A stretch of DNA of 64,000 nucleotides, from assembly GCA_965214095.1 (NCBI GenBank), contig OZ243938.1:1120001-1184000 (forward strand). The letters run 5' to 3'. Under the pieces are notes generated by a model. That model was not told the origin of the DNA and did no database searches. It worked only from the letters and a program-made list of their open reading frames with translations. This stretch comes from Candidatus Poribacteria bacterium. GTDB taxonomy: Bacteria; Poribacteria; WGA-4E; WGA-3G. How positions within the stretch are numbered: position 1 is the stretch's first letter; each line of letters begins with the position of its first letter. Both the position numbers and the translations under genes were made by a program. Shown here piece after piece: positions 1 to 64,000 of the stretch.

Positions 1-2
1 TG

Positions 3-347
3 GAAATTTCAGTTCAATTTCAGGGGCGCGTGTTAGGTGGGATTGTGGCGTTACCACAGAACCTGTTTCTGGGTGTGCTGGATGACTTTGGCAAAAGTGT
101 CCAGAAGAGGGTTCAAATCAGGACAGATGGCAGCCGCCCCTTTATCTTGAAAAAGGTATCCGCTGATAACTTTTCGCTAACTGCATCCCTTGCAACGGAA
201 CCTCAAATAGCACATGAGGTGGAACTTTCAATTACACCGAAGACTGGCGGTAAATCATCTGGACTTGTTGAGGGAGAGATTAAGATATTTACAACCCATC
301 CGGATGTTCCGGAGATTACCATTCCCGTTAAGGCAGTAAACCCATGA
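3..347 (+). CDS. C-terminal part of an Ig-like (DUF1573-type) domain protein, truncated by the window edge
   Basis: Frame is open from base 3 (EISVQFQGRV...). The C-terminal GEIKIFTTHPDVPEITIPVKA pattern is typical of these Ig-like domains. Stop overlaps the next ATG (ATGA). Confidence 0.55.
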   Translation, partial: EISVQFQGRVLGGIVALPQNLFLGVLDDFGKSVQKRVQIRTDGSRPFILKKVSADNFSLTASLATEPQIAHEVELSITPKTGGKSSGLVEGEIKIFTTHPDVPEITIPVKAVNP

Positions 348-1141
348 AGAATATATCAGTGACATTATTTATGATGTTTAGCATTATCATGGCTTGTGAA
401 CTCCCTGGGCCACAGCAAGATGAATCGAACAAGGAGCAACAGATGACGCAACCTGAGATGATAAAGATTGAAGGCGGAACCGTCCACCCTTTCAGCACTG
501 GAGAATCAGTAACCGTTTCGGCCTTCTATATCGATAAGCATTTGATAACTTATGAACAATATAACAAGTTCATTGAGGATGGCGGGTATAAAAAGAAAAA
601 ATATTGGTCAGAGGAGGGACGAAAATTCCTTGAAAAATATGAGTTCTGGGTGCCATCTACGTACCATGAGAAATATCTAAATCGTAAAAAATTACCTGTG
701 ACTGGAGTGAGTTGGTATGAAGCAGAGGCTTACGCAAATTGGCGTGGGGCACGGTTACCAACTGCTGCGGAATGGACGCTCGCTTGCCAAGGTGATACAA
801 AACAACGTTACCCTTGGGGAGACGAATTCGATTTTGAAGCAGTTGAGTATCGCACACGTTTAGTACCTTATGCAGTAGGAACTCGAGAAAAAAACGTTAG
901 TCCTGTCGGTGTTTACGATCTTGTCGGAAATGTGTGGCAGTGGTGTGCGGATGCTTATGAGGGTAAGGATTTCCGATTGGAGGTAGAACCGACCGGCACC
1001 AAACCGGGACCGCTCAGAATCCTTCGTGGTGGTGCATGGATGTCCCTACGGAGACATTTTGAATCCGATTATCTATATTACGATAAACCTTTTCACCGCC
1101 TTGCAACTTATGGGTTTCGTTGTGCAAAGGACATGGAATAG
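344..1141 (+). CDS. FGE-sulfatase (SUMF1/EgtB/PvdO-family) domain lipoprotein
   Basis: Lipobox-like IMAC; motifs PVTGVSWYEAEAYA, RLPTAAEW, YPWG, GVYDLVGNVWQW, RGGAW, GFRC. Confidence 0.9.
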   Translation: MKNISVTLFMMFSIIMACELPGPQQDESNKEQQMTQPEMIKIEGGTVHPFSTGESVTVSAFYIDKHLITYEQYNKFIEDGGYKKKKYWSEEGRKFLEKYEFWVPSTYHEKYLNRKKLPVTGVSWYEAEAYANWRGARLPTAAEWTLACQGDTKQRYPWGDEFDFEAVEYRTRLVPYAVGTREKNVSPVGVYDLVGNVWQWCADAYEGKDFRLEVEPTGTKPGPLRILRGGAWMSLRRHFESDYLYYDKPFHRLATYGFRCAKDME

Positions 1142-1149
1142 GTCTTGAT

Positions 1150-1533
1150 ATGCGAACTACCCTCCTTCAGTGGTGCCGCACAGGTAGTTATCTTTCAGGC
1201 ACTGTCTTTTTTCTTTGGATTGGGGCTCGGGTACAGAAACATCTTGTTTTTCTTGAAGATAGTCTTGATAACAACGTGCTGTTGGTTCTACGGGAGTCAC
1301 CATATCTGTCCTTCACTTTCCCGCTCTGGAGTGTGAATGTGATTGCTGGTGTGCTTCTGTTTTGCACGCTGTTTCTGATAATGCCAGTTATCAGCGTGTT
1401 GTGGCAACGGTTGTTTCATTTCGCTATTTTTTGCATCTTACTATTTATCTGTGTGTTGCCCCTGCATTTACACTTTGATAATGCCCGATTTAACTACGAG
1501 AATCTTCTTTTTCTTTCATATACTCTAATATGA
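1150..1533 (+). CDS. Hypothetical membrane protein, possibly a truncated N-terminal fragment
   Basis: About three hydrophobic segments; ATG 8 nt after the upstream stop; ends where composition becomes more AT-rich. Confidence 0.4.
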   Translation: MRTTLLQWCRTGSYLSGTVFFLWIGARVQKHLVFLEDSLDNNVLLVLRESPYLSFTFPLWSVNVIAGVLLFCTLFLIMPVISVLWQRLFHFAIFCILLFICVLPLHLHFDNARFNYENLLFLSYTLI

Positions 1534-1589
1534 ATTTCGGAATTGTCAAAAACAGGCAAAAATGACAATATCTTACTACTGGTTATCAA

Positions 1590-2723
1590 ATGTTGATGAA
1601 TAAATATACGGCTGGAAATTACAGAAAACAACAAGAATATAAGAGTTTCACACCCTCATTTATTAATCGTCAAGTTGCATGGGTAAATCCAGAGATAGAT
1701 GTATTAATAGAACACGGGGCAAAACTATTAGGTGAGTTAAACGCCTATACAACAATTCGTCAAGATGTAGATTTGTTCATTCCAATGAACATTGCAAAAG
1801 AAGCAACTTACTCCAATCAAATTGAGGGAACTAAAACTGAACTTGATGAAACTTTATTACAAGTTGCGGAGATTAATCCTGAACGACGTGACGATTGGCA
1901 AGAAGTCCAAAATTACATTGATGCAATGAACTATGCAATTTCCAAATTACCCAAATTACCATTGTCAATACGACTTTTAAAGAAAGTACATAAGATATTG
2001 ATGTCAGGTGTGCGTGGTAAATATAAAGCACCAGGAGAAATTCGGAGAAGTCAAAATTGGATCGGTGGATCTTCGCTCTCTGATGCAATTTTTGTTCCAC
2101 CTTCACCTGAAGAAGTTCCAGACCTTTTAAGCGATTTGGAGAAATTCTGGCATAACAGATCATTGCAACTGCCTGATCTCATTAAAATAGCAATTAGTCA
2201 TTATCAATTTGAAACTATTCACCCTTTTTTGGATGGAAATGGTAGATGTGGAAGGTTATTGATTGTGTTGCAGCTTATTGATGCAAACATCTTGAGTAAA
2301 CCTAACATTTATATGTCAACATTTTTTGAGAAACATAGAAGTACATATTATAATTCTCTAACTAAAGTTCGGACAGACTGTGACTTGGAACAGTGGATTA
2401 TCTTTTTCTTAAATGTATTGGTAGAGAGTGCACAAGATGGGATAGAGACCTACAAATCTATTATCATCCTCCGTGAGGAATATGAGAAAAAGATTTTAAC
2501 TCTTGGTGCTCGTGCGAAAAATGCACAAAAATTACTTCAACAGATGTATATGACTCCAATACTAAGTGTGAGGTCAGTCGAAAAAGTCTTAGAAATAAGT
2601 TTTTCAAGTGCGAATCGACTGCTTAAATCTCTGGCAGAAATGGGGATACTCACTCAAATCAGAGGACATTCTCAAGGTCGTCTGTTTGTTCTTGAAAAGT
2701 ATCTTGACCTGTTTAGAAGTTAG
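1590..2723 (+). CDS. Fic family protein (class II-like, with C-terminal HTH)
   Basis: Canonical HPFLDGNGRCGR motif; N-terminal inhibitory motif SNQIEG; HTH-like tail (ISFSSANRLLKSL). Confidence 0.92.
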   Translation: MLMNKYTAGNYRKQQEYKSFTPSFINRQVAWVNPEIDVLIEHGAKLLGELNAYTTIRQDVDLFIPMNIAKEATYSNQIEGTKTELDETLLQVAEINPERRDDWQEVQNYIDAMNYAISKLPKLPLSIRLLKKVHKILMSGVRGKYKAPGEIRRSQNWIGGSSLSDAIFVPPSPEEVPDLLSDLEKFWHNRSLQLPDLIKIAISHYQFETIHPFLDGNGRCGRLLIVLQLIDANILSKPNIYMSTFFEKHRSTYYNSLTKVRTDCDLEQWIIFFLNVLVESAQDGIETYKSIIILREEYEKKILTLGARAKNAQKLLQQMYMTPILSVRSVEKVLEISFSSANRLLKSLAEMGILTQIRGHSQGRLFVLEKYLDLFRS

Positions 2724-2828
2724 CGAATTGCATCAATTTAATGTGAATTATCGTTGCAGGAAAATGTGATCGTGTTACTTTTCATGAAGAGACTACAGTG
2801 TCATTATCTCTTGCTCTGGATGTTCCCA

Positions 2829-3031
2829 GGGGTACTTAGTTTTAGGTGTTTTCCAGTAGATTAGTTTTACTAAGAGTTAGGTTTGGATAGTAGTTATGCA
2901 TAGTAGTAGGCACACTCCGTGTGCCGTACCCTGTTCACATTGGACGGCACACGGAGTGTGCCTACTACTATGCATTGCTTTACACTGATATGTGAAAAAA
3001 TGTGTCAGAATTACCTAAAACTAATTAGCCC
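2829..3031. mobile_element. Miniature element: outer TIR shell enclosing a GTAG REP pair (REPIN-like)
   Basis: Outer IR TTAGTTTTAGGT (2836-2847) / ACCTAAAACTAA (3013-3024). Inner perfect 32-bp IR at 2896-2927 / 2944-2975 containing GTAGGCACACTCCGTGTGCC. Confidence 0.85.
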
Positions 3032-3050
3032 TGTGATGTCCCTCTTTTCC

Positions 3051-3079
3051 TTGCCATATCACACCAACCATGCTAAAAT
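3051..3079 (+). promoter_or_regulatory. Sigma70-type promoter
   Basis: TTGCCA-17 bp-TAAAAT with extended TG; ATG 9 nt downstream, no SD. Confidence 0.6.
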
Positions 3080-3088
3080 ACACATAGC

Positions 3089-4471
3089 ATGAATGACCAG
3101 AAATCACCCCAACATCATAGAGAGCTCTGTTCGCTATTAGGAACACGTTTTAGTACAGATAGTGATGTCAGGGAAGCGCACGCAAGTGATGCGTCATATC
3201 ATCACGGTTCGCTTCCCGAGGCAGTTACCTTTCCACAAACGAATACGGAAGTCTCCGAAATAGTCAAAATCTGTAGTAAATACAACATGCCGATTATACC
3301 TTATGGAACTGGGACAGGTGTGGAAGGGGCAGTGGTTACAAATGATGACACAGTATGCATATCACTAAAAGAAATGAACCGTATTATTAGAGTGAATAAA
3401 GCGGATAGAGATGCAACTGTACAATCAGGTGTAACTCGTGGTCAATTGAACGACCATCTTACTAATCTTGGAACAAAACTCCATTTTCCAGTTGACCCGG
3501 GTGCAGATGCATCAATAGGTGGCATGGTTGCGACACGTGCATCTGGTACAAGTGCTGTCCAATATGGAACTATGTTGGAAAACACGCTTGGATTGACCGT
3601 GATTACCGCGGATGGAACAGTCATTCATACAGGTGGGAGAGCCCGTAAATCCGCTGCAGGATACGATCTTACCCGTTTATTCATCGGTTCTGAAGGGACA
3701 TTAGGTATTATTACGGAGATAACTGTCAAATTAGCACTGTTACCGGAAGCAGTTGCAGCCGCTGTTTGTGCATTTCCAACTGTAGATGCCGCGGTCAACA
3801 CCGTCTTCAAAGTAATGGATGCGGGTATTAGTATCGCTCGTATTGAACTCTTGGATGAACTTCAGATGGATGCAGTCAATAAGTATTCAAATTTGGATTA
3901 TGAGGTTGCACCAACACTGTTCTTTGAATTTCACGGATCTGAGAATACCGTAGCAGAAAGTTCCAAGATAGCAGGAGAGATTGCTTTAAAACATGGTAGT
4001 TCTGATTTTCGTTGGGCAACAGATGAAAATGAAAGGAAAAAACTTTGGAAAGCACGTTATAATTGTTACTATGCCGCACTCAATCTGCGTCCTGGTTCTG
4101 TTGGATATGTCACTGATGTATGTGTGCCAATCTCTCATCTCACTGAGTGTATTGTCAGAACAAAAACACTCCTTTCCAACACATATCTGCTGGCGATAAT
4201 GCTGGGTCACGTTGGTGATGGGAACTTTCATGTCGTTTTTCCACTTGAACCTGGTAACAAAGAAGAATTGGAAGATGCACGGAAAATAAGCGAACAGATT
4301 GTAGACATAGCATTAGAGATGGAGGGAACAAGCACCGGTGAACACGGTATCGGTATTGGCAAACGTGGAGCTTTAGTCAAGGAACATGGTGATGCAGTTG
4401 AGGTAATGCGTGCTATCAAACATGCCTTGGATCCACAAAATATAATGAATCCCGGAAAAGTGTTCGTCTGA
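3089..4471 (+). CDS. FAD-linked oxidase, D-lactate dehydrogenase (cytochrome)/GlcD family
   Basis: PYGTGTGVEG, FPVDPGADASIGG, GSEGTLG, GHVGDGNFH, GEHGIGIGK, DPQNIMNPGK. Confidence 0.9.
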   Translation: MNDQKSPQHHRELCSLLGTRFSTDSDVREAHASDASYHHGSLPEAVTFPQTNTEVSEIVKICSKYNMPIIPYGTGTGVEGAVVTNDDTVCISLKEMNRIIRVNKADRDATVQSGVTRGQLNDHLTNLGTKLHFPVDPGADASIGGMVATRASGTSAVQYGTMLENTLGLTVITADGTVIHTGGRARKSAAGYDLTRLFIGSEGTLGIITEITVKLALLPEAVAAAVCAFPTVDAAVNTVFKVMDAGISIARIELLDELQMDAVNKYSNLDYEVAPTLFFEFHGSENTVAESSKIAGEIALKHGSSDFRWATDENERKKLWKARYNCYYAALNLRPGSVGYVTDVCVPISHLTECIVRTKTLLSNTYLLAIMLGHVGDGNFHVVFPLEPGNKEELEDARKISEQIVDIALEMEGTSTGEHGIGIGKRGALVKEHGDAVEVMRAIKHALDPQNIMNPGKVFV

Positions 4472-4517
4472 TGTAGGATAGATAATGATTTCTAATCGTT
4501 GTTTCATATAATAGAAT

Positions 4518-5528
4518 ATGCAAAGAAATTTTAAGGTGCTCATTACAGATTACGCGTGGTCGTCCATTAAACCTGAGCGACAAATCCTTGCTGAAATCGG
4601 AACAGAACTCATCGTAGCGGAAACTGGCGATGAAGAAGAACTCCTCACTTATGCACATAAGGTTGATGGTATTCTCACATGTTGGAAACCTGTTAGGGAA
4701 CGCGTCATTGCTGAGGCAAGAAAGTGCAAAATCATAGCACGATACGGAATCGGGTTGGATAATATTGATGTTGAATCGGCTACAGAGAACGGTATTATCG
4801 TAACGAATGTACCCGCTTATTGTGTTGATGAAGTCTCTGACCATGCAATTGCCCTACTTCTTGCTTGTGCCAGAAACATACCAATATACAATACTGCTGT
4901 AAAAAATGGCATTTGGGATCAAAATATAGGTCATCAGATGTATCGTTTGCGCGGAAAAACAGTAGGTGTCATAGGATTTGGACGTATAACAAAAGCGTTA
5001 ATACCGAAAGCACTTGCATTAGGACTGAAGGTTAATGTCTATTCTCCGCGGACATCTGCCGAAATTATCAAAGAATACAAAGCAGATAAAGTTACGTTTG
5101 ATGAACTTCTCAAAACATCTGATTTTGTCTCAATACATGCTCCGTTAACTGCAGAAACACAACACATGTTTAGTTACGACGAGTTTCGTGCTATGAAAAA
5201 CACAGCGTTTCTAATCAATGCAGCACGAGGTGGCATTGTCCATTCATCCGCACTCACCGAAGCACTCAAAAATGGTGAAATTGCTGGTGCGGGGTTGGAT
5301 GTTTTGGAAACAGAACCACCAGATTTAGGTGAATCGCTTCTGCAACTTGATAATGTCATAATCACACCGCATGCTGCTTTCATATCAGAAGAATCAATTC
5401 ATGAATTAGAAATTACAGCTGCAACATGTGTGCTACAAGTGTTAACTGGAAAACTACCAGATACAATTGTAAACCCTTCTGTATTAGAACGTCCAAATCT
5501 ACGTGCGAAATCATTAATGAAGAAGTAA
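4518..5528 (+). CDS. D-isomer 2-hydroxyacid dehydrogenase (CtBP/SerA-like)
   Basis: RYGIGLDNID, GVIGFGRI, INAARG, LDVLETEP, TPHAAF. Confidence 0.9.
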   Translation: MQRNFKVLITDYAWSSIKPERQILAEIGTELIVAETGDEEELLTYAHKVDGILTCWKPVRERVIAEARKCKIIARYGIGLDNIDVESATENGIIVTNVPAYCVDEVSDHAIALLLACARNIPIYNTAVKNGIWDQNIGHQMYRLRGKTVGVIGFGRITKALIPKALALGLKVNVYSPRTSAEIIKEYKADKVTFDELLKTSDFVSIHAPLTAETQHMFSYDEFRAMKNTAFLINAARGGIVHSSALTEALKNGEIAGAGLDVLETEPPDLGESLLQLDNVIITPHAAFISEESIHELEITAATCVLQVLTGKLPDTIVNPSVLERPNLRAKSLMKK

Positions 5529-5575
5529 CATTTTCACAGACATAAGATTACCAAGATAGTGAATGGAGAATATAC

Positions 5576-6769
5576 ATGCAACAACTTCCTGATGCATCAG
5601 GACATTTCGGACAGTTCGGTGGAAGATATGTCCCTGAAACCCTTATGCCAGCATTGTTAGAACTTGAAGAGGCTTATATAACTCTCAAAGATAACGCAGA
5701 TTTTCAAAAAGAATTTCAGTATTATCTGAGCGAATATGTAGGTCGTCCGAATCCGCTATATTATGCAGAACGCTTAACACAATCACTCGGTGGGGCAAAG
5801 ATTTATCTGAAAAGGGAAGACCTGAATCATACAGGTGCACACAAAATCAATAGTGCAATCGGACAAATCTTGCTGGCAAGATGGATGGGGAAAAAACGGA
5901 TTATTGCAGAAACAGGTGCCGGACAGCACGGTGTCGCTACTGCAACTGTTGCTGCAAAGTTTGATATGGAATGTGAAGTCTATATGGGTGAAGAAGACAT
6001 AGAACGTCAAGCACTCAATGTATTTCGCATGCAGTTGATGGGAACGAAGGTTGTTCCTGTGAATTCTGGTTCACGCACATTAAAAGATGCGATCAATGCA
6101 TGTTTCAGAGATTGGGTTACCAATGTTCGTACTACATACATGCTATTAGGTTCAGTTGTTGGAGCACATCCTTATCCGATGATTGTCAGAGACTTTCAAG
6201 CAGTTATTGGACAGGAAGCGAGAAGTCAGATTTTGGAACAGGAAGAGCAATTACCAGACTGTGTTGTCGCCTGTGTTGGTGGCGGCAGCAATTCTCTCGG
6301 AATGTTCTATCCATTCTACCATGATGAATCGGTTCGTTTAATCGGTGTTGAAGCAGCTGGTGAAAGTATTCGTAGCGGACGACATGCTGCACCTCTAACT
6401 TCAGGCAGTGTCGGTGTATTTCACGGAGCCAAATGTTACTTGTTGCAGGAAGATGATGGACAGATAACCCCTGCACACTCAATCTCTGCCGGGTTAGATT
6501 ATCCGGGTGTAGGACCAGAACACAGTTATTATCGTGAAATAGGTAGAGCGGAATATGTTCCAATTACGGATAAGGAAGCAGTGGAAGGTTTCCAATTGCT
6601 TTCTGAAACCGAAGGTATTATCCCCGCGTTAGAATCGGCACATGCCATCGCATATCTCCGAGAACTTGCACCTCAACTTGGAAAAGAAAAGACTATTGTG
6701 GTGTGTCTATCTGGACGTGGTGATAAAGATGTGTATACTATTGCGAAGGAATTGGGTATTACACTATAG
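5576..6769 (+). CDS. trpB: Tryptophan synthase beta chain
   Basis: [14 protein letters not shown] (PLP lysine), [32 protein letters not shown]. Confidence 0.97.
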
Positions 6770-6861
6770 CAATTATCAATACATACTGAATTTACGTTCA
6801 TTTGATCTTGCAATCAATTTAGGTTAGTCCGATTCTACTTCGTTTGCTATAGACTTGACAC

Positions 6862-6890
6862 TTGCAACGGTTCAATGCTACTGCTATAAT
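6862..6890 (+). promoter_or_regulatory. Sigma70-type promoter
   Basis: TTGCAA-17 bp-TATAAT with extended TG, upstream of a GAGG SD and ATG 6920. Confidence 0.65.
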
Positions 6891-6919
6891 ACCAACAATT
6901 CACCTGCTATAGAGGTAAT

Positions 6920-7558
6920 ATGATGGTACGTGAAGTTTCAAACACAGTTTCGGATAATTCTATTCAACATAAGGTCCGCAGAATGGTCCACTTGTTAGTA
7001 CACAAAGACGGACCACTCCGAAATTGGCGTTTCTTTCCAACAAAGTTGTTACTTCGAAAACTGGGGTCAGACTCCGCTGAGATTCGTGCCTATGCTGCGG
7101 AAGGTTTGGGAAATGTTGGGGATGTGTTTGCTGTTGTTCCGCTTATAGAAGCATTGTCTGATGACAATGCAACCGTCAGGCGTTTTGCAATATCTGCCCT
7201 CGGACATCTACGCGATGCGCGTGCTATTGAAGAGCTTATCACTTTCCTAAATGATGAAGAACCTGATATGAGATGTGCTGCAGTCGTTGCACTCGGTGAA
7301 TTAGGTCTCACCGAAGAACGTGCTGCGAACCCTCCAATACAGGTAATAGAAGCATTGATAAGCAGTGTCACTGATTCTGATCGAGCGGTATGTTCCGCTG
7401 CTGTGGTTGCTTTAGGACGTATAGGGAATCCACAAGCGATTTCTGCCCTCAATACTTTGGCTGAAAATACAGAAAGCGAATGGATTCGTCGTTATATCAG
7501 TGAAGCATTACATCAAATAAATGATGCCAGTATTGGAACTCCTTCTGAGGATAAATGA
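6920..7558 (+). CDS. HEAT/PBS-lyase repeat protein
   Basis: Repeats of VR..AA.ALG.LG...A...LI..L.D. Confidence 0.88.
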   Translation: MMVREVSNTVSDNSIQHKVRRMVHLLVHKDGPLRNWRFFPTKLLLRKLGSDSAEIRAYAAEGLGNVGDVFAVVPLIEALSDDNATVRRFAISALGHLRDARAIEELITFLNDEEPDMRCAAVVALGELGLTEERAANPPIQVIEALISSVTDSDRAVCSAAVVALGRIGNPQAISALNTLAENTESEWIRRYISEALHQINDASIGTPSEDK

Positions 7559-7559
7559 A

Positions 7560-7588
7560 AAATAGGGTGACAGTTTGCCACCCTATTT
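7560..7588. terminator. Probable bidirectional intrinsic terminator
   Basis: AAATAGGGTGACA-GTT-TGCCACCCTATTT hairpin between convergent genes. Confidence 0.7.
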
Positions 7589-7611
7589 CTATTTCAACAT
7601 AACCTGTAGAA

Positions 7612-8625
7612 TTAATTCGCTAATTCAAATACAATAGGCAGTTCAAGTCTTATACTGCTTCCAGACTGTCCATCGGGAAACGGCGGGTAGGGTTCGGCAT
7701 TTTGGACAGCAGCAAGTGCTGCATTGTCTAATACGCGTGAACCAGACGAAGTTGACACCGTTGGGTTCATTATTGTGCCATTTCTAAGAAGTGTAAAGCG
7801 AATTGTCGTAGATGAACCTTCATCTAAATTCCGGACACTTGGCGGGAAACGTTGAAAATCTTTAATCCGGTCACGCACCTTTCTTAAGAATTCTGAGAAG
7901 GATTGTTTCGTTTCTCCGAAGTCTGTGGCACTTAGTCCGAGGTCTTCTGTCCCTCCAAAATCTACGGAAGCCAAACTTGTACCCATATCCATTGTCATAG
8001 ATAACCCAGTTGACTCAAACTTAGGCATTTCAAATTTGGGTACTGTGGAAACTATTTTGACTTGCCTTGATTTTTCTGACATTAATGTTGCAGCATTTAA
8101 GCTGGTTAGTTGAATAGTGTCATCAGTGGGTAAATCCGAAAAAGGCATCGTAAAATCAGCAGGACCTAAATTGATATTCGCGTTTGCGGTGACAGCATTC
8201 CCCTTTGGCATGAGCAGTTTAACTGCTTTAGGTTTTGTTGTTTTTTGTGTCATACGTACAGCACTTACACGTTTTTTCTGTGGTGTTTGTTGATCAACCA
8301 CGACACTCTGTAGTTTATCTTCACTCATCTGCAAGACTGTCTTTTTTACAAACCAAACGGCAAGTACTACAAGTGCGGCAGCGTGTAGACCGATTGCAAG
8401 ACTGAATGCGAATTTCCGTGCTTTTGCTTTCCACCTTTTTGAAGCCTGTCGATTCTCGCGTTGCGCATCAGCAACTGTGATGTTGACTTCAGAAACTCTT
8501 TCAGATGACATCTTTTTCGCAACATTTGGTGCCTGTTTACCTGCGTCTGCAGCCATTTCTTTCTTCTTTCTAAGACGTTTTCTCTTATGTTTACCAGATG
8601 TATAATTCGAGAGTGCGTAACTCAT
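7612..8625 (-). CDS. tonB: Energy transducer TonB family protein
   Basis: TM helix with S-x3-H (SLAIGLH); TonB C-terminal domain (RFTLLRNGTI...SSGSRVLDNAALAAVQNAEPYPPFP). Confidence 0.8.
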   Translation of the reverse strand: MSYALSNYTSGKHKRKRLRKKKEMAADAGKQAPNVAKKMSSERVSEVNITVADAQRENRQASKRWKAKARKFAFSLAIGLHAAALVVLAVWFVKKTVLQMSEDKLQSVVVDQQTPQKKRVSAVRMTQKTTKPKAVKLLMPKGNAVTANANINLGPADFTMPFSDLPTDDTIQLTSLNAATLMSEKSRQVKIVSTVPKFEMPKFESTGLSMTMDMGTSLASVDFGGTEDLGLSATDFGETKQSFSEFLRKVRDRIKDFQRFPPSVRNLDEGSSTTIRFTLLRNGTIMNPTVSTSSGSRVLDNAALAAVQNAEPYPPFPDGQSGSSIRLELPIVFELAN

Positions 8626-8729
8626 TCAATATAGTCCTCCAAGATATGGTATTTGTATAAAAATATGTCTAAATCTATATAATAATTCGGTATATGATAA
8701 CCCAAGTTGCTATCTAATAGAACCTGATC

Positions 8730-8818
8730 AACTTCGTTCTCCTGAAGACATCCACTCTTCCGCTCCAGCGGATCGGTATGTGAAAGAGCCCTGAACAAGA
8801 TAACTGAAAACCGAAGTT
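8730..8818. repeat. Structured palindromic element upstream of tonB
   Basis: Closing IR AACTTCG/CGAAGTT; inner CCGCT-CC-AGCGG hairpin; CTCTT/AAGAG pairing. Confidence 0.45.
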
Positions 8819-9368
8819 AACCGTCATCATAACTAAGCAATTTATAACGGTTATTCATCACAACAACAGAACCCAATATATCCAATTTCAGTTTTTTTCC
8901 TGAGATGTCCTTTAACGTCAAAACGGTTCCCCGTAGTAGATGGAAACCTCCATAAGATTCTTTCGGTCTTTTAAAACTTATACTTATAAAACTTAAGTTG
9001 AGATCACCGTAAGCCTGAATCCACCTTTTCATTCCGATGTTACATTTTTTATTGAGATTGTTCCATGCGAAATCAGATGGAAAGTTATTTTTTGGAAAAC
9101 CTGGATAAATCCAGGATACATACTCATCTCGTTGAACTCTCAACCTGTTTAATTGCTCAATGTCTTTGCAATTAAGAGCGTCAACGACTGCCAGACCTAT
9201 CTGGTCTGGCGAGTCGAGACTATTCTCCCATGTTCGCCGCTCACACCCAATCAAACATAAGCTAAACAGAAGTACTGCAGTCGCAAAGTAAGATAGGTGG
9301 CAGCGAACTGAGAAGACGTTATACTTTTTAGTTTCTTGCACTCGTAGTCCAACCCTTTGTCCAATCAC
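8817..9368 (-). CDS. Hypothetical lipoprotein (true start probably downstream of 9368)
   Basis: Hydrophobic stretch ending in LIGC; co-oriented within the TBDR cluster; annotated start overlaps the upstream gene. Confidence 0.65.
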   Translation of the reverse strand: MIGQRVGLRVQETKKYNVFSVRCHLSYFATAVLLFSLCLIGCERRTWENSLDSPDQIGLAVVDALNCKDIEQLNRLRVQRDEYVSWIYPGFPKNNFPSDFAWNNLNKKCNIGMKRWIQAYGDLNLSFISISFKRPKESYGGFHLLRGTVLTLKDISGKKLKLDILGSVVVMNNRYKLLSYDDG

Positions 9369-10683
9369 TGTCTGGGTCTACACCACCAATGAAGTCAACC
9401 TTGTCAAAGAATCCATCGGACGGTATATCGGGTGACATGGAAGATGCTCCAGAACCGGGTGTGAAATCTGGGTTACTCTTATTAAAGGCATCTGCAAGAT
9501 TTGGGTCATTTTCCTTGTTACCTAGACCCGTTGCCCATGCTGCTTCATCAAACCCATCATCATCTTTTTCATCACCGAAGTTTCCTGCACCGTTGGAGAA
9601 GAAGATGCTATTTTTAACGACCAAACCACCATCTTCAGCTTGTTTGTGCGAGGATTCATTATTGATATCCAGACCAACTTTATTAAATCCAACAACAATG
9701 AAATTTGTGTACATACCTGCTGCCCCTTCACGGATCAACATGCCGTTATCACTCTCTGGTCCACTGGGATCACCTACGAGTGTAACATTAGAAATAGTTG
9801 GCGCAGACCGGGGTAATGCTTCGTTGTTCTTGCTGCTGTTGTCATTTTCAAACCCGTTATCAGCGTCGTCACCGTAGTGTTGGGCGACCCAGAATTGACC
9901 TTTACCTGTCCAACCGTCAGTCCAGTCAAACGAATCATCGCGTGCCCCTGTGACGAATGCATATTTTAGGTTGACTGTGCCACCGAACATTTCAATACCA
10001 TCATCTTGGTTCATGTGAACTTGGACATATTCTACGACCGTACCAGAACCGACACCTTGGAATGCGATACCGTTCAGTTCGTTGTCAGGACTAAATTCAA
10101 TACCAGCATATTCAACACGGACATAACGTAACACACCACTACTATCGGCAGGATTATCTCCACCGAATGCTCCCGTGTCACCTTCACCGAAAGTTACACC
10201 TTGGTTTGACGGTGCTCTACCGTTGATGATCAACCCGCCCCATTGTCCACGAGCGCGTGAACCAATGGCTGCATCACTTGTCATAACGATAGGTGCATCG
10301 GCAGTACCGTCTGCCATAAGTTTCCCACCTTGAGAGACGATGAGAGTTCCATTTGTAGCATTTTCACCATATACCACGACACCCGGTTCAATCGTAAGCG
10401 TTACGCCATCTTTAACGAACACTGCATCACGTAACAAATAATCGTAGTCAGATGACAGGGTTCTATCCTCAAGCAGATCTCCTGTAAGGATAACGACTTC
10501 ACGTCCATCAATGGTGATAGTTTCCTCAACGATTGGTTCTGTTACACCAGTATCGTCATCATCTTCACCACATCCGAGCAAAGTTATGGTCAATCCGATT
10601 GTGATAACGACCATTACCTGAAACAAACATCTAAATTTACCTTGTCTCCCAGCGGATCTCAGGATCAACATTATATTTGACAT
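9328..10683 (-). CDS. Acidic beta-helix-type lipoprotein of the family encoded next to TonB-dependent receptors (ElpS/PusD-like)
   Basis: Lipobox LLGC; GQWGGLIING, SGVLRYVRVEYAG, DDGIEMFGG, DDSFDWTDGW. Start taken at the ATG following an AGGAG SD. Confidence 0.75.
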   Translation of the reverse strand: MSNIMLILRSAGRQGKFRCLFQVMVVITIGLTITLLGCGEDDDDTGVTEPIVEETITIDGREVVILTGDLLEDRTLSSDYDYLLRDAVFVKDGVTLTIEPGVVVYGENATNGTLIVSQGGKLMADGTADAPIVMTSDAAIGSRARGQWGGLIINGRAPSNQGVTFGEGDTGAFGGDNPADSSGVLRYVRVEYAGIEFSPDNELNGIAFQGVGSGTVVEYVQVHMNQDDGIEMFGGTVNLKYAFVTGARDDSFDWTDGWTGKGQFWVAQHYGDDADNGFENDNSSKNNEALPRSAPTISNVTLVGDPSGPESDNGMLIREGAAGMYTNFIVVGFNKVGLDINNESSHKQAEDGGLVVKNSIFFSNGAGNFGDEKDDDGFDEAAWATGLGNKENDPNLADAFNKSNPDFTPGSGASSMSPDIPSDGFFDKVDFIGGVDPDSDWTKGWTTSARN

Positions 10684-10931
10684 TAGCTTTACTATGCTCC
10701 TTTTTTCTTTATTAAATCCCACTTACTGTGATGAGTGGTAATTATTATTGCGACCTAACAGACCTATCGATTATTTGGTCGCGACTATAAGTTTCTAACA
10801 CGTTTATTTTACACGTAAATTGTTACAAAATACTCACGATACTTTGACCTTTTTATTGAGAATAACTTTCCTAATTAATAACATGTTAGCAGTATGTTTA
10901 CTGACTAATTGTGATGATCCCATTTAGTAGA

Positions 10932-13832
10932 TTATATGCTATAACTTATCCCGAATGAGAATGACCTTCCAACCCTATATTTAACAGATGTTGCCCCTCC
11001 CTGCTTAAATTCTACAGGTCGGTCAAGTAGATTCTTTGCCGAAACACTAAATTTATATGTGTCAGCAACAGTGCGACTGAAACTCAAATCTAATTCACCA
11101 CGCGGTTGTTCATAAACATCTGGTGCTCCATGGTTTCCTACATCAGAGAGTCTGCGTCCATAAATGTTATATGCTACCGAACTTGATATCCCCCAGTTTG
11201 ACCATTCATAACCGATTGAAACATTCACAATATACGGACACTGTCCTTGTAAAGGTCGCTCAGAAGAGGTCTGGATACCAACGTCCTCAGGAAGCTCAAC
11301 CCTTGAAGAGATAAACGCAGCATTTGTGTTAATTGAAAAAGCACTCAGTTTCTTTGCGATGACACCTAAATTCTGACGTGCTTCAAGTTCCAACCCATAA
11401 TTATGTGCACCCTCAGCATTTGCATAGGTAATGCGAACTTCAGCTTGCGGTTCAATGATCTGTTCAATAGGTTTATGAAACCTTTTGTAAAAAGCACTCA
11501 CTGCTACAACACCGCCTCCTGTTGTATCAGGGAAAACTTCCCAACGGAAATCGTAATTATCAATCAACGTCCGTTCAAGATTGGTATTTCCAAGCACTGT
11601 TCTCCCACCGACAAAATCTGTAAACTCAAAAGGTGCAAGTTCACGTAAGTCGGGACGCGTGACTGTCCGAGATGCGGCGAGTCGTAGATTCATTCTCTCA
11701 GTTAAACGATATGTGATGTTGAGACCCGGAAGGCCATCAGATGTCCTCAAATTTGCTTGGTCTTTCTCCAAAATTACAGTAGAGAATGGGTCGAAAGCTG
11801 TAAGAACCTGGTCTGAATATTCCCATCGCAGACCGGTCATCACCTGCCATTTCTTGCTGATAGGTATATCAAGCATCATGTATCCTGAATAGACACTATG
11901 GTCAGCCTCGTAGTTGTCAGATCGGCGTGTGGACTCACGTAACTCAAAGACACGTGGAACGATGTTGTCGGTTTGGAAAAGGGTTTCTGGTGATGCGGAA
12001 AGATCAACGGATACATCCACGTTGTCTGATGGTAAGAACCTAAATCTTCTGACATCAAAGGCGCGGGATCTATCACGCACAAGACCACCAAATTTGAAAA
12101 AGCCTGTTTTTCTTACAGGTAATGTCCAGTCAATTCGTCCGTTGTAATCATGATCTTCAAGGTTAAAAAAGAACCTACTTCCACTCTGTGAAGAATCTCG
12201 AAAAACGAATGTTCCCTTACCGTTATCTTCATAGATAGTTTCACGAGTATCGGGTTCATAGCGTGCTGCGCGTGAATATGTCAGTCTCCATTCCATAGAA
12301 AGGTCAGATTGGTCGTCTCCCATTGTTAATGCGTCTTTTAGTGCTTCTTCAATAGTCTCATGTCCTTCCTCAACTGAACCGTTCTTGATTTCGGGTTCTC
12401 CGAAATTGAAAGTGTGGTTACCAGCCAATTGTCCCGAAAAGAGTTGACGTTCTACATATTGGAGTCTTGTGCTTTGATATATTGTATTCCTATCGGCATT
12501 ATCTCCTTCCCAAGTTCTCGTTTGGTCTTCTGCCGCGTGTGTTGTAAGTGTACGTAAGCTTAAGAGATGATCTGGTGAGAATCGTAGGCTGGCACTTAAG
12601 ACACTACCCCAATCTACTTCATTTCCGCTCTGTTCAATGCTGTAATCTGTTACTGGTGATAATCTATCATTTAGACCGATTCGGAAATCTCTTCTCTCCT
12701 GTGTGTTATGACTATGACTATTCCCGTAGGAAATTACACCAAGATAACCGAATTCCTTACCGAATATGGTATTGTTATTTCCAAGACTAAATTTATAACC
12801 TTGATTTACTGGTACAGCCTTTCGTTCAGGTGACCACACGTTATCAAATGCGCGTCCGAATTCTTGTATTTCTTCATTTGTAAATCCGGTAGTGGTAAAC
12901 CGTCCTTGTTCACGTATCGGTACTTCGTCTGCCTTTTCTTTTATGATTTCTGGGAGTTTACGGGAACCATCATCAAATCCTAAAAAGTCTAAACTTCCAC
13001 CCGGATATGTCAATCCTTCAGTGCCAGTTGCCTGTGTATTAAAGCCAGTTGATAAAGATAATGACAGGGTTAATGCTTCAGGGAAATCTTTTGTGAAAAC
13101 TTGGACGGAACCGCCTGCAAATCCTCCCGGTTGGTCTGGTGAAAATGTTTTTACGGTTTGCAAGCTTGCGAGGAGACTTGCGGGGAAAATATCCATAGGA
13201 ACAACACGACGATTCGGTTCTGGACTTGGAATCTCAACGTTATTGAGTAGAGTGTTACTATACCTTTCTCCTAATCCACGGACAAATACATACTTTCCAC
13301 CAACAATACTGACACCTGTAACACGTCTGATAGCTTGAGCTGCAGAGGAATCTGGTAAACGACTGATCTCTTCAGTACTGATGCTATCCTCAATGCGAGA
13401 ACTCCGCATCCGTTTTTCAAGTAGACCTCGTTCACCAGATTGACTGAGTCTAACTTTCATTTTAATTATGTCTAATTTCACAACCTGTGGTTCAAGCGTC
13501 ACCTCTAAAGGTTCTGATAAGCCTTCAGCGTTGACATTTACATCAGTAATTACAGCAGCGTCGTAAAAGTGTGTGGAAACCTGAAGTGTATAAGTTCCAA
13601 CTGGCAAATCTAATGAGAAAGCCCCTGTTTCATCAGTCTTTACCTTAATATTTGTGTCTACAACCTTAATGGTCACATCTGCAAGTGGCGTGTCGGAACC
13701 ACTATCAGTAACGACACCTGTAATATTCACAGTCTCTTGTGCTTCTTGTGCTTCTTGTGCATTTGCATACACTGTCAAGACAAGTGTCATACCAAACATT
13801 AATAACAAAAACCTGATGTTAAGACCTTTCAT
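10932..13832 (-). CDS. TonB-dependent receptor with N-terminal carboxypeptidase-regulatory-like domain
   Basis: Start at MKGLNIRF after GAGG; plug motif YVFVRGLGERYSNTLLN; C-terminal GRSFSFGISYSI beta-signal. Confidence 0.92.
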   Translation of the reverse strand: MKGLNIRFLLLMFGMTLVLTVYANAQEAQEAQETVNITGVVTDSGSDTPLADVTIKVVDTNIKVKTDETGAFSLDLPVGTYTLQVSTHFYDAAVITDVNVNAEGLSEPLEVTLEPQVVKLDIIKMKVRLSQSGERGLLEKRMRSSRIEDSISTEEISRLPDSSAAQAIRRVTGVSIVGGKYVFVRGLGERYSNTLLNNVEIPSPEPNRRVVPMDIFPASLLASLQTVKTFSPDQPGGFAGGSVQVFTKDFPEALTLSLSLSTGFNTQATGTEGLTYPGGSLDFLGFDDGSRKLPEIIKEKADEVPIREQGRFTTTGFTNEEIQEFGRAFDNVWSPERKAVPVNQGYKFSLGNNNTIFGKEFGYLGVISYGNSHSHNTQERRDFRIGLNDRLSPVTDYSIEQSGNEVDWGSVLSASLRFSPDHLLSLRTLTTHAAEDQTRTWEGDNADRNTIYQSTRLQYVERQLFSGQLAGNHTFNFGEPEIKNGSVEEGHETIEEALKDALTMGDDQSDLSMEWRLTYSRAARYEPDTRETIYEDNGKGTFVFRDSSQSGSRFFFNLEDHDYNGRIDWTLPVRKTGFFKFGGLVRDRSRAFDVRRFRFLPSDNVDVSVDLSASPETLFQTDNIVPRVFELRESTRRSDNYEADHSVYSGYMMLDIPISKKWQVMTGLRWEYSDQVLTAFDPFSTVILEKDQANLRTSDGLPGLNITYRLTERMNLRLAASRTVTRPDLRELAPFEFTDFVGGRTVLGNTNLERTLIDNYDFRWEVFPDTTGGGVVAVSAFYKRFHKPIEQIIEPQAEVRITYANAEGAHNYGLELEARQNLGVIAKKLSAFSINTNAAFISSRVELPEDVGIQTSSERPLQGQCPYIVNVSIGYEWSNWGISSSVAYNIYGRRLSDVGNHGAPDVYEQPRGELDLSFSRTVADTYKFSVSAKNLLDRPVEFKQGGATSVKYRVGRSFSFGISYSI

Positions 13833-14037
13833 TCTTCCTCTCTTTAGTTCGTTGACTATGATAAACCTTATTATTCTCAAAGCAAAATCCAATGGTAGCA
13901 AAATTTTACCTTCAGAATGCAACAAAATTGTGTTATTTCTTTGGCAAATACAAGAAATTGTTTTTACTTGTTTTTGTTTTATAAATCTGTAATAATTAAA
14001 GATATAAATTGATAGAATTATACGGAAATGTAGAATT

Positions 14038-14613
14038 ATGTTTGCAGAATTGTTGCGTAAAGGCACGCATCTATCAGGATTGATCATTCCAATACTTTAT
14101 TTCTTTCTGGATAAACCTATCATGGTGATAGTTGGCGGCAGTTTATTTTGTATTGCGATTGTTGTAGAATTAGCAAAACGGCTTTTTCCGACTTTCAGTA
14201 ACTACTTTTTTCGCTACCTTAAACCGCTCCTTCGTGTCCATGAACAGAAAGGTGCAATTACTGGCGCAACTTACTATCTCACAAGCATTTTCCTCTGTAT
14301 TCTTATCTTTGACAAACCGATTGCAATAACTTGCATTTTTTTCATCACTCTTGGAGATACAGCAGCAGCACTCGTTGGCAAAAGATGGGGACGGACTAAA
14401 CTCATTGGGAACAAAAGTTTAGAGGGAAGTGCTGCTTGTTTTGTCGTCTGTCTGCTCATTACTCTATTTTCGATTAACCTCATCGTAGGAATTACTGGTG
14501 CATTTTTTGCAACTGTGACAGAACTACTACCACTTCGGATTGACGATAACTTGACCGTTCCACTTATCTCAGGTGCAGTCATGCAGTTAATGGTTAGTAA
14601 TCTTCCATTGTAA
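14038..14613 (+). CDS. Phytol/dolichol/diacylglycerol kinase (CTP-transferase-like) membrane protein
   Basis: ELLRKGTHL, GDTAAALVGKRWG, KSLEGS, DDNLTVP. Confidence 0.85.
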   Translation: MFAELLRKGTHLSGLIIPILYFFLDKPIMVIVGGSLFCIAIVVELAKRLFPTFSNYFFRYLKPLLRVHEQKGAITGATYYLTSIFLCILIFDKPIAITCIFFITLGDTAAALVGKRWGRTKLIGNKSLEGSAACFVVCLLITLFSINLIVGITGAFFATVTELLPLRIDDNLTVPLISGAVMQLMVSNLPL

Positions 14614-14703
14614 TATTGAAGCCTCTCATTATGATACGGTGGTTTAGTCGTATCAATCTACATTCTGGCAAATTAACAAACTCCCACCTAATTGCAATTT
14701 CAC

Positions 14704-14732
14704 TTGACAATTAGCATCATTTCAACTACCTT
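14704..14732 (+). promoter_or_regulatory. Sigma70-type promoter, probably giving a leaderless mRNA
   Basis: TTGACA-17 bp-TACCTT; ATG 7 nt downstream; no SD. Confidence 0.55.
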
Positions 14733-14739
14733 AAATAAT

Positions 14740-15564
14740 ATGTCCAAACAAAACTCAGAGAGACTAAATAGATCGGCAGAGAGTTTCCGCGCACTTGCTG
14801 TTGATATCCCCGAGAATCTTGCAAATATCCGAGTAATTCTTTTTGAACCGCGCGAACCGGGGAATATCGGTTCTGTGGCAAGAGTGGTGAAGGGCATGGG
14901 TTTGTCTGAACTTTTTCTGGTGAATCCAGTGCCGTTTGAGAATGAAGATATAGCATGGAAAATGGCACACGGGGCAAAGGATGTTCTGAAAAACTCTCAC
15001 GTTGTTCCTGAATTGAAAGATGCTCTTGTTGGGATAAAATATCTTGTGGGAACCACGCATCGCCGTCGCGATCCCCGTTTGCCTCCACCTACCACTGCAC
15101 GGGAAGCAGCACACAAAATCGCATCTGTATCACAGGATCAATCTGTTGCACTGCTATTCGGACGCGAGGATTTTGGTCTATCTACTGATCAGTTAAGTCT
15201 TTGTCAGTTGATTGCAAGTGTTCCGATGGCTACCAAAAACCCTTCTCTAAATTTGGCACAAGCTGCACAAATTTTCGCTTATGAAGTATTTATGGCAAGT
15301 TTAGAAGAACATACTCCAGATGATATTGAGTATGCTGAAGTAAATGCGTTGGAAGAATTTTTTGAGCGCGTTACGCGTTTATTGGATAAGGTTGGGGTGA
15401 CACCTTATAATCAGGATTGGGAGACGTATTTGAAATCATTGAGACGTGTGTTTTCACGAGCACCGCTTGAAGAACGAGACATTGCAACGCTTGATATGAT
15501 ATTCTCTACGACTTATCGGCATATTGTACGGTTGGAGAAAAAATTAGAAACAACACAAAATTAG
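14740..15564 (+). CDS. trmJ: SPOUT RNA methyltransferase, TrmJ/LasT family
   Basis: PGNIGSVAR, LLFGREDFGL, PSLNLAQA. Confidence 0.85.
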   Translation: MSKQNSERLNRSAESFRALAVDIPENLANIRVILFEPREPGNIGSVARVVKGMGLSELFLVNPVPFENEDIAWKMAHGAKDVLKNSHVVPELKDALVGIKYLVGTTHRRRDPRLPPPTTAREAAHKIASVSQDQSVALLFGREDFGLSTDQLSLCQLIASVPMATKNPSLNLAQAAQIFAYEVFMASLEEHTPDDIEYAEVNALEEFFERVTRLLDKVGVTPYNQDWETYLKSLRRVFSRAPLEERDIATLDMIFSTTYRHIVRLEKKLETTQN

Positions 15565-15610
15565 CAGACACATGCACAGTGTATCTCCTCACATCGTTAT
15601 GGAGAAAAAC

Positions 15611-17206
15611 ATGAAGACATTCAGCACTTACGGTCCCGTGAATCCTGAAGATCATTATGTTGTCTCACGCGGTGAAGAACTCGTTGATTTCATCAACCGC
15701 GTCAAGTTGGGACGATACATCGTAATATTCGCCCCACGACAGACAGGCAAAACCACATTCTTCCAATGGGCTCTTGATGCACTCACGACTGATACAAAAG
15801 AAACGTACTTCCCTATTGAAATCAACTTTGAAGTGTATGAAAACTATACTGCATTCGATTTTTATGTCTCGTTTTATAAAAGAATTCGCGAGGAAATTGA
15901 ACATATTCTCCAAAACCGGGGTACTATTCCTTCTGCAACACTAATACAGTTGTTAGAGAAAACAAAGGTAAATGATCACGTAACAATGCTGGAATTCTTT
16001 CAAAAGTTCGGAGCTATTCTTGGAGATGAAAAACTTGTCCTTATCATTGACGAATTTGATGGTATTCCCAGTGATGCCGTACGCGGTTTCCTGCACGCAC
16101 TTCGTACTATCTATGTCCAACGTTCAATGCGTGAATGTCCCTTCAGCGTCAGTATTGTAGGTGTGAAAAGCATTACACAACTTAATTTTGACAGATCTAT
16201 TTCACCTTTCAATATCCAGGACGAATTCACATTGCCGAACTTCACTATTGAACAGGTGCGTGAGTTACTCACACAGTGGACAGATGACATCGGTCAACCT
16301 TTCGCGCCTGAGGTAATTGAGAATATTCACAGACAGACTGCCGGACAACCATTTCTCGTCAACCGATTCGCTCAGATACTCACAGAAAAGATGGGCATTC
16401 CGAAAAATGAACCAATCACGATGTCACACTTTTCACAGGCACACATAGAAATCTGTGAAGAAGATAACACAAACCTTACACACCTATTGACCAATATTCG
16501 TAGAAACCCACAGTATAAAAAAACCTTGATGCAAATCGTATCTTATGAAAGGGGCATCCGCTTCAACCCACGCAGTGAAATCATCAGTCAACTGACCACA
16601 CTCGGTGTGATTGGGAAAGCTCAAGATGGAATGTGTCAAATTGTGAATCCCATTTACCAGTACTGTATTCTACAGGCATTCAAACCTGAAATAAATGGAC
16701 TTGAGCAGGACTATCTCCCTGAAGACACTGATTTTCTGGACTATCTGACCCCGGCAGGACAGATTAATATGGAGCGACTCCTTGATAATTTTCAAAGTTT
16801 CATTGCCCGCGTAGGATATAGAATACTCCAAGTCCCAGAAACTCCGAAAGAATTTGTTGGACAAGACCTTCTCTACGCCTATCTTGACCAGTTTGTTAGC
16901 CTGATCCGTGGTGCGATGTTCCTTGAAACACAAACAGGTCGGGGAAGGATGGACATGGTTATCGTTCACAACGGTCACAAGTATATCATTGAAACAAAGA
17001 TCTGGGAGGGAGAACGTTACTATAATGCAGGTAAGAAACAACTTGCCGCATATCTCAAATTAGAACGTGTGCAGGAAGGATATTATATCGTTTTTGATCA
17101 TCGTGCCGAACCGGAAACACGTGTAGAAACTGAAACGGTTGATGAGGTGAGCATTAGAAGTTACGTCATTCCTGTGGTGCAGGAAGTTCCTTCAAATCAG
17201 ACATAG
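15611..17206 (+). CDS. AAA-like P-loop ATPase fused to a C-terminal PD-(D/E)XK nuclease domain
   Basis: Walker A APRQTGKT; Walker B LIIDEFD; GRMDM...IIETK...QLAAY. Start follows a GGAG SD. Confidence 0.85.
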   Translation: MKTFSTYGPVNPEDHYVVSRGEELVDFINRVKLGRYIVIFAPRQTGKTTFFQWALDALTTDTKETYFPIEINFEVYENYTAFDFYVSFYKRIREEIEHILQNRGTIPSATLIQLLEKTKVNDHVTMLEFFQKFGAILGDEKLVLIIDEFDGIPSDAVRGFLHALRTIYVQRSMRECPFSVSIVGVKSITQLNFDRSISPFNIQDEFTLPNFTIEQVRELLTQWTDDIGQPFAPEVIENIHRQTAGQPFLVNRFAQILTEKMGIPKNEPITMSHFSQAHIEICEEDNTNLTHLLTNIRRNPQYKKTLMQIVSYERGIRFNPRSEIISQLTTLGVIGKAQDGMCQIVNPIYQYCILQAFKPEINGLEQDYLPEDTDFLDYLTPAGQINMERLLDNFQSFIARVGYRILQVPETPKEFVGQDLLYAYLDQFVSLIRGAMFLETQTGRGRMDMVIVHNGHKYIIETKIWEGERYYNAGKKQLAAYLKLERVQEGYYIVFDHRAEPETRVETETVDEVSIRSYVIPVVQEVPSNQT

Positions 17207-17350
17207 TGTTTATGCAAGCAAATGTGTGGCGTAACATCCTGTTGGAAGAGCAGATAAGAGATTCTGCTTGAAAATAAAGGTCTACTGACGTATTATATAT
17301 AACACATAGAAAAGTATTAAGATGAAACTCAGAAATTGAAGGTAGCCCTA

Positions 17351-19246
17351 ATGAAAGAAGTTGATGGCAAAGCAAAGACAATACAAGAATTACTTGCTAA
17401 CAAAAAGTACACCCTTGATTACTACCAACGCGAATATAGTTGGCAAACAAAGCATGTAATTGAGTTGATTGATGACCTTGTAAGTAAGTTTTATAGTAGT
17501 TATGAAGATGGACATGATCGATCACAGGTGAGTAATTACAGTCATTACTTTCTTGGGTCAATAATAATTTGTGAACAAAGTACCCAACGATTCATTATTG
17601 ATGGTCAGCAGAGGCTTACAACATTGACTTTGATATTAATAAGACTTCATCAGTTACTTGATGATGAGGATCAGAAGAGTCAAATCGCTCCCCTTATCTT
17701 TTCACAAAGTCTTGGTGAAAAATCATTCAATCTTGATATATCTGATAGAAAGAATATAATGGAAAATCTATATTCAGGTGAATTTTTTAACACCGTTAAC
17801 GAGTCTGAATCGATATGTAATATTGCTGGACGCTATGAAGATATTGAGAACAATCTCAAAATTACAAAAGCAAAACTCCCATATTTCGTTGATTGGATGC
17901 TTGAAAGAGTATATTTTGTTGAAATTACTGCCTACACAGATGACGATGCTTACACTATATTTGAAACGATGAATGACCGAGGATTATCTCTTTCTCCCGC
18001 AGATATGCTTCGAGGATATATCCTGTCAAAGATTTTAGATAATGAGAAAAGAAGTATTACAAATAAAATATGGAGTGAATGTGTTCAAAAAATCAAACAA
18101 TATGGTAAAGAAGAGGAATCAGATACTATAAAAGTTTGGCTGCGAAGTCAATACGCAGAAGATAAGAATAAAGATTTTGATAAGATTGGTTCAGAATTTC
18201 ATCGTTGGGTCCAAAGTAAGGAGGCAGATCTTAGACTGAAGTCAAGTGATGACTATGCGAATTTCATACAAAAGGATTTTTCCTTTTACAGCCATTGGTA
18301 TCTTCAACTGCGAAAAGCCACTAAAGAATTAACTAAGGGTTATGAATGTGTATTTTATAATGCTCAGCATAATTTCACTCTCCAATATCCAGTATTACTT
18401 GCTCCATTATGCATTGATGACAAAGATAACGAAATATTCCGTAAAATACAAATTGTTGCCACATATTTAGATGTTTTTATACAACGTCGTATATGGAATT
18501 ACAGTTCGATTGCTCAAAGAGATCTGAATACGTTAATGTTTTCACTCATGAGAGAGATTCGAGGAAAAAGTGTCAATGATTTAAGAAATCTTCTATTTGA
18601 CAAAATAAATGAAGATTCATCCGATAAACCACCTGAAGGACAAACTTTAGATCTTTTCCCAGAATTTGACTTTGGTTTTGAAAAACCTGTTTCAAAAACT
18701 ACACCTTTTCGACTTCATAGTGGTAATTCTAAACCTGTCCGTCTAATTCTTGCCCGGATTACTGATTATGTTGAGGTTCAGTCTGGCAAAATGTCTCGTT
18801 ACCTTGAATATGTCAGTTCAGGTAACAATAGTTATGAAGTTGAGCATATTTGGTCTAACCATTACGAAAGACACAAGGATGAGTTTTCTCACAAAATTGA
18901 TTTCCAAGACTATCGCAATTGTATTGGTGGATTGATACTACTCCCAAAGAAGGTCAATGCAAGTTTAGGTGACTCTCCCTACAATAAGAAGCGTGAGCAC
19001 TACCTAAGAGAAAACTTACTTGCTCAAAGTTTACATGAAAAGGCATATGAGAACAATCCTGGGTTCATGCAATTCATCAATAAAAGTCAATTGCCTTTCA
19101 AGCCACACAGTGAATTCAAGAAAGTTGACCTTGATACTCGTCAAGACCTTATACAAAACTTGCTGAACAAATCTGGAATCCTGATCGTTTGTTTGAGGAT
19201 AATCTCACAATTTAAGACTGAAGATAATTCAAAATGCGACACATAA
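17351..19246 (+). CDS. DUF262-DUF1524 (GmrSD-like) restriction endonuclease with an apparent 3' frameshift near 19150 (family-like stop at 19215)
   Basis: YQREYSW, DGQQRLTT, FETMNDRG; HNH-type EVEHIW...GGLILLPKKVNAS. Confidence 0.85.
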   Translation: MKEVDGKAKTIQELLANKKYTLDYYQREYSWQTKHVIELIDDLVSKFYSSYEDGHDRSQVSNYSHYFLGSIIICEQSTQRFIIDGQQRLTTLTLILIRLHQLLDDEDQKSQIAPLIFSQSLGEKSFNLDISDRKNIMENLYSGEFFNTVNESESICNIAGRYEDIENNLKITKAKLPYFVDWMLERVYFVEITAYTDDDAYTIFETMNDRGLSLSPADMLRGYILSKILDNEKRSITNKIWSECVQKIKQYGKEEESDTIKVWLRSQYAEDKNKDFDKIGSEFHRWVQSKEADLRLKSSDDYANFIQKDFSFYSHWYLQLRKATKELTKGYECVFYNAQHNFTLQYPVLLAPLCIDDKDNEIFRKIQIVATYLDVFIQRRIWNYSSIAQRDLNTLMFSLMREIRGKSVNDLRNLLFDKINEDSSDKPPEGQTLDLFPEFDFGFEKPVSKTTPFRLHSGNSKPVRLILARITDYVEVQSGKMSRYLEYVSSGNNSYEVEHIWSNHYERHKDEFSHKIDFQDYRNCIGGLILLPKKVNASLGDSPYNKKREHYLRENLLAQSLHEKAYENNPGFMQFINKSQLPFKPHSEFKKVDLDTRQDLIQNLLNKSGILIVCLRIISQFKTEDNSKCDT

Positions 19247-22200
19247 AACCCATCGTTTGGCTCATCTTTATCCTATCAGGTGCAAGTGCACTCATCTATG
19301 AAGTAATATGGATGCGGCAGTTGACACTTGTCTTCGGCAGCACCGTATTCGCTACAAGCACCGTGCTAACTGCTTTCATGGCAGGACTCGCACTCGGCAG
19401 CTACTACTTCGGTAGAAAGATCGATGAGAGCAATATGTCTCCTCTCAAACTCTATGCCATCCTTGAAGCAGGTATCGGTGGATTTTGTATTCTTTGGCCA
19501 CTCCTTCTCACCTTACTGACCGGTCTATACGTTCTGATATTTCGTAACATTACTTCTGAATTCTATTCTCTTTCAATTATCCGCTTTATTTTAACCTTTG
19601 GAATATTGCTAATTCCCTCCACCTTGATGGGTGGAACATTGCCGGTATTGACACGGTTTTTTGTCAAAAGATTAGAACAACTCGGCACGAATATTGGCAT
19701 TTTGTATGCCTTGAATACCTTTGGTGCAGTTGTAGGCACTGTCGCAGCTGGATTCATTCTGATAGAAGCGGTAGGAGTCACTTGGTCACTCCGCGTGGCA
19801 ATCATCATTAATATCGTTGTTACATTAGTTGCCTTAATATTGGCAAAACAAGCACAAGATATTGATGTTGATGAAAGTGATCAATCGGAAGCACAGGAGA
19901 TAATTGAAACTGATGAACAAGTGATGCAGCCTCAAGAGATTACATCTTCGGAGGTTGGAGGATATGAACGACGGTTAGTTTTACTGGCAATAGGAATATC
20001 CGGTTTCTGTGCATTAGCGTATGAGGTGTTGTGGACTCGTATTCTTGTCTTTTTTCTGGGTAGCACGACTTATGCGTTTGCTACGATGCTCGCTGCGTTT
20101 CTGTTCGGTATCGCACTCGGTAGTATGATATTAGCACGGTGGGTGGATCGTATCAAACAACCTGTAATCACGTTCGGGATTGTGCAGCTTGGGATCGGTC
20201 TGTTTGCTCTGGTACTCATGCCAGCATTTGAGCAGTTATACGAGTTGACTTATGCATTGCAGTCTACATTCGGGGGAAGTAGGTTTTGGGCATTTTTCTC
20301 CTGCTTCCTTGTGATGTGTTTGCCAACATTTCTGATGGGAGCAAGTTTTCCATTGGTCACGAAGATCTATACTGGTGATGCACAAAAACTTGGAAGGAGT
20401 ATCGGTAACGTCTATGCTATCAATACTGTTGGAAGTATTTTAGGAGCATTTTGTGCCGGTTTTGTCCTTATCCCACTATTGAACATTCGACCAAGTATTG
20501 TACTGATGGTGGTACTAAACACAGGTATCGGTAGTTTTCTTGTCATGAAGGGATGGCGATCTACCCAAGATACCGATAGTGAACCCGCAAAATCAGGTGC
20601 AGGAATCAGAGGCTTTTTTCAAGGACTTGGTATCGGTGTGCCGATTGTCACTGTAGGGTTAGCAGTTGTAATTTTATTCTCATTGAATCAACCATTATTT
20701 TTAAAAAGTACTATATTCAAGACACAACGTCCGGGTGATACCGTCGTAGATTATGAGGAAGAAGTAGATGCAACGGTAACAACCTTAAAAGATGATGAAG
20801 GTGTATTTCGTTTATACGTAGACGCTAATCAAGCTGCAGACGCATCGCGCTGGGACTCTCCTTCGCATCGTGTTATCGCTCATCTACCGTTACTCTTACA
20901 TCCGAATCCAAAACGCGCGCTTGTTGTCGGTTTCGGCATGGGACTCACCTCACATTCAATAACACAACACGGTGTGCAAGTTGATGCGATAGAATTATCA
21001 AAAGGTGTGATTAATGCTTCACAGAAACATTTCAAACACATTAATGAGAATATATTTAAAAATCGTTTATTTAACTATAAACTGAACGATGGACGCAATC
21101 ATATCCTGATGACACAAACCAAATATGATATGATTTCAACGGGTATCATTCATCCACTTGTGAGTGCTGGTAGTTCCAATATATATACTGAAGATTTCTA
21201 TAAATTGTGCAAAAGAATCCTAACTGAGGATGGTGTAATGTGTCAGTGGGTACCGTTGCATCGGTTGCCTGAATCGCACTATAAAATGATCGTACGTACC
21301 TTTATCCATGTATTTCCTGAGACGACACTGTGGTACAAATATACCCCTGATTTTGTGATTCTGATAGGCACTAAAGAACCACTTACAATTAACTACAATA
21401 ACTTTATGAGACGGGCAATGATACCAAGTATTAGTAGAGGACTCGCAGCAGATGATCTGGACGGTATGTCGTTATTGGATTCGTTTATGATGGGACCAAA
21501 GGCAGTTCAGGAATATGTGGGTAATGGTCCAATTCATACCGATGACCGTCCAAGGTTAGAGTTTTTCAAAGCTTCGGATCTGACGACATCAACCGCTGTT
21601 AACATTAAAGGCATGAAAGAACATCGGCAACGGATTACGCCACCATTTCTGAGAAATTATGGAACTACACATACAGAAAGAAGAGCTGTTCAGGACAATA
21701 TTGACACCTACTTTAAAGCTACGCAACAACTGATTCTCGGTCAGATTGATTATGCAGAAGCGCAAACGGAACTTTCCAAAGGAAGCGTGAACAACTTCAA
21801 TGCCAAACTGCAGAGTGCAAGTGCGATTATGCTACATGCATTGAGAATTAATCCTGAAGACCAGACGATTGCTTATAATTATGGTGTAATTAGCGGGGTA
21901 ATTCATGAAGATGATCGGGAACAATTTCGTGAGATTGAAAAGCAAGCACAACAAACATTGAAGCAAAATCCTGATGATATTCAGAGTCATATACAGTTAG
22001 GGGTTGTGTATCAGGACAAGGCGAGTGAGAATGAAGGGAAAGGGGATATCGTAAATGCAAGAAAGGAACTTGTAAAGGCATCTAAGGAGTTTGAAAAATC
22101 ACTTCAACTTGACCCCAGCAGGTTAGAGGTCTATTTTATGCTCGGTCCGATATATCAACGTCAACAGATGCATAAGGAAGCATTAAGAACATATAAACGT

Positions 22201-22512
22201 CTTGAACAGCAAGACCCCAATTTACCCGCACCGATTTTTGCAGCAATGGCTCAACTTCATTGGAAATTAGAAAATGTAGAAGAAGCAAAACGATATGCCC
22301 AAAAAGGGGTAGACACAGATAGAAATTCATGGCGTTCACATCATGTCCTCGGCAAGGTATATCATACTATGAACCAACCAGATAAACTAAGTGAACATTA
22401 TTCCAATGCGTTGAAAATTATTGAAGCAGAGATAATTCTCTCCTCTGATCCAAGTAATTTATTGAGTTACAAAGAAGAGATACAAAACGAACTTGACCAG
22501 ATACAAAAATAG
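19234..22512 (+). CDS. Fused membrane (MFS-like)/spermidine synthase-like/TPR protein
   Basis: SGASALIYEV and YALNTFGAVVG membrane repeats; ALVVGFGMG and DGRNHI SAM-fold motifs; C-terminal TPRs. Confidence 0.85.
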   Translation: MRHIKPIVWLIFILSGASALIYEVIWMRQLTLVFGSTVFATSTVLTAFMAGLALGSYYFGRKIDESNMSPLKLYAILEAGIGGFCILWPLLLTLLTGLYVLIFRNITSEFYSLSIIRFILTFGILLIPSTLMGGTLPVLTRFFVKRLEQLGTNIGILYALNTFGAVVGTVAAGFILIEAVGVTWSLRVAIIINIVVTLVALILAKQAQDIDVDESDQSEAQEIIETDEQVMQPQEITSSEVGGYERRLVLLAIGISGFCALAYEVLWTRILVFFLGSTTYAFATMLAAFLFGIALGSMILARWVDRIKQPVITFGIVQLGIGLFALVLMPAFEQLYELTYALQSTFGGSRFWAFFSCFLVMCLPTFLMGASFPLVTKIYTGDAQKLGRSIGNVYAINTVGSILGAFCAGFVLIPLLNIRPSIVLMVVLNTGIGSFLVMKGWRSTQDTDSEPAKSGAGIRGFFQGLGIGVPIVTVGLAVVILFSLNQPLFLKSTIFKTQRPGDTVVDYEEEVDATVTTLKDDEGVFRLYVDANQAADASRWDSPSHRVIAHLPLLLHPNPKRALVVGFGMGLTSHSITQHGVQVDAIELSKGVINASQKHFKHINENIFKNRLFNYKLNDGRNHILMTQTKYDMISTGIIHPLVSAGSSNIYTEDFYKLCKRILTEDGVMCQWVPLHRLPESHYKMIVRTFIHVFPETTLWYKYTPDFVILIGTKEPLTINYNNFMRRAMIPSISRGLAADDLDGMSLLDSFMMGPKAVQEYVGNGPIHTDDRPRLEFFKASDLTTSTAVNIKGMKEHRQRITPPFLRNYGTTHTERRAVQDNIDTYFKATQQLILGQIDYAEAQTELSKGSVNNFNAKLQSASAIMLHALRINPEDQTIAYNYGVISGVIHEDDREQFREIEKQAQQTLKQNPDDIQSHIQLGVVYQDKASENEGKGDIVNARKELVKASKEFEKSLQLDPSRLEVYFMLGPIYQRQQMHKEALRTYKRLEQQDPNLPAPIFAAMAQLHWKLENVEEAKRYAQKGVDTDRNSWRSHHVLGKVYHTMNQPDKLSEHYSNALKIIEAEIILSSDPSNLLSYKEEIQNELDQIQK

Positions 22513-22530
22513 GAGGAAAAAAGATCTATT

Positions 22531-24543
22531 ATGTCCCAAGAACCTTCTCTAAAACGGACACATTATTGTGGTGATTTACGTCTTTCTGATGCAGGAACTA
22601 CTGCACACCTTAACGGATGGGTAAGACGTCGTCGTGATCATGGCGGTGTAATTTTTATTGATTTGCGTGATAGAACAGGGATTACGCAGGTTGTTTTTGA
22701 TCCGCAGATTGATGAAAACGCACATGCGATTGCCGATTCTGTCCGTAGTGAATATGTCCTTAACGTCAGTGGCGTAGTCCGAGAACGTGCACCAGGTGAA
22801 CTTCTTTTCAAGGCAGATACAGCATTTCAAGAAGAACTCAGCGAAGATAAATCATTCTCCTCTGAATTCAGAAATCTTTTTTCAGATTCAGACAGAAAAT
22901 ATACACTTTCTGACGAAATAAGTATTAGCGAACGCGAAAATGGCAAACATTGGCTGCTCACGGATGTAGAAAACAATCGCACTTATGACATTTTACAGGA
23001 AGAAGATGAATTGAATGTGTATCAAGGCACTGTCAATCCAGAATTGGATACGGGTGAGATAGAGGTTGCAGTAGATTCCCTCAGTATCCTCAATACAGCC
23101 AAAACGCCGCCATTTCCTGTGGAAGATGACATTGAGGTCGCAGAAGATATACGGATGCGTTATCGGTTCGTTGATTTGCGCCGTCCTGTCATGCAAAAAA
23201 CGCTTGAAATGCGGCATAAAGCTGCACTCGCTGCACGGAACTATATGAATGAGCAGGGATTCCTTGAAATAGAAACTCCTATACTTATGAACAGCACACC
23301 CGAAGGTGCGCGCGACGTGCTTGTGCCGAGTAGATATAATCCGGGTAAATTCTACGCACTCCCACAATCACCTCAACAATTCAAGCAGATTCTGATGATG
23401 AGTGGTGTTGACCGATATTTTCAGATTGCTCGCTGTTTCCGAGATGAGGATACACGTGCGGATAGGCAACTTGAATTTACGCAACTGGATATTGAGATGT
23501 CTTTCGCAAGGGTAGATGATGTGTTAGAAGTCACTGAAGGTTTGATGAAACGTATATTTGAGGAAGCAGGTGGAATTCCAGTTGAAACTCCATTTCTTCG
23601 GCTACCCTATTACGAATCTATGGCACGATTTGGGAATGATAAACCAGATACGCGTTTCGGTATGGAGTTGACTGATCTTTCCGATGTTATGGAGGATTGT
23701 GATTTCCAGGTATTCACCAGAGCACTTTCTACGGATGGACAGGTGAAAGGGATTGCTGTTCCCAGTGGTGCTGATTTTTCCCGGAAGGACATTGATGATC
23801 TGACGAAGTTCGTTGGGACGTATCGCGCAAAAGGTTTGGCATGGGTCAAGGTTACATCAGAGGGATTCTCGTCTGGTATTGTCAAGTTTTTTAAACCGGG
23901 TCAGCTTGAAACCGCACAAGAACGGATGGGAGCAAAAATAGGCGACATCATGTTTTTTGTTGCTGATCGTCCGAAAGTTGTTGCTGATGCACTTGGAAAT
24001 CTTCGGCTACATCTTGGTCGCAAACTTGAACTAATTGACGAAAGCAAATACAACTTCTTGTGGATTGTGGATTACCCACTGTTTGAGTGGAACGAAGATG
24101 AAAATCGGTATGAACCTTTCCATCATTTATTTACTGGTGCAACGGAGGAGACCTTACCACTATTAGATTCTGATCCAGGTAAGGTGCAAAGTCAACATTA
24201 TGATTTAGTGTGCAATGGTTCTGAAATCTGTAGTGGTAGTGTCAGAATACACAATTGGGATGTACAACAGAAAATATTTGATATTCTAAAGATCAAACCT
24301 GAAGAAGTTGAAAGCAGATTCGGGTACTTCATAGATGCTTTGGAATATGGAACACCTCCACATGCTGGAATCGCGCCTGGACTTGATAGGATGGTCATGT
24401 TAATGCGTAATGAAGAAAACATACGTGAAGTGATAGCATTTCCGAAATCTCAACAGGGATTATGTCTGCTAACGCATGCACCATCTAATGTTTCCGAAGA
24501 ACAATTGGATGAATTGTCAATACGCGTGGACGTTGATACATAA
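22531..24543 (+). CDS. aspS: Aspartate-tRNA ligase (probably non-discriminating) with an inserted domain
   Basis: RTHYCG, RRRDHGG, TPEGARD, FRDEDTRADRQ, PPHAGIAPGLDR. Confidence 0.97.
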   Translation: MSQEPSLKRTHYCGDLRLSDAGTTAHLNGWVRRRRDHGGVIFIDLRDRTGITQVVFDPQIDENAHAIADSVRSEYVLNVSGVVRERAPGELLFKADTAFQEELSEDKSFSSEFRNLFSDSDRKYTLSDEISISERENGKHWLLTDVENNRTYDILQEEDELNVYQGTVNPELDTGEIEVAVDSLSILNTAKTPPFPVEDDIEVAEDIRMRYRFVDLRRPVMQKTLEMRHKAALAARNYMNEQGFLEIETPILMNSTPEGARDVLVPSRYNPGKFYALPQSPQQFKQILMMSGVDRYFQIARCFRDEDTRADRQLEFTQLDIEMSFARVDDVLEVTEGLMKRIFEEAGGIPVETPFLRLPYYESMARFGNDKPDTRFGMELTDLSDVMEDCDFQVFTRALSTDGQVKGIAVPSGADFSRKDIDDLTKFVGTYRAKGLAWVKVTSEGFSSGIVKFFKPGQLETAQERMGAKIGDIMFFVADRPKVVADALGNLRLHLGRKLELIDESKYNFLWIVDYPLFEWNEDENRYEPFHHLFTGATEETLPLLDSDPGKVQSQHYDLVCNGSEICSGSVRIHNWDVQQKIFDILKIKPEEVESRFGYFIDALEYGTPPHAGIAPGLDRMVMLMRNEENIREVIAFPKSQQGLCLLTHAPSNVSEEQLDELSIRVDVDT

Positions 24544-24640
24544 GAAAGTATCAACACTTACGTTGATATATTATTTACTTCATCTATTGTGTAATTAAAT
24601 CAGAGTGGGGAGAAATCCTACTTAGGAAAGGAAATTAATA

Positions 24641-26233
24641 ATGAATAATCATGGCAATTCAGAAAGCAATTTTGGTCTACTCATTGGTATAGTCATCGCT
24701 ATTGTAGCTGGTGCACTTATCGGAGGGTTCTTTCCAGGGTTCGCTAAACATACGCATATATTGGGGGATATTTTCCTAACCTTACTGAAGATGGTTGTTG
24801 TACCCCTTGTGATATTCTCAATGGTCGTTGGGATTACTAACCTTGGTGATATTCGCAATCTCGGTTCTATCGGAGGACGCACCGTCCTTTATTATATGGC
24901 AACGACTGCCATTTCTGTGATTATAGGAATGATCCTTGTCAATATCATCATGCCAGGAAAAGGTATAAATTTATCAGAAGAAGGGGACAAATATCCGCAA
25001 CTAACTTACACATTGAGTGGTGAGAATAACCTTACTGTATCATTGCCAGAGGGACAAATTAAAGAAGGTTATTCAAATAAGTTTATAATCACACTTGTTG
25101 ACCAAGAATTGGTTGGGGAAATCACAACAATTGAAGGTAATGAATTGACCGTAGCAAATTGGCAAGACCTATCAGGTGAGATTGACTACATCATAACAGA
25201 AACTGGTAACACTTTGATGATTGCCGAAAACCAATTTACCGATCTGAAAGTTCAGCAATCAGGGATAGGAGTTGATATTGCCTTACCCAAAGTTTCCACA
25301 GTAAAAGAGAAAGAAGATCGCACGATGGGACAAACCCTTCTGGAAGTTTTCTTAGGTAACTCAGAGACAGGAAAACAGGGCATGATACCATCAAACATCT
25401 TTATGGCAATGGCGAATATGGACATTCTGCCACTTATCTTTTTCTCACTGTTTATTGGTGCTGCCTTATCTGTGATCGGTGATGTGGGGAAACCAGCAAT
25501 CGCTATTTTTAATGCACTAAATGAAGCTGTGATGCAGATTGTAAACTGGATAATGATCATTGCACCTGTAGGTATCTTCGGATTAATTGCAGGCAGAATT
25601 GGTGAAGCAGGAGGTTTCGCTAAATTTTTACCTGAATTAGCTGCAGTTGGAAAGTACAGTATGACAGTCGTTATTGCACTTGGATTCCATGGTATTGTTG
25701 TGTTACCGACATTACTATTCATTTTTGGACGACGGAACCCAATTGGATATGCACAAGGCATGGGGACAGCATTACTTAATGCATTTTCTACTGCGAGTTC
25801 AAGTGCAACGTTACCTCTAACAATGGAAAATGTTGAAGAACAAAACGGCATCTCTAATCGAACAGCAAGTTTCGTATTGCCATTAGGGGCTACCATCAAT
25901 ATGGATGGTACAGCACTTTATGAAGCTGTTGCTGTTATGTTTATCGCACAAGTGTATGGCATAACAATGGGACCAGCAGAACAACTCATAATTGTGATGA
26001 CTGCGACACTCGCGGCAATAGGTGCTGCAGGTATACCTGAAGCAGGTCTCGTTACGATGGTTATCGTCCTAAAGGCTGTTGATCTGCCAATTGAAGGTGT
26101 TGCTTTGATCCTTTCAATCGATTGGCTTCTGGATAGATTCCGCACTACTGTCAATGTTTGGGGTGATAGCGTTGGTGCAGGTATCATTGAAACTTATGAA
26201 TCTGGTGAAACTGCTGAAGTACCAGCGACATAA
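24641..26233 (+). CDS. Dicarboxylate/amino acid:cation symporter (DAACS/GltP family)
   Basis: FSTASSSATLP, GATINMDG, IGAAGIPEAG, DWLLDRFRT. Confidence 0.93.
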   Translation: MNNHGNSESNFGLLIGIVIAIVAGALIGGFFPGFAKHTHILGDIFLTLLKMVVVPLVIFSMVVGITNLGDIRNLGSIGGRTVLYYMATTAISVIIGMILVNIIMPGKGINLSEEGDKYPQLTYTLSGENNLTVSLPEGQIKEGYSNKFIITLVDQELVGEITTIEGNELTVANWQDLSGEIDYIITETGNTLMIAENQFTDLKVQQSGIGVDIALPKVSTVKEKEDRTMGQTLLEVFLGNSETGKQGMIPSNIFMAMANMDILPLIFFSLFIGAALSVIGDVGKPAIAIFNALNEAVMQIVNWIMIIAPVGIFGLIAGRIGEAGGFAKFLPELAAVGKYSMTVVIALGFHGIVVLPTLLFIFGRRNPIGYAQGMGTALLNAFSTASSSATLPLTMENVEEQNGISNRTASFVLPLGATINMDGTALYEAVAVMFIAQVYGITMGPAEQLIIVMTATLAAIGAAGIPEAGLVTMVIVLKAVDLPIEGVALILSIDWLLDRFRTTVNVWGDSVGAGIIETYESGETAEVPAT

Positions 26234-26353
26234 TAAACCATTTTCAATCAACTAATTCATGTGATAGTTTAATCTTCCTTGTTGGGTGTATTTAAGAAAT
26301 ATTATATTTCAAAATGCATCCTCAAGGAAGATATTATCGTTACTTATATTACA

Positions 26354-28669
26354 ATGAACACTAAAGACGAAACAACTCAACGACAATCTGGGATTTCTGG
26401 AGAGTCCGCGCTTGCCATAATCAGTGTTACACTCGCTGCATTCTGGATAGCATTTGCTTACTACCATGGTGGTAGCACGGATGGAAATGGCAATCGGATT
26501 CTCTTACTACATCCGCTTGTATCCATCGCGCTGATTGTGCTACTTGTCCGAATCTACCGATATGTTGGTATAAAATTTGTCGTGCATCTTGAGATTATCA
26601 TGATTGGTCTATGGATATTTGTCAGGATGCTTGGTGTCTTCATGCCGTTTATTCTGGGTTTCGGATTTGCATATCTTTTTAGGTTTCTGTGGCGTGCACT
26701 TCCTTTCAAGAAATACTATCAACGAGTCATCGCAACTGTACTGATAGTTATTGTTTGTACTAGTGTATTAATATTCACTGGAATAGCCGTTGGTAATCAA
26801 TTGAACCAAATGGCGAAAGGTTTACAAAAATATTTTCATGAAACTCTAATTCCTTTCGTTGATAGTGAAAAATTTGTTGATATCATGTATGATGAATCAG
26901 ATGAAGAACCAATTCTCTTTCTTGCAACTAACCACGGAATCTACCTTCACGAAATTTCGATAGATCCAGAAACGAAACTTGAGAAATTAGAAGATAGAAA
27001 GGGAATAACCAACGGTGAAATAATTGGAAAGAAAATTAATGCAATATCCGTGAACAATGACTATATCTATGCTGGTACTGATTCTGGTGTTTATAGATGT
27101 GACAAAGATATTGTCAAGGTGGTAACAGGAAGGACAGATGAATTGAGTGAAACAACTGAAACAACTGAAACATCTCCTCGTCCTGGATTTATACGAAAAA
27201 TATGGCACATGCTAATAGGAAAAAGAGAAGAATCAGCAGTTGCATTATCAAACAAATTAGTATGGAAAAAAATAGATACAGAATTCTTTGATACACGTCC
27301 TGTCAAAGCCATCAATACACCTTCTTGGAATTCGGATTTGATTTATGTAGGAACAGCGAACGGTTTATTCTTTAGTGAAGATGCTGAGGAAAAATGGGTT
27401 CAGGATAAGACAACACCATTTAATAATAAACCTATAATCCATATTACATCTATAGAAAAGTATGAAATTGAACGAGAAGACATACCAAAATCGCTACCAC
27501 GCAAAGATATACCTATGTTTATTGCTGTTGAGGACATTGATCAGGAAGATGATAAGATAACTACTGTTGTATACAAACTGCCAAAACCTTCAGATAAGTG
27601 GGAACCAATAAGTTCTACAATAAGTTCTACATCAGATGAGATGCCAATAATTAATGTGATTGTAGCAATCGATGAACAGAAAATAGAACTCGTTGCTGGG
27701 ACTAAGAATGGGGTATACGAGTGGGTTGAATCTGGAACATGGGAAGACAAGACAGATTCTGTGCGTTTACCCCTATCAATCACTTTATTGGCTACTTCAA
27801 AGTCTGGATTATATGCAGGGAATGACGAAGTTATACATTATTATTCCAAAAAATCAAGAAAATGGAACAGGGTTATTGAAAAAGAGAGTGGTATAATAGC
27901 ATATAGAGATTCTGAAATTGTGATGCAGTTTCAGGACTACATTACAGAGAAAATACCTGGATGGACAGCAAGTGGTGGTGCTTTTGTACGGTGGATATCT
28001 GGATTAGCGGGATCAATTGCCTTTCAGTTTGGAGGTCTTATTGCTACTCTCTTTTTAGCATTTATCGTGTTTGTCTATGCAAGTCAAGGATTTAACAAAT
28101 ACACACGTGGTTTTATTAATTTAGTCCCAGAAAGACACCGAGAAACTGCAATGGCATATTTTAGGGAAATAGATAGGAATATGCACCAATTTCTCAAAGG
28201 GCAATTCACTGTTATTGTCATAATCTCAATATTGTCCTGTACCATATATCATATTATCGGTGTTCCGTTCGCATTGCTTGTTGGATTAATGGCTGGTCTC
28301 TGTAATGCCATACCGACCTTCGGTCCCTTCATAGGAGGAGGATTTGCATACAGTGCAATGTTAATGGGACTCGCGGCAGGTGAATTCGCAGACCCCTACA
28401 ACTTCCTGTTTCGATGTTTGTTAGTACTTGGTGGTATATTGGGAATTCAGACAATTGACAACTCGCTCATTTCACCGAATGTTATGAGTAATGCCGTTGA
28501 TATTGACCCATTACTTATTATGTTTGCAGTCATCGTTGGTGCGTCTATCCTCGGTTTCTGGGGTGTGTTGCTTGCTATTCCAATCATCGTTGTCATAAAA
28601 TCAATCCTGACTGTTTCAAAGGCTGCAGCCAACGGAGGTGACCCAATGCCTATAGAGGAACAAACCTAA
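26354..28669 (+). CDS. AI-2E family transporter with an inserted beta-propeller-like region
   Basis: AI-2E C-terminus (FLKGQF, IPTFGPFIG, GFWGVLLAIP); central GT..G(V/L)(Y/F) repeats. Confidence 0.8.
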   Translation: MNTKDETTQRQSGISGESALAIISVTLAAFWIAFAYYHGGSTDGNGNRILLLHPLVSIALIVLLVRIYRYVGIKFVVHLEIIMIGLWIFVRMLGVFMPFILGFGFAYLFRFLWRALPFKKYYQRVIATVLIVIVCTSVLIFTGIAVGNQLNQMAKGLQKYFHETLIPFVDSEKFVDIMYDESDEEPILFLATNHGIYLHEISIDPETKLEKLEDRKGITNGEIIGKKINAISVNNDYIYAGTDSGVYRCDKDIVKVVTGRTDELSETTETTETSPRPGFIRKIWHMLIGKREESAVALSNKLVWKKIDTEFFDTRPVKAINTPSWNSDLIYVGTANGLFFSEDAEEKWVQDKTTPFNNKPIIHITSIEKYEIEREDIPKSLPRKDIPMFIAVEDIDQEDDKITTVVYKLPKPSDKWEPISSTISSTSDEMPIINVIVAIDEQKIELVAGTKNGVYEWVESGTWEDKTDSVRLPLSITLLATSKSGLYAGNDEVIHYYSKKSRKWNRVIEKESGIIAYRDSEIVMQFQDYITEKIPGWTASGGAFVRWISGLAGSIAFQFGGLIATLFLAFIVFVYASQGFNKYTRGFINLVPERHRETAMAYFREIDRNMHQFLKGQFTVIVIISILSCTIYHIIGVPFALLVGLMAGLCNAIPTFGPFIGGGFAYSAMLMGLAAGEFADPYNFLFRCLLVLGGILGIQTIDNSLISPNVMSNAVDIDPLLIMFAVIVGASILGFWGVLLAIPIIVVIKSILTVSKAAANGGDPMPIEEQT

Positions 28670-30015
28670 TGTCAAATCAACTCCCAATTGTCGCTATTGT
28701 AGGTAGACCCAACGTCGGTAAATCCTCTCTGTTTAATCGGATTACTGCAGATGCACGTCCAAGTTCTGAACATCGTAAGCAGTTCGCCGTCGTCAACGAT
28801 ACACCTGGTGTGACACGGGATCGCAACTACGCAGAAGTTAAATGGCAGGACACATCATTTAAAATAGTGGATACGGGTGGTATGGACGTTGATCATGATG
28901 ATCCATTGATTGATAACGTGCAAGTTCAGGTTGACCAAGCACTATCAGAGGCAGCACTCGTCCTATTTGTCGTTGATGTTCGTGATGGAATAATGCCCCA
29001 TGATAGCATTGTAGCTGAAAAACTACGTTCAGCAGGAAAACCTATTCTTCTCGTTGGAAATAAAGCGGATAGTGTCCGTCTTGGAATGGGAACTGCTGAG
29101 TTCTATTCTCTCGGATTGGATGAACCGATTCTAACCTCGTGTGTTCAGAATATCGGTATACACCAACTCCTTGATCAAGCGGTTGAAGTATTGCCAGAAA
29201 ATGCAGATACACCGGATGATTCCTCTGATCCAATCAAAATCTCAATCGTTGGTCGTCCAAACGTTGGTAAGTCATCTCTCCTCAATTCACTACTCGGTGA
29301 AGAACGCATGATTGTTGACAACCGTCCTGGTACGACACGGGATGCTGTCAATATCAGATTTGTTTATGACAACATCCCTTTTGAACTTGTTGACACAGCA
29401 GGAATGCGACGCAAATCGTCAATTAAAGAGGACTTGGAATCTGCGACTGTGAAAAGCGCAATTAATAGCATCAGACAGAGTGACATTGCAGCATTGGTCT
29501 TAGATGTTACACAAGAGTTGGCACAACAAGACAAGACAATAGCGAGTTTTATTGAGCGAAATGGAAAGGCTTCCGTGCTGGTTCTAAATAAATGGGATCT
29601 CGTTGAGAAGGACAATGCAACACATGGGGAATATATAAGATTGATATCTGCACAAGTGCCGCAACTCGATTATGTGCCAAAGATATTCGTATCGGCTATT
29701 ACGGGTCAACGGGTTACAAAAATCCTTGATGTGGCACTTGAAGTGCATCGCGAATATTGCACCCGAATTCCAACACCTGCGCTGAATGACTTGTTATTAG
29801 AATTGCGCACTTCACATCCTCCTCCTCGTGTGAAAGGAACACGTCCTGCATTGAAATATATCACACAGGTAGAAACGCAGCCACCTACATTCCTAATTTT
29901 TGGACGGAATACGCACAGAATACGTCCACCGTATACAGCATACTTGATCAATAGTCTACGAAGTACATTTGGTTTTCACGGCACACCTATTCGCATTTTT
30001 TATCGTAGAAATTAA
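28669..30015 (+). CDS. der: Ribosome biogenesis GTPase Der (EngA)
   Basis: Two G-domains (GRPNVGKS x2, DTGG/DTAG, NKAD/NKWD) plus KH-like tail. Confidence 0.96.
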
Positions 30016-30091
30016 GATATTGCTATCATATAATGTTCCATAAGGTTTCAGTACATCAAAACTTCTGCATTATCTAATTCAGAGGAATACA

Positions 30092-31069
30092 ATGGCAAAA
30101 CCTAAAATCTTTATTACGCGTCCAATTCCAGAACTAGTTCTTGTTCAAATTCAATCGGAATGTGATGTTGATATGTGGCACACAAGTGCCATTCTACCAC
30201 CTATCGCTGAGAAGATACCACCTTTAGATGGATTGATGACGTATGGACATGAACCCGTTACTGCAGAAATGTTTGACACATCTCCCAATCTGAAAGTTGT
30301 ATCTGTTGTTGGCGTTGGTTATGACCATGTAGATGAAGATGCAGCCAGAAAACGCGGAATTGCTCTTGGACATACACCCGGTGTTCTCAGTGACACCACA
30401 GCTGATATGACATGGGCTCTCCTACTTGCTGTGGCTCGCAATGTTGTACCTGCCTATAACCACGTTCAGGTTGACAGGCAGTGGCACTATTATGATCCAA
30501 ACATACTTTGGGGTTATGATGTGCATCACGCAACGATTGGTATTGTTGGTATGGGACGTATCGGTTATGCAGTTGCAAAACGTGCCTTAGGATTCGATAT
30601 GAAAGTACTTTACAACAAACGGGAACGTAGGCATGATTGGGAGGAAGAACTCGGTATTGAATATGCAGAAATGGAACATCTACTCAAAGTTTCCGACTTT
30701 GTAACTCTTCATGTCCCTTTGACAGAAGAGACTACACAGATGATTGGGAAAGCGGAGTTTGAATTGATGAAGCCTACTGCGATTCTTGTCAATATCGCAA
30801 GAGGTCCTGTCGTGGATCACGATGCGTTGTATGTGGCACTTTCGGAAGGACAGATTGCTGGAGCTGCATTGGATGTCACCGAACCTGAACCAATTAACAC
30901 CGACCATCCTCTTCTTGATTTAGATAACTTACTCATTGCTCCGCATCTTGGTAGTGCGACTATTCAAACGCGAATGAAAATGGCAACGATGGCTATGGAA
31001 AACTTGTTTGCTGGGTTAAAGGGTGAACGATTGCCTTATGGGGTTGTGCAGCCGAGTGGCGTATCGTAA
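30092..31069 (+). CDS. Glyoxylate/hydroxypyruvate reductase (D-glycerate dehydrogenase)
   Basis: VGYDHVD, GIVGMGRIG, NIARGPVVD, LDVTEPEP, PHLGSAT. Confidence 0.88.
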   Translation: MAKPKIFITRPIPELVLVQIQSECDVDMWHTSAILPPIAEKIPPLDGLMTYGHEPVTAEMFDTSPNLKVVSVVGVGYDHVDEDAARKRGIALGHTPGVLSDTTADMTWALLLAVARNVVPAYNHVQVDRQWHYYDPNILWGYDVHHATIGIVGMGRIGYAVAKRALGFDMKVLYNKRERRHDWEEELGIEYAEMEHLLKVSDFVTLHVPLTEETTQMIGKAEFELMKPTAILVNIARGPVVDHDALYVALSEGQIAGAALDVTEPEPINTDHPLLDLDNLLIAPHLGSATIQTRMKMATMAMENLFAGLKGERLPYGVVQPSGVS

Positions 31070-31097
31070 ATTGAGTCATCTCAAATCAAAATATGTA

Positions 31098-31237
31098 TTA
31101 TAGTAAAAACCATAATTATTTACATATTACGGTAGGTTCGGTTTCCTAACCGAACCGGTGTTTGTTCAATCTCATAGATGTGGTTAGGAAACCGCATCTA
31201 CCGCGGAGTGTGCACGTATTTTTACATTTCACTATAA
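31098..31237. mobile_element. Miniature element, copy 1 (TTATAGT TIRs plus GTAG REP pair)
   Basis: Ends TTATAGTAAAA...TTTCACTATAA; inner GTAGGTTCGGTTTCCTAACCGAACC and GGTTAGGAAACCGCATCTAC; closely similar copy at 50652-50789. Confidence 0.88.
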
Positions 31238-31239
31238 GA

Positions 31240-31986
31240 TTAGGATAGTTTATTGATAAGCGAGGCACTATAGCCTGCCCCAAATCCGTTGTCTATGTTC
31301 ACAACGGTTACGCCAGAAGCACAACTATTTAGCATGCCGAGTAATGCCGCAAGTCCCCCGAAACTGGCACCATACCCCACGCTTGTCGGAACAGCGATTA
31401 CGGGTGTATCCACCAATCCTCCTATAACGCTGGGTAATGCACCTTCCATCCCTGCAATTACTATAATGACTCGAGCATTCAGAAGTTTCTCGTGATTTCC
31501 AATCAGCCTATGTAATCCTGCAACACCGACATCGTAAAGCCGTTCTGGTGGACAACCCATCATGAATGCAGTTTCGGCGGCTTCTTCTGCTACTGGTAAA
31601 TCGGAAGTTCCTGCAGAAACTATAAGAACACCTTCTTTTTCCTCTGAGGTGGTTTGCTTCACGGAGATTGTCCGTCCCAATTCATTGTATCGCACCTCTG
31701 GATGCAGTTCTTTAACACCTTCGTACATTGAAGGCGTAGCACGCGTCGCTAGCAACGGATGTCCTGCATTTAGGATACTTTCACTTATTTTTTTGACATG
31801 CTCATCTGTTTTCCCTTCACAAAAGATGACTTCAGGAAAACCTGTCCGAAGCTGCCGATGATGATCAATTTTGGAAAAACCGAGGTCTTCAAAAGGGAGG
31901 GTGCGGAGAGATTTCAGTGCATCACTCACTTCTATCTCTCCACTTTTGACCTTCTCAAGGAGAATGTTTAACTTTTCAACTTCCAT
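31240..31986 (-). CDS. larB: Nickel pincer cofactor biosynthesis protein LarB
   Basis: DHHRQLRTGFPEVIFCEGKT, AGTSDLPVAEEA, DVGVAGLHRL, AGMEGALPS, VVNIDNGFGA. Confidence 0.93.
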   Translation of the reverse strand: MEVEKLNILLEKVKSGEIEVSDALKSLRTLPFEDLGFSKIDHHRQLRTGFPEVIFCEGKTDEHVKKISESILNAGHPLLATRATPSMYEGVKELHPEVRYNELGRTISVKQTTSEEKEGVLIVSAGTSDLPVAEEAAETAFMMGCPPERLYDVGVAGLHRLIGNHEKLLNARVIIVIAGMEGALPSVIGGLVDTPVIAVPTSVGYGASFGGLAALLGMLNSCASGVTVVNIDNGFGAGYSASLINKLS

Positions 31987-32089
31987 ATTTGCTGAAACTG
32001 TGTCCAGAGAGTGTCAGAATAATTATGCTAAAACAAGAAAAATAATCGGTTTCTAAGTTGTACGTTTTCTCAAAGTCTACAACGTGAGT

Positions 32090-32500
32090 TTATGCTTCTT
32101 CTGATTCCTTCTTATTTGATTTCTTGTTTTCAGCAAGACCGGGAATTGTCTCAGTGATTTTACTGCGAACATCAGATGAAACTTTCTTGCCAGTTTCAAC
32201 TGCAGTTTTCACTTGATTCTTCGCGTCCTTAACACGTTCCTTGCTTACATCAACGAGTCCTTGAACACTTTCTTTTCCTTGTTCCACGATTTGCTGTACA
32301 TTCTCTTTTGCCGATTCAGATGCTTGTTGAGCGAATTCAAGTGTCTTGTCTTTTGCCTGTATAGATGTATCCCGTATTTTTTCTCGAGTTTCTTTTCCTG
32401 GTGCTGGTGCATAAAGCAGACTCAGCACTGCTCCCGTCAAAAAACCGGTGAAGAAGGCAAATATCATTGTCAATCCGTTATTGCGTCCATCATTACTCAT
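32090..32500 (-). CDS. YtxH domain protein
   Basis: TM helix followed by LLYAPAPGKETREKI. Confidence 0.85.
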   Translation of the reverse strand: MSNDGRNNGLTMIFAFFTGFLTGAVLSLLYAPAPGKETREKIRDTSIQAKDKTLEFAQQASESAKENVQQIVEQGKESVQGLVDVSKERVKDAKNQVKTAVETGKKVSSDVRSKITETIPGLAENKKSNKKESEEA

Positions 32501-32641
32501 GAGTTAATCCTTTCTATCAATAGATTTAAGAAATTATTTTTTTGACCATTTACTCTTGAAATGTAACAATACATTCCTATAGGTATATACGTCATTTTTC
32601 TAAAAACATTTACAATTAGTTGATTTTGGAATTGGTTTCTT

Positions 32642-33271
32642 TCAATTTTCTGCTATATTTTCTTCAGATTCCTCTGGTGGTACTTCGCTTTCTGTTTCAT
32701 CTGGTTCACGCTCCGGTTGAGATTCACTTTCTTCACCATTAGATTCCGATGTTTCGCTTGAATTAGATGGTTTATAAAATCTTCCCCAACCAGCCTTTAA
32801 CCCGTGCCACATACTAATAACATCTGCCAGAGAAACAGCAATTTGATTTCGGAAATATTCTGCTTGTTCTATGGTCTGACCAGAAAAAGTTGATACAGAA
32901 TTAACAAGCGATTCAAGTTGTTGTATGCTCTGATTCAACTTGTCCGACATCTCTTGAATATTATGTAACGTGGGTTGAATCTCATTCTCGCTAATCTGTT
33001 GAATTGATGCTGTGACACCGTTTAGGTTCTGTAACAATTCCGGCAATTCCTTATTTATTTCTTTCACTGTCTGCGTGACATCTGTAATAAGAATTCCAAC
33101 TTCTTGATTTACAAGATTCTCTGTAGAATTTAGCGTGTTCTGAATGCTGTTCAAAGACTTTCTTACACTACTCAGTGTCGCACATAGATAGATAAACAAA
33201 GCTGTTAAAGCGAGTAGTGCGATTCCAAGACTACATTGCCAGAAAATAGTTAGAATTGTACTTGCGTCCAT
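32642..33271 (-). CDS. DUF948-like membrane-anchored coiled-coil protein
   Basis: N-terminal TM plus heptad-rich helix; usual neighbour of YtxH. Confidence 0.65.
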   Translation of the reverse strand: MDASTILTIFWQCSLGIALLALTALFIYLCATLSSVRKSLNSIQNTLNSTENLVNQEVGILITDVTQTVKEINKELPELLQNLNGVTASIQQISENEIQPTLHNIQEMSDKLNQSIQQLESLVNSVSTFSGQTIEQAEYFRNQIAVSLADVISMWHGLKAGWGRFYKPSNSSETSESNGEESESQPEREPDETESEVPPEESEENIAEN

Positions 33272-33350
33272 TCGTATTATCCTCTCTTATGCTATAGCAT
33301 AATTGATATGTAGCATAAATATTCCATTGTTCAGATGAAAAACCTTTGTA

Positions 33351-36005
33351 TTATAAATGGTTCTCAATAATTTTGGTAGTAGCTGCAATTGCATCGTTGA
33401 CTTTATTTATGTCTTTTCCTCCACCTTGTGCCAATTCAGGACGACCACCACCGCGTCCATCTGCAATTTTTGTAATCTCCTGTATCAATTTACCAGCATT
33501 CAAGCCACGTTCTTTTACAAGATCAGATGTAACGCCAACGATAAAGGCTGCATCTTTTCCTAATACCGAAGCAAGCGCGACAACACCAGATTCCAATCGT
33601 GTTTTGAGTGTGTCTACCATCTGTCTGAGACTGTCTCTATCGGTTTTTTCTATACACGCCGCAACGACCTTGACACCATCAACAAGTGTTGCACCATCAA
33701 CTAATGAACCAATGTTTGAGAGTGCACTCTGGCTTTTCAACTTTTGTATTTCTTGTTCCAATTCACGCTGCTCTTGAAGTAATTGTTGTATTCTTTCTGA
33801 TAAACCGGATTTTGGTGTTTTTAGTATATTTGAGACATCGGATAGAATTATATCATCATCTTGGATAGTTGTGAGCGCATCACTTCCCGTAAATGCTTCA
33901 ACACGTCGGACACCTGCTGCAATACTGCTCTCACTGATCAATTTAACGTAACCGAGTTCACCTGTAGCATAGACGTGTGTGCCACCGCATAACTCAATAC
34001 TATATCCTCCTGCTTGCACTACCCTAACCATATCACCATATTTATCACCAAAGAACGCTAACGCGCCTTTTTCTTTTGCCTTATCCAGCGACATCTCGTT
34101 GATCTCAATTGTGTCGTTTTTTCGTACCTTCTCGTTAATGTAAGTCTCTATCTCCTGGAGTTGTTCCGTTGATACGGCTTCAAAGTGATTAAAATCAAAT
34201 CGTAATCTGCCAGACTGAACAAGCGATCCTGCTTGTGCTACGTGTGTGCCTAAGATACTTCTTAATCCACTGTGAAGCAGATGCGTAGCAGTATGACTTA
34301 CAGCAATTGCATTACGTCTATCACTATCAATTTGTGCTTTGACATTGGTAAATGGCGTAATTTCGCCTTCAAGAACTTTACATTTATGCACAAATAGATC
34401 TGGTGAAGGTTTGATTGTGTCAAGCACTGTGAGTTTTGCGTCAGAACTCTCAAGTAAGCCTATATCTCCAACCTGTCCACCTGATTCACCATAGAATGGT
34501 GTGTGTCTAAGCAGAACTGATACCTCATCATCTTGTTTTGCGCGTGCTACAGATTCAGAACCAGAAATCAATGTAACGATCTCTGTATCAATCATATAGT
34601 CAGTATATCCGACAAATCCTGTGCTACCCGTTTCTTTCAGCACTTCAGCATATAGTGAAACTTCATCGTCATTTACGCCGCTACCCGCAGCTTGCCATGC
34701 TGCTCTACCCCGTTCACGTTGTGCAGACATATTCTCGTCAAACCCAACTTCATCAACGGTGAAACCGCGTTCTCGTGTAAGCAGTTGTGTCAAATCAAGT
34801 GGAAAACCGAAAGTATCGTATAATTCAAAAGCACGTTTGCCATCAAGTTCAGTTTTACCTTCTGTATTTAGCGTACCAATAGACTGTTCAAGGATGTCTA
34901 ATCCACGTGCAAGCGTTTGATGAAAACGATTCTCCTCTGCTTGAATTGTGCGTGTAATAAAATCCTTTCGTGGTAATACGTCTGTGAAAACATCACCGAG
35001 TAAATCAATAACTTTATCAACGAGTCGGTATATGAATGGTTCATTCATATCCAGTTTTTTGCCATAGAGCACTGCGCGGCGTAAAATTCTACGTATCACG
35101 TATCCGCGTCCATCATTAGATGGCATGACTCCGTCACCGATTGTGAATGTCAAACAACGGATATGGTCTGCAATTACTCTATGTGGAAGTCCATCAATGT
35201 CATGACCGTAGTCCTTACCTGTCATATCAGAGATTGTTTCAAGTAGTGGAATAAATAAATCTGTTTTATAGTTAGAGTCAACGCCTTGTAGAATAGAAGT
35301 TATTCTTTCAAAACCCATGCCGGTGTCTACATGTGTAGCAGGGAGTGGGTCAAGCGTACCGTTCTGATCTCGATTATATTGAATAAAGACAAGATTCCAA
35401 AATTCACGAAATCGTTCGCTTGTATTGGGACCAGCATCAGGGTCATTTGCAGTTTCAGGGAACGCGTCTACGCCTAAATCAACAAATAGTTCACTACACG
35501 GCCCACAGGGACCGGTCTCACCCATTTCCCAGAAGTTATCCTTATCACATCGACGAATGCGTTCAAGCGGTAGATCAGTTTCCTGTAGCCAAAGCTTTTC
35601 TGCTTCGTCATCTTCAGTATACACAGTTGCCCAAAGCACTTCTGATGGAATTTTCCACAACTCTGTAACTAATTCCCATGCAAAAGCAATGGCTTCCTGT
35701 TTATAGTAATCCCCAAAAGACCAGTTTCCGAGCATCTCAAAAAAAGTGTGATGACTTGGCGAGTGTCCTACCTCTTCAAGGTCATTGTGTTTGCCACTAA
35801 CCCGTAAACATTTTTGTGTGTCTACAGCACGTTTAAATTCTCGTTGTCCAATACCAAGGAATACATCCTTGAATTGGTTCATTCCTGCATTCGTAAACAA
35901 TAAAGTTGGGTCATCGGCGGGAATTAAAGAGGCACTTGGAACGACTGTATGTCCCTTTGTTTTGAAATATTCTAAGAAACTTGCTCTGATTTCATCTGAT
36001 GTCAT
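33351..36005 (-). CDS. alaS: Alanine-tRNA ligase
   Basis: DPTLLFTNAGMNQFK, FEMLGNWSF, HTATHLLH, ELCGGTHV, GGGRPELAQGGG; start MTSDEIR. Confidence 0.98.
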   Translation of the reverse strand: MTSDEIRASFLEYFKTKGHTVVPSASLIPADDPTLLFTNAGMNQFKDVFLGIGQREFKRAVDTQKCLRVSGKHNDLEEVGHSPSHHTFFEMLGNWSFGDYYKQEAIAFAWELVTELWKIPSEVLWATVYTEDDEAEKLWLQETDLPLERIRRCDKDNFWEMGETGPCGPCSELFVDLGVDAFPETANDPDAGPNTSERFREFWNLVFIQYNRDQNGTLDPLPATHVDTGMGFERITSILQGVDSNYKTDLFIPLLETISDMTGKDYGHDIDGLPHRVIADHIRCLTFTIGDGVMPSNDGRGYVIRRILRRAVLYGKKLDMNEPFIYRLVDKVIDLLGDVFTDVLPRKDFITRTIQAEENRFHQTLARGLDILEQSIGTLNTEGKTELDGKRAFELYDTFGFPLDLTQLLTRERGFTVDEVGFDENMSAQRERGRAAWQAAGSGVNDDEVSLYAEVLKETGSTGFVGYTDYMIDTEIVTLISGSESVARAKQDDEVSVLLRHTPFYGESGGQVGDIGLLESSDAKLTVLDTIKPSPDLFVHKCKVLEGEITPFTNVKAQIDSDRRNAIAVSHTATHLLHSGLRSILGTHVAQAGSLVQSGRLRFDFNHFEAVSTEQLQEIETYINEKVRKNDTIEINEMSLDKAKEKGALAFFGDKYGDMVRVVQAGGYSIELCGGTHVYATGELGYVKLISESSIAAGVRRVEAFTGSDALTTIQDDDIILSDVSNILKTPKSGLSERIQQLLQEQRELEQEIQKLKSQSALSNIGSLVDGATLVDGVKVVAACIEKTDRDSLRQMVDTLKTRLESGVVALASVLGKDAAFIVGVTSDLVKERGLNAGKLIQEITKIADGRGGGRPELAQGGGKDINKVNDAIAATTKIIENHL

Positions 36006-36029
36006 ATTGACACATCTCCCATATACCCA

Positions 36030-36059
36030 ATTATAGTCTAATCTTAGTTTAGAAGTCAA
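36030..36059 (-). promoter_or_regulatory. Putative alaS promoter
   Basis: TTGACT-18 bp-TATAAT on the minus strand. Confidence 0.55.
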
Positions 36060-36089
36060 GAACAAAAGAATGTTTGTTCTGATTTTTAG

Positions 36090-36713
36090 TTAGAATACCT
36101 GATGAATTATCTTCAAGATCAACTCAGAATCGTATCCTCTACGAGCTAAATATCCATGTAATCTACGTTGTGCCACCTGATTAGTCAGATGTTTATATTT
36201 CTTTCCCTGTTTTTTTGCAATTTGAAGGGCTAATCTTGCTTCATCTTCAGCATTAACTTCATTTACCACCTGTTCTGCTGTTTTTCTGTCAACACCTTTT
36301 TCAATGAGTTCCATTTTAAGAAGTTTCTGTCCTCTGGGATTTGATTTTAGACGTCGTTGAACCCATTTCTCTGCAAACTGTCGATCACGTATGTGTCCAG
36401 ATTGAATTAATTCCGTTACGATTGTTTCTACTGTTTCATCACGAAACCCTTCTTTTGCAAGGTGCCGTGACATTTGTGATTTACTATATATTTCTTCTTG
36501 TAGCATTTCAAGGGCATACTTTTTAGCACGCATCATTTCTTCTGCTGTAATCAGTTTTTCAATAACTTCTGCTTCAATTTCTAAACCGATTCGCAATCCT
36601 AAATTTTCAACAAGCATTGTAGGAACAGATAGTTGATGTGTGTCATCTAAATATATCTTTAGGAGTGAGGAGTCATTTAATTGCGGTTGGATATCTGTTA
36701 TTTTCTGTTTCAT
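36090..36713 (-). CDS. recX: Regulatory protein RecX
   Basis: GHIRDRQFAEKWV, RGQKLLKMELIEKGV, YLARRGYD; recX-alaS synteny. Confidence 0.88.
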   Translation of the reverse strand: MKQKITDIQPQLNDSSLLKIYLDDTHQLSVPTMLVENLGLRIGLEIEAEVIEKLITAEEMMRAKKYALEMLQEEIYSKSQMSRHLAKEGFRDETVETIVTELIQSGHIRDRQFAEKWVQRRLKSNPRGQKLLKMELIEKGVDRKTAEQVVNEVNAEDEARLALQIAKKQGKKYKHLTNQVAQRRLHGYLARRGYDSELILKIIHQVF

Positions 36714-36732
36714 TCGTGCTGATTTCAAAATA

Positions 36733-36760
36733 TATGGGCAGATATAAGAATCCGCCCATA
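36733..36760 (-). terminator. Hairpin, possible terminator
   Basis: TATGGGC...GCCCATA stem followed on the minus strand by TATTTT. Confidence 0.4.
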
Positions 36761-36840
36761 GTCTGATTTTTAGGTATCGGTATAACTAACAATCCGAACT
36801 GAATATACAGAAACTCTATCTCTGTGATTATATTCAGTTA

Positions 36841-37470
36841 TTAGCTACCGTTAGAACCTGCCCATAAAGCACCGCGCTGTAGCAACGTGCTAAACATCTC
36901 ATGTTGGCATGCTGCAGGATCATGTCCAAGTGCAAGGTAGAATACTTTTCCTTCACCCCAATTCTTTGTCCATGCTACTGGCATAGCTCCACCTTTCCAC
37001 AAAGCAGAAGCAAGCACGTGATTACGCGGGTCGTAATCAAGGATGTATTGTTCATCTTTCACGACAAATTCGTCAAGTCCCTGTGTGATTTCATGCTCAT
37101 TGTCAACAATACTCACCTGATAATCCCTATAACGTGGATGTGTAGTAAAGTAACCACCAACCATAGAGCGATATTCAGGACAACCTCGAAATGAATCTGC
37201 GGCAGAATGGATACCGACATAACCTTTACCTGAAGCGACGTGGTTTAACAATCCATTTTTTTGCGCATCTGATATTTTACCCACCGTATAATAGAAAACG
37301 ATAAGATCATACGGATCTAAGTTCGGAGAAACCAATGCATCCAAATCGTCTTCAACAGTCGTCAGTTCAAATTCGTCTCGTTGTGAAAGTGATTTGACAA
37401 TTTCTTCACTGCATCCCTTCCAGTTATGAATTGCACCACCTGCAAAAACGAGTGTATTTATCTTTGCCAT
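36841..37470 (-). CDS. ThuA-like domain protein
   Basis: GKGYVGIHSAAD, GGYFTTHP, DEQY, WGEGKVFYLALGH. Confidence 0.88.
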   Translation of the reverse strand: MAKINTLVFAGGAIHNWKGCSEEIVKSLSQRDEFELTTVEDDLDALVSPNLDPYDLIVFYYTVGKISDAQKNGLLNHVASGKGYVGIHSAADSFRGCPEYRSMVGGYFTTHPRYRDYQVSIVDNEHEITQGLDEFVVKDEQYILDYDPRNHVLASALWKGGAMPVAWTKNWGEGKVFYLALGHDPAACQHEMFSTLLQRGALWAGSNGS

Positions 37471-37593
37471 TTGTAACCTCCTAATGAATTATATCCGAAT
37501 TATAACATACATCCATCAAAATTACAACTATAGACGTTTTAAAGGCAGAGGCATTCAATTGTCGATATTCGTTGTGTCCATTCATAATATATA

Positions 37594-37623
37594 AGATATA
37601 GCATGACTTCTCATGCTATATCT
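37594..37623. terminator. Perfect 13-bp hairpin downstream of the S55 gene
   Basis: AGATATAGCATGA-CTTC-TCATGCTATATCT. Confidence 0.5.
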
Positions 37624-37822
37624 GCTGGACTTTACCTCAAAGTTTATATTAGATTTTGCTCATGTCAAGAATGAGCGCGGACAGGAATTAAACCCATGTG
37701 GTTATTGTCTTCATTAAAGCAATAGCACTTAAATTATACATGAGCCAATCCGTTTTATGTGTCGTATTGCCTCATAACGTGAATTTGAGATAAGAAATCA
37801 GTTCTATCAACTGAAACCTTTG

Positions 37823-39598
37823 TCACTCTATAAAAATAAAGTCTGTGATTTCACCCGTAACAACGTACTCGTCGAGTATGAGTGTTTCTTCAACTTCTTC
37901 AAAAGTGTTATTACTGTCCAGCGTCAGTTTGATTGTTCCAGGTGCAGGTATTTCATCTTGCCGTGCGTCAATAAGCGCGTCTAGTGTTTGGGGGAGTTTT
38001 TCATCTTCAGCGTCGAAATCAAAATCAAAATCGAAGTCAAATTCAAGATCAAACAAATCAGCAGTTTCGGCTTCTACTTTCAGTGATACACCACCCGTTC
38101 CAAAATCGGATGGGACAAGAATCGATATGTCTTTTTCAAACGTCCGTTCATCTTCTTCGGCAATACTCCAATGCGGTAATAGCACGACCGTGAACGTCAC
38201 CCGTGTTCCCGTTTGAATGCCATCCGGCACCTTGACTTCTATAATCTCAGCTGACGCTATCTGCGGTTTGTCCATTATTTCAATAGATACCGACTTCAAA
38301 GTCGCCTTTCCCGCAGCATTTTTCAGCGGGTCTGTGAACTCGTTCACAGCGTAATTGAGATTTTCATAAATATCAAAAAACGGGTCGTTTGTAATATTTC
38401 GCCACCTTTGCGTGTAGGTTTTCTTCGTTTCCATAAACGATAGAATTATTTTTCCTTCTGATGTAGCACGCGTCCACTCTTGCCGGAGCGAGTCTGTTGA
38501 TGACGCAACAATAGGCGCAATTGCCCATTCTTGACCATAAGCGACTTTAGTTGTTGTCTTTATCGGTTTATCGCTATTGACCGGGTGATAAGATACATCA
38601 ACCGGTATCGTGTCTGGTGCTGCACCAAGTTCTCCGACAACCGCGGCACTCAAATCCTTCGTGAGTGTGCCAATCGGATCGCCATACGCAATTACAGATT
38701 TATAGGGATTTTGTAAGTTTGCAACAATACCTGCCGTCGTTGCCCGATAGACTGGTATTGAAATCTTGCCATCGTATCGAAGTGAATGCCCAAACGCCAC
38801 AAACGTGTCATCGGAATACACTTGTGTTACCGTGCCGTAAGCAATAACATCTACAACATCGCCTATAGCGATAGCAACGCCTATCATGTCACCAGCTTCT
38901 AAATTACCTGAAGCAGCAGGTGCGTTTGCAGGCGCACCCCCAATATCCGAAACGAAATCAATCGCATCAAATCGTGATGACTTCAGACGCTTGCGAATGT
39001 CTTCAATGCGACGCGGGTTTATACCACTGAAAACCAACGGTGTTTTGACAGCCTGCTGGCGCATCTGTACACCCGGTGCTCCTGGAGCCGCCATAAACTC
39101 ACCTAACGGAAGGTGATCTCGCGCAGCTTCCATTGCATCAATCGCAGTTGCCCAAAAACGATGCGGAGCTGTACCGAAATTCACACCATACGCCAACGCT
39201 CCCATCACGCGACCCGGCGGACCCACAGGACTGCCAGACATACCCGAAGCAATGCCACCGAGTTCTTCTATGATCGGGTCCGTCAACTCAAACTCATAGA
39301 GCGGAAAACCTAAATTAAAATCGCGTATCCCAAGATATTTTACTTTGATTGACACTTTATCTGTTCCATCAAGAACAGTGATAAGTTGATGCTCACTATT
39401 CAACGTTAAACCACGAGCTTCCGACTCATACATGCCCGTCAGAGACACTTCCGACAATATCGGTAATCCCGATTTACCCGAATCCGAACTCATATCATCC
39501 ACGACTTCTTCCGGCAGAGGCTCCGGTGCTTCATCGGAACCACAACCGAATTGAAATATGACAAAAATAACACTCAATAAACAAAGTATATGTTTCAT
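37823..39598 (-). CDS. SpoIVB peptidase S55-domain lipoprotein
   Basis: Lipobox QFGC; ASGMSGSPV...GALAYG; GTVT...FVAFGH. Confidence 0.82.
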   Translation of the reverse strand: MKHILCLLSVIFVIFQFGCGSDEAPEPLPEEVVDDMSSDSGKSGLPILSEVSLTGMYESEARGLTLNSEHQLITVLDGTDKVSIKVKYLGIRDFNLGFPLYEFELTDPIIEELGGIASGMSGSPVGPPGRVMGALAYGVNFGTAPHRFWATAIDAMEAARDHLPLGEFMAAPGAPGVQMRQQAVKTPLVFSGINPRRIEDIRKRLKSSRFDAIDFVSDIGGAPANAPAASGNLEAGDMIGVAIAIGDVVDVIAYGTVTQVYSDDTFVAFGHSLRYDGKISIPVYRATTAGIVANLQNPYKSVIAYGDPIGTLTKDLSAAVVGELGAAPDTIPVDVSYHPVNSDKPIKTTTKVAYGQEWAIAPIVASSTDSLRQEWTRATSEGKIILSFMETKKTYTQRWRNITNDPFFDIYENLNYAVNEFTDPLKNAAGKATLKSVSIEIMDKPQIASAEIIEVKVPDGIQTGTRVTFTVVLLPHWSIAEEDERTFEKDISILVPSDFGTGGVSLKVEAETADLFDLEFDFDFDFDFDAEDEKLPQTLDALIDARQDEIPAPGTIKLTLDSNNTFEEVEETLILDEYVVTGEITDFIFIE

Positions 39599-39640
39599 AA
39601 CAAATCTCCTTTTTAAATAAATATGAACTTGTTGCTTTAG

Positions 39641-39960
39641 TTAATCAAAAAGCGTAAAACCCCATCTCTCACAATCAGTATATTCGGTTCGTAAACACCG
39701 TCTCCATCCTCATTGAAAGAGAACTGACCTAAAATCGTATCATGGGTTTTGGATACGCGCCAGTGTGTCTCGTATGGACTGTGCGTCCGTATTTTCAGCT
39801 CTTTAATGCCTCAGAAACACATGGACACACGTATAAGTGACAGCGGCAAACGCGTTGGGTTCTGTGCCGTAAGTCTTTTGATACTGTGCGACACACTCAC
39901 GATTGCCGCTGGTTTCATCTGTTGGCAACCATCCCGTGAAAGTGATTGCCCTCAGCAGCA
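39641..39960 (-). pseudogene. Frameshifted 3' remnant of a LivJ-type ABC substrate-binding protein
   Basis: Manual translation across frameshifts: AAEG/AITFTGWLPTDETSGNRECVAQYQKTYGTEPNAFAAVTY.../AENTDAQSIRDTLARI/DTILGQFSFNEDGDGVYEPNILIVRDG...stop. Confidence 0.75.
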
Positions 39961-39994
39961 GTGCAGAAGCATTTAATTATCGATATTCTTTATC

Positions 39995-40034
39995 GTAGGA
40001 GGGGTTTCCAACCCTGATTTAACAACAAAATCAG
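39995..40034. repeat. GTAG-type REP remnant
   Basis: GTAGGAGGGGTTTCCAACCCTGATTT...AAATCAG. Confidence 0.5.
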
Positions 40035-40063
40035 TCGGCCTCGTGCAATTCACGCACCTATTT

Positions 40064-40301
40064 TAACCTAAGTTGCGACCTAATCAATATGTATGTTTAA
40101 TCTCACAAATATAATATTAAGACATATATATAATATCTTATAAAATAATATATTATGGTCTTAATATGAGTAATTATACACAAATTCAACAAATTTGTCA
40201 CATTTAATCTGTTTATGATTTCAAATTAACCATAATCCACATGATGCTTAAGCAAAGTGGTATCTGGACATCAATGATCTTTTAGGTAGCAACTTGGGTT
40301 A
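40064..40301. mobile_element. TIR-bounded miniature element containing a leftward promoter
   Basis: TAACCTAAGTTGCGACCTAA / TTAGGTAGCAACTTGGGTTA (18/20 IR); solo copy of the end at 8698-8717; GTGACA-17-TATAAT on the minus strand at 40201-40173. Confidence 0.7.
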
Positions 40302-40377
40302 TTTTATCCTTTGGAAATGTTTTATTTCACTTTAGGATAAGAAAACTCGACAATTGAATGCCTCTGATTTTAAAGGG

Positions 40378-40504
40378 ATGTGTAAAGTTTTGGCATCAAC
40401 CGCATAATTCGTGGTAGGTGTGAACTCCGATTCCCCACTTGTCACAATTCGGAGATCGCTCATACAAGTTTTTGATCATATTGCGCCAAGAACTTTGCAC
40501 ACTC
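40378..40504. mobile_element. Miniature element (GTGTAAAGTT TIR family) with a degenerate GTAG REP pair
   Basis: GTGTAAAGTTTTGGC...GCCAAGAACTTTGCACAC; inner GTAGGTGTGAACTCCGATT / AATTCGGAGATCGCTCATAC. Confidence 0.65.
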
Positions 40505-40532
40505 AGCGTTAACAAAGTATGATTTGTTCTCG

Positions 40533-43193
40533 TCACTGGCTATAACTATTTGTATGTTCATGTATTTGTTGGCGTTCGCGGTTGGCATGAGGATCTGCCC
40601 GACGTGCTATACCTGTAATCTCATCAACCGATTCATCAGTCTTGAAACGCAAGTAAAGTTTTCTTGACTTGTTTGCCATAGGTGTATTCTTCAATGCACG
40701 ATAACATCGCATCATATTATAGTGAGCATCCAAATCTTCTGGATCGACCTCAATCGTTTTCTGAAAATGTGTTAATGCCGTTTCATACTCACGTTTGAGA
40801 AAGTACATGCCTCCCAGTTGATTGCGAACGCGAGTATCTCGTGGGAATTGTGATGCTGCTTGTTGTAGATGTTGAATTGCCAAATCGTATTTTCCATACG
40901 TCTCTTGTACCAAAGCATAGAAATAATGAACCTTTGCCCGATGAGGATTTCCGGGAGGCAAGATTTTCTGTATCTCAAATGCTCTGTTCAGCATCTCTTC
41001 TGCACTCTTCACGTCACCTTCTTTGATGTTACACCGTGCAATATTCACCCATCCATCCAAGTAACCAGGATCAATTTCTGTAACCTTCCTGAATGCAGCT
41101 TGTGCTTTTCTTAAGTCTCCTTGTAGGAATAGTCCTATACCGTAGTCGTTCCAACGTTCACGAGCATTACCATCCAATGTATCATTAAATGATACATTTT
41201 CTAAATTAGATTTGACATGTAAGGTTGTTCTTACATCTGCCATCATAACAATTGGTAGGTTTGGTATGGACTTGATTTCTCCTGCAACATCAGCAGTATC
41301 ACCAGTCCAAACCCATTTTCCATCGTCATAGCCTTTATCCACCTGATAGTTCGTATCTTCAGGATCGCGAACCCCCGCATAAGCCCACTGTGTATGCCAC
41401 CAGTTGAATTTGCGATAATTGAGTTTTGCTTCTAATGCCAGAGTATCGCCACAATCATCTGGAATAGTGAGCTTGTATCTCACCGTATCTGCGGCACCAG
41501 GTGGAATGGTGCGGGAATACAATACGGTTCGCATTGCCCACGCATTGCGTTTGTTAATTAAGTTACCGCGCTCATCTAACATATAGGCTTGATAGAAGTG
41601 TGCACTCGGATCAACAGGACCATTGCCATCAGGAGCAGCGATCCTACCATTCCAAAACACAATTTTACCATTCTCATCAGTTACCTTCAACTCAAGCCAG
41701 ATATCAAATGCATCAATTGTGCCAGCGGGGAATTGATGTCCAACCCCGCGCGTCCGAACTACAACCTCAATTAACGTGTCCTCTCCTCGTTGGATTGCTG
41801 CACCATTCTTTGGAACAGGTTTTCCATTAGCAAACAGATCTAACGTGATAACATCATTTTTTAAGAAGTCTATTACTGTTTGGAGTTGTTCATCGTGTTT
41901 ATTAACATAAGGGAGTGCAGTATTCGCTGCAGGAAAACGATGACTGTGGACTTTACCCTTTATATTCCCCGCATCTTTTGAGTCAACAAGTGGCATGTGG
42001 CAATCAACACATTTCTTAGCCTTTTCAGGATAATAGAATGAGAGCGCTCCTTGATGTGAAACACCACTCTTCTGCCATTGATCGTAGTCGTTGAAACCAC
42101 GCACCCATTTGAAATTGTTGACCGGAAAGTCAAGATGTACCTTGTGACAAGTTGAACAGAATTCTGCTGTATTATCTCGGTGGAAAGGCTTTAGAAAACT
42201 CTTGCGATGTGGTTCTGGATCAAGCCGAATTAAGTAGTTGTGCAATCCGCGGATAATGCTATTGTCACTTGATGCTAAATCATGTAGAGGAGGATACTTT
42301 ATCACATACCCACTATTTCCCATCGTATCCTTGACTCGTTCAATGGAATGGCAAGCCGTGCATGCTAATCCTGCTTGTGCGGCAGGTGTATGAAGGTTTT
42401 CTCTAATCGGTTTGTCCATAATTCCATTAAGTAGAATAGCGGGATCATGACATCCACCGCACCATTTCGAAGACTGTATACCGTTCACCTCCTGCATATA
42501 GATGATGGATTTGCGGTACCACTGGTTGTTGAAAGATGAAAAATGATGAGCAGATTCGTTCCACTGCTTATAGATATCCGGATGACAACCTTTTGTTGCA
42601 CATGTTTCGGATGTCAGAAAAAAATCAGTCGGAATGAGGTTACCTGTCTCTGTTTCTACAGATGCTGGAAAAAAATGTCCTGTCGTTCCACCACCTTCTT
42701 CATACATACTTGTCGGAGGGAAAGCAGGATTCTTGACAATATAATCCGCGTTAGGAAAATAGTGTTGCGAAACCTTAGCACCTATTGGAAAGAACAGCAC
42801 AAAAATAAAAACCCCAACAATCATCTTTTTTAGAATTGGTGAAATTGTGTCACTGAACTTCAATAGATGGATTGAAAAGAGCAGACTCCCAATGCTTACG
42901 CTGACTATATGTGTAATGAGAACCCAACGGTAAGGAGTTGTCGCACCGACTACCATCAGATAACCACCAGAGATGATTCCAATGATTACTCCTAAGACTC
43001 CGAATTTACCTATACCTGTCAGTTTTCTGAGATGTTTATAAAGATAGATACAGAATGGGATCAGTAGAATAATTCCGAGACCAATATGGAGAAGTACATT
43101 TAAAATATAGAAAAGTGTGGGTTCACCGAAACTGAATAGATATGCACTGTTTAGGAGTAGAATTAGGAAGGCTAATAGTGAAATTTTACGCAT
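40533..43193 (-). CDS. Membrane-anchored multiheme cytochrome c (c554-like) with C-terminal TPRs
   Basis: N-terminal TMs; CATKGCH, CGGCH, CTACH, CSTCH, CVDCH; TPR tail (WNDYGIGL, HYNMMRCY). Confidence 0.85.
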   Translation of the reverse strand: MRKISLLAFLILLLNSAYLFSFGEPTLFYILNVLLHIGLGIILLIPFCIYLYKHLRKLTGIGKFGVLGVIIGIISGGYLMVVGATTPYRWVLITHIVSVSIGSLLFSIHLLKFSDTISPILKKMIVGVFIFVLFFPIGAKVSQHYFPNADYIVKNPAFPPTSMYEEGGGTTGHFFPASVETETGNLIPTDFFLTSETCATKGCHPDIYKQWNESAHHFSSFNNQWYRKSIIYMQEVNGIQSSKWCGGCHDPAILLNGIMDKPIRENLHTPAAQAGLACTACHSIERVKDTMGNSGYVIKYPPLHDLASSDNSIIRGLHNYLIRLDPEPHRKSFLKPFHRDNTAEFCSTCHKVHLDFPVNNFKWVRGFNDYDQWQKSGVSHQGALSFYYPEKAKKCVDCHMPLVDSKDAGNIKGKVHSHRFPAANTALPYVNKHDEQLQTVIDFLKNDVITLDLFANGKPVPKNGAAIQRGEDTLIEVVVRTRGVGHQFPAGTIDAFDIWLELKVTDENGKIVFWNGRIAAPDGNGPVDPSAHFYQAYMLDERGNLINKRNAWAMRTVLYSRTIPPGAADTVRYKLTIPDDCGDTLALEAKLNYRKFNWWHTQWAYAGVRDPEDTNYQVDKGYDDGKWVWTGDTADVAGEIKSIPNLPIVMMADVRTTLHVKSNLENVSFNDTLDGNARERWNDYGIGLFLQGDLRKAQAAFRKVTEIDPGYLDGWVNIARCNIKEGDVKSAEEMLNRAFEIQKILPPGNPHRAKVHYFYALVQETYGKYDLAIQHLQQAASQFPRDTRVRNQLGGMYFLKREYETALTHFQKTIEVDPEDLDAHYNMMRCYRALKNTPMANKSRKLYLRFKTDESVDEITGIARRADPHANRERQQIHEHTNSYSQ

Positions 43194-43235
43194 GGATTTG
43201 TTTGGTTTGATTCTGATATGAGCATTTATCTATAT

Positions 43236-43985
43236 TTACCCGGCAGTATACCCACCATCAATCGGCAAGGCGATCCCCGTAACAAAAGCAGATTCGTCGG
43301 ATGCCAGATATAATGCACCATAAGCAATCTCTATCGGTTGACCAAGCCGACGCATGGGATGTTTATCTGCAAGTTTCTGGTATTCATTAGGTGTTTTGAT
43401 GACTCCTGCGACTAACGGTGTTTCTACAAAACCGGGACAGATACAATTCACTCGGATATTGTCTTGAGCATAGTCAAGTGCCATTCCGCGCGTCAAATTT
43501 GTTACAGCACCCTTAGATGCAACATACGCAGCTCGGACATCCGCACCAACTAGACCGTAGATAGAGGACATATTAATAATAACTCCTCCACCGTTCTTTT
43601 GCATCGCAGGGATAGCAGCTTTAGCACAGAGGAATACACCGTTTAGGTTGACATCTAAACAACGATGCCAATCATCTTCAGGGAGTTCCCCTACAGGTAG
43701 ACGCATGGCGATTCCAGCGTTGTTGAAAAGTATATCAAGTTTTCCAAAAGAATCTACGGTTTGTGCTACGACATTTTGTGTATCTACTTTGATAGTCACA
43801 TCAGTTCTGATAAATTTTGCTACATGACCAACGTCTTGTATATCCGCGACAGTCTGCTCTCCTCCATCAATATCTATGTCTGCCACAACGATCCTTGCAC
43901 CGTGTTCGGCAAAGAGTTTCGCTGTCGCTTTACCTATACCGGAAGCTGCACCTGTGATAATTACCACCTTGTCCTTTAGTCTCAC
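43236..43985 (-). CDS. Short-chain dehydrogenase/reductase
   Basis: TGAASGIG, NNAG, YVASKG; GTG start 2 nt after the upstream stop. Confidence 0.92.
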   Translation of the reverse strand: MRLKDKVVIITGAASGIGKATAKLFAEHGARIVVADIDIDGGEQTVADIQDVGHVAKFIRTDVTIKVDTQNVVAQTVDSFGKLDILFNNAGIAMRLPVGELPEDDWHRCLDVNLNGVFLCAKAAIPAMQKNGGGVIINMSSIYGLVGADVRAAYVASKGAVTNLTRGMALDYAQDNIRVNCICPGFVETPLVAGVIKTPNEYQKLADKHPMRRLGQPIEIAYGALYLASDESAFVTGIALPIDGGYTAG

Positions 43986-43987
43986 GG

Positions 43988-44920
43988 TTACACTTTTTCC
44001 TTCCAAGCAGCAAGATTCTGTTCTGGTTGACCGATCTGATTTCTCAACACACCGATATTTTCTATTTCAAGTTCTATCACATCACCGGGTTGAATCCATC
44101 TGTCAAGTTCCCATCCACATCCTTTGCCGACAGTGCCAGAGCCTAAAAATTCACCCGGGAATAGTGTTTCAGACTGCGATACAAAAGAAATCATCTCTTC
44201 AAAAGTATAGTACATATCTGATGTCGTTCCTTCAGACCAAACTTCTCCATTGACTCTTGCTGTCATTTTCAGATCGTAAGGATCACCAATTTCATCAGGT
44301 GTTACAAGACACGGCCCCATGATGTTGCTGTTGTCAAAATCCTTACCTTTTGCAGGACCGAGGGATAACGTCATGTGACGGAATTGTATATCACGCGCAC
44401 TGATATCGTTGTATATGGTATATCCAGCGATGTATTCATGTGCATCTTCAATAGGGATATTCTTCCCAGTTTTGCCGATATACACACCCCATTCCAATTC
44501 AAAATCAAGTTTCTCTGTGTAGTTTGGCCAAGTGACAACAGCTTCGTGTCCAGCAATGGATGCGGGACTTGTGCTACCTCTGTAATAATTGGGAAGTTTG
44601 AACCATTCAGGTGAAATTTCTTTTCCTGTAATTCGAGATGCAGCATCCATGTGTGTTTTGAAAACACCAAAATCCCGCAAACTTGCAGGACGTGGAAACG
44701 GTGCTTGTAATACTACATCGGATATATTATATACACTTTCCTTGCGTTGCGACAGAATTGTGTCAAGTCGTTTTTGTGCTTCATCTAAACAGTTCTGTTC
44801 AAAGAACTGTGTCATATCCGATACTTCAAGTGCAAGATCAACGATAGTGTTCCCATCGATCAAAGCTCCAAGTTTGTTATGTTCGTTGTTTGACGGTAGT
44901 TTGAATGTTACAAGTTTCAC
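43988..44920 (-). CDS. Fumarylacetoacetate hydrolase family protein
   Basis: LDFELEWG, YNDISARD, KGKDF, GSGTVG. Confidence 0.9.
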   Translation of the reverse strand: MKLVTFKLPSNNEHNKLGALIDGNTIVDLALEVSDMTQFFEQNCLDEAQKRLDTILSQRKESVYNISDVVLQAPFPRPASLRDFGVFKTHMDAASRITGKEISPEWFKLPNYYRGSTSPASIAGHEAVVTWPNYTEKLDFELEWGVYIGKTGKNIPIEDAHEYIAGYTIYNDISARDIQFRHMTLSLGPAKGKDFDNSNIMGPCLVTPDEIGDPYDLKMTARVNGEVWSEGTTSDMYYTFEEMISFVSQSETLFPGEFLGSGTVGKGCGWELDRWIQPGDVIELEIENIGVLRNQIGQPEQNLAAWKEKV

Positions 44921-44949
44921 AAATAATCCTCCCTTGATGCTATGGTAAC

Positions 44950-44978
44950 TTTATACTATATTAGCATTCAAAAGTCAA
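44950..44978 (-). promoter_or_regulatory. Putative promoter of the FAH-SDR unit
   Basis: TTGACT-17 bp-TATAAA on the minus strand. Confidence 0.5.
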
Positions 44979-44996
44979 GGATATGTATTTCGTTGG

Positions 44997-45081
44997 GTGT
45001 GTAAAGTTTCAGCAAAATGTTTATCTGAACCAGGATAACATTCAAGATATTTCTATGATAGAAAAAGAAAAATTTGCACAC
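44997..45081. repeat. Degenerate member of the GTGTAAAGTT TIR family
   Basis: GTGTGTAAAGTTT...AAATTTGCACAC; same ends as 40378-40504. Confidence 0.5.
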
Positions 45082-45168
45082 AGTAGGAAGACATTGTAAA
45101 GTTATTCTTGGAGTTCACACATATATCTCAAAATTGTGAAGAAAAAGAACTTGCATAACACTTGGCGA

Positions 45169-47235
45169 CTAATAATGACCATCATCAGGATCAATACGTA
45201 GATTCGGATTACTACTTCGGATTTTATAAATCGTCATCATTCCTTGAATAGGATTGTTCTTGACATATAGTTCTCTTAAAGACTTCAGATTTTGAAGTTC
45301 ACCAAAATCAGTAATCTTATTATCGTTCAATCTAAGGATAGCAAGCCGTTTCAATTCAGCAATCGGACTGATATCGGATATTTGATTCTTACCAAGCGTA
45401 AGCATCCCAAGATATTTCATATCAGATAGCGGCGAAATATCACTTATTTTATTATCCGTAAGGTGCAATATCCCCAATTGTGTCAACTTTGAAAGAGGCT
45501 TTATATCGGTGATTTGATTTCTGATAAGTCCTAAGCGTCTTAGTTGATCTAATTCAGCCAACGGCGTTAAGTCGGTGATACCATTATCATTTAGAGATAG
45601 ATCTGTAAGTCGATTTAGTCCAGATAGCACATTCACAACCATAGTAAGATCATGGATTTTGTTACTACCTATACTTAGATCGGTGAGTCGTTCAAGTCCA
45701 GCAAGCGATGTGATGTCACTGATATGATTTCCCGAGAGTCCTAAATCCTGAAGGTGTTTTAATTCTGCCAATGGAGTGAGATCTCTAATTTTATTCCCAT
45801 ATAACCATAATATATCAAGTTGTTTCATTTCTGCCAATGGTGCAATATCCGTAATTTGACATTTTCTGAGATATAAGTGTTTTAGATGTATCATGCCTGC
45901 TAATGGAGTTATATCACTAATTTGGGTGTTTTTTATGGATAACCAAGTCATTTTCTTTAAATTAGCAAGTGGTGAAATGTCAGAAATGTTGTTGCCAGAT
46001 AAAGATAAACTGCTTAGATGAACCAAATGCGTGAGAGGCGTCAGATCACTTATTTTATTTTTTTGCTTGCTGTACCCATCTTCTAACTTCAATTCCGACA
46101 ACTGTTGCAATCCACTTAGAGGAGAAATGTCTTCAATGGGATTACCTTCAATATACAGATGAGTTAATTCTGTTAATTCTTTAAGTGGGGTAATGTCTTC
46201 AATCTGATTATCATCTAGATATAAAGCCCATAGTCCAGGCATTTTTTCTAAACCAGTTAGGTCTTTTATTCCTTTATCTCTGCCACTAATTGATTCCACT
46301 TCTATCAACCTGTTTGATGGAATTGGTTCATGTGGCTCTAAGTTCAGCTCCTCTCTCACAGCTGCTGCAAGGTTCACATCTGGTATTTCTGGAGATGGGA
46401 TAGTCTGCACGACTTCTTGAGATGTGTCATCGTCTTGAGGAATAGGTGACGGAAGAACCGAGATATAGGATGGATATTCTAAATATTTATATTTGTCAAC
46501 TGCACTTCTATCAACAATCAAATTATCAATATAACTTAATAGTAGATAATTATTTAATCCACTAAGTGGTTTGATATCCTTAATATGGTTATGATCAACG
46601 TATAACTTTTTTAGATTAATCAGTTTACCGAGGGGATTCACATCAATTATTTCATTGTTTCTCAGAGTTAATTCAGTCAGTCTTATCAAATCAACTAACG
46701 GTGTGAGATCTACGATTTGATTGTTATCCAGATGCAGTCGTCTGAGTTCTGTTAATTCCGCCAAAGGTGAGATGTCCTGAATATGATTCATTCCAAGACG
46801 TAAGGATATAAGTGCTTTAAATTCTCTTATTACGTTTACGTTTGAGATAAAATTGCTATGTAGTTTGAGATACTCAAGTCTTGTTAAGTCTCTGAGTGCA
46901 CCGATATCACTGATTTGGTTGTGACTAAGATCTAAATCCTTAAGTTTTGTTAATTCTTTTAGTGGAGTAATGTCATTGATAAAGTTCCCGCGGCAATCGA
47001 ATTGTCTTAAATTAACAACATTCTCTAATCCAGCTAAATTGCTTATTCCCTTTTTTCTAACAGACAAGTATGTAATCGTTTTGAGTTCTTTTTTGAAAAT
47101 AGGTTCTGTTGGACCAAGATGTAGTCTTGCACGGATAGCAGATTCCAGATTTGGGTCTGGAAAATCTATCGGTTCAGATTGGAAACAACCTATGATTACT
47201 ATATAGAAGATTAAAAGCAGGAAAATCTTTCTCAT
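45169..47235 (-). CDS. Internalin-like leucine-rich-repeat lipoprotein with two LRR modules
   Basis: Lipobox IIGC; 22-aa LxxLxLxxNQISDIxPL repeats; two N-caps (FPDPNLESAIR, IPDVNLAAAVR). Confidence 0.92.
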   Translation of the reverse strand: MRKIFLLLIFYIVIIGCFQSEPIDFPDPNLESAIRARLHLGPTEPIFKKELKTITYLSVRKKGISNLAGLENVVNLRQFDCRGNFINDITPLKELTKLKDLDLSHNQISDIGALRDLTRLEYLKLHSNFISNVNVIREFKALISLRLGMNHIQDISPLAELTELRRLHLDNNQIVDLTPLVDLIRLTELTLRNNEIIDVNPLGKLINLKKLYVDHNHIKDIKPLSGLNNYLLLSYIDNLIVDRSAVDKYKYLEYPSYISVLPSPIPQDDDTSQEVVQTIPSPEIPDVNLAAAVREELNLEPHEPIPSNRLIEVESISGRDKGIKDLTGLEKMPGLWALYLDDNQIEDITPLKELTELTHLYIEGNPIEDISPLSGLQQLSELKLEDGYSKQKNKISDLTPLTHLVHLSSLSLSGNNISDISPLANLKKMTWLSIKNTQISDITPLAGMIHLKHLYLRKCQITDIAPLAEMKQLDILWLYGNKIRDLTPLAELKHLQDLGLSGNHISDITSLAGLERLTDLSIGSNKIHDLTMVVNVLSGLNRLTDLSLNDNGITDLTPLAELDQLRRLGLIRNQITDIKPLSKLTQLGILHLTDNKISDISPLSDMKYLGMLTLGKNQISDISPIAELKRLAILRLNDNKITDFGELQNLKSLRELYVKNNPIQGMMTIYKIRSSNPNLRIDPDDGHY

Positions 47236-47259
47236 CAGATTTTCTCCATTCTCACATTA

Positions 47260-47835
47260 TTATTCAAAGTACTCATCTTCGCTAAACTTTGTCCACGAAT
47301 GAAACACTGGAAAGGGTATTGGCAAACTTTCATCAGGATCGTTAATTCTAAATTCAATCTTCTCTTTGTCAAATAGGTTTCGAACTGAAATGGATATTCC
47401 TTCAGTTTCAATACAATTATCACATGTATTTGGTAAATTCTGATGTGAACTTGGAGATTCAAAATAAAGTTTATATTCTGATCCACCTTTTTCAACACGA
47501 TAATCCTTTGCTATGATCTCCCATTCATTGAGAGCAGTATCACCTTCAGCATATTGAGCCCATATACTAATTACTTGCTTGTCATTATCAAAGAAATCAA
47601 GGATGATACCCTTTCGTTTCAATGCGTCCTTAGATGGGGCAAACTGACGAAATGACCGATCTTGTAATTCGGTTTTTACCTGTTCCTCTTCTTCGATATC
47701 AACAGGTTCTAATGGATTAGCACAGGATATTAGAGATATACAAACAATAATCGGTATAATCAACAATAGATATAGTCTTGTATGGATTTTATTGATTGCT
47801 TGGTATCTTAAATTAAGACGTTTGGATTTTTTCAT
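47260..47835 (-). CDS. Hypothetical lipoprotein
   Basis: Basic N-terminus, hydrophobic stretch, LISC lipobox; AAGGA SD. Confidence 0.7.
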   Translation of the reverse strand: MKKSKRLNLRYQAINKIHTRLYLLLIIPIIVCISLISCANPLEPVDIEEEEQVKTELQDRSFRQFAPSKDALKRKGIILDFFDNDKQVISIWAQYAEGDTALNEWEIIAKDYRVEKGGSEYKLYFESPSSHQNLPNTCDNCIETEGISISVRNLFDKEKIEFRINDPDESLPIPFPVFHSWTKFSEDEYFE

Positions 47836-48002
47836 TCCTGATCCTTTCTTTTGTTATCATACTAATCAAATTGTAACATTGTAATAGATAGATTGTCAAG
47901 ACAATGCGTAGTTTTGATCTAAACATTCAAACAGAAATAGTCCTTGATTCATTACATGCTGTTTGGTAAAATGCCAACATATTCATACTCATAGAGGTAG
48001 TT

Positions 48003-49031
48003 ATGCAAGAAATTGTTATAGATGCAGAAAAGTTGCATGACTTTGCGCGAAAGCTTTGTGAAAAAGCAGGTTTATCATCAGATGATGCTGAACTGATGGC
48101 GAAGCTACAGGTTCAAACCGACCTACGTGGGGTACATTCTCACGGAACACGTGCATTGCCGGGATACCTGAACCAAGTACTTGATGGCAACCTAAACCCA
48201 ACACCGAATCTCCAAATCGTCACAGAAGGACCAAGTTTCGCAGTAATTGATGGAGATAACGGAATGGGACATCTAGCAAGTACGCTTGCTATGCAAACTG
48301 CGATTGATAAGGCAAAAACAACAGGTGTTGCAGCTGCTGGAGTACATAATGCAGGACATTTCGGAGCAGCAGCTTGTTATTCTATCATGGCAACTGAGAA
48401 TGGGATGATCGGCTTTTCAACAACAAATACTGGCAGACCCTCTGTCGCTGCCCCCGGTAGTGCTGAAGCAGTGGTCGGAAACAACGCTTTTAGTTATGCA
48501 TTGCCAACTGGACAAGGACATCCAATCGTATTAGATATGGCATGTGGTGTATCATCATGGGGGAAGATTGGAACGTTCCGTATGTACAGCAAACCGATCC
48601 CTGATGGTTGGCTATTAGACGATACAGGTCAGCCAAGTGCCGATCCAAGTCAAGGTAGTTTATTAGCACCCGCTGCGGGTCCGAGAGGATACGGATTAGC
48701 TCTGATAATGGGCATTTTAGCGGGACCTCTCTCTGGCGGAATGATGACAATCAATAAAACCATAACTACATCTGAACACTTCTTTTTTGCCATGAATATT
48801 GAATCTTTTACCGATTATGATATGTATACCTCTGAAGTTGAGAATGGAATACGTAAAATTCACGACGCAAAAACAGCGGAGGGTGTGGAACAAGTCTATC
48901 TCCCCGGTGAAATAGAATGGAATAACTACGATAAATGGATAGAGAACGGCATTCCTATTCATGTAGATCATTTACGCAGTCTTGCAAACGTCGCAGAGAA
49001 ATTAGATATTAACATATTTTGGGAGTGGTAA
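48003..49031 (+). CDS. Ldh_2 family oxidoreductase (ComC/AllD-like)
   Basis: DLRGVHSHG, DGDNGMG, HFGAAA, LDMA, YLPGE. Confidence 0.9.
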   Translation: MQEIVIDAEKLHDFARKLCEKAGLSSDDAELMAKLQVQTDLRGVHSHGTRALPGYLNQVLDGNLNPTPNLQIVTEGPSFAVIDGDNGMGHLASTLAMQTAIDKAKTTGVAAAGVHNAGHFGAAACYSIMATENGMIGFSTTNTGRPSVAAPGSAEAVVGNNAFSYALPTGQGHPIVLDMACGVSSWGKIGTFRMYSKPIPDGWLLDDTGQPSADPSQGSLLAPAAGPRGYGLALIMGILAGPLSGGMMTINKTITTSEHFFFAMNIESFTDYDMYTSEVENGIRKIHDAKTAEGVEQVYLPGEIEWNNYDKWIENGIPIHVDHLRSLANVAEKLDINIFWEW

Positions 49032-49034
49032 CCT

Positions 49035-50528
49035 ATGGAAGAAACGAATGAACGTGTTGACGGTGGCACACTACCCGATTGGGAAGTAGCAGAACTTCCT
49101 GCTCCACCTCAATATCAATTTGGTAAAGCATTTAGAAACATATTAGGACCAGGAATAATTGCCTTAGGTGCATCAATCGGCAGTGGGGAATGGTTATTAG
49201 GACCAGCAATTACTGCTCAATATGGTGGTACATTGCTGTGGATTGCTACCATTGCAATCCTACTGCAATCCGTTCTAAACACAGAGTCAATCCGCTATAC
49301 GTTGTATACTGGTGAACCGATGTTGAGTGGTTACATGCGGTGTAAACCTGGACCACGGTTCTGGGCAATTCTCTATTCCGGTGTTGACTTTTTCAGCATT
49401 TGGCCTGGATGGGCAATGGCAGCTGCAACTGCTCTGGCTGCAGCATGGATAGGAAGAATGCCATCGGAAGCCGATCAGAATACTGTCCGTATATTTGCTT
49501 ATATTATCTTTTTCGCATGTTTAGCAATCATAATGTTCGGAGGAAAAATATACAATGCACTTGAGAAAGTTCTGCTATTCATGGTTGTATGGATTATCGG
49601 ATACTTGGTCATTGTAGATGTTATTCTGGTCTCACCTGCTGTCTGGTGGACTGTCATAAAAGGTTTCTTCAGTTTCGGTGCATTGCCACCTGAAGTACAG
49701 GGTGGAAACTTTGATTGGTTACTACTTGGTGCATTCGCTGCCTATGCTGGAAGTGGAGGTTTAGGAAACATAACTATATCAAACTATGTCCGTGATAAAG
49801 GATGGGGTATGAGTAGTTTGGTTGGTGCGATCCCATCTATTATCGGTGGTCAAAAGGTGACACTCTCACACTTCGGTAAAGTGTTCAGAATTTCTCCAGA
49901 AAATATCAATCGATTCAAAGAGTGGTGGAAATATGTTAGATTTGAACAGTATTACATCTGGGTCGTTGGGTGTTTCATCGGTTTGGCACTACCTGCAATG
50001 TTGACACTTGAATATGTGCCGTTAGGGCAGGAAATGGATCAATGGGCTGCGGCAGGATTTCAAGCTGAAGGACTCGCACAAAGAGGTGGTAGAATCTTGT
50101 GGTATCTCACGCTGTTATGCGGATTTTGGGTGCTTTTCTCAACACAACTTGGCAGTGTAGATGGTGTACCACGTAGATTTACCGACATTATTTGGACTGG
50201 GTTCAGAAGGGCAAGAGCAATGGATGATCACAATGCAAAATGGATCTACTATCCGATAGTCCTCGTTTATGTCATCTGGGGTGTCATAGCAATGTATTTG
50301 GCAAAACCTTTGTTAATGATTATCGTGTCAGCGACAATAGGTGGGTATCAACTGGTGATGTGTTCAATCCATACCTTATATGTAAATCGTAAGTTCTTAC
50401 CGAAGGAGATTCAACCACCAATATATAAGCAGATTGGACTAATATTGTGTGCATTGTTCTATTCAATCTTTGGCACAATCACGGTTTACAAACAGGTGGT
50501 TGTGAAATATATCATACCACTATTTTAG
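49035..50528 (+). CDS. Nramp-like/APC-superfamily transporter
   Basis: LGPGII...IGSGEWLLGP, RYTLYTGE; many TM segments. Confidence 0.78.
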   Translation: MEETNERVDGGTLPDWEVAELPAPPQYQFGKAFRNILGPGIIALGASIGSGEWLLGPAITAQYGGTLLWIATIAILLQSVLNTESIRYTLYTGEPMLSGYMRCKPGPRFWAILYSGVDFFSIWPGWAMAAATALAAAWIGRMPSEADQNTVRIFAYIIFFACLAIIMFGGKIYNALEKVLLFMVVWIIGYLVIVDVILVSPAVWWTVIKGFFSFGALPPEVQGGNFDWLLLGAFAAYAGSGGLGNITISNYVRDKGWGMSSLVGAIPSIIGGQKVTLSHFGKVFRISPENINRFKEWWKYVRFEQYYIWVVGCFIGLALPAMLTLEYVPLGQEMDQWAAAGFQAEGLAQRGGRILWYLTLLCGFWVLFSTQLGSVDGVPRRFTDIIWTGFRRARAMDDHNAKWIYYPIVLVYVIWGVIAMYLAKPLLMIIVSATIGGYQLVMCSIHTLYVNRKFLPKEIQPPIYKQIGLILCALFYSIFGTITVYKQVVVKYIIPLF

Positions 50529-50651
50529 CTACGGTAGATACATTCAATATCGTTAACGGCATCATTCATTGCGCCTCTTACATTCTTCATACCGTTGATT
50601 TAATGTTTCTAAGCGCATCGGACTTTGATGTCAAATTACTTAATTCATTTC

Positions 50652-50789
50652 TCGTAGTAAAAACCATAATTATTTACACATTACGGTAGGTTCGGTTCCT
50701 AACCGAACCGGTGTATGTTCGGTGACGTAGATGCGGTTAGGAAACCGCATTTACCGGGAATGTGTGCATATTTCTTGATTTCACTATAA
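50652..50789. mobile_element. Miniature element, copy 2 (TTATAGT TIRs plus GTAG REP pair)
   Basis: TAGTAAAAACCATAATTATTTAC...GTAGGTTCGGTTCCTAACCGAACC...GTAGATGCGGTTAGGAAACCGCAT...TTTCACTATAA; collinear with 31098-31237. Confidence 0.88.
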
Positions 50790-50975
50790 TCTTCATTCAA
50801 GGATATCACCCAAAAACATTTTTCACCAATATGCACCCAAATTGAACCTAAACCACGTCATTTATAATAAATACGTACTGATGGTGTTCTGTTTGACATC
50901 AATCTAAATGATATCAAGTAGATTACACATTAACTAATTGATTCGTATACAATATTTCCAATTAGGAAGTAGTTT

Positions 50976-53900
50976 ATGAAGAATAATGACGTCGAATTAA
51001 TCCAAAGTGTTCTGAATGGCGACGAAAACGCTTTCTCCACATTAGTTCAAAAATATCAGAAGCAAGTTCATGCACTCGCTTGGCGGAAAATTGGTGACTT
51101 TCATATTGCTGAAGAGATTACACAGGATACATTTCTGAAGGCATATCAGAAACTCGCAACGCTTAAACAGCCACACCGATTTGCTGGATGGCTATATGTT
51201 ATTGCAACACGCTGCTGTCATGACAAACTCCGAAAGAAGCAAATTGAGACTGAATCACTTGAGGAAATGGATTATGAAGCAATAGAGACAGATGCATACT
51301 CCCGATATGTCGTTGCGCAGAAAACTAAACTAACCGTTGAAGCACAACGCGGCGTGGTCAAAAGACTGCTTGCCAGCTTACCAGAAAGCGAACGTACGGT
51401 AGTAACACTCCACTATTTCGGAGAGATGACCTGTGAAAGAATGAGTGAATTTTTGGGTGTATCGGTAAATACGATCAAGAGTCGTCTACGTAGAGCCAGA
51501 AACCGGTTGAAGAAGGAGGAACCTATGATACGTGAGGCAATTAGCAACTTCCAAATCTCACCGAACTTGACAGAGAACATAATGAAAGAAGTCACCCGGA
51601 TAAAACTGACTCCACCTGTGAGCAGCAAACCAGTTATTCCATGGGTTATTGGCGTTTCAAGTGCAGTACTAATTGTGATAATACTTGGAATAAGCAGCCA
51701 ATACTTATCCCATTTTCAGAAACCTTATAGTTTGGATGCACAGTCTGAGATGGCTGTAGACATCGTTGATTCTCCAATTGTCAAGAATTTTGAAACGAAA
51801 CAGGACATCCGAAACCAACATGGGAAACTTGCTGAAAATCGTGGTAGTGAGGATGGTAATGGAGATGAATCGAATCAAGTCTTAGGTGACCAAGGCAGCT
51901 ATGCAAGATGGAGTTTGCCTGAAAAGGCGAAATTGCGTCTTGGAAAGGGTGTTGTTAGCAACTATGAAGGTGACTTAAGTACAATTGGAAGGGGAAGATC
52001 TTACTATTTTACACCGAATAGTTCACAGTTGTTAGTCATGACTTCTGTTGGTATCTGGTCGTATGATGTCCAGTCAGGGAAAGAACTCATGCTATCAACG
52101 GGACGAGGAAGAGGAATGAACAATGTGGTTTTGAGTTCCGACTTACGTACTTTTGCAATTACACATTACAATAAAATAGAATTATGGGATGTTCAATCTA
52201 ATCAACTCAATGCCACGTTTGAAAGTCCTGGCCGAGATACATTAACCACAGTATTTAGTCCTAATGGAAAAATGCTTGCGAGTTCGGGATTTTCAGGAAT
52301 AATAAGGCTATGGGAGACTGAGAACGGATCACATCGTGATATTTCTACCCCACATGAAATCGTAGATAGGGTGATGTTCAGTCCTGACGGTAACACGTTA
52401 GTCAGCAGTAGAAGAGCAGACGTGCGGTTATGGGACACTGCAACAGGAACATTTAAGTTTGGTTTAGAAGATACAACTGGTGTTGATAACATTATATATA
52501 GTTCAGACGGCAGTATTCTTTTTGGCATCAGGAGGCGTGAAGTTCGTTTTTGGGATCCAGAGACAGGTAAGATAGGTATGAAATTGGAATTTGATAGATT
52601 GTTAAATTACTTTAACACCCCATTTGATCTATCACCTGATGGGAAAACGTTTGCAATTGAGGGGACCAATGATTATACAGTTGATTTATATGATACACTG
52701 ACCGGTCAACTGAAGCGATCACTTACCGGAGATCCAGCATATAGAAAAGGTAAAATAATGTCCAATGGTGTTCCTAAGTGGGTGGATTATGCTACAAAAG
52801 GTGTTGTATCTGTTGCATTCAGTCCTGATGGACAAATACTTGCAGTTGGGAGTGAGGGGGAAATTGTACTTTGGGATCATGGCACTGGCACACGTAAGTT
52901 AACGCTGACAGGAAAAGGAATATTCTACAACCTAATGTTTAGTCCAAATGGTAGTAACATCATTGCTCGGAATAGGACCAATAAAGATGTTGAGGATTTC
53001 TACCTGTGGAACATAGATACTGTAGAGAAAAATGATTGTAAACCGCAATACACGATCAAAGACCATAGCAGTGAGATTTTTTCTATTGCATTTAATACGG
53101 ATGGGAAAACACTCGTTAGTGCTCATAATTATGAAAAGATGAGACTTTGGGACGTAACGAATGGACAATTAAAAGCAACTTCAAGTGGATATCAGTGGCA
53201 AACGCAGATTATTTCCACAGCATTTTCTCCAAATGGAGAGATATTTGTAGGTTTAAGTATCAACTCACCGAAATCTTATAATATACCGTCAATTCTACTT
53301 TGGGATGCCACGACAGGAGAATACCTGTCATCGCTAACTGGTCATGACAGAGCATTGAGTAATTCGCGTCCTTATGGCCATGGTGGAGGAATTGTATTTA
53401 GTAGCGATGGAAAGACTATGGTTAGCGGAAGCACTGATGGAACAGTTCGACTATGGAATATGAAAACAAAAAAAGGAAAGGCAACAGGTAGCCTAATGGC
53501 ATCCCTTGAAGGGCACACAGCTTCAGTACTTTGTGTTGGTTTGAGTCCTGATGGAAATATTATCGCAAGCGGAAGTGAAGACAAAACCACTCGATTATGG
53601 GATTTACGTCATCGTAAACTAATTGCCACACTTGAAGGACATACAAACTCTATTCTGAGAGTTGCATTTGATCCTTATGGATCCGCGCTTGCAACAGGAT
53701 GCCGCGATGGTTCTATTCATCTATGGGATCCTACAACCGGCAAACACAAAGCATCTCTGAAAGGAAATAAACTTTTTACAAGTCCAGCGAGTTTGCCACG
53801 TAAGAAAAATGATCCAGCATATATTAAAGGATATTCGCATGGACCTGTCAATTCAATCGTATTCAGTCCAGACGGAAAAACGCTTATAAGTGGTGATGCG

Positions 53901-54056
53901 ATGAATATTTATTTCTGGGACATGAATACGCACCGAATCAAATCAACCGTTTCAGGACATCAAGGCTTATTCTCACTTGCTCTAAGTCCTGATGGACGCA
54001 CAATTGCAAGTGGAAGTTCTGACGGCACAGTCCTTATCTGGGATGTGAAACCTTAA
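50976..54056 (+). CDS. ECF sigma-70 factor fused to a TM helix and WD40 repeats
   Basis: AEEITQDTFLKAY, FAGWLYVIA, TIKSRLRRARNRL; TM WVIGVSSAVLIVIILGI; many FSPDG...WD repeats. Confidence 0.93.
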   Translation: MKNNDVELIQSVLNGDENAFSTLVQKYQKQVHALAWRKIGDFHIAEEITQDTFLKAYQKLATLKQPHRFAGWLYVIATRCCHDKLRKKQIETESLEEMDYEAIETDAYSRYVVAQKTKLTVEAQRGVVKRLLASLPESERTVVTLHYFGEMTCERMSEFLGVSVNTIKSRLRRARNRLKKEEPMIREAISNFQISPNLTENIMKEVTRIKLTPPVSSKPVIPWVIGVSSAVLIVIILGISSQYLSHFQKPYSLDAQSEMAVDIVDSPIVKNFETKQDIRNQHGKLAENRGSEDGNGDESNQVLGDQGSYARWSLPEKAKLRLGKGVVSNYEGDLSTIGRGRSYYFTPNSSQLLVMTSVGIWSYDVQSGKELMLSTGRGRGMNNVVLSSDLRTFAITHYNKIELWDVQSNQLNATFESPGRDTLTTVFSPNGKMLASSGFSGIIRLWETENGSHRDISTPHEIVDRVMFSPDGNTLVSSRRADVRLWDTATGTFKFGLEDTTGVDNIIYSSDGSILFGIRRREVRFWDPETGKIGMKLEFDRLLNYFNTPFDLSPDGKTFAIEGTNDYTVDLYDTLTGQLKRSLTGDPAYRKGKIMSNGVPKWVDYATKGVVSVAFSPDGQILAVGSEGEIVLWDHGTGTRKLTLTGKGIFYNLMFSPNGSNIIARNRTNKDVEDFYLWNIDTVEKNDCKPQYTIKDHSSEIFSIAFNTDGKTLVSAHNYEKMRLWDVTNGQLKATSSGYQWQTQIISTAFSPNGEIFVGLSINSPKSYNIPSILLWDATTGEYLSSLTGHDRALSNSRPYGHGGGIVFSSDGKTMVSGSTDGTVRLWNMKTKKGKATGSLMASLEGHTASVLCVGLSPDGNIIASGSEDKTTRLWDLRHRKLIATLEGHTNSILRVAFDPYGSALATGCRDGSIHLWDPTTGKHKASLKGNKLFTSPASLPRKKNDPAYIKGYSHGPVNSIVFSPDGKTLISGDAMNIYFWDMNTHRIKSTVSGHQGLFSLALSPDGRTIASGSSDGTVLIWDVKP

Positions 54057-54154
54057 AGAAACTAAAAGGTCTATTTATTGGCTGGACTTAGAGTTCACTA
54101 ATACAATTTCTATATAATGAAATAGTAGAATCACACTGAATAAGGAAATCTCTT

Positions 54155-54353
54155 ATGAATTTCAGAATGTGCTTAATATATTCAACATTCTTATTTCACA
54201 TTGCATGCCTCTTTAACTGTAATTCGCCACCAGATAAGTTAGAGGAAATGGTCTTACAAGTCATACCATCTATATGGAAGCTATAGGTCATATATTCCAT
54301 CTGCAAACAAAGAAGATATAGGGTTCCGTTGTGTCAGACCTGTAAAACCGTGA
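54155..54353 (+). pseudogene. Internally deleted FGE-sulfatase-family gene
   Basis: AAGGA SD plus MNFRMCLIYSTFLFHIACLFNCNSPPDKLEEMVL, joined out of frame to YKSYHLYGSYRSYIPSANKEDIGFRCVRPVKP*. Confidence 0.7.
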
Positions 54354-55868
54354 TTATTGAATATAAACAGCGATAATTGCTTCTGCCAGACTTTCTATAG
54401 CCGCTTCTTTTGCCACTAAATCAACTTGTAAACCGTGTTCCTCAGCAGTTGCTTTAGTTGATGGACCGATAACAGCAACCCTAACCTTGCTAAGCAAATC
54501 TTTTGCTGTGTGGTGGGGAAACATCTCAACGAAGTTGGTAACAGTTGAGGAACTAGTAAAAGTGACCACATCAATTCTGCCATCTAAAAGGTCTTTTTCA
54601 AGAACATCGTTGTCATCACTGTGCACTTTGACAGTATCATATATCGGAAGATCGTCAACCACAGCACCTTTGTGATGTAGCGCATCAGGTAAGTTTGCAT
54701 TTGCGATTTTTGCTCTCGGTAGCAAAACTTTCTGACCATTCACATCATCAATCTCTGTTGCAATAACACTTGCTTGAGATTGAGAGGGAATGAAATCAGG
54801 ATTTATTCCTATGGTATTTAATGCTGCAATGGTCTTTGGTCCAACAGCACAGATTTTGCAACCACCGAATGCTCGCGTATCCAAGCCTTTATCCCGTATG
54901 TGTTGATAGTATATCTCAACAGCATTGACACTCGTAAATATCACCCAGTCATATTCTTTAGGAGAAGGTATGTCTGAACAATGTCCTTCAAGTGGGTGAA
55001 TTTCAATGGTAGGGAATTGAATGACTTCTGCCCCGTTCTCCTCAAGCATATCAGCAAATTCACTTGCTTGTGCCCGCGCACGGGTTACAAGGATTCGCTT
55101 GCTAAATAGTGGCTTGTTATCAAACCATCGGAGTTGTTCTCGTAAACTGTTAACCTCACCGACAACGATTAAGGCTGGACTTTTCAGTTTTGCAGATTCA
55201 GCTTTTTCCACAATATCTGCAAGTGTGCCTTGAACAACAAATTGTTGTGGTGTCGTTCCAACGCGAACCAAACTCACAGGTGTCCCTGCATCTCGTCCAT
55301 ACTTCATAAGACGATCAACAATCTGACTGAGATGTGCTACACCCATATAGACTACGAGGGTGTCAACGGCTTTTGCGAGATATTTCCAATTGATGTTGGA
55401 ATCGGGATGAAGTGCTGCGGAGTGTCCTGTAACAAATGCTACTGAAGAAGCATAATCACGATGCGTAACAGGTATACCAGCATAAGCAGATGCGGCAACG
55501 GCAGAAGTTACACCCGGAACAACTTCAAACGGAATACCCGCTTCTACGAGTGCCATCGCTTCTTCTCCTCCGCGTCCGAAAATATACGGGTCTCCCCCTT
55601 TCAGACGAACAACCACCTTGCCTGCTTTGGCATGTTGGATAAGGAGTCTGTTGAGTTCTGCTTGACGTGTAGCACGGATTCTTGGGTCAGGAGCTTTGAT
55701 CTTTTCGGTGAGCGGTGGACAATGTTCAAGCAATACATCGTTCAATAACAAATCGTAGATAACTACATCTGCTTTCTGCAGACATTCTAACCCTTTTACA
55801 GTAATTAGTTTCTTATCACCTGGACCAGCACCTACAATATAAACGATACCTGTTTCAGTTGTATTCAT
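54354..55868 (-). CDS. cobA: Uroporphyrinogen-III C-methyltransferase/synthase fusion (CobA-HemD)
   Basis: [29 protein letters not shown]; HemD motifs FTSVNAV and FTSSSTV. Confidence 0.95.
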
Positions 55869-55889
55869 GTGTGTTTTCTTCTGATATTA

Positions 55890-56801
55890 TTAGGAATTCA
55901 GGAGTTCTCTTGCGCCCCTATTTAGCAATTTTTCTGCAACAACACCACCTAATTGTTGTGGACTATCAATTTCCCCAGATTCCATTTCAACAATCCGGTT
56001 TTTACCTTCAGGATGGCATACTGTAGCAATGATTGAAAGTTCACCATCTTTGTTTTTTGCATAAACACCGATAGGAAGTTGACATCCTCCACCAAGATGC
56101 TCCAACACAGTTCTCTCAGCAGTGATTTCAGCAGTAGTCGTAGGATCATTCAGAGGTGCAAGCAGTTCTTTAGTGTCAACATCGTTCTCTCGTGTTTCAA
56201 TAGCGAGTGCCCCCTGTCCAACAGCAGGTATCATCTGATCAACATCAAAATATTGTGTGATAACATCGTGCTTATTGAGACGTTTTAACCCAGCTGCAGC
56301 AAGTATAATCCCATCAAGTTCTGTCTCATGCAGTTTCCGTAAACGTGTATCAACATTCCCACGAACATCAATGATGTTCAATTCTGGACATAGATACAGG
56401 AGTTGTGCTTTGCGCCTTGGACTTGTAGTGCCGATTATTGCTCCGTTGTGTAATTTCTGTAATGAAACACCTGTAGAGGTTATAAGCACATCGCGCGGAT
56501 CCTCGCGTGAAGGGATAGCTGCAATATGTAATCCATTTGGTAATTCTATGGGTAGGTCTTTAAGGCTATGAACAGCAAGGTCTATTTCATCATTTAACAA
56601 CGCTATTTCAATCTCTTTGGTAAAAACACCTTTTCCAAGTCCAACTAAAGAACGATTCTGGATAGTGTCTCCGGTGGTTTTGATGATCTTAAGTTTGATT
56701 TCAACATTAGGGAAATGTTGTGATAATTCCTGCTTAACATATTCTGCTTGCCAGAGGGCGAGTTGACTACCACGCGTGCCTATAGTAACAGAATTAGTCA
56801 T
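55890..56801 (-). CDS. hemC: Hydroxymethylbilane synthase
   Basis: GTRGSQLALWQ, KGVFTKEIE, VHSLKD, RGNVDTRL, GGCQLP. Confidence 0.97.
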   Translation of the reverse strand: MTNSVTIGTRGSQLALWQAEYVKQELSQHFPNVEIKLKIIKTTGDTIQNRSLVGLGKGVFTKEIEIALLNDEIDLAVHSLKDLPIELPNGLHIAAIPSREDPRDVLITSTGVSLQKLHNGAIIGTTSPRRKAQLLYLCPELNIIDVRGNVDTRLRKLHETELDGIILAAAGLKRLNKHDVITQYFDVDQMIPAVGQGALAIETRENDVDTKELLAPLNDPTTTAEITAERTVLEHLGGGCQLPIGVYAKNKDGELSIIATVCHPEGKNRIVEMESGEIDSPQQLGGVVAEKLLNRGARELLNS

Positions 56802-58099
56802 TTCTGTTCCTTTTCATTATCTGCATCCAATGCAAACAAGTCTTGAAGTGCTTGAACATATTCTCCATGATCTGACAATCCATCATGAACAGCATTGCGT
56901 AGATTTTCGACTGGGAGGTGCAGCAGTTTTTTGATAATCGCTTGTGTCATCGCTGCAGCGTCGGCTTCCTGAGTATTGGATAATCCTGTTTTGTCAAGGA
57001 ATGACTGCAGTTCCGTATCAGCAACCGCTTGAAATTGCTGATGTAAAGCTTTGATCGTTGGATTGACTTCAAGTATTTTTAAGTGATCATGGAACCGTTT
57101 CGCTTCTTGGGTAACTATCAGTTCTGCACGCGTTGCTTCTTGTTGTCTATCCTTGAGATTTGACGCAACTACAGCCTCTAAATCATCAATGTTATACAAG
57201 AATGCCTGGTTGATTTTACTAACATCCGGTTCAATATCACGCGGAACAGCAATGTCAATGAGAAACATATATCGGTGTTTCCGTTTTCTCATGATGTCAG
57301 CGAGTGGTTTACGTTCAATAAGATAATGTGGTGCATCTGTAGAACTAATTACTATGTCCGCATTAATAAGAAAATTGAGATCGTCTTCATAAGCAACAGG
57401 GGTACCTTTGAACTTTTCAGCAATATTCACTGCTTTTTGAAATGTGCGGTTTGCGACTATAACCTTATTTACACCGTTAGCAACGAGATGTTTTGCAGTC
57501 AATTCGCTCATTTCACCTGCGCCTAAAATTGCGACTGTTTTGTCTTCTAAAGTGGTAAATATCTTCTTGGCAAGTTCTACAGCGGCATAACTGATTGAAA
57601 CAGCACCTGTGGCGATAGTCGTCTCTGAACGGATTTTTTTGCCAACGCTGAACGCTTTCGTAAACAGTTTATTCAGTATAGTTCCTGACCCACCAGCCGA
57701 ACGAGAAATGTCATACGCCTCTTTAACTTGTCCCAAAATCTGTGATTCACCAACGACCATCGAATCGAGACTTGATGTTACACGGAATAGATGCTGGATA
57801 GAATCCATGTTGTTATGGAGATAACTCCATTTCTTGAGTGTATCAAGTCCTATGCGGTGATAACGGGATAGAAAGTCGAGAAGTATTTTGGATGGTGCTT
57901 GGTTTATCCGGTGCGTATTTGCAACAGCGTAGACCTCAACTCTGTTACAGGTTGAGAGAATCACAGATTCTTGTAGTGAATAAGAATCGCGAAGTTGATT
58001 GAGAGAGTCGATGAGTTGTTCATCGGAAAAAGCCAATTTTTCTCTGAATTCAATTGGAGCAACATGATGACTTGTTCCGATAGAGACAATCTGGTTCAT
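56798..58099 (-). CDS. hemA: Glutamyl-tRNA reductase
   Basis: LSTCNRVE, LDSMVVGESQILGQ, GAGEMS, DIAVPRD. Confidence 0.97.
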   Translation of the reverse strand: MNQIVSIGTSHHVAPIEFREKLAFSDEQLIDSLNQLRDSYSLQESVILSTCNRVEVYAVANTHRINQAPSKILLDFLSRYHRIGLDTLKKWSYLHNNMDSIQHLFRVTSSLDSMVVGESQILGQVKEAYDISRSAGGSGTILNKLFTKAFSVGKKIRSETTIATGAVSISYAAVELAKKIFTTLEDKTVAILGAGEMSELTAKHLVANGVNKVIVANRTFQKAVNIAEKFKGTPVAYEDDLNFLINADIVISSTDAPHYLIERKPLADIMRKRKHRYMFLIDIAVPRDIEPDVSKINQAFLYNIDDLEAVVASNLKDRQQEATRAELIVTQEAKRFHDHLKILEVNPTIKALHQQFQAVADTELQSFLDKTGLSNTQEADAAAMTQAIIKKLLHLPVENLRNAVHDGLSDHGEYVQALQDLFALDADNEKEQK

Positions 58100-58148
58100 A
58101 GTTCTTACTCAACGTTGATTCTTAATTTCCTAAACCATAAGTTTAAAA

Positions 58149-58177
58149 ATTATATCACAATAAAGTTTAAAAGTCAA
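58149..58177 (-). promoter_or_regulatory. Internal promoter for hemA-hemC-cobA
   Basis: TTGACT-17 bp-TATAAT with extended TG. Confidence 0.7.
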
Positions 58178-58240
58178 ATTTAGCAAATATGGTCATGTCC
58201 CATTAATATCAACCATTGGAGTATTATATTACACACCCTA

Positions 58241-58422
58241 TCATATTGGAAAACAATTCATAATATCGGTTTCAGAAAGTTGTTGGGAAGGAATTGCTTG
58301 AACCACTGGAACGATATAACTCATTATAGTGCATCCATCAATTTCCTCTGTGTCAATAAGCGGATTTAGGTGTTGTCTGTGATCAAATACAATATAATAT
58401 CCTTGAGTTTCTCCTTCCTCAT
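58241..58422 (-). pseudogene. Remnant of an AAA/PD-(D/E)XK gene paralogous to 15611-17206
   Basis: GETQGYYIVFDHRQHLNPLIDTEEIDGCTIMSYIVPVVQAIPS aligns by eye with VQEGYYIVFDHRAEPETRVETETVDEVSIRSYVIPVVQEVPS. Confidence 0.8.
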
Positions 58423-58447
58423 ACGGTTATTTATTGAGAGGCATCAA

Positions 58448-59290
58448 TCATCGGTATGTGTGCACACTGTCTAAAAATAGATTTACACCGATATAAGTAC
58501 ATAGTACTGCGATAAATCCAATGATTTCAGAATACGCTGCTTTCCTACCACGCCATCCCCATAACTGACGTATACTAATTTGAACAACATAAATAAACCA
58601 AGTTACTATTGTAAAAAGAACTTTTGCATCAAGCCATCTCCACTTCACTTCGTCATTGATATACTGCGTCCATAGTGCACCAATTAACACACCTACTGTG
58701 AGCAAAATCACACCGAGGATAGCAAATCTGTGTCCAAACTCATCAGAAGCACCGAGTGAAGGTAGAATGTTATATAAAGGGGTGTGGTTCTTCTGTCTAA
58801 TCTTTTTCTCTGTCAGTAGGAACATTAGGCCAAAACCAAAGGCAGTGATGAATGCTGCATAAGAAAAAAGAATTAATGTTACGTGAGGGACTAACCAATA
58901 GGTTTCTAAGTTTTCTGGTAATTCTGATGTCCCTCTCGAGAAACTATACGAAATCAGGATTGTAATGAACGCTAAAGGCATTATGAAACTACCTATTGCG
59001 CGCAGATGTGGTATTCTACCAACAATCAAATAGATAAGCGTTATTGCCCACGCAAAAAAAGCAGTTGAGTCTGTCCACCGTGTCATAGGGAAATGTCCCT
59101 GCTGTGTCCACCATACAACTATAAATAGTGTCAGTAGACCAAATCCAAGACACGTAATCGCATAAGCAATGTGGGCAATTGTAGGTCTTAGTGCGGGAGT
59201 TTCAGTCTGTTTCCCTAAAACAAGATATCCAGCTTGGAATATGCTTGCTGCTAAATATACTAAAACTGTTACAAGAAATAGAAAATGCAT
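58448..59290 (-). CDS. ccsA: Cytochrome c assembly protein CcsA / HemX-like membrane protein
   Basis: GHFP, WLVPHV, GALW...WRWLDAK, GWRGRKAA, terminal H; start MHFLF (the upstream extension lies in a miniature element). Confidence 0.85.
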   Translation of the reverse strand: MHFLFLVTVLVYLAASIFQAGYLVLGKQTETPALRPTIAHIAYAITCLGFGLLTLFIVVWWTQQGHFPMTRWTDSTAFFAWAITLIYLIVGRIPHLRAIGSFIMPLAFITILISYSFSRGTSELPENLETYWLVPHVTLILFSYAAFITAFGFGLMFLLTEKKIRQKNHTPLYNILPSLGASDEFGHRFAILGVILLTVGVLIGALWTQYINDEVKWRWLDAKVLFTIVTWFIYVVQISIRQLWGWRGRKAAYSEIIGFIAVLCTYIGVNLFLDSVHTYR

Positions 59291-59308
59291 AGTTTTCTGG
59301 TTTGACTT

Positions 59309-59399
59309 ATACCAAATTAACCTAAATCGTAGGGGCAAGGTTCCCTGCCCACCCGTGTTCTCAGTATCAAAAACAGGACAGATCTCGTTAATTTGGTAT
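59309..59399. mobile_element. Miniature element with 13-bp TIRs and a GTAG REP
   Basis: ATACCAAATTAAC / GTTAATTTGGTAT; inner GTAGGGGCAAGGTTCCCTGCCC; solo end ATACCAAATTAA at 62913-62924. Confidence 0.75.
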
Positions 59400-59407
59400 T
59401 ATAGGTT

Positions 59408-60559
59408 TCAACTTTGAGTCGTTAATTGTTTTGAAATAAAGTTTTGTGCTTGATCAGTTTTACCGTGTCGCACCCAGTTAAACAAACATTCAGAATTACA
59501 CTCAAGGTTATCAAGACCGAGACAGCATTCTTCATGTTGTGAAGTGTTTTCAACATGTCCAATGAGTGCCTCTAAGAAATCTTTTCGCTTATCCGGTGTG
59601 GAAAGTGCATCAAGAACTTCTGGACGATATCTGCCAAGAATATCAATAAAATCACCGTATCCGTTGTTTTCAAACTGGTTTTTTAGTCTGTCATAAATGC
59701 TATCTGTTAATGCATGATCTAATCCATTTTTAGCAGAGATACTGATTATCAGATTGTCATCAATTACCAGTTTCGGAGTGATAAATGTTCCTGCGTTTGG
59801 ACTATCAAGCGACTCATAGATGAAATTCGCTTCTCTATCACCCGATAAACCCAAATAAGACCTTTTCTCGGCAATTACCAGAAATGCATCTTCAATATCT
59901 TGGTATTTTACCAATTTAGGGTCAAAACAGGCAACATCTGCACCACATTTGCGAAGTAAAAAGATACGGCTTTCTATTTCTGATGTTTTATCCTCACACA
60001 ACACAACACATTTTCTTTTGTCCAACAAGAGATAAACAGGATAAGGTAACAACTGGTTTTCTATAGGTATTGGTTCATTGTTTTCATATCCAAGTGTATA
60101 TAATGAGGATGTGTTCAGCATCGTCTCAAGATGTTCGCGGATACGTCGACTTGTAGCAGGACTTTTTCCACTTGTAGATATGCTTATGACTAACTCACCA
60201 TCCGTTACAACAGATGCGGCAGCAAAAGTGCATTGTGGAATTACATCCACTACGTTGACTAATCGTGTCTTGTATTTATCATGTGCTTCTGTGAAGGCTG
60301 TGGTGTTTATAGAGGTATCATCCGTTGCAGCACAAACAAGGAAATAATCTTTCGTATCACCTTCAATTAAGTGTCGTTTGTGCCATACAATTTGTCCGAT
60401 GTCAGATAGAAATGCAACTAACGCCGTTGTGTCAGGACTAATTACTGTTACATGTGCACCACTAATTAGCATGGAAACAACTTTGCGTTCAGCAACTGTA
60501 CCACCACCTACAACTAAACAATTTTGATTCTGAAGATTTAAGTGTGCAGGGTAGAACAT
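59408..60559 (-). CDS. sirC: Precorrin-2 dehydrogenase/sirohydrochlorin ferrochelatase (SirC/CysG-B/Met8-like), internally duplicated
   Basis: YPAHL...LVVGGGTVAERK, VNVVD, ISTSGKSP; degenerate second copy from YPVYLLLD. Confidence 0.82.
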   Translation of the reverse strand: MFYPAHLNLQNQNCLVVGGGTVAERKVVSMLISGAHVTVISPDTTALVAFLSDIGQIVWHKRHLIEGDTKDYFLVCAATDDTSINTTAFTEAHDKYKTRLVNVVDVIPQCTFAAASVVTDGELVISISTSGKSPATSRRIREHLETMLNTSSLYTLGYENNEPIPIENQLLPYPVYLLLDKRKCVVLCEDKTSEIESRIFLLRKCGADVACFDPKLVKYQDIEDAFLVIAEKRSYLGLSGDREANFIYESLDSPNAGTFITPKLVIDDNLIISISAKNGLDHALTDSIYDRLKNQFENNGYGDFIDILGRYRPEVLDALSTPDKRKDFLEALIGHVENTSQHEECCLGLDNLECNSECLFNWVRHGKTDQAQNFISKQLTTQS

Positions 60560-60609
60560 TAGGATACAGAATTGTAAAGTGCAATCAGTATAACAGAATA
60601 TAGGAAATG

Positions 60610-61590
60610 CTAAGCATCCCGTGACACCACATAATTCGCAAGGTTTTCAAGTGCCTTACGAGCGTCAGAGCGTGGAATGTCTGTCAGTGCCGTATTAGCA
60701 CGGTCAGCATATCCTTGTGCTATCTTCAGACAGTGAGATTCAACATCATACTTTTCAAATAAAGATTCAACATAGTTGATTGCTTGGGATTCATCACTGT
60801 CAGCGTTAAGAACTTTTTCAAGCATCTGCTTTTCACCATCATCACAGACTTTTCTTGTATATATAATAGGAAAGGTTAACTTTCCTTCACGGAGATCACC
60901 GTAAGCATTTTTTCCTAATTTCTCAGGTGCCTCTACGAAATCAAGGAGGTCATCTACGATTTGGAAGGCTGTTCCAATCTGTTGACCATACTTTGTAATT
61001 GCGTCAATCTGTTGCTTATTCTTTGTTCCAAGATGTGCACCCAGTGTACAAGAAGCAGCGATCAACTTCCCAGTTTTGAAACTAATGATTTTTAGATATT
61101 CTTCCTCAGATATGTCAAAATCACCACTCTTGTATGCATGAATTACTTCACCTTCACACATTGCTTGTGTTGTATCTGCGAGGATTTCCATTGCAGGATC
61201 ATCCGATTTTCGCGAGACAAGCATTGAAAGGACACGTGCATGCAGATAATCCCCTACAAGAACTGCTACTTTATTTCCCCACTTTGTCTGTAGTGTTTCG
61301 CGTCCACGACGGATTGCTGCTTCATCAAGAACATCGTCATGCACAAGTGAGGCAACATGAATAAGTTCAACAACAGCAGCAAGTGTATGCGCATCGCTTC
61401 CAACATACCCACATGCTCGTGCAGAAAGTAAAACGAGTATCGGACGTAGCCGTTTTCCGCCACCCTCAACTACATGTTGAACCGCCATATCAACAAAACT
61501 GTATTCACTCGCCGTGTTCTCAGTCAAAATAGACTCAACAGCACTCAGATCATCGGAAATCAGATTAACGACTTGATCAAAACTTGACAT
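60610..61590 (-). CDS. Long-chain polyprenyl diphosphate synthase (IspB/HepT-like)
   Basis: GGKRLRP, VHDDVLD..IRRG, KTG, FQIVDDLLD. Confidence 0.92.
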   Translation of the reverse strand: MSSFDQVVNLISDDLSAVESILTENTASEYSFVDMAVQHVVEGGGKRLRPILVLLSARACGYVGSDAHTLAAVVELIHVASLVHDDVLDEAAIRRGRETLQTKWGNKVAVLVGDYLHARVLSMLVSRKSDDPAMEILADTTQAMCEGEVIHAYKSGDFDISEEEYLKIISFKTGKLIAASCTLGAHLGTKNKQQIDAITKYGQQIGTAFQIVDDLLDFVEAPEKLGKNAYGDLREGKLTFPIIYTRKVCDDGEKQMLEKVLNADSDESQAINYVESLFEKYDVESHCLKIAQGYADRANTALTDIPRSDARKALENLANYVVSRDA

Positions 61591-61599
61591 TCAATTCCT

Positions 61600-62886
61600 T
61601 TACTTTAGTTTCGCTAATACCTCAGATGCGACTTGTATGGTTTTATCTATATCTTCTTCAGAGTGGACTAACGAAACAAATCCCGCTTCAAATTGTGACG
61701 GAGCGACATATACGCCACGTTCAAGAAGACCCCAGAAATACTCACGAAAACGATCTGTATCAGCGGTGCGTGCACCATCCGCATCCGTTACAGTTTCTGA
61801 TGTAAAATAGAGCATCAACATAGATCCTACGCGGCTGTGCCATGCATCAATTCCGTGTCTTTTAGTCGCATCGGCAAGTCCATTCGCCAGAACTGTAGCA
61901 CATTTTTCAAGTCTATCATATATTCCAGGTTTCGCAAGTTCCTTTAGAGTCGTTAAACCCGCAGTTACTGCTAACGGATTTCCAGATAAAGTTCCTGCCT
62001 GATAAACATCTCCTTCTGGTGCAACACATTTCATAATCTCTCGTTTGCCACCATAAGCACCGACTGGCAATCCACCACCGATGATTTTTCCGAGACAAGT
62101 CATATCTGGCGTAACATTATACAATGACTGTGCTCCGCCATACGCTACGCGGAAACCGGTTATCACCTCGTCAAAGATTAGCACGATACCGTGCTGTTCA
62201 GTAATCTCACGTATTTCATTGAGATATCCATCACGCGGCGGTATGATACCCATGTTTCCCATGATCGGTTCAAGGATGAGACACGCTATTTCATCTGGAT
62301 TTGCCTCAACGGTAGTCTTCAATGCTTTAGCATCGTTGAATGGTATCGTTAATGTATTTCGGGCAAAATCTTCAGGCACACCGCCACTGTCCGAAAGACC
62401 GAATGTGGCAATACCTGAACCAGCCTTTGCTAATAGATAGTCCACATGTCCGTGATAACACCCGTCAATCTTTAGGATTTTGCTGCGTCCTGTATATCCG
62501 CGTGCAACACGAATAGCACTCATTGTCGCTTCTGTTCCGGAATTGACAAGTCGGACCTTCTCAATAGATGGAACGGCATCCACAATGATTTCAGCAAGTT
62601 CGGTCTCTAAAGTTGTCGGTGCACCGAAACTTGTTCCACGCGCTGCCGCATGACTAACTGCTTCTACAATAGATGGATGTGCATGTCCTAATATGAGTGG
62701 TCCCCAAGAGGCTACGTAATCTATGTATTCGTTGCCATCAATGTCGTAAATCTTGCATCCGTTTCCACGTTCAATAAAGCGGGGATGTTCACCCACCTTG
62801 CCGAAGTTACGGACAGGACTGTTGACACCACCCGGGATAAATTGTTGCGAATTCTTCCAAGCTGATAACGATTTGTTACTCTCCAA
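61600..62886 (-). CDS. hemL: Glutamate-1-semialdehyde 2,1-aminomutase
   Basis: [46 protein letters not shown]. Confidence 0.97.
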
Positions 62887-62956
62887 TTCATTCCTCCAAA
62901 TAAGTTAATATCATACCAAATTAAAATAATAAATATTGTCTTCTGATTCTACTATT

Positions 62957-63934
62957 CTATTGATCAAGCCATTCTACAACAGACTTTGCGAAGTAAGTTA
63001 AAATCATGTCTGCACCAGCGCGTTTGATACTCGTTAATAACTCCAGAGCTACACGTTTCTCATCTATCCAACCGTTTTGTGCTGCAGCCTTCACCATAGC
63101 ATATTCACCACTAACGTTATAAGCTGCAACTGGCATCTGAAATTCCGATTTCACTTGATGGATAACATCAAGATAAGAAAGTGCTGGCTTTACCATAACA
63201 ATATCCGCACCCTCCTCAATATCCAAGGCAACTTCACGTAATGCTTCTTCAGCATTTGCTGGATCCATCTGATAAGAGCGACGGTCTCCAAATTGCGGTG
63301 CAGATTCTGCTGCCTCGCGAAAAGGCCCGTAAAATGCTGAAGCGTATTTTGCAGAATACGCCATAATCGGTATGTGATCATACCCTTCTTCATCCAAAGC
63401 GTACCGTATTGCACCCACACGTCCATCCATCATATCAGATGGCGCGATGACATCTGCACCAGCATGTGCATGGGATATACTCTCTTTGACAAGCAGGTCA
63501 AGCGTTGGATCATTCTGCACTTCACCATTTTCTATGATACCACAATGTCCGTGGTCTGTATACTCACACAGACACACATCTGTAATTACAAGTAGATCAG
63601 GAACTGCATCTTTAATCGCACGAACTGCTTGTTGTATGATTCCATCTTCTGCATAAGCTTCAGACCCATGCGAATCTTTGGATTCAGGAATTCCAAATAG
63701 TATCGTTGCAGGAATCCCAAGGGATGCAATTTCCTTTGCAGCATCCACAAGTTTATCTACGGAGTATTGATAGCATCCCGGCATAGATGATATTTCTATT
63801 GCCGTATTCTCCCCATGAACAACAAACATCGGATAAATCAGATCATCTACCGATAGATGTGTTTCACGCACAAGACGGCGAATGTTCTCATTTGCACGAA
63901 GTCGTCTTGGACGATAGATAGGAAAAACGCTCAT
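62957..63934 (-). CDS. hemB: Porphobilinogen synthase (Zn-type)
   Basis: [43 protein letters not shown]. Confidence 0.98.
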
Positions 63935-64000
63935 TCAGTCTCCGATGCATCCGATTTAATTTCATGCTTTTTCAACTCAAATGTTCTTACTTCTGTAGTG
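63931..64000 (-). CDS. 3' end of an upstream gene truncated by the window edge
   Basis: Open frame ...[22 protein letters not shown] whose TGA overlaps the hemB ATG (ATGA). Confidence 0.4.

Follow-up and report, generated by a model that had tools for sequence, protein, structure and literature searches.

A probable MIC-type element derived from an ISAs1-family IS carries an S55-like gene in a Candidatus Poribacteria genome

The window analysed, a 64,000-nucleotide stretch of a Candidatus Poribacteria genome (contig OZ243938.1, positions 1,120,001 to 1,184,000), contains at 37546-40366 a segment of 2,821 bp that is probably a non-autonomous, MIC-type element built from the ends of an ISAs1-family IS, moved in trans and now stranded. 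The segment is bounded by perfect terminal inverted repeats and a target-site duplication and encodes no transposase, and both the empty site and the parent IS are found in related genomes. We infer that a transposase acting in trans would have moved the cassette as one unit. In the following, G000 denotes the genome with the window, other G numbers denote relatives in the genus and X numbers denote other public sequencing runs.

The boundaries of the segment are formed by an exact 20-bp inverted repeat, CAGAGGCATTCAATTGTCGA, as the preliminary description of this DNA had noted. The left arm is located at 37546-37565 on the forward strand and its perfect complement at 40347-40366 on the reverse strand, with 2781 nt separating the arms. 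In 100 shuffles of the window, no match to the inverted repeat was obtained. The 5.2-Mb genome contains only two perfect copies of the 20-mer, the segment's own ends; thus, the pairing is not explained by abundance, an objection that had been anticipated in the preliminary description. Relaxed searches gave 15 genome sites for a 21-mer with up to three mismatches (vs. 0 for the reversed control) and 28 sites genome-wide for the 20-mer with up to four mismatches.

The repeats are flanked by 10-nt direct repeats in register, GTTTTAAAGG (37536-37545) and ATTTTAAAGG (40367-40376), which are identical at 9/10 positions and constitute the target-site duplication. Their shared form is (G/A)TTTTAAAGG, with one mismatch between the copies, and the last two G of the right copy are also the first bases of a neighboring element, MITE-B. 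The motif TTTAAA, noticed previously 2 nt outside each end, is part of this duplication. Random 10-nt pairs spaced 2831 nt apart reached 9/10 identity in 106 of 2,000,000 trials and AT-rich pairs did so in 35 of 237,438, corresponding to an overall chance rate of 5e-5 to 1.5e-4.

The two ends of the segment are of different origin. The left end (37546-37657, forward strand) is a 112-nt stub of an ISAs1-family IS, 92.9% identical to positions 1-109 of a 1329-bp copy in G021; it comprises the left terminal repeat and the untranslated leader to just before the ribosome-binding site of the transposase gene. The stub lacks this gene, whereas the same 112-115 nt occur many times in G051, G021, G005 and G050 with the transposase ORF next to them. 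Hence, of the two ends that had been taken for miniature elements, only the right one is a MITE. The hairpin reported inside the segment is located within the IS end and was confirmed as a 13-pair stem at 37594-37623 (−11.7 kcal/mol, z = −6.8). On the reverse strand, the stem is followed by a T-rich tail and is terminator-like; the hairpin is also present within the IS copies of both relatives inspected. Adjoining the break point of the stub is MITE-C, an 89-bp element (37658-37746) with terminal repeats of about 9 bp, GCTCATGT...ACATGAGCC. According to sequence search and alignment, MITE-C has many copies across the genomes of the genus and one copy in G000; the IS left end is likewise single-copy in G000 and multi-copy in relatives. 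MITE-C was also considered as a 3' fragment of a tRNA or tmRNA gene, i.e., an attachment site. This reading was rejected: ARAGORN finds no such gene in 36500-41000, Rfam gives just two sub-threshold chance hits and, when aligned, MITE-C is seen to be a small element bounded by terminal repeats.

The right end is formed by MITE-A (39964-40366, forward strand), a copy of a 162-bp MITE of the same ISAs1-family IS, split by another insertion. The assignment as a MITE relies on copies of 161-162 bp in G000, G021 and G051, and the copy of this type at G000 C1:3409473-3409634 is flanked by a 9-bp duplication. Over its right 67 nt, MITE-A agrees at 100% identity with copies of this MITE in G051 and G021. 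Three mismatches are found in the inner left repeat of MITE-A (39964-39983), and a REP-like hairpin is located near 39995-40015. No separate target duplication surrounds MITE-A, since its flanks, AGCAGCAGTG and ATTTTAAAGG, differ. The element splitting it, MITE-D (40069-40300), is AT-rich, about 232 bp long and 86% identical to copies in G050, with terminal repeats AAGTTGC[G/T]ACCTAA and flanks ATTTTAACC (40060-40068) and ATTTTATCC (40301-40309). Contigs of X6, X7 and X13 join position 40058 to 40300 and therefore represent MITE-A without MITE-D. The REP and the nested element with terminal repeats that were described earlier thus correspond to real features of this end. The promoter said to face the cargo is the best match to consensus, GTGACA-17-TATAAT, reading from 40201 to 40173 on the reverse strand inside MITE-D; it is directed towards the cargo and agrees at 11/12 consensus positions, and is best termed promoter-like.

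The main cargo is an intact gene at 37823-39598 on the reverse strand. Its 591-aa product has an N-terminus of lipoprotein type and contains the serine motif GMSGSP. The gene was initially labeled an S55 peptidase gene. The gene itself is clearly present, and the label needs to be softened: the match to Pfam PF05580 (E = 4.6e-4, 20.7 bits) is under the gathering cut-off of 25 and covers residues 105-137 alone, so the protein is termed S55 (SpoIVB)-like here rather than a member of S55. A comparison with SpoIVB in the PDB gave E = 0.013, and in the protein-atlas clusters nearest to the cargo protein, PF05580 is found in 37-90% of members. Orthologs with 75-77% nucleotide identity were found in only three of the 39 genus relatives (G014, G017 and G053), at other loci and without the repeats; no terminal repeats with up to five mismatches flank the orthologs of G014 and G017. 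Paralogs with about 45-51% amino acid identity occur genus-wide. None of the 39 relatives has the gene at this locus, so the case of an S55 gene residing here without inverted repeats, raised earlier as an argument against mobility, was not encountered. The search for closer copies in metagenome_contigs gave a best match of 73% amino acid identity, with four loci, and no copies were found in viral_contigs. The GC-content of the gene is 45.5%, against 41.9 ± 2.8%, which places it in the 90th percentile. The gene is thus more GC-rich, as had been remarked, only modestly so; its orthologs are as GC-rich (46.5%), and GC-content is weak evidence for a foreign origin of the cargo gene, which was not adopted on this ground.

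Next to the S55-like gene is the remnant of an ABC-type binding-protein gene (39646-39963, reverse strand), recognized as a pseudogene from the outset and identified by Pfam and tblastn (Peripla_BP_6 + dockerin). Only the final ~102 codons of the gene remain (residues 497-598 of 599), interrupted by one frameshift and one in-frame stop. The stub has 82-85% nucleotide identity to sequences in G014, G013 and G002, and the homology ends at 39963, exactly at the MITE-A boundary.

ISAs1-family elements are about 1.2-1.5 kb long, with a single transposase ORF, short terminal repeats and duplications of 8-10 bp (ISfinder ranges). The parent IS was found in G021 and G051; its copies are 1329-1332 bp long and have 20-bp repeats identical to those of the segment, 9-10-bp duplications and one ORF of 397-421 aa. 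The 397-aa protein matches the ISAs1 transposase model NF033564 of NCBIfam with 207.7 bits (cut-off 70) and the Pfam families DDE_Tnp_1_assoc (PF13808) and DDE_Tnp_1 (PF01609). By these matches, the parent IS fits the ISAs1 family; the window element differs from it in having a block of chromosomal genes and no transposase. Duplications of 9-10 bp were found at 6 of the 10 IS and MITE copies checked. Derivatives of the IS are present among the genomes as the 162-bp MITEs and as internally deleted copies of 715, 631 and 627 bp; solo ends of the 20-bp repeat occur in relatives as well, and a 2800-bp copy in G051 contains a nested UPF0236-type transposase gene within a perfect 10-bp duplication. 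Reference lists also cite a mosaic element in which an ISAs1-family IS (ISPmar4) is reportedly included. No transposase was found inside the segment by ORF list, Pfam, the search with the IS transposase or NF033564. The whole G000 genome has only a 63-aa fragment of an ISAs1 transposase and nothing above the NF033564 cut-off; therefore, the cassette is considered stranded. None of the 22 inverted repeat pairs listed for G021 and G051 encloses other, non-transposon cargo. Capture is therefore rare, and the suggestion of a general gene-capture system did not hold in these two sister genomes.

The cassette is located 75 nt upstream of the start codon of thuA (36841-37470, reverse strand). Its other flank is a multiheme cytochrome/TPR gene (40533-43193, reverse strand), which adjoins thuA in G000 only. 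Between the cassette and the latter gene lies MITE-B (40375-40504), a MITE of another family with ends GGGTGTGTAAAG...CTTTACACAC and a REP-like core. In G051, G021, G005 and G044, thuA is followed by about 9-10 nt and then by MITE-B; in G000, MITE-B is found just past the right repeat of the cassette. MITE-B is the ancestral upstream neighbor of thuA and therefore marks the empty site in the relatives. The preliminary description had proposed looking for an empty junction between thuA and the multiheme gene. No such junction was found, because the adjacency of these genes is specific to G000; in all 12 relatives examined, thuA, recX and alaS are missing from the ~8 kb downstream of the multiheme gene. 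In the relatives, block P (G000 574-581 kb) adjoins thuA and the multiheme gene adjoins block Q (581-590 kb), whereas in G000 P adjoins Q and thuA adjoins the multiheme gene. The breakpoint of this rearrangement is past MITE-B, between ~40505 and 40519, and coincides with neither repeat. The adjacency of thuA and the multiheme gene, due to a chromosomal rearrangement, and the presence of the peptidase gene, due to insertion of the cassette, thus have separate explanations, which is relevant to annotation. G001 has a mini-element of 57-69 bp upstream of thuA; it has different ends and its own 8-bp duplication, GAGAATTA, and was therefore treated as independent rather than as a shared insertion.

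Parts of the cassette were recovered from contigs of other public runs, where window parts without contig cover were left out as evidence. The cargo pieces in these contigs are ~97-99% identical to the window, whereas the thuA and multiheme contigs of X6, X7 and X13 are ~91-92% identical, and their matches stop at 37527 and 40519. X13 has one contig across the junction of the IS stub and MITE-C (37548-37690) and another across 37689-40139. The indels of X13 break the frame along the binding-protein stub, whereas among the indels listed the peptidase gene has just one, of 6 nt, which keeps the frame. In X6 and X7, the cargo match ends at 37753 and 39799, where a different context without the IS stub begins. 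The evidence for a second cassette locus consists of short-read contigs, which break at repeats; the similar depth of cargo and host contigs is a weak hint that both come from one organism. Two joints in X7, 37570>40300 and 37624>40347, were examined as possible empty sites or circles and rejected as repeat-end artefacts; each occurs in a single contig, where its sides measure 24-25 nt. The 39 genus genomes yielded no further copy of the junctions of the cassette, and exact junction patterns gave no matches in genome_contigs or viral_contigs.

The formation of the cassette may be envisaged as follows. At a donor locus, a MITE would have inserted into the binding-protein gene, with a decayed IS copy located downstream of the peptidase gene. 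An ISAs1 transposase from another copy could then have acted on the outer left and right repeats, so that these repeats and all the DNA between them would have been transferred together, as a unit, to a 10-bp target beside the older MITE-B, 75 nt in front of thuA, with duplication of the target. The absence of a separate duplication around the inner MITE and the binding-protein homology reaching right to the MITE boundary are expected if the outer ends were used.

Three other histories can be proposed for the segment. A complete ISAs1-family IS might have inserted upstream of thuA, produced the duplication and lost its transposase gene, with the interior later filled or replaced by the peptidase block, MITE-C, MITE-A and MITE-D in a series of insertions, by deletions or by recombination involving other copies. 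This corresponds to the landing pad for serial insertions offered earlier as an option, and it is right in that nesting is frequent here: MITE-D is inserted in MITE-A, MITE-C lies exactly at the break of the IS stub, the IS is known in internally deleted forms and the 2800-bp copy in G051 keeps its perfect duplication around a nested transposase gene. As an account of the whole segment, we regard it as unlikely. For 2.3 kb of chromosomal DNA to end up in a 1.3-kb IS, several independent events would be needed, and the right 67 nt are of MITE type and the left 112 nt of IS type, yet they share one duplication. Furthermore, X13 has the junction of the IS stub and MITE-C together with the cargo, while the match of its thuA contig ends at 37527, as in relatives with an empty site. 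It would be highly improbable, in our estimation, that the cassette came from another Poribacteria species and took the place of an IS or MITE already residing at the thuA site through homologous recombination in the end sequences common to both, with no transposition in the G000 lineage. The higher identity of the cargo than of the host genes between runs, the single copies in G000 of an IS left end and a MITE-C that are multi-copy in relatives and the missing transposase would agree with such a replacement; against it, no examined relative has an IS or MITE of the family at the exact target (G001 has just the distinct mini-element nearby), and the homology arms would be merely 112 nt and 67-400 nt.

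The notion that the segment was never one element, a solo IS end near thuA and an unrelated MITE near the multiheme gene having been joined by rearrangement, is hardly credible, even though the locus is situated at the P/Q synteny break and solo repeat ends do exist in relatives. The breakpoint lies beyond MITE-B, which is itself part of the ancestral thuA block, the flanks agree in register at 9/10 positions and internal junctions of the segment recur in contigs of other runs. The preferred reading, a gene vehicle without transposase mobilized in trans, as put forward in the preliminary description, is the best supported one; the perfect 20-mer is not abundant and no relative has the S55-like gene here without the repeats. 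The mobilization in trans is the part that we infer.

In PMC3913671, MICs are defined by IS-type inverted repeats, the absence of a transposase, a passenger gene and a target-site duplication, as in MIC231 of Bacillus cereus, which the IS231A transposase mobilizes in trans. PMC4133298 likewise lists MICs, together with MITEs, among trans-mobilized elements. As far as these descriptions go, the window cassette resembles MICs in all four features. The passenger of MIC231A1 is the peptidase gene adp, encoding a D-stereospecific endopeptidase (PMC3913671), and a peptidase-type gene is thus carried in both cases. In contrast to MIC231, whose parent belongs to IS4/IS231, the window cassette has a parent of the ISAs1 family, and its ends differ in origin, one being an IS stub and the other a MITE; next to the passenger gene, its cargo comprises two additional MITEs and the stub of another gene, and its genome has no cognate transposase. 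The Tn3-derived TIME-COMP elements of Pseudomonas are described in PMC4133298 as composites of miniature elements that move the DNA bracketed by them with a transposase supplied in trans. They share with the window cassette non-autonomous inverted-repeat ends bracketing extra DNA; according to that description, they are of Tn3 type and were caught experimentally on trap plasmids, whereas the ISAs1-related cassette is deduced from sequence. Composite transposons likewise use the outer ends of two IS-derived elements jointly to move the DNA between them, but the window cassette is not one of them, because neither flank is a complete IS (a 112-nt stub and a MITE) and no transposase is encoded. 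The segment adds one more case to a previously described type of mobile element.

It provides a natural example of non-autonomous IS derivatives packaging a chromosomal gene, with the parent IS, the empty site, the duplication and the nesting all visible, in a lineage of uncultured sponge symbionts whose genomes are crowded with MITEs. It is possible, though doubtful, that the combination of IS stub and MITE is a working shuttle now spreading the gene for an S55-like surface peptidase among sponge Poribacteria species. If so, the insertion of MITEs near decayed IS ends would be a route by which symbionts capture and exchange chromosomal genes. Between runs, cargo sequences differ far less than host genes do, which suggests that cassettes of this type play a part in the exchange of genes between symbiont species living together.

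The segment at window coordinates 37546–40366 (2.8 kb), upstream of thuA, is bounded by perfect 20-bp inverted repeats, CAGAGGCATTCAATTGTCGA at 37546–37565 and its exact complement at 40347–40366. Both the repeats and the TTTAAA motif 2 nt outside each arm are present as claimed in the preliminary description. No inverted-repeat match arose in 100 shuffles of the window. The 5.25-Mb Poribacteria genome containing the window (G000, contig C1, 1120001–1184000) holds only these two perfect copies of the 20-mer; 28 places match it with up to four mismatches, and 15 match the 21-mer with up to three, compared with none for the reversed control. The pairing is therefore no by-product of abundance of the 20-mer, which had been named beforehand as grounds for chance. 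The 10-nt outer flanks, GTTTTAAAGG (37536–37545) and ATTTTAAAGG (40367–40376), are direct repeats identical at 9 of 10 positions in register. Such a match was observed in 106 of 2,000,000 random pairs of G000 10-mers spaced 2831 nt apart, and in 35 of 237,438 pairs where both were AT-rich.

The 20-mer forms the ends of 1329–1332-bp elements in the genus relatives G021 and G051, and the 112 nt at the left end of the segment (37546–37657) have many copies in the closest relatives, with a gene 3′ of them. Intact copies of this insertion sequence (IS; loci L045, L049 and L050) encode a protein of 397–421 aa with the Pfam domains DDE_Tnp_1_assoc and DDE_Tnp_1, scoring 207.7 bits against NCBIfam NF033564 (ISAs1 family transposase; cut-off 70). 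The 112-nt left end, or IS stub, is 92.9% identical to IS positions 1–109, and the match ends just 5′ of the transposase ribosome-binding site. Duplications of 9 or 10 bp were found in six of the ten copies of the IS or its derivatives with flanks read (L041, L046, L049, L050, L059 and the G000 MITE at C1:3409473–3409634; none in L045, L047, L051 and L052). A search of G000 found no complete IS copy, the sole remnant being a 181-nt internal fragment (C1:3406435–3406615) encoding 63 residues, and no ISAs1 transposase in the whole genome exceeded the NF033564 cut-off.

Directly 3′ of the IS stub lies MITE-C (37658–37746), 89 bp long and bounded by short terminal repeats; it is present in multiple copies in relatives and once in G000. 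The peptidase-like cargo gene follows (37823–39598, minus strand, 591 aa), with a binding-protein stub upstream of it (39646–39949). The latter, previously described as an ABC-SBP pseudogene, is indeed a remnant with one stop and one frameshift, corresponding to residues 497–598 of a 599-aa Peripla_BP_6/dockerin protein. Its DNA is 82–85% identical to intact genes of three relatives (G014, G013 and G002), and the homology ends at 39963, exactly at the boundary of MITE-A (39964–40366), a copy of the 162-bp MITE of the same IS. Over its left 102–106 nt, MITE-A shows 87–91% identity to the G000, G051 and G021 copies, and over its right 67 nt 100% identity to copies in G051 and G021. Its inner left repeat carries three mismatches, and no duplication of its own was found at its boundaries, a duplication being present only at the outer ends of the segment. 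The REP and the nested inverted-repeat element reported earlier were both recognised here: MITE-A contains a REP-like hairpin, the motif of which occurs within two mismatches at 47 places in G000, and is split by MITE-D (about 40069–40300), an element with terminal repeats of its own and a 9-bp duplication identical at 8 of its 9 positions. In contigs of three other public runs, 40058 is joined to 40300, i.e., MITE-A occurs without MITE-D.

The empty junction between thuA and the multiheme gene, proposed as a check, could not be found, the adjacency of these genes being specific to G000. In 12 relatives, the ~8 kb downstream of the multiheme gene contain no thuA, recX or alaS. What follows this gene in nine of them is homologous to G000 581–590 kb (block Q), with a few kb of other DNA intervening in G001 and G021, and the DNA preceding thuA in G051, G021 and G001 is homologous to G000 574–581 kb (block P). 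Relatives thus have P–thuA and multiheme–Q, and G000 has P–Q and thuA–multiheme (window 40505–40532), so a reciprocal rearrangement took place in G000. On the thuA side the breakpoint lies at ~40505–40519, beyond the miniature element MITE-B (40375–40504), which is ancestrally next to thuA on its upstream side. MITE-B follows the thuA upstream region after a gap of ~9–10 nt in G051, G005, G044 and, as a 1.2-kb version, in G021; the gap between the two is filled in G000 by exactly the 2.8-kb segment plus one copy of the 10-mer. The segment is therefore an insertion, with the empty site in four of the five relatives examined. In the remaining one, G001, this place holds a separate mini-element, bounded by an 8-bp duplication of its own.

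MITE-B is a multi-copy element of ~130–140 bp with terminal repeats of ~20 bp around a REP-like palindrome. The 1.2-kb element of G021 (~5650–6870 of L029, G021:C1:888000–895500) occupies the same site upstream of thuA and has MITE-B-type ends; of its two small ORFs, one weakly matches DUF2280 (E = 5.8e-6). With it, coding DNA is seen inside a second repeat family. A longer G000 family of about nine copies (e.g., C1:4474326–4474616) combines a MITE-B end with the IS-repeat variant CAGAGGTATTCAATCGTTGA. The G000 P–Q junction (C1:580998–581073) contains ~60 extra nt, apparently a small palindromic element whose ends bear a loose resemblance to the IS repeat. Among copies of the IS and MITE-A (L041–L067 and window 40367–40400), 6 of the 41 outward flanks have a MITE-B end within 40 nt, and two more have a degenerate one nearby; about nine flanks contain GTCAA[G/T] some 17–22 nt from the repeat, and four share AAAACTAAATAACCCT. 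A target preference of the IS is possible from these flanks.

The N-terminus of the cargo protein is lipoprotein-like, and the protein contains a GMSGSP motif. Its earlier assignment to S55 peptidases is weak by direct search (Pfam PF05580, E = 4.6e-4, below cut-off; PDB SpoIVB, E = 0.013; no NCBIfam match) but agrees with the nearest protein-atlas clusters, where 37–90% of members carry PF05580; the nearest is commonest in Candidatus Poribacteria. Of the 39 genus relatives, only G014, G017 and G053 have orthologs (75–77% nt and 73–74% aa identity), and the gene is absent from the four closest; paralogs of 45–51% aa identity are genus-wide. In G014 and G017 the orthologs sit at another locus, with no repeat copies nearby. 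The gene is more GC-rich, as had been noted (45.5% versus 41.9 ± 2.8% for 1275 long ORFs), but this is only the 90th percentile and the orthologs have 46.5%, so composition says little. The 32,066-base contig C2 of G000, at 64.1% GC versus 41.1% for the main contig, may be assembly contamination.

Contigs of four public runs were compared with window 35500–42500. Host contigs of X6 differ at 162 of 2025 nt on the thuA side and 177 of 1982 nt on the multiheme side (91–92% identity), those of X7 at 132 of 1570 and 88 of 1116 nt (about 92%) and those of X13 at 169 of 2008 and 84 of 1124 nt (92%). In all three the match ends at 37527; X6 resumes at 40519, and the X13 thuA contig has the empty-site pattern. 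Cargo contigs differ at 28 (X6, 98.6%) and 32 (X7, 98.4%) of 2047 nt over 37753–39799, and at 52 of 2451 nt over 37689–40139 in X13 (97.9%), where a 323-nt contig also spans the junction of the IS stub and MITE-C (37548–37690). In X5, host contigs are about 95–97.5% identical, and 37545–38362 and 39584–40356 about 99%. The cargo, with internal cassette junctions in X13 and X5, is therefore found in other genomes too, where its identity far exceeds that of the host genes. Similar depths of host and cargo contigs within each run hint weakly at a single organism. The contigs of these runs say more than GC about the history of the cargo. The X13 binding-protein stub has frame-breaking indels, and the peptidase gene only one among the indels listed, of 6 nt and in-frame, a pattern consistent with selection on the peptidase gene alone. 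The near-identical cargo of X6 and X7 stops matching exactly at 37753 and 39799, and a 2-nt insertion is found at 39799 in X5 and X13; the boundaries at which the peptidase block was cut out seem to differ between genomes.

The ends, the duplication, the empty site, the parent IS and the lack of a transposase are direct observations, and in the simplest history the segment is probably a mobile insertion cassette (MIC) which moved as a unit and in trans. At a donor locus, a MITE would have landed in the binding-protein gene, with a decayed IS end beyond the peptidase gene. The ISAs1 transposase of another copy could have paired the two perfect outer repeats, skipping the degenerate inner one, and the 2.8 kb would have transposed as one unit, making the 10-bp duplication. 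An IS inserted upstream of thuA and later hollowed out and refilled is an unlikely origin; the frequency of nested insertions speaks in its favour. One of these is the 2800-bp IS copy L059 (G051:C6:96469–99268), which retains a perfect 10-bp duplication and carries a nested UPF0236-type gene. Replacement of a resident copy by horizontal transfer, through recombination in the end sequences, is improbable. Least credible is a chance pairing of the arms through chromosomal rearrangement. The insert of L059 itself is 1.46 kb long, lies at IS position ~200, encodes a 439-aa UPF0236/ISL3-like protein and recurs at a second place beside a fragment of the IS.

The repeat matches listed for G021 (21) and G051 (31) were paired by hand into 22 inverted pairs: nine of about 1.30–1.35 kb (the IS), eight of 161–162 bp (MITEs), four of 283–715 bp (including 283, 631 and 715 bp) and one of 2800 bp (an IS with a nested IS). 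Pairs around a transposase, one of the two arrangements to be checked for, were found; among these matches none of the 22 enclosed non-transposon cargo. The repeat pairs are not a general capture system in G021 and G051.

MICs are defined in one account as having inverted repeats, no transposase, usually a target duplication and mobilisation in trans, and MIC231A1 carries an endopeptidase gene (PMC3913671); another describes MICs together with mosaic elements assembled from miniature ones (PMC4133298). Among the titles listed by full-text literature searches, none indicated an ISAs1-family MIC. The segment corresponds to the descriptive definition, with mobilisation in trans inferred from sequence. 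It differs from described MICs in its ISAs1-family parent, in the separate origins of its ends (IS stub and MITE) and in being stranded in a genome without the transposase. The segment is real and well explained, and is an example of an already known type of element.
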